Source: Corallococcus carmarthensis | Lineage (GTDB): Bacteria; Myxococcota; Myxococcia; Myxococcales; Myxococcaceae | Direction: 5' to 3' | Assembly (NCBI RefSeq): GCF_003611695.1 | Contig: NZ_RAWE01000122.1 | Location: 1-28,986, forward strand | Length of the DNA stretch: 28,986 nucleotides | Shown: piece by piece, positions 1 through 28,986 of the stretch | Layout of the letters: every line of letters begins with the position of its first letter | How positions within the stretch are numbered: the first letter of the stretch is position 1 | The notes under the pieces: generated by a model | Database searches by the model: none | Seen by the model: the letters and a program-made list of their open reading frames with translations, nothing else | Told to the model about the DNA's origin: nothing | Made by a program: the position numbers and the translations under genes

Positions 1-158
1 CCACCCAGCCGTTCCCCCCCGACCTCCACGTCTGGCCCCTGCGCGAACAGGAGCCCCAGGTCGTGGAGGTGGTGGCCCTCTGGCCCTCCGGCGGCCTCAG
101 CCCCGCCGTCCGGTCCATCCTTGACGGGGTGCGACGTCGCCTGAACAAACGACGATAA
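1..158 (+). CDS. 3' end of a CDS that runs off the window edge; the C-terminal tail resembles LysR-type transcriptional regulators
   Basis: Frame 3 is open from the window edge to TAA at 156-158. Translation is ...DLHVWPLREQEPQVVEVVALWPSGGLSPAVRSILDGVRRRLNKRR. The pattern LW..GG.LSPAVR.F.D is typical of LysR substrate-domain C-termini. Confidence 0.35.
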   Translation, partial: TQPFPPDLHVWPLREQEPQVVEVVALWPSGGLSPAVRSILDGVRRRLNKRR

Positions 159-251
159 TCCGACGAAGACGTCGAATTCTGCCGGATTTCCGTCGTCCAG
201 TGACATGCGTATTCTTCAGGAGTCCTGTTTCTCCAGAAGGAGCCGCCCGCG

Positions 252-1847
252 ATGACCCCCACGGAACGGACCATTGCCCGCCTTCCCGCCCACCTGCGCC
301 GCTACGTCGTGGGCCAGGACTACGCGGCGTACACGCCTCGAGACCAGGCGGTGTGGCGGCACATCCTGGGGCAGCTGCGGGAGCACCTGAGCGACAAGGC
401 GCACCCCGTCTACCTGGAGGGCCTGGAGGCCACGGGCATTGGCGCGGAGGCCATCCCCAGCCTGGACGAGATGAACGAGAAGCTGTCCAAGCTGGGCTGG
501 GCCTGCGTGGCGGTGCGCGGCTTCATCCCGCCGGCCGTCTTCACGGAGCTGCAGGCGCTGGGTGTGCTGGCCATCGCGGCGGACATCCGCACGCACGAGC
601 ACATCCAGTACACGCCCGCGCCGGACATCGTCCATGAGAGCGCGGGCCACGCGCCCATCATCGCGAACGCGCGCTACGCGCAGTACCTGAAGGCCGTGGG
701 GCTGGTGGGGTTCAAGGCCATCGCCAGCGTGGAGGACCAGGCCGTCTTCGAGGCCATCCGCAACCTCTCCGTGGTGAAGGAGGACCCCACCGCCACCGAG
801 GAGGAGATCGCCCACGCACAGGCCCGCCTGGAGGCCGCCAACGCCAGCCACCGCTACATCAGCGAGAGCACCCGCGCGAGCCGCCTGTACTGGTGGACCG
901 CGGAGTACGGGCTCATTGGCGACCTGACGCGCCCGCGCATCTACGGCGCCGGCCTGCTGTCCAGCATCGGCGAGGCGAAGCACTGCCTGACGTCCGCCGT
1001 GCACAAGCTGCCCCTGGGCGTGGCGTGCGCGGACACGGACTACGACATCACCCGCATGCAGCCGCAGCTCTTCGTGGCGCGCGACTTCGAACACCTCTTC
1101 GAGGTGCTGGCCGAGTTCGAGGCCACGCTCGCGTGGAAGCGCGGCGGGGACCTGGGCCTCCAGGAGGCGCTGCGCGCTCGCACGGTCAACCACCTGGTGC
1201 TCGCGGATGGCCGCGAGGTGACGGGCAAGGTCGTGGAGCTGATGCCGGCCGCGAAGGACGTGGCCCCGGGCCTGTCCACCGCGCTGGCCCGGCTGGAGGG
1301 CCCCATCCTCACGTCGATGAACGGTCTGGCCCTGGACAAGCCGTTCAGCGGCGCGGCGCTGGTGGCATTTGGCGCGGGCAGCCTGCCGGAGCGCGGACGA
1401 TTCAAGCTCACGCTCGACAGCGGGCTGGTGCTGGAGGGCTTCGCGGTGGGCGGCGGCGAGGTGATTGACCTGAGCGGCACGCTGGCGGGCCGTGAGCTGC
1501 CGCTGCCGTCCATGGCGCGCCTGTACCTGACGGAGCGGCTGCCGTCCGTGGCGGGCGGCCCCGCCGACCCGGGCACGTGGGACAAGTGGTTCGGGGAGAT
1601 GGATGCCTTCACCGCGGGCGACGGCGAGGCCCAGGCGCGCGAGCGCAAGGCGCAGGCCCTGCATCCGTCGCTGGCCGCCCTCTACACGGAGGTGCGCCGC
1701 ATCCGCGAGACGGGGCAGCTGGCCCCCGAGCGGCTGGAGCAGATTGCCCGCGCGTCCACGGACTTCCCCACCGACTGGCTGCTGCGCGCCGAGGTGGCGG
1801 AGCTGCGCGGCGAGGTGCCCGCGCGGCGCGACACGGCGCACGCGTAG
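252..1847 (+). CDS. Biopterin-dependent aromatic amino-acid hydroxylase (phenylalanine-4-hydroxylase-like) catalytic domain plus an unassigned C-terminal extension of about 230 aa
   Basis: Translation contains the iron-binding signature PAPDIVHESAGHAPII (PDxxHExxGHxP). It also contains YGAGLLSSIGEAKHCL, which closely matches mammalian PAH YGAGLLSSFGELQYCL. A GGAG lies 8-10 nt upstream of ATG 252. Bacterial PAHs are about 270-300 aa, whereas this ORF is 531 aa. Confidence 0.85.
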   Translation: MTPTERTIARLPAHLRRYVVGQDYAAYTPRDQAVWRHILGQLREHLSDKAHPVYLEGLEATGIGAEAIPSLDEMNEKLSKLGWACVAVRGFIPPAVFTELQALGVLAIAADIRTHEHIQYTPAPDIVHESAGHAPIIANARYAQYLKAVGLVGFKAIASVEDQAVFEAIRNLSVVKEDPTATEEEIAHAQARLEAANASHRYISESTRASRLYWWTAEYGLIGDLTRPRIYGAGLLSSIGEAKHCLTSAVHKLPLGVACADTDYDITRMQPQLFVARDFEHLFEVLAEFEATLAWKRGGDLGLQEALRARTVNHLVLADGREVTGKVVELMPAAKDVAPGLSTALARLEGPILTSMNGLALDKPFSGAALVAFGAGSLPERGRFKLTLDSGLVLEGFAVGGGEVIDLSGTLAGRELPLPSMARLYLTERLPSVAGGPADPGTWDKWFGEMDAFTAGDGEAQARERKAQALHPSLAALYTEVRRIRETGQLAPERLEQIARASTDFPTDWLLRAEVAELRGEVPARRDTAHA

Positions 1848-1884
1848 GCACGGCCTCCCTGAACGACAGACGGATGACGTGAAA

Positions 1885-1920
1885 CGGCCCGGTCGACCTC
1901 CTCGTGAGGTCGCCGGGCCG
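1885..1920. terminator. GC-rich hairpin between two convergent genes (candidate bidirectional terminator)
   Basis: cggcccggtcgacctc / ctcgt / gaggtcgccgggccg gives a stem of about 15 bp with one bulge. It lies between the PAH-like gene (+) and the LysM gene (-). Confidence 0.5.
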
Positions 1921-1952
1921 AACACTTTCCGGAGGGCTTTCGCTGCCGGGGA

Positions 1953-3590
1953 CTACGCGTTGCGGCGCACCATCGCGACGTCGTAGTGGCGGTCCGTCAC
2001 GTAGCCGTTCGCGGCCTTGCCGGGGCGGTACATGTTCCCGGTCTTGTCATCCACGTAGAAGCGGTTGTTCGGGTTCGTGTCCTTGCCCTTGCTGGCGTTG
2101 GTCGTGCCCGGGTCGTGGAACGTGTAGTAGGTGCGGCCCTTGTCGTCGACGCCACGGCCCGTGATGGTCACGAAGTGGTCCGTGAGGCCGTCCGCGTTGT
2201 AGGTCGCGTCCTTGTGGCTCACGCCCACGACCACCGGCTTGCCGGAGTCCAGCTGCTTGTCGATGTAGTTGCGGCCCTCGGCGGCCTTCTTCGAGTCCAC
2301 CGTCAGCGCGCCGACGCTGTTCTCGCTCTTGCCCACCTGGATGCGGCGGTCGGGGCCCAGGACGTTCGCGCCTGACGCGCCCGCCATCGCCGTCGCGGCC
2401 TTGAAGCACGCCGTGTCGCTCGCGGTGTAGCCGTGGCCGTTCTCGAACTGGCTGTAGTACGGCACCTTCACGTGCACCGCGGGACGGTCCTTGGCCCCGG
2501 CCACCTGCTGCGTGTCCGTGCGGTCCGCCTCCGTGGTGGGCTTGGAGGTGTTCGTGCCCGGCTTCGAGCCGTTGCTCACCGACGGGGGAACGACGCCCGT
2601 GTTGGTGTTGCCCGGCTTGGAGTCGTTGCTCACCGACGGGGGAACGACACCCGTGTTGGTGTTGGCCGGCTTCGTCGTGGTGGCGCCCGACTGCTCCTTC
2701 TTGAGCAGGGCCAGCGCGTCCTTCACCTCCGACTTGAAGCGGTTGGCCACGCCCTTCTGCACGTCCTTGGAGTTGCCGGAGAAGTGCACCAGGGTGCCGC
2801 TGGCGTTGGTGCGGCCGCGCTCGGCGTAGATGTCCTTGATGAGCTGCTCGTCGCTCACCTTCGCGGGATCGCGGCCGGCCAGCGCCTTCTTGAAGATGTC
2901 ATCCGCCGCGCCCGGGCCATGCTGCACGGAGGTGGACCAGGCCACGTCGCGCAGCGCCGCGGACCGCTTGTCCAGGTCGATGCCCGTCGCCTTCTTGATG
3001 TTGGCCGCGCCGGGGTCGTAGTGCGTGGCCTTGATGTAGTCGTGCTGCGCCTTGTCGAAGCCCTTCGGGTCCTTCGCCGCCAGCTGCTTCCACGCGGAGG
3101 AGAACTCCGCGGAGCCCGGCTTGCTGCCCGACAGCGCCTTGTAGAAGTCCGGGTTCGTCTTCTTCAGCGAGTTGACGAAGGACTGCGCGGACCCGTTCGC
3201 GGACGCGAACTGGTAGGAGCCGTAGGACACGCCGCCCTTGTCGCCCTTGCCCGTGGACACGGTGCCGGGGCCGCGCGCCTCGTACTTGCGGCTCAGCCCG
3301 CCCAGCTCCCCGCCGGCCGTGCTGGTGGAGGACGTCGTCGTGGAGGGCGTCGTCGCCTTCGCGCCGTCGGTGGACTGCGTGAAGCTGTCGCCCGACGTCT
3401 TCGTCCCCGCGCTCGACTTGGTGCCCTTCGTCTCGAAGCCGTCCTTCACCTTGAGCTGCTGGCCCACCAGGATCTTGTTCGGATCCTTGATGTTGTTCGC
3501 CTTGGCCAGATCCGCGACAGAGGTGTTGTAGCGCTTCGCGATCTCCGAAAGCGTGTCGCCAGAACGGACGCGGATGTTGGAGACGGTCAT
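1953..3590 (-). CDS. Multidomain peptidoglycan-directed protein: N-terminal LysM, a central domain with a GGxSYGxYQ motif (muramidase/GH108-like, tentative), two 18-aa tandem repeats, and a C-terminal C39-like (papain-fold) cysteine peptidase domain. No signal peptide.
   Basis: The LysM consensus [42 protein letters not shown] sits at the N-terminus. The repeats are [18 protein letters not shown] / [18 protein letters not shown]. The C-terminal part has [10 protein letters not shown]...[14 protein letters not shown] and a downstream DHFVTITG, giving a Cys/His pair in C39_2-like order. An AGGGGG Shine-Dalgarno-like motif lies upstream of ATG 3590. Confidence 0.7.
2557..2664. repeat. 54-bp direct tandem repeat (2 units, about 93% identical) inside the LysM gene
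   Basis: cccggcttcgagccgttgctcaccgacgggggaacgacgcccgtgttggtgttg is followed by a near-identical unit. It encodes the [13 protein letters not shown][D/G]SKPG repeats on the minus strand. Confidence 0.9.
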
Positions 3591-3721
3591 GGGGAGCCCC
3601 CTCGTGTCAGGCCGCGAACACAGGCGCCGCGGACGTGCTTGGATTGCCGTGATTATCGAAAGGCAATGCGATCAGTTTCGCATCCCCAGTCACAATCGTG
3701 TCAAACCAGTGATTCCGGCAA

Positions 3722-3757
3722 CTTCAGTTTCAGCGGATCGATCCGCCGTGACTGAAG
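3722..3757. promoter_or_regulatory. Palindromic element in the AT-richer divergent intergenic region between the LysM gene and the 3782 gene
   Basis: cttcag-tttca-GCGGATCGATCCGC-cgtga-ctgaag has a perfect 14-bp core palindrome at 3733-3746 flanked by 6-bp inverted arms. A second inverted repeat, attgcc-N13-ggcaat, lies at 3643-3667. Confidence 0.35.
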
Positions 3758-3781
3758 AACCCGCTCAGGAGGCCCAACCGG

Positions 3782-4816
3782 ATGTCCAGGATCCAACCGG
3801 ATTTCAAAAGTGTGGCAATACTGTTTGCCATTTGTGTCACGGGCGCAGTCCCAGACGCCTCGGCCCAGGGGCCTGAAGGACTCACCGGGGTCTATTCGAA
3901 CAAGCAGGGACGCCTGGCCATCGTCGAGGGGAGCAACGAGACGCTCGTGCACTTCTCGGGGTCGTTCCCGCAGGGCAACAGCGCGGGCACCTGCGATTGC
4001 GCGTGGGTCGTCCAGAAGAAGACGGCCACGGCCTGGACCCTGGGCCAGGCGGACGACCCGGAGCCCTGGACGCTGCGCGTCAATCCCAAGCAGTTCGTCC
4101 TGGAGTCAGGCCCGACGCCTCAGTGTTGCGGCGCGGGCTACCCGGGCAAGGACACGTTCGCCCGGAGCACGTCCAAGCCGCTGGGCATCTGCAAGGTGAA
4201 GGCGTCCAAGGCGGGCTTCCACGCGTCGGACGCGGCCAACACCGCGCGCAAGGCGTTCGTGGTGTCCGGCGACGCGGTGGAGGCGTACGTCGACCCGGTG
4301 GAGCCGGACTTCCTCGCCGCGCGCTTCCAGGGCCCGCAGAAGGCCACGGCGGGGCTGCTCAAGCGCGAGGACCTGGACTGCTCGGCGGAATCAGCGCCCA
4401 CGGCCGCCAAGGCGCCGGTGGCCGCGGACAAGCTCCAGCCTTTCGCGGGGACGTGGGTGGAGCTGACACGCCAGGGAAAGGGCTTCGTCGTCCTCAAGCC
4501 CTGTTCGGCCGCGACGCGCAGCTTTACCGTCAAGCCCGCGACGGGCGAGGTGGAGGTGCAGTTGGGTCAGGAGGCCACGACGCTCAAGGTGACGTCCGTG
4601 GAGCCCGGAAAGGGCACCGGGGCCTGGGTGCTGGGGCTCACGGCGTCGGACGGCAAGCCGGAGGCGCTCCAGTGGAAGACGGCCGACGCCGCGAAGGGCA
4701 CCGTGACCGTCACCAGCCCGGACCTCTTCTCCCAGAGCCACGACTACGTGCGCCAGGAGAAGAAGTCCGGCTTCCCGTCCAAGCAGGAGACGGGGTGCGA
4801 CGAGTACGAGCGCTAA
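3782..4816 (+). CDS. Secreted hypothetical protein with an N-terminal signal peptide and several Cys pairs
   Basis: AGGAGG lies 9 nt upstream of ATG 3782. The N-terminus MSRIQPDFKSVAILFAICVTGAVPDASAQ is signal-peptide like. The 344-aa ORF has GC3-rich codon usage. Its stop overlaps the stop of the convergent 4813..6381 gene. Confidence 0.6.
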   Translation: MSRIQPDFKSVAILFAICVTGAVPDASAQGPEGLTGVYSNKQGRLAIVEGSNETLVHFSGSFPQGNSAGTCDCAWVVQKKTATAWTLGQADDPEPWTLRVNPKQFVLESGPTPQCCGAGYPGKDTFARSTSKPLGICKVKASKAGFHASDAANTARKAFVVSGDAVEAYVDPVEPDFLAARFQGPQKATAGLLKREDLDCSAESAPTAAKAPVAADKLQPFAGTWVELTRQGKGFVVLKPCSAATRSFTVKPATGEVEVQLGQEATTLKVTSVEPGKGTGAWVLGLTASDGKPEALQWKTADAAKGTVTVTSPDLFSQSHDYVRQEKKSGFPSKQETGCDEYER

Positions 4817-6381
4817 CGCGCCCGTGAACGCCGCCGGGCGCGGAGAACCCCGCCGAGCAGCAGCGCGACGAGCGCACCGGACAAGGGGCCTCCCGCCGCC
4901 TGGCAGCCACCGTCATCGTCCGGCGTGCGCGGATCATCGATGGGCTCCACGGGCCTGCCAGCGTCGACGGTGCCCGCGTCCATGCCGGCATCGGACGTCC
5001 CGGCATCGGCGGTCCCGGCGTCCGTGCCCGCATCCTGGGCATCGAGAGGCGCGCAGGACGCGGCCTGACCGGTGGCCGCGATGCACAGCCGGCCATAGCG
5101 CCCCAGCCCTTCGTTCCGCCCGTCCACGACCGCGACCACCACGCGCGTGGCGTCGCCGGAGGCCACCTGGGCGCGCAGGGCTTCAGGCCCGTCCGCGGTC
5201 ACCACTCGAAGCACGGCGTCGTCCGTGACGGCCGCGAGGACCAGGTGCAGCGCGGCCGGGTCGGTGCCCGGCTCGGGCTCGAACGAGGCCCCCACGAAGG
5301 ACGCGCCGCCGGGGACCTCGAAGAGCCGCGAGGCCGCCGCGGCGACGCGCACGCGGTCCTGCGTGTGGGGCAGCGCCACCGCCGGCGCCGACACCGGCGC
5401 ATAGCCCTCCCCTCGCGCGTAGCCGAACCCTGGCGTCGCGCGCGGGCCGGTGCCCAGGTTCCACGTGGCGAACAAGGTGAAGGCCGCGTCGAAGCTGGAG
5501 GCGAAGTCGCGGCGCAGGCAGGTGTCCAGCAGCACCGGCCAGCGGGCCTCGGGCTGCCGCACGGACTCCTCCAGGAGCGCGACGAGCGCACCGTCTCCGT
5601 AGTGCTCGCCGAGGAACTGGAAGAAGAGCCCCGCGCCGTAGGTGAAGCTCACGCCCGGCCCTGCCGGGTCCAGCGTCAGGGTGCTGTCCGGGCTGATCAT
5701 GTAGCCGCGGGTGAAGTTCTCCAGGTCATCGAGCGCGGGCTCGAAGCGCTCGGTGGCCCAGACGGCGGTGCCTTCCGAGGCGATGCCGCCCAGGCCGGGC
5801 CGGTAGGCGGCCTGGACCGCGTGGAAGAACTCGTGGCTGGAGAGGATCTCCACGGCCTCGGAGTCGGACGGGTAGCTGTAGCCCGCGAAGTCGTTCTCCT
5901 GAAGCATGAAGCCCGTGCAGCGCGTGGTGCCGTCCAGGCAGGTCTCCTGGCGGAAGGCGCCGTCACCAATCCCCGCGAAGTCCACCAGGTACACGTCGAA
6001 GCGGCCATCGCCGCCGTCGTCCCCGGCCGGATTCGTGTCGTCGGGCGGCAGACGGAAGCCCAGGCCCGCGTAGAACGTCGCCACGCGTTCGTAGGTGCGC
6101 CCGACGAGCTCCACGAAGTCGGGCACGCCGCTGCCATCCGCGTCCGCCGCGGGCACGGCGTGCTTGCCCTGACGGGTGAAGTGGATGCGGAAGCGCCCGC
6201 CCGGCGACAGCGCGGACTCCACCGTGTCCTCGGGCAGGTAGCGCGGCTCGGGCGAGGTGGGCGAGGTGGGCCGGCTGGATTCGGCGGCCAACCCTGCCAC
6301 GGCCTCCCGCTCGTGCGGGAGGCCGCGCGGGGTCCCCGCGCCAGTCAGCAGCAGCAGCAGCGTGGGAACCCCGAGCGTCAT
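4813..6381 (-). CDS. Secreted HExxH zinc-metallopeptidase-like protein with a DAGT-repeat linker and a MYXO-CTERM-like C-terminal sorting tail
   Basis: The start is taken at the internal Met MTLGVPTLLLLLTGAGT (signal peptide). Its ATG overlaps the TGA of the upstream lipoprotein gene in an ATGA arrangement. The motif SSHEFFHAVQ (HExxH) is present. The C-terminus has the repeats DAGTDAGTADAGTSDAGMDAGTVDAG, then GGCQAAGG...LVALLLGGVLRARRRSRAR, matching the GGC / hydrophobic / Arg-rich pattern of MYXO-CTERM. The ORF track extends it to 6798, but that part overlaps the upstream gene. Confidence 0.6.
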   Translation of the reverse strand: MTLGVPTLLLLLTGAGTPRGLPHEREAVAGLAAESSRPTSPTSPEPRYLPEDTVESALSPGGRFRIHFTRQGKHAVPAADADGSGVPDFVELVGRTYERVATFYAGLGFRLPPDDTNPAGDDGGDGRFDVYLVDFAGIGDGAFRQETCLDGTTRCTGFMLQENDFAGYSYPSDSEAVEILSSHEFFHAVQAAYRPGLGGIASEGTAVWATERFEPALDDLENFTRGYMISPDSTLTLDPAGPGVSFTYGAGLFFQFLGEHYGDGALVALLEESVRQPEARWPVLLDTCLRRDFASSFDAAFTLFATWNLGTGPRATPGFGYARGEGYAPVSAPAVALPHTQDRVRVAAAASRLFEVPGGASFVGASFEPEPGTDPAALHLVLAAVTDDAVLRVVTADGPEALRAQVASGDATRVVVAVVDGRNEGLGRYGRLCIAATGQAASCAPLDAQDAGTDAGTADAGTSDAGMDAGTVDAGRPVEPIDDPRTPDDDGGCQAAGGPLSGALVALLLGGVLRARRRSRAR

Positions 6382-7430
6382 CACGGCAGGTAGGCCCACC
6401 GCAGGCGGATCGACCCCGCGCTGGTCGACGAGCTCACCGAGCCCGTCGTGTCGCACTGCGCCTGCACCGTGGGCTCGTAGTACGCCTTGACCTGCAGCTT
6501 CGCGTGACGGCCGTCCGCCAACTGGAGGATGTAGACCTTGTTCGTCATCTGGAGGCAGCTGGCGTAGGTCCAGAACGAGAGGGTCTGGGTCGCCGGGCTG
6601 CCCAGGCCATACTCGTCCCCGCTGAACGTGCAGGTGTCGGGGGTGTAGTAGTTCTCCGTCTTGAACTGCGCATCCACGGGCACGGACGTCACCGATTCGA
6701 ACGTCGTGCCGTCCGGCGTCTGCGCCACCGCCACGCACGACGGGCCGGAGACGCCGCTGTTGAAGCGGACGACGTACCGGCGCACCGCGACGTCCCACGC
6801 CGTCGAGCTCAGCGCGGCCTGGTCATCGATGGCCACCTTCTGGAGCCCCGTCGCCGTGAAGCGCGCGTAGGTGTACGACTCCGGCACGCTCGTGCCACCC
6901 GCGCGGCCGTCCAGGAACGTGAGGAACTCGCCCTGCGTCGTGCCCTCCTCGGTCACGCCACCGCTGGCGACGACGGTGCGGAGCCTGAGCCGGTCGATGC
7001 TCTGCTCCGTGCAGGCCACGGTGTTGCGGCACAGCTCCGCGCCGCCGTCCGTGGGAGTGCCCGCGTCGGTCTCCGTCCCGGCGTCCGTCTGCGTGCCCGC
7101 GTCCGTCTGCGTGCCCGCGTCGGTGCCCGTCCCCGCGTCCGTCTGCGTGCCCGCGTCGGTGCCCGTCCCCGCATCCGTCTCGCCGCCGGTGCCCGCGTCG
7201 TTCTCGGGCTCCTCGGGCGGCGTCAGGGTGCGCAGCTCGCACGTGTTGTCGGCGGTGCAGACGTACGCCTTGCCCGTGGGGGCCGCGCCCAGATCGCGGC
7301 AGTCGAATGCGTCCACGCACTCGTCGCCGTTGCATCCCGGCACCACCGCGGCCAGCGCGAGGGCCGCCAGGACCCCCATGCCGTACCACCGCGCGCCGCT
7401 CTTCCGGACCACCCCTCCAGGGTTGCTCAT
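6381..7430 (-). CDS. Lipoprotein with a Cys-rich N-terminal module, a TDAGT(Q/G) hexapeptide repeat linker and a C-terminal domain of about 220 aa with unknown function
   Basis: From ATG 7430 the N-terminus is MSNPGGVVRKSGARWYGMGVLAALALAAVVPGC, with a VPGC lipobox. AAGGTG lies 6 nt upstream. Alternative starts are GTG 7439 and ATG 7379. The linker is TDAGTGTDAGTQTDAGTGTDAGTQTDAGTQTDAGTETDAGT. The gene lies 85 nt downstream of the MVP stop on the same strand. Confidence 0.7.
   Translation of the reverse strand: MSNPGGVVRKSGARWYGMGVLAALALAAVVPGCNGDECVDAFDCRDLGAAPTGKAYVCTADNTCELRTLTPPEEPENDAGTGGETDAGTGTDAGTQTDAGTGTDAGTQTDAGTQTDAGTETDAGTPTDGGAELCRNTVACTEQSIDRLRLRTVVASGGVTEEGTTQGEFLTFLDGRAGGTSVPESYTYARFTATGLQKVAIDDQAALSSTAWDVAVRRYVVRFNSGVSGPSCVAVAQTPDGTTFESVTSVPVDAQFKTENYYTPDTCTFSGDEYGLGSPATQTLSFWTYASCLQMTNKVYILQLADGRHAKLQVKAYYEPTVQAQCDTTGSVSSSTSAGSIRLRWAYLP
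7051..7200. repeat. About 8 tandem units of an 18-bp repeat (gtgcccgcgtccgtctgc and variants)
   Basis: Seen directly in the sequence. It encodes the TDAGTx repeats of the lipoprotein on the minus strand. Confidence 0.9.
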
Positions 7431-7524
7431 CGTCTTCACCTTTCGATGCGGAGTCCCGCCGTCGTTCGAAAGGGACGATCTCTATTCGATAACGATTCTC
7501 ATTTTCAATATCGTTCTCCCAACT

Positions 7525-17301: not shown

Positions 17302-17460
17302 GCATTCGAACAACCAGCGCAGCGGGGGTCTTCCGTATTCAGACCAGAAAGACACGCGGGGGGCCATGACGGCGCCCGCTCTGCCCCACAAGGCTTGAGT
17401 GGTGAAGCTGGTTCAAGAAATCCAGCAACACAAACCGCTGCGATATCGACTTGCACGACC

Positions 17461-18411
17461 ATGAAAACCCCTGAGAGACCTCATCGGAACCCGATGACCT
17501 TCATTGCAATGGTCATCGCTTTGATTTCCAGCCTCCCCAGCCCCGCGCATGCGCAGTCGTTCTGCTATTCGAACAGCGGCTCCACTTGCTACTACGTTTG
17601 TGGTCCATCGAAGCCGACTGCCCCCTACGGCACGATTCACCAGTGCACATGCGATGGCTCCTCCATGAACCTCTCTCCCTACGGTTCAGAGATGGGACCG
17701 ACATGTAACAGCATCCTCAGCACTTGCCTGACCACCGGAACAGGCGCTCCATCGAGTTGGACAACTTGCCCCCAGTGGCCGTGCCAGCCCGGCCAAGCAT
17801 GCGTGACCTCGTCCGGGTGCAATGGCACTTGCGTATTCACGCCACCCTCCGGCAGTCAGAGCACCCCTCCTGTCGAATGCGTTGCGCCGCCTTCAAGCCA
17901 GGCATGTGGTAGTACGTGCTGCGGACCCGATCAAATCTGCTCCAATGAGACCTGCAAGCCGCGCTGTGGAGGCGCCCCGTATGACCCGGCAACCCAGTGC
18001 TGTGAAAGCCAGGAGGTCTTGTCAAAGCTCCAGATAGCGGATCTGTCCAAGTGTCCCCATCGCACTGCCAGGCCCGGCTGGGATCCCAATGATCCCAGCA
18101 ACCTCAATGCCTGTGGCCCATCAGGGTCGAAACTCCCGGTTCCCGACTCCTACGGAGCGGCTGACTTCCGACCCGGCTGCAACGCGCACGACGCCTGCTA
18201 CGGGACCTGCAACAACAACAAGCTCATTTGTGACACAGGCATGCACAGCGCACTGGAGGCGTCCTGCAAGAGTGCCTACAGCAACTCCTCCATGGCCATT
18301 CAGAGGTCCCGCTGCTTGAAGGTCGCCGCTGTCTACGCTGTCTCGGTGATAGCTGGAGGGGGTACCGCGTACGACAACGCCCAGAAGGCAGCGTGCATTT
18401 GTTGTCCCTGA
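17461..18411 (+). CDS. Secreted Cys-rich protein with a C-terminal phospholipase-A2-like domain (tentative)
   Basis: The signal peptide is MKTPERPHRNPMTFIAMVIALISSLPSPAHAQS; an alternative ATG lies at 17494. There are more than 30 Cys residues. The C-terminus has GCNAHDACYGTCN...C...C...AAVYAVSVIAGGG, i.e. the HD-x-x-Y catalytic dyad pattern of secreted and prokaryotic PLA2s. The gene is lower in GC than its neighbours. Confidence 0.55.
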   Translation: MKTPERPHRNPMTFIAMVIALISSLPSPAHAQSFCYSNSGSTCYYVCGPSKPTAPYGTIHQCTCDGSSMNLSPYGSEMGPTCNSILSTCLTTGTGAPSSWTTCPQWPCQPGQACVTSSGCNGTCVFTPPSGSQSTPPVECVAPPSSQACGSTCCGPDQICSNETCKPRCGGAPYDPATQCCESQEVLSKLQIADLSKCPHRTARPGWDPNDPSNLNACGPSGSKLPVPDSYGAADFRPGCNAHDACYGTCNNNKLICDTGMHSALEASCKSAYSNSSMAIQRSRCLKVAAVYAVSVIAGGGTAYDNAQKAACICCP

Positions 18412-18456
18412 CCCTGGCTGCAGCTACGAAGAGAACCTGAAACTGGGCAAACGACA

Positions 18457-19050
18457 ATGAAAAACACTGCCAGGACATATGTGGGTTTACTGCTTGCGGT
18501 TGCTTTCTCAGCGGCATGTTCCGACCGCCCAGCAGAGCCCTCCGCACCTCCTCCGGGCGCGGCATCACGTGCAGCGCTCCTACAGGACTTGTCGGGGACA
18601 TGGGTCGGCACCCTCTCAATGAGTGGCGCACAGTCCACGGACGTCCGCTTCGAAATCACGGACAACAATGGCCAGCTTTCAGGAGTGGCTTTCGACAAAG
18701 AGCCCAGCAGCTCTCAGTTCATCAGGACAGGGACGTTGTCGGGAACCCGCACCGGGAACACGGCTCAGTGGACAAGTGACGGTGACTCCGTTTCCGGTAC
18801 GCTGAGTGGCAGTTCGTTCGCGGGGACCTTCACCATCGCCAACGATGGGTTTGGGCAGTCATTGACAGCGCAGGTGAGCTTGCAGAAGTCTTCGTGCGTT
18901 CCGGAATCGGATGGAGCCTTCTGTTCTCGGAATGCCTTCGCCTGCGGGACCGCGGTGTCCGCGGACAACTGTGGTGTCCGGCGAGTCGTTGCGAGCTGCG
19001 GTGTGTGTGCACCAGGGACGTCGTGCACCCAGCAGAACACGTGTCAGTGA
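18457..19050 (+). CDS. Hypothetical lipoprotein with a Cys-rich C-terminal tail
   Basis: The N-terminus is MKNTARTYVGLLLAVAFSAACSD (lipobox). The protein is 197 aa. A terminator hairpin follows the gene. Confidence 0.6.
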   Translation: MKNTARTYVGLLLAVAFSAACSDRPAEPSAPPPGAASRAALLQDLSGTWVGTLSMSGAQSTDVRFEITDNNGQLSGVAFDKEPSSSQFIRTGTLSGTRTGNTAQWTSDGDSVSGTLSGSSFAGTFTIANDGFGQSLTAQVSLQKSSCVPESDGAFCSRNAFACGTAVSADNCGVRRVVASCGVCAPGTSCTQQNTCQ

Positions 19051-19085
19051 ATGGGCCTGCTTCGCTCTCAAGGAAGCCTGAACCC

Positions 19086-19125
19086 GAACATCTGTCCGTC
19101 CTGACTCCAGCACGGACAGATGTTC
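19086..19125. terminator. Perfect 14-bp-stem hairpin between convergent genes
   Basis: gaacatctgtccgt / cctgactccagc / acggacagatgttc, followed by ttgcc. Confidence 0.7.
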
Positions 19126-19140
19126 TTGCCGCTCCGCGGC

Positions 19141-19830
19141 TCAGCCCCGGGCGGCCCGGGCGTCGCGGCCCCGGGCGCGGGCGGCCTTGGAGAGCAGGTC
19201 GCTCCCCTTCTCCTCGCCCTTCATCCACGCCTTCATGGCGGGCACCACCTGCTTGCTCCAGGCGCGGCCGGAACGCACGGTGAGGAACTCCTGCACCAGC
19301 GCATCCACGAGCGACGAGAGCTGCTCGGTGAGCTCCAGCCGTTCGGAGAGCTGATCATCCTCTTCCTCCGTCAGGAGCGCGGGCAGCTTGGCGGCGCGGA
19401 TGTCCAGGAACTCGGCATCCAGGGTGACTTCGTATTCGCGCTCGCCGTGCGACACGCGCAGGCGCGCCTGGGACACCAGCAGGCCCCGGTCCAGCGAGTG
19501 GCGGACGTTCTCCGAATACGGCGCCAGCGTGCCCTTGGCGCTCATCTCCGTGACGTCGCCGGCCACGCCGCGCAGCACCACCTTGCCCAGGAAGAGGACG
19601 ACGACACCCGCCTTGTCGAACTCCACCAGGGCGTCGCCCGACTCCGAGCGCCACAAGAGCCACGTCAGGAACTCGCGCCCCAGGTAGGCCCGGCCGCGCA
19701 AGAGCTGTTCGCGCGCCTTGCCCTTTTCGACTTCGGCTTCGTCCTTCTCCTCCTCGGTGGAGGCGCCGTCCACGCCCACGTCGCCCCGGGCGAACGCCGC
19801 CTCTTCCCTCGCCTGCTCACGCTTCGCCAT
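19141..19830 (-). CDS. rdgC: RdgC-like recombination-associated protein, C-terminal part (second of two overlapping ORFs)
   Basis: REFLTWLLWRSESGDALVEF...GLLVSQARLRVSHGEREYEVTLDAEFLDIRAAKL...LVDALVQEF aligns with the E. coli RdgC C-terminal half (ELTLTEWVRSGSAPQGF...[29 protein letters not shown]...LAALIQNLIEGLG). GGAGG lies 7 nt upstream of ATG 19830. It overlaps the upstream ORF by 14 nt. Confidence 0.55.
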   Translation of the reverse strand: MAKREQAREEAAFARGDVGVDGASTEEEKDEAEVEKGKAREQLLRGRAYLGREFLTWLLWRSESGDALVEFDKAGVVVLFLGKVVLRGVAGDVTEMSAKGTLAPYSENVRHSLDRGLLVSQARLRVSHGEREYEVTLDAEFLDIRAAKLPALLTEEEDDQLSERLELTEQLSSLVDALVQEFLTVRSGRAWSKQVVPAMKAWMKGEEKGSDLLSKAARARGRDARAARG

Positions 19831-20467
19831 GGGTCGCCTCCACCGAAGCCGTCGCCGGCAGGTCCAGGCCAATGAGCTCCGCCGTGGGGCCCAGGGCCTT
19901 CTCGTCGATGCCCGCGCGCTGCGCCATGGACGCGGGCGTGATGCCAATCACCTTCACCGCCAGGGCGCCTTCCAGCGCCACGGCGATCTCATCCACCGTC
20001 TTGCGCGACGCAGCCCAGATCTGCACCTGCTGCGTCTTCAGGTTCCACGTCACGTCCAGCGTGCTGGTGCGCGGCACCGCGCGCTGACGCAACAGCTGCT
20101 TGAGCTCCGCGCGCTGCTTGTTCTTCTCCGCGCGGGCGGGCGGGCGGCCGTTCTCGTTGGCGAAGGCGGCGGACCACTTGTCCAGCTCCGACTTCATCAT
20201 CGACGCGGGCACCTTGAGCGTGTCGATGCGGAAGGCGAACAGGGCGTACTCGCCATAGAAGAGGTTTCCGGTGGCGAAGTCGGAGGCCTCCGGGTTCTCC
20301 AACTCCACGAAACCGGCGGCGCGCTCCTCCTCGGAACGGCGGTCGATGGGCTCGAACGCATGGGACTTGAGTCCCTTGGTCAGCCAGCGCTTGACGTCGG
20401 ACGGCGCATCCTTGGCCGGCTCGGTCCGGAAGCGCGAAAAGGTCACGGCACCACGTAGGACAGGCAT
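19817..20467 (-). CDS. rdgC: RdgC-like recombination-associated protein, N-terminal part
   Basis: From MPVLRGAVTFSRFRTE, the segment ALFAFRIDTLKVPASMMKSELDKW...LLRQRAVPRTSTLDVTWNLKTQQVQIWAASRKTVDEIAVALEGALA aligns with E. coli RdgC ([29 protein letters not shown]...[45 protein letters not shown]). It stops at 19817, just inside the next ORF. Confidence 0.55.
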   Translation of the reverse strand: MPVLRGAVTFSRFRTEPAKDAPSDVKRWLTKGLKSHAFEPIDRRSEEERAAGFVELENPEASDFATGNLFYGEYALFAFRIDTLKVPASMMKSELDKWSAAFANENGRPPARAEKNKQRAELKQLLRQRAVPRTSTLDVTWNLKTQQVQIWAASRKTVDEIAVALEGALAVKVIGITPASMAQRAGIDEKALGPTAELIGLDLPATASVEATHGEA

Positions 20468-20658
20468 GGGGCGCGGCAGGATGGGGGGCGCGTGGCGCCG
20501 CGTCAAGGCACTCGGCGTGGCTGGACGGCGAGGGCCCGGGAATAGCCCGCGGGCAGGACCGTTTGCCCGTGCGCCGTCCAGCCGTGCACGTCTCCGCCCC
20601 ACCCCGCTGGCGGGAATCCATGACACTCCCAGGCACGCGACATACGGTGGCCGCCGCC

Positions 20659-22146
20659 ATGCGCCGCGCCCTCCCTGCCGCCAGCGTCGTTGCCCTTTTC
20701 CTGTCCGCCTGCACCCACGCGCCCGCCACGCCGGAAGGCGCCCCGCGCGACACCCTGCCCGGGGTGACGAAGGCCCTGCTGGAGACCCTGGAGGCGGACG
20801 GCGCGCTCACGGGCGCGTACGTGGTGGACGCGCGCACCGGCGAGCCCCTCTTCACCCACCGCGAGAACGTGCGGCTGTTGCCCGCGTCCACGATGAAGGT
20901 GGTGTCCACCTCCGCCGCGCTGTCCGCGCTGGGGGCGGACTTCCGCTTCGTGACGCCGGTGTTCCTGGAGGGCTCGCAGGCGGGAGGCCTGTTCCTGGGC
21001 GACGTGGTGGCGCAGGCGTCCGGGGACCCGTCGCTGGGTTCGTGGCGCTTCCCGGAGACGGCGCTCGCGTGCGACCGCATCGCGGAGGCCTTCCAGGCGC
21101 GCGGCATCCACCAGTGGCGCGGCAACGTGCGCATCTCCGGCACGGACGGCATGGACGGCGGCATGGGCCCCGGCTGGGCCTGGGACGACGCGGCCTATGC
21201 CTACAGCGCGGCGCCCACGCCCTTCGTCTTCCGCGAGAACGTGGTGGACCTGGCGCTGGCGCGCGCCCCGGGCTCCACCTGCGCGGACGCGCCCTCCGTC
21301 CAGTGGACGCCCACCTTCGCCACCCTGTCCGCGGTGGTGAACGTGGACGTCAACGCCGAGCGCTCGAACCTGGCCTGCGTGCGTGGCGGCGGCGGCGTGC
21401 GCTGCACGTGGCGCTCGCCCACCGGTGGACCGTGCCCCCAGTCCGCCGCGGTGAAGCTGTCCGTGGACGCGCCGGAGGCACTCTTCGCCGCGTGCGTGGA
21501 CGACGCGCTGGCGCGGCACGGGGTGACGCGGCTGCCCCTCTCACTGGAGGCCCCCACTCCGCCCATGCCACCCGTGCCGGTACCACTGGTGGAACTGACC
21601 AGCCCGCCCCTGTCGGAGCTGGTGCGCGCGACGAACAAGGAGAGCCTCAACCTGTACGCGGAGCGGCTGGGCATGCGCTTCGCGCGCGAGCGCACCGGCC
21701 AGGAAGGCTACGTCGCGCTGCGCACGGCCCTGGTCGCGGAGCTGGCGCGCCGGGGAGTGCCCACCAAGGACCTGCGTCCCGTGGATGGCAGCGGCCTGTC
21801 CCGCTACAACCTGGCCTCGCCCCGGGGCATGGCGCGGGTGCTGCTCACCAGCATCCAGGAGCCCTACGGCGCCGCGCTGGTGGACAGCCTGCCGGTGCTG
21901 GGCGTGGACGGAACGTTGGCGGGCCGCAAGACGACGCAGTCCACCGCGGGCCGCATCCGCGCGAAGACGGGAACGCTCACGGGCCAGAAGTGCTTCGTGG
22001 GCGTGGCCGAACGGCCGAACGACCTGGAGCACCCGCGCGTGGTGTTCGCGCTGATGCTCGGCAACATGGACGAGGGCACGAAGCCCAACGCCAACGAGAC
22101 CTTCGACACCTTCTCCACCGCCCTGGTGGAGTTGCCCCTGCGATGA
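20659..22146 (+). CDS. dacB: D-alanyl-D-alanine carboxypeptidase/endopeptidase, PBP4 family (peptidase S13)
   Basis: The SxxK active site appears as LPASTMKV. There is an SxN-type DGSGLSRYN motif and a KTG-type KTGTLTG motif. NKESLNLYAE is typical of PBP4. The N-terminus MRRALPAASVVALFLSAC is lipoprotein-like. The alternative upstream ATG 20620 gives an N-terminus that is not signal-like. Confidence 0.85.
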   Translation: MRRALPAASVVALFLSACTHAPATPEGAPRDTLPGVTKALLETLEADGALTGAYVVDARTGEPLFTHRENVRLLPASTMKVVSTSAALSALGADFRFVTPVFLEGSQAGGLFLGDVVAQASGDPSLGSWRFPETALACDRIAEAFQARGIHQWRGNVRISGTDGMDGGMGPGWAWDDAAYAYSAAPTPFVFRENVVDLALARAPGSTCADAPSVQWTPTFATLSAVVNVDVNAERSNLACVRGGGGVRCTWRSPTGGPCPQSAAVKLSVDAPEALFAACVDDALARHGVTRLPLSLEAPTPPMPPVPVPLVELTSPPLSELVRATNKESLNLYAERLGMRFARERTGQEGYVALRTALVAELARRGVPTKDLRPVDGSGLSRYNLASPRGMARVLLTSIQEPYGAALVDSLPVLGVDGTLAGRKTTQSTAGRIRAKTGTLTGQKCFVGVAERPNDLEHPRVVFALMLGNMDEGTKPNANETFDTFSTALVELPLR

Positions 22147-22183
22147 GCGTCCCGTAGGGGTCCACCCGCATGCGAGGTGAACC

Positions 22184-24364
22184 ATGAAGTCCCGTATCGC
22201 AGTGACGACCGCCGCGCTGCTGTTGCCACTCGTGGCCGGAGCCGCGGGCAAGGCGCCCGCGAAGCCCGCCGCCGCGGAGAAGCAGCCCGTGGAGACCACC
22301 TACCACGGCACCACCGTGGCGGATCCGTACCAGTGGATGGAGTCCGCGACGGATCCGAAGGTGCAGCAGTGGACCGACTCGCAGAACGCCTACACGCGCA
22401 CGTACCTGGACAAGCTCCCGGGCCGCGAGCCCCTGCGCCAGCGCATCACGGAGCTCTTGTCCTGGAAGTCGCCCGCCTACGGCGGCCTGGATGAACAGGG
22501 CGGCACGCTGCTGGGGCTGAAGTTCCAGCCGCCCAAGCAGCAGCCCTCGCTCATCGTGGTGGGCTCGGTGGACGACACGTCGAAGGAGCGCGTGCTGGTG
22601 GACCCCACGCAGGTGGACACCTCCGGCAAGACGACCATCGACTGGTTCCAGCTGTCGCACGACGGCAAGAAGGTCGCCGTCTCCCTGTCCAAGGGCGGCA
22701 CGGAGAGCGGTGACGTGTCCGTGTGGGACGTGGCCACGGCGAAGGCGATGCCCAACGAGCTCGTGCCCCGCGTCAACGGCGGCACGGCGGGCGGCAGCCT
22801 CGCGTGGAACGCGCAGGGCACGGGCTTCTTCTACACGCGCTATCCGCGCGGCGAGGAGCGGCCGCCCGTGGACCGCGAGGTGTACCAGCAGGTGTACTTC
22901 CACACGCTGGGCACGCCCACGGAGAAGGACACGTACGCGCTGGGCAAGGACTTCCCGCGCATCGCGATGACGGACCTGGAGTCCAGCGACGACGGCCAGT
23001 ACACCGTCGCGCGCGTGGCCAACGGCGACGGCGGCGAGTTCGACATCTACCTGCACGGCCCCAAGGGCACGTGGACGCAGGTGGCGAAGTACGCGGACAA
23101 GGTGGTGTCGGCGCGCTTCGGCGGGGACGGCGCGGCGTACCTGCTCAGCCGCAAGGACGCGCCCAAGGGCAAGGTGCTGCGCCTGCCGCTGGCCACGCCC
23201 ACCCTGGACAAGGCGACCGTGGTCGTCCCCGAGGGCGAGGCGACGGTGCAGGCCGTGGTGCCGACGAAGAGCCGCCTGTACCTGATGGAGCAGCTGGGCG
23301 GTCCGTCGCAGCTGCGCATGGTGGACCTGACGGGCAAGGCGCTGGGGCTGGTGCCCACGCTGCCGGTGTCGTTCGTGGGTGGCGTGGTGCGCCAGGGCGC
23401 GGACGACGTGCTCTTCGCCAGCGGCAGCTTCACCCAGCCAGCCGCGTGGTTCCGCTACACGGCGGCGGACAACAAGGTGACGAAGACGGCGCTGGCGCGC
23501 ACGGCGCCCATCGACATGAGCGACGTGGAGGTGGTGCGCACGGAGGCCACGTCGAAGGACGGCACCAAGGTGCCGCTCACCATCCTGAAGAAGAAGGGCA
23601 CGAAGCTGAACGGGAACAACCCCACGTGGCTCACCGGCTACGGCGGCTTCAACGTGTCCATCAACCCGGGCTACAGCCCGCTGACGGGCATGTGGCTGGA
23701 GCAGGGCGGCGTGTTCGCGGTGGCGAACCTGCGCGGCGGTTCGGAGTTCGGCGAGGAGTGGCACAAGGCCGGCTCGCTCACGAACAAGCAGAACGTGTTC
23801 GATGACTTCTATGCGTGCGCGAAGCTGCTGGTGGACCAGAAGTACACGCAGCCGAAGAAGCTGGCCATCCAGGGCGGCAGCAACGGCGGCCTGCTGATGG
23901 GCGCGGCCGTGACGCAGCACCCGGAGCAGTACGGCACCGTCGTGGCGCGCGTGGGCATCTACGACATGCTGCGCACGGAGCTGACGCCCAACGGCCAGTT
24001 CAACGTGACCGAGTACGGCTCCGTGAAGGACCCGGAGCAGTTCAAGGCGCTGTATGGCTATTCGCCGGTGCACCGCGTGAAGGACGGGACGAAGTACCCG
24101 TCGGTGCTCTTCACGTCCGGCGCCAATGACCCCCGCGTGGATCCGTTCCACTCGCGCAAGATGGTGGCCCGGATGCAGGCGGCGACGGCGTCTCCCAAGC
24201 CCATCCTGCTGCGCGCCAACGCGGAGACGGGCCACGGCATGGGCACGCCGCTGTCCGCGCGCATCGAGGAGGAGGTGGACGTCTACTCCTTCGTCTTCAA
24301 CGAGCTGGGCATGACGTACAAGCCCAACGCGACGAAGAAGGTCGCCGCGCCCGCGCCGCAGTAG
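22184..24364 (+). CDS. Prolyl oligopeptidase (S9A family), secreted or periplasmic
   Basis: A signal peptide is present. The N-terminal propeller begins with YHGTTVADPYQWMES, as in POP. The C-terminal alpha/beta hydrolase domain has the catalytic GGSNGGLLMGA (GxSxGG) motif and ETGHGMG (His). The protein is 726 aa. Confidence 0.9.
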   Translation: MKSRIAVTTAALLLPLVAGAAGKAPAKPAAAEKQPVETTYHGTTVADPYQWMESATDPKVQQWTDSQNAYTRTYLDKLPGREPLRQRITELLSWKSPAYGGLDEQGGTLLGLKFQPPKQQPSLIVVGSVDDTSKERVLVDPTQVDTSGKTTIDWFQLSHDGKKVAVSLSKGGTESGDVSVWDVATAKAMPNELVPRVNGGTAGGSLAWNAQGTGFFYTRYPRGEERPPVDREVYQQVYFHTLGTPTEKDTYALGKDFPRIAMTDLESSDDGQYTVARVANGDGGEFDIYLHGPKGTWTQVAKYADKVVSARFGGDGAAYLLSRKDAPKGKVLRLPLATPTLDKATVVVPEGEATVQAVVPTKSRLYLMEQLGGPSQLRMVDLTGKALGLVPTLPVSFVGGVVRQGADDVLFASGSFTQPAAWFRYTAADNKVTKTALARTAPIDMSDVEVVRTEATSKDGTKVPLTILKKKGTKLNGNNPTWLTGYGGFNVSINPGYSPLTGMWLEQGGVFAVANLRGGSEFGEEWHKAGSLTNKQNVFDDFYACAKLLVDQKYTQPKKLAIQGGSNGGLLMGAAVTQHPEQYGTVVARVGIYDMLRTELTPNGQFNVTEYGSVKDPEQFKALYGYSPVHRVKDGTKYPSVLFTSGANDPRVDPFHSRKMVARMQAATASPKPILLRANAETGHGMGTPLSARIEEEVDVYSFVFNELGMTYKPNATKKVAAPAPQ

Positions 24365-24379
24365 CCGTGCTTCTGTTCA

Positions 24380-24427
24380 CGCCCGTCTCCCGAGCCCCGA
24401 GGCCTGGAGACGGGCGTTTCTTCTTTT
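24380..24427 (+). terminator. Rho-independent terminator downstream of the prolyl oligopeptidase gene
   Basis: The sequence is cgcccgtctcc-cgagccccgaggcct-ggagacgggcg followed by tttcttctttt. Confidence 0.8.
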
Positions 24428-24452
24428 GAGTTTCGTGGCAGCCTGCCGCCCC

Positions 24453-24890
24453 ATGAGCCCGCTCATCCCCTACTTCATCCTTTCGCCCCTCGTCGCGGGC
24501 GGCCTGGCCTGGTGGACGCTCACCCGCATTGGACGGAAGCGGAATGAGCGCGCGAAGGGCTCGCTGGACGCGGTGGTGACGCGGCTGAAGGGACAGAAGG
24601 TGCTGGGCGCGGTGGACCTTTTCGTCCAGGACGTGTCGTGGTCCGGGGAGACGGAGCTGTCGCCGCAGAACTGCCGCGTCCGCGTGGTGATGGGCGGCCA
24701 GGATGCCAGCGCCATTCCCCCGCGCTTCGAAGTGGAGAGCGCACCGGGAGCGCCCCGTCCTCCGGCGGAGGTGCTCGCCGCGCTGCGCGTGCTGGATGCG
24801 CAGGCGACGGAGGCCTTGAAGTCCGGCGGCTGGAGCTGGCAGCGGCCCACGGTGGCCTTCGAGCCTGCGGCGGGAAATCCCGCGACGTAG
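24453..24890 (+). CDS. Hypothetical membrane-anchored protein
   Basis: ATG 24453 gives MSPLIPYFILSPLVAGGLAWWTLTRIGRKRNER, an N-terminal TM helix. The TTG 24426 in the ORF track would overlap the terminator T-tract. There is no recognisable domain. Confidence 0.4.
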   Translation: MSPLIPYFILSPLVAGGLAWWTLTRIGRKRNERAKGSLDAVVTRLKGQKVLGAVDLFVQDVSWSGETELSPQNCRVRVVMGGQDASAIPPRFEVESAPGAPRPPAEVLAALRVLDAQATEALKSGGWSWQRPTVAFEPAAGNPAT

Positions 24891-24932
24891 TCTGGGAGTC
24901 CGCCCGGAGGGGCCTCCAGCGTCACGCCTTCT

Positions 24933-25523
24933 TCAGCGACGACGGGGACCAGAGCCCGAGGGCGCTGGCGCGCCGTAGCGCAGCCCGTCGATGAGCAGGT
25001 CGACCATTCTCCGAGGGTAGCCGGGGCCGACCTCCGCGACGGGAACGCAAAGGTTCCCCACGCCCCGCAGGAGCTCGTACGCGTCGACGTCGTCGCGAAC
25101 CCGCCCCGCCGCCGCAGCAGCGGCGAGCAGCGACTGGAGCGCCGGCTCGAGGTGCTGCCGGAAATACGCGGGCAGCGCCTGATACGCCGGATCCTGGGCA
25201 TTGAGCGACGCGGCGAGCCCACGCTTGGTGGCGATCAGGCTCGTGAACCGATGGAGCCACCGCGTCAGCGCCTCGAACGCCTCATGCTCGCGTGCCAGCT
25301 CCTGGGCCGAGGCGGCGCAGGCGTCGATCTCGCGCCGGTACACGGCGGCGATCAGTTCGGACCGCTGTGGAAAGTGCCGGTACACCGTCGCGATGCCGAC
25401 GCCCGCGCGACTCGCGATCTCGCGTACCGGCGCGTCGACCCCGGACTCGGCGAACACGGCCTTCGCCGCCTCAAGCAGTGAGTCGAGGTTGCGCTGGGCA
25501 TCCGCTCTGTTGGTTTTCTTCAT
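24933..25523 (-). CDS. TetR/AcrR-family transcriptional regulator
   Basis: From MKKTNRADAQRNLDSLLEAAKAVFAESGVDAPVREIASRAGVGIATVYRHFPQRSEL the TetR HTH is evident. The ORF-track start at 25553 would lie inside the operator palindrome, so ATG 25523 is preferred. Confidence 0.85.
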   Translation of the reverse strand: MKKTNRADAQRNLDSLLEAAKAVFAESGVDAPVREIASRAGVGIATVYRHFPQRSELIAAVYRREIDACAASAQELAREHEAFEALTRWLHRFTSLIATKRGLAASLNAQDPAYQALPAYFRQHLEPALQSLLAAAAAAGRVRDDVDAYELLRGVGNLCVPVAEVGPGYPRRMVDLLIDGLRYGAPAPSGSGPRRR

Positions 25524-25535
25524 CGCCTTGACAAA

Positions 25536-25582
25536 CGGAACATCGTTCCGCATATACGGGTCAGTACCGGAACAGTGTTCCG
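25536..25582. promoter_or_regulatory. Two related operator-like palindromes sharing CGGAAC / GTTCCG half-sites, in the TetR and AKR divergent promoter region
   Basis: cggaac-atc-gttccg lies at 25536-25550 and cggaaca-g-tgttccg at 25568-25582. Both sit between the TetR start (25523) and the AKR start (25613). Confidence 0.65.
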
Positions 25583-25612
25583 TATACCCCAGCGATTGGA
25601 AGAGAGGAAGCC

Positions 25613-26596
25613 ATGACCGCCGCGAACCGCACGACGCAACTCGGCAGGACGGGCCCGCGGGTGTTTCCCATTGCCCTGGGTTGTATGAGCATGTCCGGAG
25701 CGTACGGACCGTCTGACGAGAGCGAGAGCATCGCGACCCTCCGCGAGGCCATCGATCGCGGCGTGACGCTGATCGATACCGCCGACTTCTACGCCAGCGG
25801 ACACAACGAGCTGCTCATTCGCCGCGCGATCGAAGGCCAACGCGACAAGGTGCGGCTCTCGGTGAAGTTCGGGGCCATGCGTGGACCAGACGGCGTCCCC
25901 GTGGGTTTCGACGGGCGCCCCGCGGCGGTGAAGAACTTCGTCACGTACAGCTTGCAGCGGCTCGGCGTTGACCACATCGACGTCTACCGCCCCGCCCGGC
26001 TGGACCCCCATGTGCCGATTGAAGACACGGTGGGCGCGATCGCCGAACTGGTGAAGGGCGGCTACGTGCGGAACATCGGGCTCTCGGAGGTGGGCGCCGA
26101 GACGATCCGCCGCGCGGCGAAGGTGCACCCCTTGAGCGACCTGCAGATCGAGTACTCCCTCATCACGCGCGAGCCGGAGAAGACCCTCTTCCCCACCCTC
26201 GCCGAGCTCGGCATGAGCGCGACCCTGTACGGCGTGCTCTCCCGCGGACTGTTGACGGGAGCGAAGGTTGAAGGTGCCCGCCTGCACTACCCTCGCTTCA
26301 GTGGAGAGGCGGGCCAGCGCAACGCAGCGGCCGTCGCGCGCTTCCACGCGTACGCCGCGGAGCGTGGGATGACGCCTGCGCAGCTCTCCGTGGCGTGGGT
26401 GCTGGCGAAGCAACCGGCGTTCGTCCCTGTGGTCGGCGCGCGCACGCGCAAGCAATTGCTCGACGTGCTCGGCGCACTCGAGAAGCCCCTGTCGTCCAGC
26501 GATGTGGCCGCTGTCGAGGCGCTCCTCCCGAAGGAGGCGATTGCCGGCAGCCGCTACCCCGAACAGCAGATGAAGCTGCTCGACAGCGAGCGCTGA
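25613..26596 (+). CDS. Aldo/keto reductase (Tas/AKR11-13-like NADPH-dependent oxidoreductase)
   Basis: AKR motifs include IALGCMSMSGAYG, LIDTADFYASGHNE and the DHIDVYRPARLDPHVPIEDTV pattern. The protein is 327 aa and lies divergent from the TetR gene. Confidence 0.9.
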   Translation: MTAANRTTQLGRTGPRVFPIALGCMSMSGAYGPSDESESIATLREAIDRGVTLIDTADFYASGHNELLIRRAIEGQRDKVRLSVKFGAMRGPDGVPVGFDGRPAAVKNFVTYSLQRLGVDHIDVYRPARLDPHVPIEDTVGAIAELVKGGYVRNIGLSEVGAETIRRAAKVHPLSDLQIEYSLITREPEKTLFPTLAELGMSATLYGVLSRGLLTGAKVEGARLHYPRFSGEAGQRNAAAVARFHAYAAERGMTPAQLSVAWVLAKQPAFVPVVGARTRKQLLDVLGALEKPLSSSDVAAVEALLPKEAIAGSRYPEQQMKLLDSER

Positions 26597-26646
26597 GCCT
26601 GAATCCAGGCGATGGCTCCACCCGGAGGGGCTGTTAGAAGGACCGC

Positions 26647-27732
26647 ATGTCCTCGACCTTCCTCGACACCCTCGACACGCCCGCGCCCATCGTGGACCTG
26701 GACCGCGTCGAACGGAACCTCCAGCGCGTCGCGGCCTACGCCCGCGAGCACGGGCTGCGCCTTCGCCCCCATACGAAGACCCACAAGACGGTGGAGCTGG
26801 GCGCGATGCAGGTCGCGGCGGGAGCCTCCGGCGTCACGGTGGCCACCGTCCTGGAAGCCGAGGTCATGGCGTCCGTGTCCGACGACGTGCTGCTCGCGTA
26901 CCCGCCGGTGGGCGCGCACAAGCTGGCGCGGCTGATGGCCCTGCCCTCGCGCGTGCGGCTCACCGTGGCGCTCGATTCCCAGGAAGTGCTGGAGGGCCTG
27001 GCGCGCGCGGCCCGGGACGCGGGACGCACCGTGGGCGTGCTGGTGGAGGTGGACCTGGGCATGCGCCGCGTGGGGCTTCGCACGCCGGAGGAAGCCGTGG
27101 CCCTGGCGCGCAAGGCCGCGTCCACGGAGGGCGTGGCCTTTCGCGGAGTGACGTTCTACGCGGGCCACATCCGCGTCCCCCAGGCGGAGCTGCCCGCCGC
27201 GATGCATGCCCAATCCGAAGCGCTGGCGACGTTCGTGGGCGCCCTGAACAGCGCGGGCCTGCCGCCGGAAGTGGTCAGCGGCGGCTCCACGCCGACCCTC
27301 TGGCAATCCCATACCGTGAAGGGCCTCACGGAGATCCGCCCCGGCCTCAACGTGCTGAACGACCACAACGCGGCGGTTATCGGCGCGTGTGATTGGACGG
27401 AGTGCGCCTATTCGGTGCTGGCCACGGTCGTGAGCACCGCCGTGCCGGGACAGGTGGTCATCGACGCGGGAGCCAAGGCGCTGGTGAAGGAGGAAGGGCT
27501 GGCACCGGGGTATGGCGTCCTGCTGGACCGGCCGGAGGTCGTTGTGAAGAACCTGTCGGAGGAGCACGGCCTGCTGGACGTGTCCGGTACGACGTGGCGC
27601 CCGCGCATCGGTGAGCGTGTGCGCGTGGTGCCCAACCATGTCTGTGTTTCCGTCCCACAGCATCCCCGGCTGTATGTCGTGCGCGGGGACACGGGCGTGG
27701 CGACGTGGGAGGTCGCCGCGCGCGGCTGGTGA
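26647..27732 (+). CDS. Fold-type-III PLP enzyme of the D-serine dehydratase (DSD1) / low-specificity D-threonine aldolase family (alanine-racemase-like N-domain)
   Basis: RLRPHTKTHKTVELG is the PLP-lysine motif RPHxKTHK of this family. The protein is 361 aa. The C-terminal beta-domain contains HGLLD...RVVPNHVC. Confidence 0.85.
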   Translation: MSSTFLDTLDTPAPIVDLDRVERNLQRVAAYAREHGLRLRPHTKTHKTVELGAMQVAAGASGVTVATVLEAEVMASVSDDVLLAYPPVGAHKLARLMALPSRVRLTVALDSQEVLEGLARAARDAGRTVGVLVEVDLGMRRVGLRTPEEAVALARKAASTEGVAFRGVTFYAGHIRVPQAELPAAMHAQSEALATFVGALNSAGLPPEVVSGGSTPTLWQSHTVKGLTEIRPGLNVLNDHNAAVIGACDWTECAYSVLATVVSTAVPGQVVIDAGAKALVKEEGLAPGYGVLLDRPEVVVKNLSEEHGLLDVSGTTWRPRIGERVRVVPNHVCVSVPQHPRLYVVRGDTGVATWEVAARGW

Positions 27733-27741
27733 GCCACGGCG

Positions 27742-28737
27742 TCAGACGATGCGCTGCAGCTCCTGCGTCAGCATCTCCTCCAGGTGCCGGATGTTCCGGT
27801 AGACGAGGCACCGGTAGCTGGACACATCGAAGCGCAGCTCCCGCACGTCCCGCACCAGCATCAGGGTGGGCTTGCCGCGTCCCCAGGCATAGCCCACCTC
27901 CAGATAGACATTGGGGTTCGCCAATGACAGGTCCGCGATGACGACCTTCGCGGTGTCGATGCGGTCCCGGATGCGCTGGATGATGGGCCCGTCGAAGACG
28001 GCCTGGTCGACGCGCTCGCACAGGAGCCCGGCTGCCTTCACGGGGTTCAGGATGCCGTAGTGGTAGGTGTCCTCCAGCTCCGGCGCGAAGGGCATCGCCA
28101 CGAAGGCGTGGGGCTTCTCGTTCGAGTTCGCGCCCGCGGACGCCATGGGCGGCGCCTGGACGAAGCGGGACGTCCGCCGCACGCGGAAGCCCGTGGCCCC
28201 CATCAGCGGCTCCACGCCCGGCGTCAGCCCCAATCCCAGCGCCATGGCCTTGCGCAGCCGCTCCACGCGCTTGGGGTTCAGCTCCACCACCGTGATGCGC
28301 GTCAGGTCGCGCGGACCGCTGCCCCGCTGGAACGCGTCCACGAAGCCACCCACCAGGGCCAGCACGGCCTCGTCCTCGTCCAGCCCGTAGTTGGGGCCGT
28401 GCACGGTGCACGCGAGGTGCCGCACCTCGTGCCGGGGCTCCAGCAGTTGGAGCGCGCGGACGGAGAACTGGCGGATCTCGTGGTAGCCGAACTGCCGCAG
28501 CCGCACCGTGCCCAGGAAGAGCACCAGGGGGGCGCCCAGGCTCCGGCGCGTGTCGATGAAGCGGTGGTCCCCGGGGAGCAGGTCGAAGGCGTCCATGGCG
28601 ACGCCCGCCGACTCCAGCCGGCGCGCCACCGCGCCGTCCGCCCCGTGGAAGCCCTGCGCGTACTTCAGCAGCACGGCATCCGCGGCCGTCTCCCCCACGT
28701 CCCCCAGGTCCACCACGACGTCCAGCGTGTCTCCCAT
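27742..28737 (-). CDS. Two-domain protein: N-terminal macro-like (ADP-ribose binding/processing) domain and C-terminal nucleoside-2-deoxyribosyltransferase / SLOG-like domain
   Basis: The N-terminal VVVDLGDVGETAADAVLLKYAQGFHGADGAVARRL fits the macro pattern GDI(T)...DAIVNAAN..L.GGGV.GAI. HEVRHLACTVHGPNYGLDEDEAV fits the macro SIAFPaIsTGvyG.P pattern. The C-terminal HAFVAMPF...Y...ADLSLANPNVYLEVGYAWGRGKPTLML fits the Nuc_deoxyrib_tr/SLOG pattern (D.s..npn..fElGya.a.gKp). The start is set at ATG 28737, whereas the ORF track uses TTG 28839. Confidence 0.55.
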   Translation of the reverse strand: MGDTLDVVVDLGDVGETAADAVLLKYAQGFHGADGAVARRLESAGVAMDAFDLLPGDHRFIDTRRSLGAPLVLFLGTVRLRQFGYHEIRQFSVRALQLLEPRHEVRHLACTVHGPNYGLDEDEAVLALVGGFVDAFQRGSGPRDLTRITVVELNPKRVERLRKAMALGLGLTPGVEPLMGATGFRVRRTSRFVQAPPMASAGANSNEKPHAFVAMPFAPELEDTYHYGILNPVKAAGLLCERVDQAVFDGPIIQRIRDRIDTAKVVIADLSLANPNVYLEVGYAWGRGKPTLMLVRDVRELRFDVSSYRCLVYRNIRHLEEMLTQELQRIV

Positions 28738-28900
28738 GGGCCCGGGACTGTAGGGCGTCCCGGTCCGCCCACGCCATCCCCGAGCGCCTCGGCGCCCCGC
28801 GTCAGGAGGCCAAAACACAGACGTGGCGGAGGCCGTCAATCCCTGCTCAAGGAGGCCTCCTGCCTGCCCGGCTGTCTTTCAGGCCGCCCTCCCCTTCCCT

Positions 28901-28914
28901 GTGAAGCGCTTCAC
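28901..28914. promoter_or_regulatory. Perfect 14-bp palindrome GTGAAGCGCTTCAC in the divergent promoter region
   Basis: It lies between the macro-domain gene (-) and the partial gene starting at 28951 (+). A nearby 12-bp palindrome aggaggcctcct lies at 28850-28861. Confidence 0.4.
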
Positions 28915-28950
28915 AGTCTCCGTGCGGGCGGCTCGGTAGCATTTCGCCCC

Positions 28951-28986
28951 ATGTCCCTTTACGCGCGCCTGCAGGCCCTGCTGTCC
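28951..28986 (+). CDS. 5' end of an unidentified CDS running off the window
   Basis: ATG 28951 opens MSLYARLQALLS...; only 12 codons are visible. Confidence 0.3.
   Translation, partial: MSLYARLQALLS

Follow-up and report, generated by a model that had tools for sequence, protein, structure and literature searches.

The single open reading frame studied here, on a Corallococcus carmarthensis contig, encodes a leaderless three-module protein in which a LysM peptidoglycan-binding domain precedes a VgrG3-like glycosidase domain and a BtaeB-like cysteine peptidase domain, and it lies beside a divergently oriented gene for an exported protein. We consider it probable, at roughly 60%, that this hydrolase is an orphan dual-warhead antibacterial peptidoglycan toxin delivered by contact-dependent injection, and that the partner gene encodes its periplasmic immunity protein. 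The pair looks like a bacterial weapon because the hydrolase lacks a signal, combines two wall-cutting enzymes that are related to T6SS toxins and always occurs beside an exported gene. The features of the locus are collected in Table 1; the window referred to below is the whole stretch of DNA analysed (28,986 nucleotides).

Table 1. Features of the hydrolase gene, its divergent partner and the region between them
Feature	Position (nt)	Strand	Residues	Basis
Candidate effector ORF, leaderless three-module peptidoglycan hydrolase	1953..3590	-	545 aa + stop codon	ORF call, GC3, homology
LysM peptidoglycan-binding domain	3444..3572	-	7-49	Pfam PF01476, AF2, Foldseek
Linker 1, Ser/Thr-rich, disordered	3312..3437	-	52-93	pLDDT <50
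VgrG3-like C-terminal glycosidase domain	2727..3305	-	96-288	PF21277, 4NOO_A, Foldseek
Candidate catalytic pair	3279-3281, 3240-3242	-	Glu104, Asp117	alignment to 4NOO motif, family conservation
Linker 2, disordered, contains tandem duplication	2508..2678	-	305-361	repeat detection, AF2 model
BtaeB-CTD-like papain-fold cysteine peptidase/amidase domain	1956..2477	-	372-545	PDB 9JDD_A/9JG8_C, Foldseek
Candidate triad	2406-2408, 2175-2177, 2112-2114	-	Cys395, His472, Asp493	family conservation, alignment
Divergent intergenic region common to both genes, candidate hydrolase promoter	3591..3781	.		alignment of 10 loci, 6 genera
Divergent partner gene, candidate periplasmic immunity protein	3782..4816	+	344 aa
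Partner signal peptide, ending ...PDASA, followed by Q	3782-3868	+	1-29
Partner N-terminal beta domain, six invariant Cys	3875-4387	+	32-202
Partner C-terminal beta domain	4412-4813	+	211-344

Domain architecture of the hydrolase

The ORF is a real gene, with a GC3 of 0.97 that is typical for genuine genes in 70% GC DNA, and its 58-kDa product is 99% identical to a C. carmarthensis protein (P0001). Six residues separate the initiator methionine from the LysM domain, which scores 60.8 bits against a gathering cut-off of 20.9 (PF01476, E=1.2e-16), is folded as LysM in the AF2 model with a pLDDT of about 90 and is also matched to LysM by Foldseek, so that its originally predicted place at the extreme N-terminus is borne out. 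The linker that follows differs in length and sequence among genera, and in some homologs a second LysM is inserted. In linker 2, a tandem duplication was detected (residues 307-342, nt 2565-2672; TRF array 2555-2674, period 54). Its copies, residues 307-324 and 325-342, had been described as two exact 18-aa repeats; they are identical at 16/18 residues and 50/54 nt. The duplication is species-specific and appears to be recent, since other Corallococcus species carry a single copy, and any functional weight for the repeats, which lie in a variable, disordered linker, is not supported.

The central domain, which had been recognized by its GGVSYGSYQ motif and compared to GH108-type muramidases, covers profile positions 1-182 of 183 of PF21277 (T6SS_VgrG3-like_C; E=2e-52, 178.2 bits against a cut-off of 27), matches PDB 4NOO_A (E=4e-27) and 4NSO in the sequence search and reaches Foldseek TM values of 0.78-0.80. 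Glu104 and Asp117, each kept in at least 90% of 21 family members, align with the KYE...GDxGG motif of V. cholerae VgrG3C (4NOO) and are candidate catalytic residues. The expectation of a glycosidase-like fold thus holds, as the domain belongs to a known glycosidase-type family, and only the GH108 label has to be abandoned: the GH108 Pfam model does not match the protein at E<=1, and the sole glycosidase matches are PF21277 and a weak GH46 chitosanase signal in this domain (E=4e-4). VgrG/gp27/gp5 domains are absent from the protein according to Pfam, the VgrG3-like domain being free-standing after LysM and a linker.

The C-terminal domain is modelled with a pLDDT >90 and is homologous to the C-terminal domain of BtaeB, as it matches 9JDD_A over residues 372-519 (E=6e-22) and 9JG8_C (E=7e-21) among PDB sequences and 9jdd_A in Foldseek (E=4e-13, TM 0.71, 31% identity). 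For the two catalytic domains, 4NOO, 4NSO and 9JDD are the sole significant Foldseek matches. Cys395 and His472 align with the Cys and His of BtaeB, and both are conserved, together with Asp493, in at least 90% of 21 family members. A C39-like papain-fold peptidase had been proposed for this region; the papain-like fold with its Cys and His stands, and the C39 assignment does not, as Peptidase C39 and C39-like (PF03412, PF13529) are not listed for the protein at E<=1. BtrH_N (PF14399) matches with E=0.095 only, below the curated threshold, and some homologs give weak or sub-threshold matches to PF13529 and BtrH_N.

In other proteins the C-terminal domain is fused to Amidase_2, VanY/M15, a SleB-like hydrolase, PG_binding_1, SH3 or VgrG3C. 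One member carries an eCIS_core N-terminal domain, and no MIX, FIX, PAAR or Rhs marker fusion was found among the 20 long members scanned. Judging from the sequences, the domain seems to behave like a polymorphic cell-wall toxin module. A WXG100/T7SS link of the actinobacterial homologs P0138 and P0146 was considered and rejected; their W-x-G motif is accompanied neither by a WXG100/LXG Pfam match nor by T7SS genes within 10 kb.

Absence of a signal peptide and of secretion genes

A signal peptide is not possible on the hydrolase. No start earlier than the ATG at 3590 is available downstream of the in-frame stop at 3672-3674, Kyte-Doolittle hydropathy peaks at 0.25 within the first 60 residues (11-residue window), no transmembrane-like segment occurs anywhere in the protein, and no Sec, Tat or lipoprotein signal is encoded; the absence noted originally therefore persists after start refinement. 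This leaderless state is family-wide: none of 116 full-length homologs has a signal-peptide-like N-terminus, and of 165 members of the family defined by the C-terminal domain, 3 have one. A hydrolase without a Sec signal and an adjacent exported gene (signal peptide in 19 of 20 members of the partner family) form the combination expected of an effector locus with a periplasmic target, and the proposal of an effector that has several domains, degrades peptidoglycan and carries no Sec or lipoprotein signal is, as a prediction, supported by the sequence evidence.

The export routes suggested for such a protein fared differently. Dedicated export, for instance by a T6SS, fits the homology, as the closest characterized relatives of both catalytic domains are T6SS effectors that were crystallized with immunity proteins. 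OME, on the other hand, needs a lipoprotein signal, and the lipoprotein signal and lipobox Cys of SitA-type OME toxins have no counterpart in this protein, which has no hydrophobic N-terminus and is LysM from residue 7. Secretion-system genes are, as had been noted, not visible in the 29-kb window; vgrG, hcp, PAAR, adaptor and eCIS genes were found neither there nor within +/-10 kb of five annotated related loci.

The divergent partner gene and the distribution of the pair

The partner gene, which was overlooked in the original prediction, is the strongest contextual clue at this locus. It probably encodes the antidote or immunity protein of the hydrolase and, if this is correct, represents a new, unannotated family without a Pfam model. 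Its two domains do not derive from a detectable internal duplication (hhalign). A profile search against PDB sequences gave no similarity of the family to BtaiB or TsiV3, a TsiV3-like protein was not detected by sequence or fold, and a BtaiB match of the partner was not reproduced with Foldseek. When separate HMMs of its N- and C-domains were run against the ORFs of 41 loci, two-domain partners were found beside three-domain hydrolases only, plus one orphan N-domain copy (Hyalangium gracile, with the N-terminal domain of the partner only). Orphan copies are common for immunity genes.

The alignment of the shared intergenic region across 10 loci from 6 genera reveals an invariant CGAT(A/G)AT element, which includes GATAAT on the minus strand at 3652-3657 and precedes the hydrolase ATG by about 61 nt, and, about 20 nt farther upstream, an invariant AAC. 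The element is a candidate promoter of the hydrolase gene; its function is one that we only infer, since a sigma-70 consensus scan of the region found no promoter-like site. The single terminator-like match in the region is below chance expectation.

In Corallococcus, Cystobacter, Myxococcus, Pyxidicoccus, Archangium and Stigmatella, the partner is the only conserved neighbour of the hydrolase, all other neighbours being different, and the two genes are always divergent and about 135-200 bp apart. Corallococcus sp. RDP092CA has lost the two genes together through a single deletion of 2,542 bp. The hydrolase family is patchy and confined to some Myxococcaceae and Archangiaceae, and within Corallococcus the hydrolase (73-90% identity) and the partner (75-95%) are less conserved than the flanking genes (94-97%). 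The intact pair is also present in Corallococcus exiguus and Stigmatella erecta, for which degenerate or absent T6SS genes have been reported (PMC10196010). Relatives with a single catalytic domain include acidobacterial LysM+VgrG3C proteins of 300 aa, which adjoin alanine racemase in a core housekeeping neighbourhood, and an M. xanthus paralogue, whose central domain has no PDB sequence match; near neither of them was a partner homolog found.

Proposed mechanism and alternative explanations

In the proposed mechanism, the toxin would be synthesised in the cytoplasm with no signal peptide, and the producer's wall would thereby stay out of its reach during synthesis. A contractile injection machine that works on contact, and whose genes lie at another place in the genome, would then carry the toxin in a single step out of the cell and into the periplasm of its neighbours. 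There, LysM would tether it to the sacculus of the target cell; cutting of the glycan backbone would fall to the VgrG3-type domain (Glu104/Asp117), and that of peptide stems or cross-links to the BtaeB-type cysteine peptidase (Cys395/His472/Asp493). With two bond types cut, lysis could be faster than by either cut alone. Siblings would survive by means of the putatively disulfide-bonded two-domain partner, which would be exported to the periplasm and bind and block incoming toxin. The scheme presupposes both enzymatic activities, protection by the partner and, most of all, the machine for delivery. A T6SS encoded elsewhere in the genome is the most likely, though unproven, machine, with an eCIS as the alternative. 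The T6SS of M. xanthus has a single cluster of 14 apparatus genes, and its effector-immunity loci are dispersed over other parts of the chromosome (PMC10433427).

Some observations stand against the reading as an effector-immunity module. The window and the annotated related loci (+/-10 kb) are free of vgrG, hcp, PAAR, adaptor and eCIS genes. The pair is kept in C. exiguus and S. erecta despite the reported degeneration or absence of T6SS genes (PMC10196010) and is divergent, whereas most effector-immunity pairs are co-directional operons; also, the single-catalytic-domain relatives have no partner homolog nearby. The hydrolase could instead be a bacteriolytic predation enzyme that is released by a non-classical exit (lysis, outer-membrane vesicles, Tad-like Kil or T3SS*) and attacks prey walls from outside, as in Gram-positives, or at the contact site, the partner being a periplasmic inhibitor against re-entry or leakage. 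We regard this as unlikely, albeit with an appreciable chance. Myxobacteria lyse prey by secreted hydrolases as well as contact-dependent systems (PMC10849154; PMC10433427), LysM-domain genes are induced during M. xanthus predation (PMC10849154), and the Corallococcus GH19 lysozyme C25GH19C, leaderless and with an N-terminal LysM, is predicted to be non-classically secreted (PMC10875029). The persistence of the pair in species reported without an intact T6SS (PMC10196010) points in the same direction, as does the fact that the M. xanthus T6SS has not been linked to predation (PMC10433427). However, no export mechanism is known for such leaderless proteins, detection in a secretome was looked for without success (PMC10875029, on Corallococcus c25j21, gives GH19 sequences only in its supplement), and relatives of both catalytic domains are delivered by T6SS. 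The best explanation for a dedicated immunity protein in the periplasm is a toxin that arrives there in kin cells; for a predation enzyme such protection would be unnecessary, since from outside the enzyme cannot reach the periplasm of its Gram-negative producer. We think it quite unlikely that the pair is not T6SS cargo at all and that leaderless wall hydrolases with an N-terminal LysM are a class that leaves the cell by a pathway whose part in their export has so far gone unnoticed. Such a class would unite the present family, the M. xanthus paralogue, C25GH19C and the 300-aa acidobacterial LysM+VgrG3C proteins, and its possible routes in myxobacteria would include an eCIS and the contact-killing machinery of the Tad-like Kil or T3SS* kind. 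If so, the hydrolase would be one missing enzyme of contact-dependent prey lysis, and the partner would shield the predator's own wall.

Less probable again is an endogenous autolysin for remodelling of the cell's own wall in growth, fruiting-body autolysis or myxospore formation, with the partner regulating or inhibiting it in the periplasm. Across Corallococcus the pair consists of orthologues in syntenic positions and is not highly polymorphic, the acidobacterial relatives sit in a housekeeping neighbourhood, and the conserved promoter-like element suggests regulated expression. Nevertheless, an autolysin needs a route to the periplasm, for which no signal is encoded here, and it is hard to reconcile with two genes that are dispensable in the natural isolate RDP092CA, patchily distributed and faster to diverge than their flanking genes, with both catalytic domains coming from toxin families. 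A domesticated or remnant phage endolysin, freed via a holin or lysis, appears highly improbable. Endolysins are modular and lack signal peptides, and the modular ones of Gram-negative phages carry their wall-binding domain N-terminally. Many PHROG endolysin families are matched by LysM, and one endolysin PHROG is matched weakly by the C-terminal domain (E=3e-4). Yet holin, spanin, integrase and structural genes are absent from the window and from about 20 related loci, and coverage of the protein by any one record of the phage collection (tblastn) does not exceed about 50%. Where the central domain occurs in phages, it is part of virion or tail proteins (966-1925 aa), with links to virion proteins of jumbo phages and none to endolysins (PHROGs, tblastn of the phage collection), and exported immunity proteins do not accompany endolysins. 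Phage-lysin ancestry had been suggested from the lack of a signal; a present-day phage lysin is not supported.

Significance

Should the favoured reading of an effector with its immunity protein be correct, the locus presents an uncharacterised effector architecture, in which Vibrio-type and Bacteroides-type T6SS wall-degrading warheads stand behind a LysM anchor, as a conserved and experimentally tractable two-gene module in predatory, social bacteria. If the route is simply a T6SS, the hydrolase would be a sound, incremental entry in the list of known effectors. Because the pair persists in species reported without an intact T6SS, the exit of the leaderless 58-kDa hydrolase could also reveal the cargo of a second route (eCIS, Kil/Tad or T3SS*), for which few myxobacterial effectors are known. 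Dual-activity lysins with a wall-binding module are, moreover, of practical interest as enzybiotics.

Comparison with known systems

VgrG3C of V. cholerae is a periplasm-acting, peptidoglycan-degrading T6SS toxin that is neutralised by a periplasmic immunity protein, and its complex with TsiV3 is, by the PDB titles, a crystallized complex of a T6SS toxin with its immunity protein (PDB 4NOO, 4NSO; PF21277). Our central domain belongs to this family over its full length and is about 30% identical, with a TM of about 0.8 and the Glu and Asp kept. VgrG3 of V. cholerae is, however, a fusion to the VgrG spike, whereas here the domain is free-standing behind LysM and followed by a second enzyme, with no TsiV3-like protein detected and no T6SS genes nearby.

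Acinetobacter baumannii Tse4 and Aeromonas TseP are bifunctional T6SS effectors with glycan- and peptide-cleaving activities, stronger lysis and ties to vgrG clusters. The hydrolase resembles them in having both cleavage types, predicted in this case, on one polypeptide, and differs in its domain families and in being an orphan with an N-terminal LysM. The function of true C39 peptidases, which is to trim leader peptides from bacteriocins on ABC transporters, is unrelated to the present context. Peptidase_C39_2 (PF13529) and BtrH_N (PF14399) share the Cys...His...Asp order and the papain-like fold with the hydrolase, which nonetheless scores below their curated thresholds.

For Bacteroides fragilis BtaeB (Bfe7), the C-terminal effector domain has been solved with the immunity protein BtaiB (PDB 9JDD, 9JG8/9JG9). 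BtaeB has 617 aa, is needed for T6SS function and works through its N-terminal part with the adaptor BtapC and the co-effector BtpeA (PMC13402684). The N-terminal parts of the two proteins are unrelated, LysM and glycosidase taking this place in the hydrolase, and the third triad residue is Asp here and Glu in BtaeB. BtaiB has about 125 aa, in contrast to the 344 aa and two domains of our partner, and BtaeB loading depends on BtapC within a T6SS locus, whereas no T6SS or adaptor gene occurs in our window or related loci.

Pseudomonas aeruginosa Tse1-Tsi1 and Tse3-Tsi3 are orphan effector-immunity pairs remote from the apparatus genes. In M. xanthus, tsxEI and other scattered effector-immunity loci similarly lie away from the T6SS cluster (PMC10433427). 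Tse1-Tsi1, Tse3-Tsi3 and tsxEI are co-directional operons with demonstrated T6SS dependence, whereas the present pair is divergent and a candidate only. All of them are, like it, two-gene modules of a leaderless effector and an adjacent immunity gene, and the pair shares with tsxEI that it is conserved rather than hypervariable.

Hydrolase gene and catalytic domains

The window has a GC content of 69%, and the hydrolase gene, whose product is 99% identical to its best database match, shows a third-position GC of 0.97, like other real genes in the window. Its first-codon-position GC is unusually low, the same as in the two GDSL genes, with most genes of the window falling between 0.63 and 0.79. 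Its ATG at 3590 is the earliest ATG, GTG or TTG past the in-frame stop at 3672-3674 and is preceded by a Shine-Dalgarno-like stretch, GAGGGGG. Given that this is the first start, that LysM begins at residue 7 and that hydropathy over residues 1-60 peaks at 0.25 (Kyte-Doolittle, 11-residue stretch), a signal peptide is excluded, which goes beyond simple non-detection; a transmembrane-like segment, searched for over the whole protein, was not found either.

Table. Features of the window and of the hydrolase.
Feature	Position	Strand	Details
Hydrolase ORF	1953-3590	minus	545 aa; single ORF
LysM domain of hydrolase	residues 7-49		Pfam, E=1.2e-16
PF21277, 'Type VI secretion system spike protein VgrG3-like, C-terminal', in hydrolase	residues 96-288		Pfam, E=2e-52; profile positions 1-182 of 183
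Partner gene	3782-4816	plus	344 aa
Unknown ORF of HmuY-like cassette	4813-6798	minus	start uncertain; overlaps HmuY-like ORF
HmuY-like gene	6381-7439	minus	
Major vault protein-like gene	7525-9801	minus	758 aa; full eukaryote-type set, Vault repeats 1-4 and MVP shoulder, E down to 9e-45
Two tandem GDSL-family lipase/acylhydrolase genes	15304-17132	minus	297 and 312 aa; first-codon-position GC 0.56-0.58

The central domain matches PF21277 over its full length; Pfam also gives a weak signal for GH46 (chitosanase) and nothing for GH108. Among PDB sequences the domain matches Vibrio cholerae VgrG3C in its TsiV3 complexes (4NOO, 4NSO; E about 1e-27). The C-terminal domain matches 9JDD_A and 9JG8_C (E=6e-22), from entries titled 'type VI secretion system effector-immunity complex BtaeB CTD-BtaiB from Bacteroides fragilis'. 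In the AlphaFold model, built from an input alignment of 51 sequences, the LysM, helical glycosidase and alpha/beta peptidase domains are confident (pLDDT about 90) and separated by two disordered linkers. The only significant Foldseek matches of this model in the PDB are the same three T6SS effector chains, followed by weak papain-family matches. Across 21 aligned members from six genera, at least 90% of sequences retain each candidate catalytic residue: Glu104 and Asp117, which belong to the KYE...GD motif also seen in VgrG3C, and Cys395, His472 and Asp493. The divergent paralogues P0045 and P0048 each lack one or other catalytic site.

The original prediction of a leaderless protein thus stands after re-examination of the start, and its muramidase-like central domain and C39-like papain fold were right in kind, but the GH108 label was wrong. 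The two 18-residue repeats (307-324 and 325-342), described there as exact, differ, being identical at 16 of 18 residues and 50 of 54 nucleotides. They sit inside a predicted disordered linker and, compared with the aligned homologs, are duplicated in this species only. The duplication is a recent slip within a low-complexity spacer, and no function is evident for it.

A conserved divergent partner

Searches by tblastn with all neighbours in the window, run against 32 related genomic loci, showed the divergent partner gene to be the sole neighbour that still adjoins the hydrolase outside Corallococcus. It is present in every three-domain locus (Corallococcus, Cystobacter, Myxococcus sp., Pyxidicoccus, Archangium and Stigmatella), always divergent and about 135-200 bp away, and the other neighbours are unrelated from genus to genus. 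The partner is annotated 'hypothetical' only and has no Pfam or PHROG match. The signal peptide at its N-terminus (...PDASA|Q) and its six invariant cysteines mark it as very probably a disulfide-bonded protein of the periplasm or the exterior. Its match to BtaiB, at 14% identity, is suggestive but short of proof of homology: the partner-family profile has no sequence similarity to BtaiB or TsiV3, and 9jdd_B is absent from the partner's best 50 Foldseek matches listed.

Between genera, the intergenic region (3591-3781) is poorly conserved apart from two invariant elements. The first, CGAT(A/G)AT, is represented here by GATAAT at 3652-3657 on the minus strand, about 61 nt ahead of the hydrolase start codon; the second, AAC, stands another 20 nt or so upstream. 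Together these may form a conserved promoter; a sigma-70 consensus scan did not detect it.

The most economical reading of hydrolase and partner is an effector-immunity module, and the evolution of the locus gives it further contextual support. A single clean deletion of 2,542 bp in Corallococcus sp. RDP092CA, corresponding to window 2150-4691 (L031 10002-10004), takes out hydrolase residues 1 to about 480, the intergenic/promoter region and about 303 of the 344 partner codons and leaves the flanks intact, so that this strain is a natural double knockout. The toxin locus has expanded locally in another Corallococcus (CP114039, L038 6190-8849), where an extra 282-aa LysM and cysteine-peptidase gene (P0122) follows the three-domain gene. 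In Hyalangium gracile the N-terminal domain of the partner occurs as an orphan. Finally, the pair diverges faster within Corallococcus (hydrolase 73-90% identity, partner 75-95%) than the flanking genes (94-97%).

Distribution and domain shuffling

Three-domain proteins occur throughout Corallococcus, Cystobacter, Archangium, Pyxidicoccus and Stigmatella and in some Myxococcus. Elsewhere the domains are shuffled: some proteins consist of LysM and VgrG3C only (about 300 aa, in Acidobacteria and other groups); others have LysM, PG_binding_1 or SH3 ahead of a lone cysteine-peptidase domain; in others again VgrG3C is combined with CHAP or M23; and in a Myxococcus paralogue the central domain is different. 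An exhaustive HMMER search with the C-terminal domain gave 1,207 representative clusters, and the fusion partners in 20 long members scanned are almost all wall-directed (Amidase_2, VanY/M15, SleB-like Hydrolase_2, LysM, SH3, PG_binding_1, VgrG3C). By a simple hydrophobicity test, signal-peptide-like N-termini were flagged in none of 116 full-length hydrolase homologs, 3 of 165 C-terminal-domain relatives and 19 of 20 partner-family members; the lack of a leader is thus conserved among the hydrolases and does not stem from faulty annotation.

One of the 20 long members, P0278 (1,078 aa), has eCIS_core (PF13699) at its N-terminus, together with an SLT-like lytic transglycosylase motif and the cysteine peptidase, and this architecture suggests that extracellular contractile injection systems, too, are loaded with the warhead.

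The Myxococcus xanthus paralogue (CP068048, L003 10001-11623), conserved in Myxococcus, keeps LysM and the cysteine peptidase; for its central domain neither Pfam nor PDB sequences gave a match. No homolog of the partner is present within 10 kb, and next to the paralogue are genes for a phosphate-selective porin and an ATP-grasp-like protein. Two actinobacterial cysteine-peptidase proteins, P0138 (Nakamurella, L040, followed by an NlpC/P60 gene) and P0146 (L039), carry at their N-terminus a helical stretch of about 90 aa, including a W-x-G motif, that recalls T7SS substrates; neither has a Pfam WXG100 or LXG match or T7SS genes within 10 kb. In Myxococcus landrumensis (L004 1-4819), P0058 (346 aa, VgrG3C without LysM, long disordered N-terminus) adjoins an IS66 element and is separated by about 5 kb from Rhs/YD-repeat toxin genes and the DUF6968 genes that go with them, a setting that looks like a toxin island. 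In two metagenomic loci with homologous proteins labelled Acidobacteriota (L001 10001-10900, L002 8488-9387), a leaderless 299-aa LysM and VgrG3C gene lies between alanine racemase and dienelactone-hydrolase genes in a ribosomal-protein/DnaB housekeeping block, with no immunity-like neighbour and no secretion genes.

Other features of the locus

The HmuY-like cassette (4813-7439) is found in the window, L005, L008 and L031, as compared with L006, L007, L009 and L011; in other Corallococcus, which lack it, the vault-protein gene directly abuts the partner gene. The vault protein is 94-97% conserved among Corallococcus species. At L038, an Exo_endo_phos gene absent from the window lies past P0122. 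Two stretches (about 10000-11700 and 17100-19100) have lower GC (0.60-0.65 versus about 0.70) and contain no ORF passing the GC3 filter of gene calling.

Delivery and alternative explanations

We favor, with a probability of about 0.6, a periplasm-acting toxin and its immunity protein delivered by a contact-dependent injector, with roughly two-thirds of that falling to T6SS specifically. The figure is held down by the delivery machine, the weak link: no T6SS, eCIS or adaptor gene occurs across the 29-kb window, as the original prediction had noted of secretion systems, or within 10 kb either side of homologs at five annotated loci. According to a comparative-genomics paper (PMC10196010), the T6SS genes of C. 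exiguus and S. erecta are degenerate or missing; both species have the intact pair. Phage-tail-like eCIS loci also occur in myxobacteria (PMC4122934). It is improbable, though conceivable, that the pair is cargo of a non-T6SS contact-killing route common to leaderless LysM-first hydrolases.

A released predation lysin with a self-protection inhibitor would agree with the predatory lifestyle and has a precedent in a leaderless LysM-GH19 enzyme of Corallococcus (PMC10875029), but it lacks an export route and hardly accounts for a periplasmic antidote, and we consider it unlikely. The acidobacterial LysM and VgrG3C genes, in their housekeeping context beside alanine racemase and with no partner, leave room for an endogenous autolysin in the wider family; for the pair, however, an autolysin with its regulator is quite improbable, as the hydrolase has no export signal, the distribution is patchy and one natural isolate (RDP092CA) dispenses with both genes. 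A present-day phage endolysin is rejected by context and scarcely credible, and the phage versions of the central domain lie in giant virion or tail proteins, some called 'putative VgrG protein', not in endolysins.

Comparison with known systems

Literature searches found no publications on this family. As an effector-immunity module, the toxin would be made in the cytoplasm, bypass the producer's periplasm and arrive in that of neighbouring cells, where LysM would bind it to the sacculus and it would cut both glycan strands and peptide stems; the exported partner would shield kin. VgrG3-TsiV3 and BtaeB-BtaiB have been described as following the same scheme. This reading is also consistent with the organization of the T6SS of M. 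xanthus, which has a single 14-gene apparatus cluster and effector-immunity loci scattered round the chromosome and is used mainly in kin discrimination (PMC10433427). Both warheads come from known T6SS toxin families, so the pair does not make a new category. Its novelty lies, together with the question of export in organisms whose contact-dependent killing effectors are still largely unknown, in the LysM, VgrG3C and BtaeB-like fusion, the unannotated two-domain partner family and their orphan, divergent two-gene module spanning genera.

Follow-up and report, generated by a model that had tools for sequence, protein, structure and literature searches.

A conserved two-gene cassette of Myxococcota encodes an HmuY-family lipoprotein and a predicted metalloprotease

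Results

A lipoprotein-protease gene pair is conserved across Myxococcota

The window analyzed here, a 28,986-nt stretch of Corallococcus carmarthensis (contig NZ_RAWE01000122.1), carries on its minus strand a gene for an HmuY-family lipoprotein followed by one for a putative metalloprotease, the pair being flanked by a major-vault-protein (MVP) homolog and an unknown secreted protein (Table 1). The most likely start of the lipoprotein is the ATG that matches the starts of its orthologs; residue numbers in its linker are counted from the alternative GTG. For the protease, a start at the upstream GTG of a 661-aa ORF was replaced by an ATG that shares one base with the TGA stop of the lipoprotein gene (GTGATGA), and the stop and start codons of the pair overlap in Chondromyces too. 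The resulting protease is 99.6% identical to C. carmarthensis protein P0001. The region of the pair yielded no match to a promoter or terminator consensus.

Table 1. Position of the gene pair, its domains and neighboring features in the window
Feature	Position	Strand	Remarks
MYXO-CTERM-like tail of protease, residues 491-522: GGC, hydrophobic helix, RARRRSRAR	4816..4911	-	Cys493 codon 4903-4905
DAG linker of protease, 6 DAG (DAGTDAGTADAGTSDAGMDAGTVDAG)	4957..5034	-	in disordered segment 446-501 (nt 4879-5046)
Beta-sandwich domain of protease, residues 339-436	5074..5367	-	resembles pre-peptidase C-terminal / collagen-binding domains
Catalytic domain of protease, predicted gluzincin fold, about residues 35-335	5377..6279	-	HEFFH 5821-5835; Glu203 5773-5775
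MXAN_6640-family putative metalloprotease gene, 522 aa	4813..6381	-	NCBIfam NF045524.1, 236.9 bits (cutoff 140)
HmuY-family lipoprotein gene	6381..7430	-	ATG 7430; alternative GTG 7439; stop 6381-6383
HmuY-fold core, residues 137-352, six invariant Cys	6384..7031	-	alignment and structure model
DAGT linker of lipoprotein, 8 DAG units and 1 DGG unit	7041..7202	-	18-nt period, 36-nt higher order
Four-Cys module (ECVDAFDCRD..C..C), between lipid-anchor Cys and linker	7227..7325	-	AF2 pLDDT 78-91
Signal peptide and lipobox-like motif (..AAVVPG-C36)	7332..7430	-	read from sequence; Cys codon 7332-7334
Fur-box-like operator (GAAAATGAGAATCGTTATC)	7488..7506	-	16/19 match to GATAATGATAATCATTATC
MVP homolog	7525..9801	-	Pfam Vault repeats and MVP_shoulder; upstream neighbor only, outside conserved unit

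The two genes form a cassette that is conserved across Myxococcota and has its own putative Fur-type operator. Among 80 loci from Myxococcia, Polyangia, Nannocystis and many MAGs, HmuY lies directly upstream of the protease on the same strand in 65 and nearby in 8 more; the other 7 have no HmuY near the protease, 4 of them being loci with less than 1 kb of upstream sequence that are not assessable. The analysis thereby shows both the domain identities of the two members and the conservation of their pairing.

The pair lies behind a putative Fur box

A Fur-box-like operator, missed in the initial annotation, occupies part of the 85 bp that separate the MVP stop from the start of HmuY, within an AT-rich block (cGATATTGAAAATGAGAATCGTTATCGAATAG). 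The operator is the sole match in the window at three or fewer mismatches, with 0 expected by chance (100 shuffles). The AT-rich block recurs upstream of hmuY in Corallococcus and Myxococcus loci, where the Fur match is 15-17/19; the box is degenerate in Hyalangium, and outside Myxococcaceae the signal is weak, AT-rich boxes being about two-fold enriched over background. The pair is probably under the control of this putative Fur box. Published data on the Myxococcus xanthus genes MXAN_6641 and MXAN_6640 point the same way: a supplementary table of PMC9548883 marks MXAN_6641 with a 'putative Fur box' and shows both genes up by log2 of about 2.4-2.6 in co-culture with S. meliloti, and expression of MXAN_6641 parallels across conditions that of MXAN_1317, the HmuY of a separate canonical heme cluster (MXAN_1316-1321; PMC9548883).

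The lipoprotein has an HmuY fold with no His pair conserved among relatives

The lipoprotein, to which the initial annotation gave no HmuY identity, scores above the gathering cutoff of Pfam PF14064 and has the HmuY all-beta fold. Its lipobox-like Cys36 is invariant in 25 relatives. The four-Cys module that follows is modeled by AF2 as one helix and a beta-hairpin and is also found in unrelated Myxococcaceae lipoproteins. Judging from sequence comparison, heme binding appears doubtful, since no His pair is conserved (no His or Met is invariant across the 25 relatives, the Met of a C-x-x-M-T motif being common but not universal), the ligand loops of P. gingivalis HmuY (3h8t) do not align with the lipoprotein, and the solved proteins nearest to it in sequence are B. 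fragilis HmuY-Bf-2, which binds protoporphyrin without iron coordination, and HmuY-Bf-3, which binds neither.

The protease is a predicted gluzincin with a MYXO-CTERM-like tail

The HEFFH motif (residues 183-187) had been taken to predict a gluzincin-type metalloprotease of a family not identifiable by eye, and the structure model bears the gluzincin assignment out: it has a thermolysin-like catalytic fold, with H183, E184 and H187 in a helix spanning residues 173-191 and E203 on the following helix (199-213; AF2), all four residues being invariant in 28 relatives. The match to NF045524 spans profile positions 1-289 of 290 with HExxH intact. The protein has the hallmarks of a clan MA(E) gluzincin, but sequence membership in MEROPS/Pfam family M30 was not recovered. 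Pfam Peptidase_M30 matched none of the 28 relatives at an E limit of 10 (HMMER filters drop most matches above about 0.1), and a profile of the protease family matched nothing in the PDB at E ≤1. The protein is best described as a predicted exported zinc endopeptidase, with a modeled gluzincin fold closest to family M30 and a PPC-like beta-sandwich. Its export is plausible but not secure, because the N-terminus (MTLGVPTLLLLLTGAG), while hydrophobic, is atypical in having neither a basic n-region nor the lipobox Cys that is present in 77/107 relatives.

At the extreme C-terminus (residues 491-522 of 522), the protease carries the tail GC-QAAGGPLSGALVALLLGGVL-RARRRSRAR, in which an uncharged hydrophobic stretch (GPLSGALVALLLGGVL) with one Pro at its start, modeled as a helix over residues 503-521 (AF2), leads into a basic cluster within which the protein ends. 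This tail had been likened to a MYXO-CTERM sorting signal (defined, with its sorting pathway, in PMC11980579 and bioRxiv 10.1101/2023.06.07.544157), with failure to match the corresponding HMM named as grounds for rejection. All of the sequence features are present, including G492-C493, which is invariant in 28/28 aligned relatives, but the scores fall below cutoff for both TIGR03901.2 (15.3 bits; cutoff 20) and TIGR03382 (15.4 bits; cutoff 15.85). The HMM result thus falls between the two outcomes, as TIGR03901.2 does match 15/28 relatives at E ≤0.05 (best E 1.4e-6). A Cys, hydrophobic and basic tail occurs in 108/120 relatives, and several relatives carry MYXO-CTERM names at NCBI or JGI.

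The sub-cutoff scores and the Pro where the hydrophobic stretch begins would also suit a plain membrane anchor or stop-transfer helix that holds the enzyme in the inner membrane, facing the periplasm. Such an anchor has no need of a Cys, yet Gly-Cys is kept in 28 diverse relatives; the HMM matches and the MYXO-CTERM names of relatives also speak against it, and the authors of TIGR03901 themselves describe the model as short and divergent, with membership requiring curator review. We consider a plain anchor improbable.

DAG-rich linkers are variable, generic spacers

The initial annotation recognized about eight tandem 18-bp units in the lipoprotein linker, which the repeat structure confirms. 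Residues 80-133 read NDAGTG-GETDAG-TGTDAG-TQTDAG-TGTDAG-TQTDAG-TQTDAG-TETDAG-TPTDGG, comprising seven exact TDAGT, one NDAGT and one degenerate TDGGA. TRF detects a period of 18 at 7060-7181 (6.8 copies, 76% matches) and a stronger period of 36 at 7035-7181 (4.1 copies, 84% matches), and a repeat search finds seven in-register copies at 18-nt spacing. In the protease, the spacing of the DAG units is irregular (12/15 nt); they do precede the Gly-Cys tail, as had been noted, but not directly, RPVEPIDDPRTPDDDG intervening. Of the 46 DAG tripeptides that a six-frame scan of the whole window found, 14 belong to the two linkers and the others are scattered singletons; the 29 kb hold no further DAG cluster.

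In AlphaFold models, both tracts (lipoprotein 76-129, protease 446-501) have pLDDT <50 and separate domains that are confidently folded, and each adjoins the terminus that bears the predicted lipid-anchor Cys, in keeping with the flexible tether proposed earlier. The variation in copy number that had been anticipated between strains is also seen: Corallococcus lipoprotein orthologs have 4 to 9 units, two C. exiguus lipoproteins differ by exactly one 12-residue double unit (4 vs 6 units), and protease orthologs have 2 to 8 DAG. Linker content and length differ between genera, species and strains, with EPEPDAGT or PDGG linkers in Myxococcus and almost no linker in Hyalangium, Archangium and Cystobacter. 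Linkers of the DAGT type are also present in unrelated proteins, among them TolB/PD40, DUF4397 and lamin-tail lipoproteins and the products of seven neighboring genes in a total of 1.3 Mb of loci, and NCBIfam models of other MYXO-CTERM proteins match the linker regions of the pair. The DAGT repeat is a generic surface-protein spacer of Myxococcota, not specific to these two proteins. The stalk would be built from GC-rich codons, slippage lengthening and shortening the array; a common, slippage-prone spacer of this kind would carry no information specific to the pair or to MVP.

This bears on the suggestion that the DAGT repeat is a functional signature, such as a binding, glycosylation or cargo-targeting motif, joining both proteins to an MVP-centered system. 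The three genes are adjacent and co-oriented, and the confinement of DAG clusters to the pair might seem to encourage such a reading. However, MVP lies within 10 kb of the pair in only 2/80 loci, both Corallococcus-like and both with MVP adjacent, and is missing upstream of the C. sicarius pair; its translation has neither a signal peptide nor a DAG tract. With the Fur box placed between MVP and hmuY, the pair has a control region of its own, and the linker itself is altered or nearly lost in other genera while recurring in many unrelated lipoproteins. Synteny largely refutes an MVP-centered system, which we regard as highly improbable; the "MVP-linked" label reflects an accident of Corallococcus gene order.

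Discussion

Our findings suggest that the cassette encodes an iron-regulated, surface-tethered scavenging pair, an explanation that we consider, taken as a whole, reasonably likely. The lipoprotein would consist of an N-terminal lipid anchor, a disulfide-rich module, a disordered (TDAGTx)n stalk and an HmuY-fold ligand-binding domain. The protease, its gene being translationally coupled to that of the lipoprotein, would carry at its C-terminus a disordered, DAG-rich stalk followed by a MYXO-CTERM signal made up of Gly-Cys, a membrane helix and an Arg cluster. With a lipid anchor and stalk on one protein and a stalk and MYXO-CTERM on the other, both would be suspended from the outer membrane by flexible stalks, tethered in opposite ways, the lipoprotein by its N-terminus and the protease by its C-terminus. 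Fur repression would be lifted in iron limitation and during predation, whereupon the protease may degrade prey or environmental proteins and the HmuY-like protein may capture the released cofactor (heme or another tetrapyrrole), with the uptake receptor encoded elsewhere. Surface display, enzymatic activity, the kind of ligand and whatever cooperation there may be between the two proteins are our inferences.

The cassette could instead be a general module for extracellular digestion or predation with no role in heme or tetrapyrrole uptake, in which the HmuY fold binds a peptide, a glycan or the protease (as chaperone or inhibitor) and iron regulation is indirect or absent. This possibility, which we judge rather unlikely, would fit the lack of a conserved heme-ligand pair, the non-heme-binding homologs among the closest solved relatives, the canonical heme cluster that M. 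xanthus has besides and the gene surroundings, since the genes called on either side of the pair in M. xanthus and C. crocatus include none listed as a TonB-dependent receptor. A protease with its partner or inhibitor would also suit genes that are strictly adjacent and translationally coupled. Against it stand a Fur-box match conserved in two genera and an expression of MXAN_6641 that tracks the heme-cluster HmuY.

Taking the scavenging pair further, we tentatively put forward a phylum-wide, Fur-controlled cassette in which a MYXO-CTERM-tethered, M30-like gluzincin with no Pfam model might strip heme or tetrapyrroles from prey proteins, to be captured by a disulfide-rich HmuY variant without known axial ligands. 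If true, predators would have their own equivalent of the gingipain-HmuY partnership, one that differs in protease class and sorting route and binds heme in a new mode.

Among the surface proteins of myxobacteria, DAG-rich stalks, MYXO-CTERM tails and HExxH proteases are routine features, and both proteins already have names at NCBI. On a broader view, most Myxococcota combine an HmuY-like lipoprotein with a member of an uncharacterized metalloprotease family as a fixed and translationally coupled pair; in Myxococcaceae this pair follows a putative Fur box, and M. xanthus switches it on during predation. The pair provides a testable candidate route by which predatory myxobacteria may take iron or heme out of prey proteins and, as a natural set of predicted oppositely anchored surface proteins, should be useful for studies of lipoprotein and MYXO-CTERM sorting.

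Comparison with known systems

The orthologous cassette of M. xanthus, MXAN_6641 (HmuY family) and MXAN_6640 (type member of NF045524), has the identical gene order; no biochemical characterization or main-text mention of it was found in the literature searched. MXAN_6641 resembles the lipoprotein described here in its upstream Fur-box-like site and DAG-containing linker, whereas MXAN_6640 differs from our protease in keeping the N-terminal lipobox-like Cys and in having a PDGG-type linker and a GCGC motif, and the M. xanthus pair has no MVP neighbor.

The cassette is also reminiscent of P. gingivalis HmuY, a hemophore-like lipoprotein that acts with surface gingipains (PMC10100897, PMC12106395). 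Unlike the protease described here, gingipains are type IX-sorted cysteine proteases that are not encoded beside hmuY. In P. gingivalis, hmuY is followed by the receptor gene hmuR, while no such adjacent receptor as in the Hmu operon is listed beside the pair in M. xanthus or C. crocatus, and the heme ligands His134 and His166 have no aligned counterparts in the lipoprotein.

Lugdulysin and hyicolysin (MEROPS M30, PDB 7bb8) share only 14% identity with the protease, whose C-terminus differs from theirs in its PPC-like domain, linker and sorting signal. With proteins of the MYXO-CTERM/myxosortase (MrtX) system such as TraA (PMC11980579), the protease shares the invariant Cys, the hydrophobic helix, the Arg cluster and a Myxococcota host, differing from the generic signal in GCQ instead of GCGC and in its sub-threshold HMM score. 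Finally, the GH114 protein of PDB 9ep5 has in its (DAGTPT)n leader an equivalent DAGT-type spacer, placed likewise between anchor or leader and folded domain, and the linkers of the pair show no substantial difference from the low-complexity interdomain linkers of secreted bacterial proteins.

An HmuY lipoprotein and a putative metalloprotease form a conserved gene pair

We report that the lipoprotein gene and the HExxH protease gene of this window (about 70% G+C) form a two-gene cassette that is widespread in Myxococcota. The protease ATG (6381) overlaps the lipoprotein TGA stop by one base (GTGATGA), a sequence arrangement typical of translational coupling, which may operate here. A 661-aa ORF is misleading as the protease gene, and orthologues start at the ATG at 6381. 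The product differs from the NCBI protein of C. carmarthensis (P0001) by two substitutions, and its linker is equally long.

We scanned for the protease family across Myxococcota, taking one genome per species, and obtained 80 loci. In 65/80 the gene immediately upstream, in the same orientation, encodes HmuY, and in 8 others an HmuY gene is found no more than 2 kb away. The remaining 7 lack it; four of these have <1 kb of upstream sequence. The initial annotation had described both proteins as linked to the major vault protein (MVP), and this does not hold across the family: MVP is adjacent in only 2/80 loci, one from C. praedator and one from a Myxococcaceae MAG. It is found neither upstream of the pair in C. 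sicarius nor beside it in any other genus, and in M. xanthus and Chondromyces the neighbors of the pair are entirely different. What is conserved is therefore the cassette of two genes; its linkage to MVP is accidental, a matter of local gene order. The MVP homolog itself (758 aa) matches Pfam Vault, Vault_2/3/4 and MVP_shoulder (E 1e-20 to 1e-45) and has 92-93% identity in two other Corallococcus-like loci (L001 and L003); we found no paper pairing "major vault protein" with "myxobacteria."

Features of the HmuY-protease locus and of other genes in the window
Feature	Position	Strand	Remarks
LysM/VgrG3-like gene	1953..3590	-	LysM domain and VgrG3-like C-terminal (T6SS spike effector-like) domain
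Tandem repeat in LysM/VgrG3-like gene	2555..2691		54-bp unit, 2.2-2.5 copies; encoded peptide ends (N)TNT
344-aa protein gene	3782..4816	+	Convergent; N-terminal hydrophobic leader; no Pfam or NCBIfam family match; 4-nt overlap between its stop and the protease stop codon region
Protease (HExxH protein)	4813..6381	-	Co-oriented with MVP and lipoprotein genes
Protease linker	4957..5034	-	Six DAG units, irregularly spaced
Protease N-terminal region	6331..6381	-	Ala in place of lipobox Cys; no basic n-region
Lipoprotein	6381..7430	-	Co-oriented with MVP and protease genes
Lipoprotein linker	7041..7202	-	NDAGTG-GETDAG-TGTDAG-TQTDAG-TGTDAG-TQTDAG-TQTDAG-TETDAG-TPTDGG
Four-Cys module	7227..7325	-	ECVDAFDCRD..G..C..C
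Fur-type match	7488..7506		GAAAATGAGAATCGTTATC; 16/19 to Fur consensus
MVP homolog	7525..9801	-	Pfam Vault repeats and shoulder domain
DUF6310 protein gene	9738..10892	+	184 bits; overlaps DUF5953 gene
DUF5953 protein gene	10880..11644	+	385 bits
512-aa protein gene	16873..18411	+	C-terminal group XII secretory phospholipase A2 domain (PF06951, 43 bits, cutoff 34)

Elsewhere in the window, the layout of the DUF6310 and DUF5953 genes resembles a toxin-immunity pair, and the 512-aa protein ends in a domain of a phospholipase family better known from animals.

The lipoprotein belongs to the HmuY family

The lipoprotein matches PF14064 at 52 bits, and its family profile retrieves solved HmuY homologs (E 2.4e-13 to 8e-7), an identity that lies beyond what could be seen by eye. 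Directly after the lipid-anchor Cys and before the linker sits a four-Cys module, modeled by AlphaFold as one helix and a hairpin (pLDDT 78-91). It is common to unrelated Myxococcaceae lipoproteins (with TolB/PD40, DUF4397 or lamin-tail domains) and has neither a Pfam nor an NCBIfam model. We rejected it as a broad family: an exhaustive HMMER search with the 40-residue module gave only 8 hits, three of them spurious (FG-GAP repeat proteins without Cys), so that we take it as a narrow Myxococcaceae feature.

Relatives of the lipoprotein share no invariant His or Met pair, and in its ligand loops P. gingivalis HmuY does not align with the protein. Of the solved structures, those closest to it in sequence are two B. 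fragilis proteins: Bf-2 binds protoporphyrin but does not coordinate iron, and Bf-3 does neither. Heme binding cannot be assumed.

The protease is a predicted gluzincin with a probable MYXO-CTERM tail

The protease scores 236.9 bits (cutoff 140) against NF045524, the NCBIfam model of the MXAN_6640 family of putative metalloproteases. No Pfam model matches it or 28 relatives (maximum E-value 10), M30 being absent and DUF5700/DUF6055 appearing only below threshold, and the family profile finds no PDB match by sequence. A literature search for "Lugdulysin" returned clinical mentions only. The AlphaFold model (pLDDT 82, pTM 0.78) comprises a catalytic domain, a beta-sandwich (339-436) similar to pre-peptidase C-terminal and collagen-binding domains, a disordered segment (446-501) and a terminal helix. 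H183, E184 and H187 share one helix, E203 lies on the following one, and all four are invariant in 28 relatives. In the model this is the gluzincin arrangement, in agreement with the metalloprotease type that the initial annotation had predicted from the HEFFH motif.

MYXO-CTERM sorting signals are defined by a terminal position, an invariant Gly-Cys, a hydrophobic helix free of charged residues and a cluster of Arg (PMC11980579, Haft preprint). The protease tail has all of these: 16 residues lie between the DAG units and a Gly-Gly-Cys, which is followed by a hydrophobic stretch and RARRRSRAR, and the Gly-Cys is invariant. The scores of the proposed MYXO-CTERM-like tail nevertheless fall just under the curated cutoffs (15.3 vs 20 bits for TIGR03901.2 and 15.4 vs 15.85 bits for TIGR03382). 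Despite this, membership is probable, since TIGR03901.2 matches 15/28 relatives at E <= 0.05 (best E 1.4e-6), several relatives carry MYXO-CTERM names from their sources, and 108/120 have a Cys / hydrophobic / basic tail. A lipobox-like N-terminal Cys is found besides the MYXO-CTERM Cys in 77/107 relatives (among P0012-P0120), so that such proteins may be anchored at both ends. In the 11 Corallococcus orthologs this position is always Ala (TGAG/AGAG), and a basic n-region is missing.

The DAG repeats are generic flexible linkers

Both proteins carry the D-A-G-T repeats as described. The lipoprotein linker has an 18-nt DNA period with a stronger 36-nt higher order, and a six-frame scan found no further DAG clusters in the window. 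AlphaFold gives pLDDT <50 in both tracts, flanked by confident domains, and each tract adjoins whichever terminus carries the predicted lipid-anchor Cys; these models support the proposed flexible tether. The suspected copy-number variability is borne out: Corallococcus lipoproteins have 4 to 9 copies of a unit homogenized per species (TDAGTT vs TDAGT[GQ]), and between the C. exiguus proteins P0122 and P0243 the difference is exactly one double unit of 12 residues.

The special relationship between the two proteins implied by the shared repeat is unsupported, as the linker is generic and unconserved. With the lipoprotein as query, some 30 unrelated Corallococcus, Myxococcus and Archangium lipoproteins, including TolB/PD40, DUF4397 and lamin-tail-domain proteins, are also retrieved, their matches being confined to the TDAGT tract and the N-terminal module. 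Both linker regions are hit by NCBIfam models built for other MYXO-CTERM proteins, and a solved GH114 protein (9ep5) starts with (DAGTPT)5. Myxococcota loci totaling 1.32 Mb contain 29 D[AS]G clusters, of which 7 fall in unrelated neighboring genes and most of the others in orthologs of the pair. Lipoprotein orthologs have an EPEPDAGT linker in Myxococcus and only a few acidic or Pro residues in its place in Hyalangium and Archangium. Among protease orthologs, those of Corallococcus have 2-8 DAG and those of Myxococcus have PDGG repeats; those of Cystobacter and Archangium have none. We also rejected a duplicated DNA segment as the source of both linkers: their similarity is limited to stretches of 20 nt with 80-85% identity, which is what coding one and the same peptide would produce. 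We conclude with high confidence that the DAG repeats are a generic spacer rather than a signature of the pair.

Much like the Corallococcus linker, Firmicute DUF1002 proteins (P0226-P0235, from Roseburia and other gut metagenomes) carry (QTDAGx)n repeats, a resemblance more suggestive of convergent low complexity than of homology.

A putative Fur box precedes the cassette in Myxococcaceae

The 85-bp gap between the MVP and lipoprotein genes contains an AT-rich block with the only Fur-type match in the window, a match found in 0 of 100 shuffles. The block is kept upstream of Corallococcus and Myxococcus orthologs and is degenerate in Hyalangium. No promoter or terminator consensus was found in 4600-7700. 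A full-text literature search found MXAN_6640 and MXAN_6641, the M. xanthus orthologs, in no main text. Independent support for Fur comes from a supplementary table of an M. xanthus transcriptome study (PMC9548883), which lists MXAN_6641 as an HmuY homolog with a putative Fur box; both genes are up (log2 about 2.4-2.6) in co-culture with Sinorhizobium, paralleling the HmuY gene of the canonical heme-uptake cluster. Fur probably controls the pair in Myxococcaceae.

We dropped an extension beyond this family, where AT-rich boxes are about two-fold enriched over background and a few Polyangia loci have suggestive palindromes. In some Polyangia and MAG loci (L012, L040, L051, L056), other AT-rich palindromes precede the HmuY core by about 190-200 nt (TGAAAATGGTTTTCA in L012, GAAAGTGAAAGTCAAAATC in L051) and could be lineage-specific Fur-type boxes.

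Discussion

Taken together, the initial observation was confirmed and its reading was essentially right. The linkers, tail and HExxH features are ordinary in myxobacteria and already in public family models; what is added is a conserved, uncharacterized HmuY-protease cassette and its iron link. The best-supported reading is a pair of iron-regulated surface proteins on generic flexible stalks, in which an HmuY-fold binder would be anchored via its N terminus and an M30-like zinc protease through MYXO-CTERM. Confidence in the architecture and the generic linkers is high; a heme or tetrapyrrole role is a tentative, rather doubtful proposal.

In P. gingivalis, HmuY works together with surface gingipains to supply heme (PMC10100897). 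The Corallococcus pair differs in its class of protease and in its sorting route. In two annotated loci (M. xanthus and Chondromyces crocatus) no receptor gene is listed beside the pair, and the known heme ligands are not recognizable in the HmuY protein studied here. With these differences, the gingipain-HmuY partnership may serve as a working analogy for the pair.

Follow-up and report, generated by a model that had tools for sequence, protein, structure and literature searches.

The window, a stretch of 28,986 nucleotides from Corallococcus carmarthensis, contains a gene for a 316-aa protein of the group XII-like (PF06951) lineage of secreted phospholipases A2 (sPLA2), with the sPLA2 fold; a mobile two-gene cassette couples it to a gene for a small lipoprotein. 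The pair is interpreted, with a probability of roughly 0.6, as a secreted, Ca2+-dependent, group XII-like PLA2 effector and its cognate envelope-anchored inhibitor or immunity lipoprotein. We infer, for the enzyme, its activity, Ca2+ dependence, release and target and, for the lipoprotein, a function in inhibition or immunity. Regarding the enzyme, the protein is an added member of an already catalogued family; the novelty lies in its lipoprotein partner.

Gene model and domains of the 316-aa protein

The gene is an intact reading frame of 316 codons, running from the ATG at 17461 to the TGA at 18409–18411, and contains the peptides quoted in the original prediction; residues 149–170 read CGSTCCGPDQICSNETCKPRCG and residues 239–250 read GCNAHDACYGTC. 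The ATG at 17461 is favored over the Met78 start of the public annotation by five full-length orthologs showing 46–53% identity and by tblastn matches in Vitiosangium covering residues 2–316. Starting at Met78, the publicly annotated 239-aa protein is truncated and loses the signal peptide. A 512-aa, GTG-started frame reported by the ORF finder was rejected as the gene, since it overlaps the divergent GDSL gene. The predicted signal peptide comprises a positively charged n-region, a hydrophobic core of 13 residues and an A-H-A/Q cleavage motif, and orthologs feature a small residue (A, S or T) at position −3, Ala at −1 and Gln at +1. Of the 32 Cys of the mature protein, 18 are located in residues 32–165 and 14 in residues 166–316. 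Based on the conserved cleavage motif and the even Cys number, the protein is predicted to be exported. Coordinates of all features are compiled in Table 1.

Table 1. Features of the PLA2–lipoprotein locus (window coordinates).
Feature	Position	Strand	Basis or remark
64-nt imperfect-palindrome element	17240..17303	+	about 158 nt upstream of the start codon
CDS, secreted group XII-like phospholipase A2, 316 aa	17461..18411 (including stop)	+	ORF and translation, orthologs
Sec signal peptide (predicted), residues 1–31, MKTPERPHRNPMTFIAMVIALISSLPSPAHA, cleaved before QS	17461..17553	+	read from sequence
N-terminal Cys-rich module, residues 32–165, 18 Cys	17554..17955	+	lineage-restricted
PLA2G12-like catalytic domain, residues 166–316, 14 Cys	17956..18408	+	
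Putative Ca2+-binding loop N216-A-C218-G219-P-S-G222	18106..18126	+	aligns with human PLA2G12A NGCGSPLFG
Catalytic H243-D244-A-C246-Y247	18187..18201	+	conservation and alignments
D258, candidate Asp partner in His-Asp dyad	18232..18234	+	nearly invariant
CDS, partner lipoprotein, 197 aa	18457..19050	+	45 nt downstream of the PLA2 gene, same strand
Lipoprotein signal peptide and lipobox LAVAFSAA-C21 (predicted)	18457..18519	+	read from sequence
Beta-rich core, about residues 43–145, G-x-W-x-G start	18583..18891	+	
8-Cys C-terminal tail of the lipoprotein	18892..19047	+	

Assignment of the catalytic domain relies on several types of comparison. In the Pfam search, residues 228–315 scored 44.1 bits for PF06951 (cut-off 34 bits; E 2.8e-11); model positions 90–177 were aligned and positions 1–89 were not. 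The same family match is precomputed for all 11 of 11 homologs. A BLASTP alignment of 111 aa with human PLA2G12A (30% identity, E 1e-11) takes in the Ca2+ loop and the motifs CNxHDxCYxTC, CD and QxAACxC. A profile of bacterial homologs (A4) matched the human enzyme with 91.2 bits (E 7e-21 at library scale). The human sequence used was itself verified as a PF06951 member, with 281.9 bits. Within the aligned region, 9 of 11 human group XIIA Cys are conserved, and equivalents of C105, C131 and C169 are absent. NCBIfam contributed nothing for the PLA2.

Structural comparison points to the same fold. The profile matched four PDB sequences, all of them sPLA2s, while a single-sequence search of the PDB returned noise only. 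The catalytic-domain model (pLDDT 95.6) found strong structural matches among microbial sPLA2s only and shares the helical core fold with groups XIII and XIV, a ranking that is biased toward these groups because the PDB holds no group XII structure.

Conservation among 129 homologs supports the predicted active site. Within the segment C240-N-A-H243-D244-A-C246-Y247-G-T-C250, none of the sequences varies at the His, the Asp or the three Cys, and at least 90% retain Y247. In the Ca2+ loop, C218 is invariant and N216 and G219 are nearly so. The H243 motif aligns with HDRCY of human group XIIA and HDFGY of the group XIII/XIV structures, and D258, nearly invariant as well, corresponds to the Asp conserved in the (C/I)D motif of human group XIIA and of 4aup/1faz. 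A role of D258 in a dyad is presumed by analogy with the Streptomyces violaceoruber enzyme. Hence, the secreted, Cys-rich protein with an HD-C-Y core anticipated from the sequence has a genuine sPLA2 core: the HMM search upheld the PLA2 reading through PF06951, and the fold and the invariant His/Asp pair agreed with it.

The remaining part of the mature protein is a Cys-rich module lacking a Pfam match. In an exhaustive search, only two clusters covered the full profile from position 1 or 79, one further cluster (P0153) spanned positions 19–315, and approximately six metagenomic proteins matched from positions 95–112 onward. The second half of the module (residues 87–165) recurs in locus L026, there on the C-terminal side of the PLA2 domain. 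A full-length AF2 model reached a pLDDT of 54 (N-terminal module of low confidence; excluded from the fold search). Since the catalytic domain begins at about residue 166, and not at about residue 227 as originally placed, the separate module corresponds to residues 32–165 and not to the first 200 aa.

Partner lipoprotein, relatives and genomic setting

The partner lipoprotein gene is missing from the public annotation. Its lipobox residue Cys21 is invariant in nine homologs, and all family members possess an L/A-rich h-region ending in [AGS]C. The beta-rich core is the only part common to distant members and is probably a small beta-barrel. The 8-Cys tail is confined to close myxobacterial orthologs and is absent in L013, L026 and proteins of the P0171–P0176 type. 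Profile searches of Pfam and the PDB yielded nothing significant for the lipoprotein, NCBIfam was likewise empty, and no recognizable inhibitor family was found. Matches of its profile to avidin were full-length and sub-threshold (E 0.08–0.5).

Lipoprotein homologs adjoin a PF06951 gene in 11 of 11 intact loci examined, in both gene orders and in at least eight contexts. The lipoprotein gene lies directly downstream of the PLA2 gene in the window and in L001–L004; the order is reversed in L013, L070/71, L072 and L073, where it immediately precedes the PLA2 gene with an overlap or a gap of at most 14 nt, and two pairs with the lipoprotein upstream within about 200 nt occur in L026. Searches with the lipoprotein alone gave the same picture, as every inspected homolog adjoins a PF06951 gene. 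Homology between genomes ends at these two genes, and their surroundings differ from genome to genome; PLA2 and lipoprotein thus constitute a mobile two-gene cassette. As a check on co-transcription, a sigma-70 scan found no promoter, and terminator-like sites were at background level. In Myxococcus qinghaiensis (L028), an intact lipoprotein ORF resides beside a 41-codon PLA2 remnant carrying a stop. Compared with a PLA2-bearing relative, this lipoprotein shows a dS of 0.068 and a dN/dS of 0.48; its intactness is weak evidence of independent selection because it was orphaned recently.

Beyond the cassette, the bacterial profile retrieved 5495 clusters at E<=0.001, of which 1665 reached E<=1e-10; they comprise enzymes secreted as stand-alone proteins as well as toxin tips of Rhs proteins, from many phyla. 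In L022, a protein of 1404 aa, DUF6531, RHS repeats and the motif PVRFVDPLGL are followed by the PLA2 domain, and L015, L016, L017, L019 and L023 show similar architectures. In other phyla, the PLA2 domain is thus employed by Rhs proteins as their C-terminal toxin. ORFs located 3' of the Rhs-PLA2 genes encode small multi-TM proteins or lipoproteins. Apart from the PLA2 domain, the window protein possesses a Sec signal and the Cys module only; as neither Rhs nor any other delivery domain is present, a toxin function does not necessarily carry over from its relatives.

Both genes deviate in composition, as had been noticed previously for the PLA2 gene: its GC content is 0.60 compared to 0.68 for the window, and GC3 values are 0.70 (PLA2) and 0.67 (lipoprotein) compared to 0.84–0.96 for the neighbors. 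An upstream element shared with another site in the window had also been described. It does exist, in two 64-nt copies (17240–17303 and 9886–9949) that are 86% identical, and folds as two hairpins (z −3.4 and −4.0). Rfam assigned no family in the window, this element included, and the element was absent upstream of the orthologs at related loci. It therefore lies outside the conserved cassette and has little bearing on acquisition. In JGI metagenomes, the 20-nt core gave 40 matches, mostly of 20–25 nt (longest 42 nt at 83% identity); these look like chance, as none clearly extends past the core. A sigma-54 promoter considered for copy 1 (TGGAGC-N5-TTGC) was dropped because copy 2 lacks the motif. 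For the DUF6310 and DUF5953 genes, NCBIfam returned nothing and the literature search found no paper. Two secreted GDSL lipase genes are located immediately upstream of the cassette in divergent orientation; they were rejected as a part of the system, being absent beside every ortholog. Taken together, the proposal of a horizontally acquired effector or toxin is reasonable with respect to the Rhs relatives, the varied cassette contexts and the atypical composition, but draws little support from the shared element.

Proposed function and alternative explanations

According to the proposed mechanism, the signal peptide would be cut after A-H-A, and oxidative folding in the periplasm would convert the 32 Cys into up to 16 disulfides. 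The PLA2 would then be released from the cell, with type II secretion or vesicles as candidate routes. Its C-terminal domain is predicted to hydrolyze the sn-2 ester of membrane glycerophospholipids, whereby water would be activated by His243, Ca2+ would be held by Asp244 and the N-x-C-G-x-x-G loop, and the His would be supported by Tyr247 and Asp258. The N-terminal Cys module probably serves targeting or latency. Most likely, the lipoprotein is anchored in the envelope of the producer and binds or inhibits the PLA2, which would shield the producer's own membranes in effector-immunity style. In biological terms, the cassette would then serve to injure prey or competitors at their membranes, and a membrane-attacking weapon is plausible for a predatory myxobacterium.

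Alternative explanations concern both the identity of the protein and its role. That the motif arose by chance in a non-coding frame may be dismissed almost completely: high-GC DNA yields many long spurious ORFs and the publicly annotated gene is shorter, but the Pfam, BLASTP, profile and fold matches are significant and the full length is conserved among orthologs in five genomes, by which this explanation is already refuted. Membership in the prokaryotic/fungal group XIII/XIV sPLA2s (PF09056), corresponding to the group XIV assignment of the original prediction, is very improbable. PF09056 was not matched at E<=10 by the 316-aa protein, whereas PF06951 clears its cut-off; the motif is the group XII HDxCYxTC, whereas the HDFGY type goes along with few disulfides; and group XIII/XIV sequences score 25–40 bits against the same bacterial profile that gives 91 bits for human group XIIA. 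Very improbable, too, is a catalytically dead scaffold acting by binding a membrane, receptor or lipid, for which vertebrate group XIIB and the Lys49 myotoxins are precedents. The large non-catalytic Cys-rich module and Ala217 of the Ca2+ loop, where the family consensus has Gly, would be compatible with such a protein. However, in PLA2s known to be inactive, either the His or the Ca2+-binding Asp has been lost, and His243, Asp244, Tyr247, Asp258 and the C-G of the Ca2+ loop are all retained here.

With respect to the role, the protein could be a nutritional exo-lipase, one of several secreted enzymes digesting prey lipids, with the lipoprotein being a helper and not an inhibitor; it would either serve as an anchor at the surface or on vesicles or, as a calycin/avidin-like binder, capture the released fatty acids or lysolipids for uptake. 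This explanation is considered rather unlikely. It is consistent with the adjoining GDSL lipases and with the window protein being devoid of a toxin-delivery domain; moreover, avidin is a ligand-binding beta-barrel, and likeness to it along the full length would also fit a ligand-binding role of the lipoprotein core. On the other hand, the avidin similarity is non-significant, the GDSL neighbors are kept with the cassette in no other genome, the same catalytic domain occurs elsewhere as a genuine toxin tip of Rhs proteins, and the lipoprotein is kept where the PLA2 is deleted. The effector with its cognate inhibitor or immunity lipoprotein is the preferred interpretation.

A broader proposal is put forward tentatively, as a possibility to which we give less than even odds. 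The lipoprotein family may represent the first dedicated inhibitor or immunity factor of sPLA2-fold toxins, and the pair a widespread, unrecognized effector-immunity module of the PLA2G12 type, occurring as stand-alone Sec/TAT-secreted enzymes and as Rhs tips; Pfam may greatly underestimate the size of the bacterial branch, from which animal group XII sPLA2s could have arisen. If the PLA2 is active and the lipoprotein neutralizes it, myxobacteria would gain a membrane-lytic effector and an immunity factor relevant to predation and strain competition. Moreover, Tox-PLA2 polymorphic toxins would gain their first immunity family, and a natural protein inhibitor scaffold would become available for a family of human enzymes about which little is understood. 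The restored signal peptide and the added partner gene also correct the public annotation.

Comparison with known systems

To our knowledge, the group XII-type PLA2s of bacteria are uncharacterized. Literature searches turned up neither a paper on PF06951 enzymes of bacteria nor any activity, secretion or immunity data for them. According to one paper, InterPro places 96% of PF06951 occurrences in eukaryotes, and the one prokaryotic candidate tested, from Halogeometricum, was non-toxic when expressed in yeast (PMC11297309). Relative to the PF06951 cut-off, the bacterial branch scores near or below it (28–60 bits). The animal group XII enzyme PLA2G12A has a homologous catalytic domain, with a reciprocally significant match, and both proteins are secreted and disulfide-rich. 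In contrast, the bacterial protein is only about 30% identical, carries a beta-hairpin segment (residues 166–215) and the 18-Cys module in place of the animal N-terminal region, and is encoded next to a lipoprotein gene.

The microbial group XIII/XIV sPLA2s, which provide the nearest solved structures, namely those from S. violaceoruber (1KP4/1LWB/1FAZ), Tuber borchii (TbSP1, 4AUP) and Sciscionella (7YGK), are likewise secreted and share the all-alpha core fold and the His-Asp pair with a distal Asp. The window domain differs from them in having HDxCY instead of HDFGY, 14 Cys, a greater length, an N-terminal hairpin and a group XII-type C-terminal CxC. Tox-PLA2 resembles it as a PLA2 fold used as C-terminal toxin of Rhs or filamentous proteins, and relatives of the window domain directly follow the Rhs DPxGL motif. 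Tox-PLA2 was defined on the 1KP4-type motif CxxHxxxYxN, with no immunity protein listed (Zhang et al. 2012, PMC3482391). The window protein, in contrast, is a stand-alone protein with a predicted Sec signal, without Rhs and with a conserved partner.

Enzyme-inhibitor or enzyme-immunity pairs are known from the T6SS Tle-Tli and Serratia PhlA-PhlB systems, and AprI/Inh and MliC/PliC are beta-barrel inhibitors of periplasmic or lipoprotein type. By analogy, the cassette would follow the same logic, i.e., a secreted, envelope-damaging hydrolase encoded beside a small neutralizing envelope protein. No sequence relationship to these systems was found, and the sPLA2 fold of the window enzyme contrasts with the alpha/beta-hydrolase fold of the Tle enzymes.

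Gene model and composition of the PLA2 gene

The PLA2 gene of this Corallococcus carmarthensis contig is an intact ORF whose translation contains the peptides cited in the original prediction (coordinates of all features are compiled in the table). The mature protein possesses 32 Cys residues, of which 18 are located in the N-terminal Cys module (residues 32-165) and 14 in the catalytic domain (residues 166-316). The lower GC content that had been noted for this gene was confirmed (0.60 vs. 0.68 for the window), and its GC3 of 0.70 compares with 0.84-0.96 for flanking genes. Moreover, the upstream element claimed to be common to the PLA2 gene and a lipoprotein toxin-like gene was found as a 64-nt imperfect palindrome, the two copies of which are 86% identical, with a predicted fold of two hairpins (z -3.4 and -4.0). 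Since ORF, signal, Cys residues, compositional deviation and 64-nt element were all found, every element of the initial observation is considered real. The 64-nt element matched no Rfam family, was absent upstream of PLA2 orthologs and was not found in extended form in JGI metagenomes.

The public NCBI entry, named "hypothetical protein", is identical to the C-terminal 239 aa. Its start at Met78 was rejected because the shortened product lacks the signal peptide along with half of the Cys module (window 17461-17691, residues 1-77). The alignment with five orthologs (311-326 aa) begins at residue 1, the cleavage motif of the signal peptide is kept in orthologs, and tblastn revealed in-frame conservation upstream of the public start in Vitiosangium (residues 2-316, 61% identity). 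A mechanical ORF of 512 aa is not credible as the gene, as it overlaps the divergent GDSL gene. Equally short public calls exist for Vitiosangium (237 aa) and Myxococcus sp. AM011 (234 aa), despite in-frame conserved upstream codons.

Among the other window features, the DUF6310-DUF5953 gene pair, both members of which have low GC3, resembles a SitA/SitI-type myxobacterial lipoprotein toxin-immunity cassette in layout; no paper on DUF6310 or DUF5953 was found in a literature search. The GDSL lipase paralogs share 300 nt at 90% identity, show normal GC3 values (0.94-0.96) and are unlinked to the PLA2 cassette in the other genomes compared. The 18-nt tandem repeat suggests a hexapeptide-repeat protein segment.

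Features of the window and of one Rhs locus from another genome
Feature	Position	Strand	Details
PLA2 gene	17461 (ATG) to 18411 (TGA)	+	316 codons
Sec signal of PLA2 protein	residues 1-31		charged n-region, FIAMVIALISSL core, then AHA↓QS
Partner lipoprotein ORF	18457-19050	+	197 aa; same strand as PLA2 gene, 45 nt 3'
64-nt imperfect palindrome	17240-17303		158 nt before PLA2 start
64-nt imperfect palindrome	9886-9949		17 nt before DUF6310 lipoprotein gene start
Lipoprotein with C-terminal DUF6310 (E 7e-55)	9966-10892		GC3 0.73
DUF5953 gene (E 2e-115)	10880-11644		overlaps end of DUF6310 gene; GC3 0.67
Tandem secreted GDSL lipase paralogs	15304-16197, 16194-17132	-	divergent from PLA2 gene
18-nt tandem repeat (GTGCCCGCGTCNGTNNNC type)	7019-7195		at least 7 copies within long ORF region
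Rhs-PLA2 gene, locus L022	92-4306		1404 aa: DUF6531, RHS repeats (215 bits), PVRFVDPLGL, then PLA2 domain

Group XII affiliation and domain context

Residues 166-316 represent an sPLA2 domain. The sole Pfam match of the protein was the group XII sPLA2 family PF06951 (E 2.8e-11, 44.1 bits, cut-off 34), and the prokaryotic group XIII/XIV family PF09056 was absent from its Pfam matches even at E≤10. The sequence of human PLA2G12A (GXIIA) was recognized as PF06951 with 281.9 bits. In pairwise alignment it matched residues 204-314 (30% identity, E 1e-11), pairing the Ca loop (NACG/NGCG), CNAHDACYGTC/CNQHDRCYETC, the CD motif and the C-terminal QKAACIC/QRAACRC.

An exhaustive profile search retrieved 5495 clusters at E≤1e-3. 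At E≤1e-10, which is where a match to human GXIIA itself would also fall, there were 1665; most of the 150 matches listed cover only profile positions ~140-316. In an alignment of 129 sequences built from these matches, C218, C240, H243, D244, C246, C250, C257, C269, C285 and Q308 are invariant, and N216, G219, F236, Y247 and D258 nearly so. The corresponding profile matched human GXIIA with 91 bits (E 7e-21 at library scale). Among PDB sequences its matches were confined to four entries, each a microbial group XIII/XIV sPLA2 (4aup, 2e-9; 1faz/1kp4, 6e-7; then 8k1w and 7ygk). The AlphaFold2 model of residues 166-316 based on this alignment (pLDDT 95.6, pTM 0.87) has four helices that follow a small beta-hairpin region, and the first of these helices carries H243/D244. 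The predicted PLA2 fold is thus borne out by the four-helix model and the sPLA2-only PDB matches, and the predicted His/Asp pair by its invariance. The group XIV assignment had to be revised in view of the PF06951 match above cut-off and the missing PF09056 match: judged by sequence, group XII is where the domain belongs. Group XIV is related at the superfamily level and supplies no more than the nearest solved structure, as the PDB yielded no group XII structure match.

PF06951 under-detects the bacterial branch: in the set L007, L012 and L070-L072, one member (L012) scored 28 bits, below cut-off, another (L007) was undetected, and several others are only 'weak' matches. The family itself is already catalogued, and the window gene adds a member, no new kind; a domain survey by Nevalainen and colleagues from 2012 had reportedly already noted bacterial PF06951 members. 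The size of the bacterial branch, with many members near or below the Pfam cut-off, appears undescribed so far. The literature search found a single paper that mentions a prokaryotic PF06951 protein, which is treated there as an eCIS toxin candidate (PMC11297309).

For the N-terminal Cys module, neither a Pfam match nor a usable structural model was obtained. Among the exhaustive-search matches listed, only two clusters extend back to profile position 1 or 79; P0153, one additional protein, aligns over positions 19-315. Residues ~87-165, the second half of the module (including CGSTCCGPDQICSNETC), recur N-terminal to the PLA2 domain in a few metagenomic proteins and C-terminal to it in locus L026. 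In a Chloroflexota relative, the place of the module is taken by a Stig1-type Cys-rich extension. The Cys module thus represents a shuffled accessory module, for which a role in targeting or latency would be a guess.

In a scan with one genome per species (23 loci), the full architecture was restricted to myxobacteria, namely Vitiosangium, C. sicarius, M. fulvus and one related strain. The PLA2 domain forms the C-terminal tip of Rhs/YD proteins, and serves as Rhs toxin, in relatives from Gammaproteobacteria, Planctomycetota, Verrucomicrobiota and Geobacter MAGs. Five loci (L015, L016, L017, L019, L023) are analogous to L022, with the domain directly after the DPxGL motif. ORFs 3' of the Rhs-PLA2 genes encode small multi-TM or lipobox proteins, the position expected for immunity to a membrane-active toxin, and are candidate immunity genes; those at L022 4303-4587 and L024 4308-4586 show weak mutual similarity. 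Zhang et al. 2012 described a 1KP4-type Tox-PLA2 domain in Rhs toxins without listing a cognate immunity protein (PMC3482391). Stand-alone forms of the domain occur in Actinomycetota and Chloroflexota; they carry a Sec leader or, in several cases, a TAT-like one (TSRRQVLKG in L007). There, a conserved gene whose product joins a MauE/DoxX membrane domain to a thioredoxin-like redoxin sits 3' of the PLA2G12-like gene (L006 4525-5601; also L007, L008, L009, L010 and L026 8068-end), and this product is plausibly a dedicated disulfide-maturation partner of the enzyme.

A lipoprotein gene paired with the PLA2 gene

The partner lipoprotein, which matched no Pfam or NCBIfam family, features a lipobox (LAVAFSAA-C21), a beta-rich core opening with G-x-W-x-G and an 8-Cys tail. 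The lipoprotein-core profile gave weak, full-length matches to avidins only (E 0.08-0.5), which hints at a small calycin-type barrel. In the sister assembly GCA_013116625.1 the public annotation does not call the gene, and the interval from the PLA2 gene to the following annotated gene is empty.

Each of the four other full-architecture loci has a lipoprotein homolog (51-60% identity) directly 3' of its PLA2 gene, and between-genome nucleotide homology stops at the borders of the two genes. A database-wide query with the lipoprotein alone retrieved six clusters only, three of which agree exactly with PLA2 clusters in the length of their longest contig. The most distant match (P0163) is followed at a distance of 200 nt by a PF06951 gene, with a second lipoprotein-PLA2 pair on the opposite strand of this locus. 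In a Myxococcaceae MAG, a 136-aa homolog overlaps the PLA2 gene start (ATGA). A profile search added further members, and every member retrieved has a lipobox; three of them, on inspected contigs, lie immediately upstream of a PF06951 gene (-4, +13 and +14 nt) in unrelated contexts. In total, 11 intact pairs in at least eight genomic contexts and both gene orders were counted, with no intact exception. The PLA2 and envelope lipoprotein genes accordingly constitute an obligate, mobile two-gene unit, and the conserved partner appears to be undescribed so far.

In loci L026/L027, two convergent lipoprotein-PLA2G12 pairs (154-1842 and 4001-7907) adjoin a large serine recombinase (Resolvase and Recombinase domains) and a RAMA-domain gene, hinting at carriage on a mobile element.

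The Myxococcus qinghaiensis locus (L028) has flanks 92-96% identical to a PLA2-bearing relative. At ~3628-3781, 154 nt holding a 41-codon PLA2 remnant with in-frame stop replace ~1 kb spanning the PLA2 gene. The lipoprotein ORF beside it has stayed intact and resembles an orphan immunity gene. Its public start at 4001 looks too short, the ORF running from 3842. This case was given little weight because the deletion is recent (dS 0.068, dN/dS 0.48).

Proposed function

The window protein is exported, has the sPLA2 fold and retains all of the family's catalytic determinants. The domain would catalyze Ca2+-dependent sn-2 hydrolysis of membrane phospholipids, and the enzyme may leave the cell and act on membranes of prey or competitors. 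Two other readings, a digestive enzyme with the lipoprotein as anchor or lipid binder and an inactive binding scaffold, fit the data less well. For the preferred reading of an exported enzyme with its inhibitor, the argument on the lipoprotein is one of self-protection: a Gram-negative producer has to fold an active phospholipase in the periplasm beside two phospholipid leaflets, a problem that an anchored, co-expressed inhibitor solves. From this argument it follows that the lipoprotein would neutralize the enzyme inside the producer. The pair can be likened to Tle-Tli, PhlA-PhlB and the protease pair AprA-AprI, in which a co-expressed inhibitor protects the producer.
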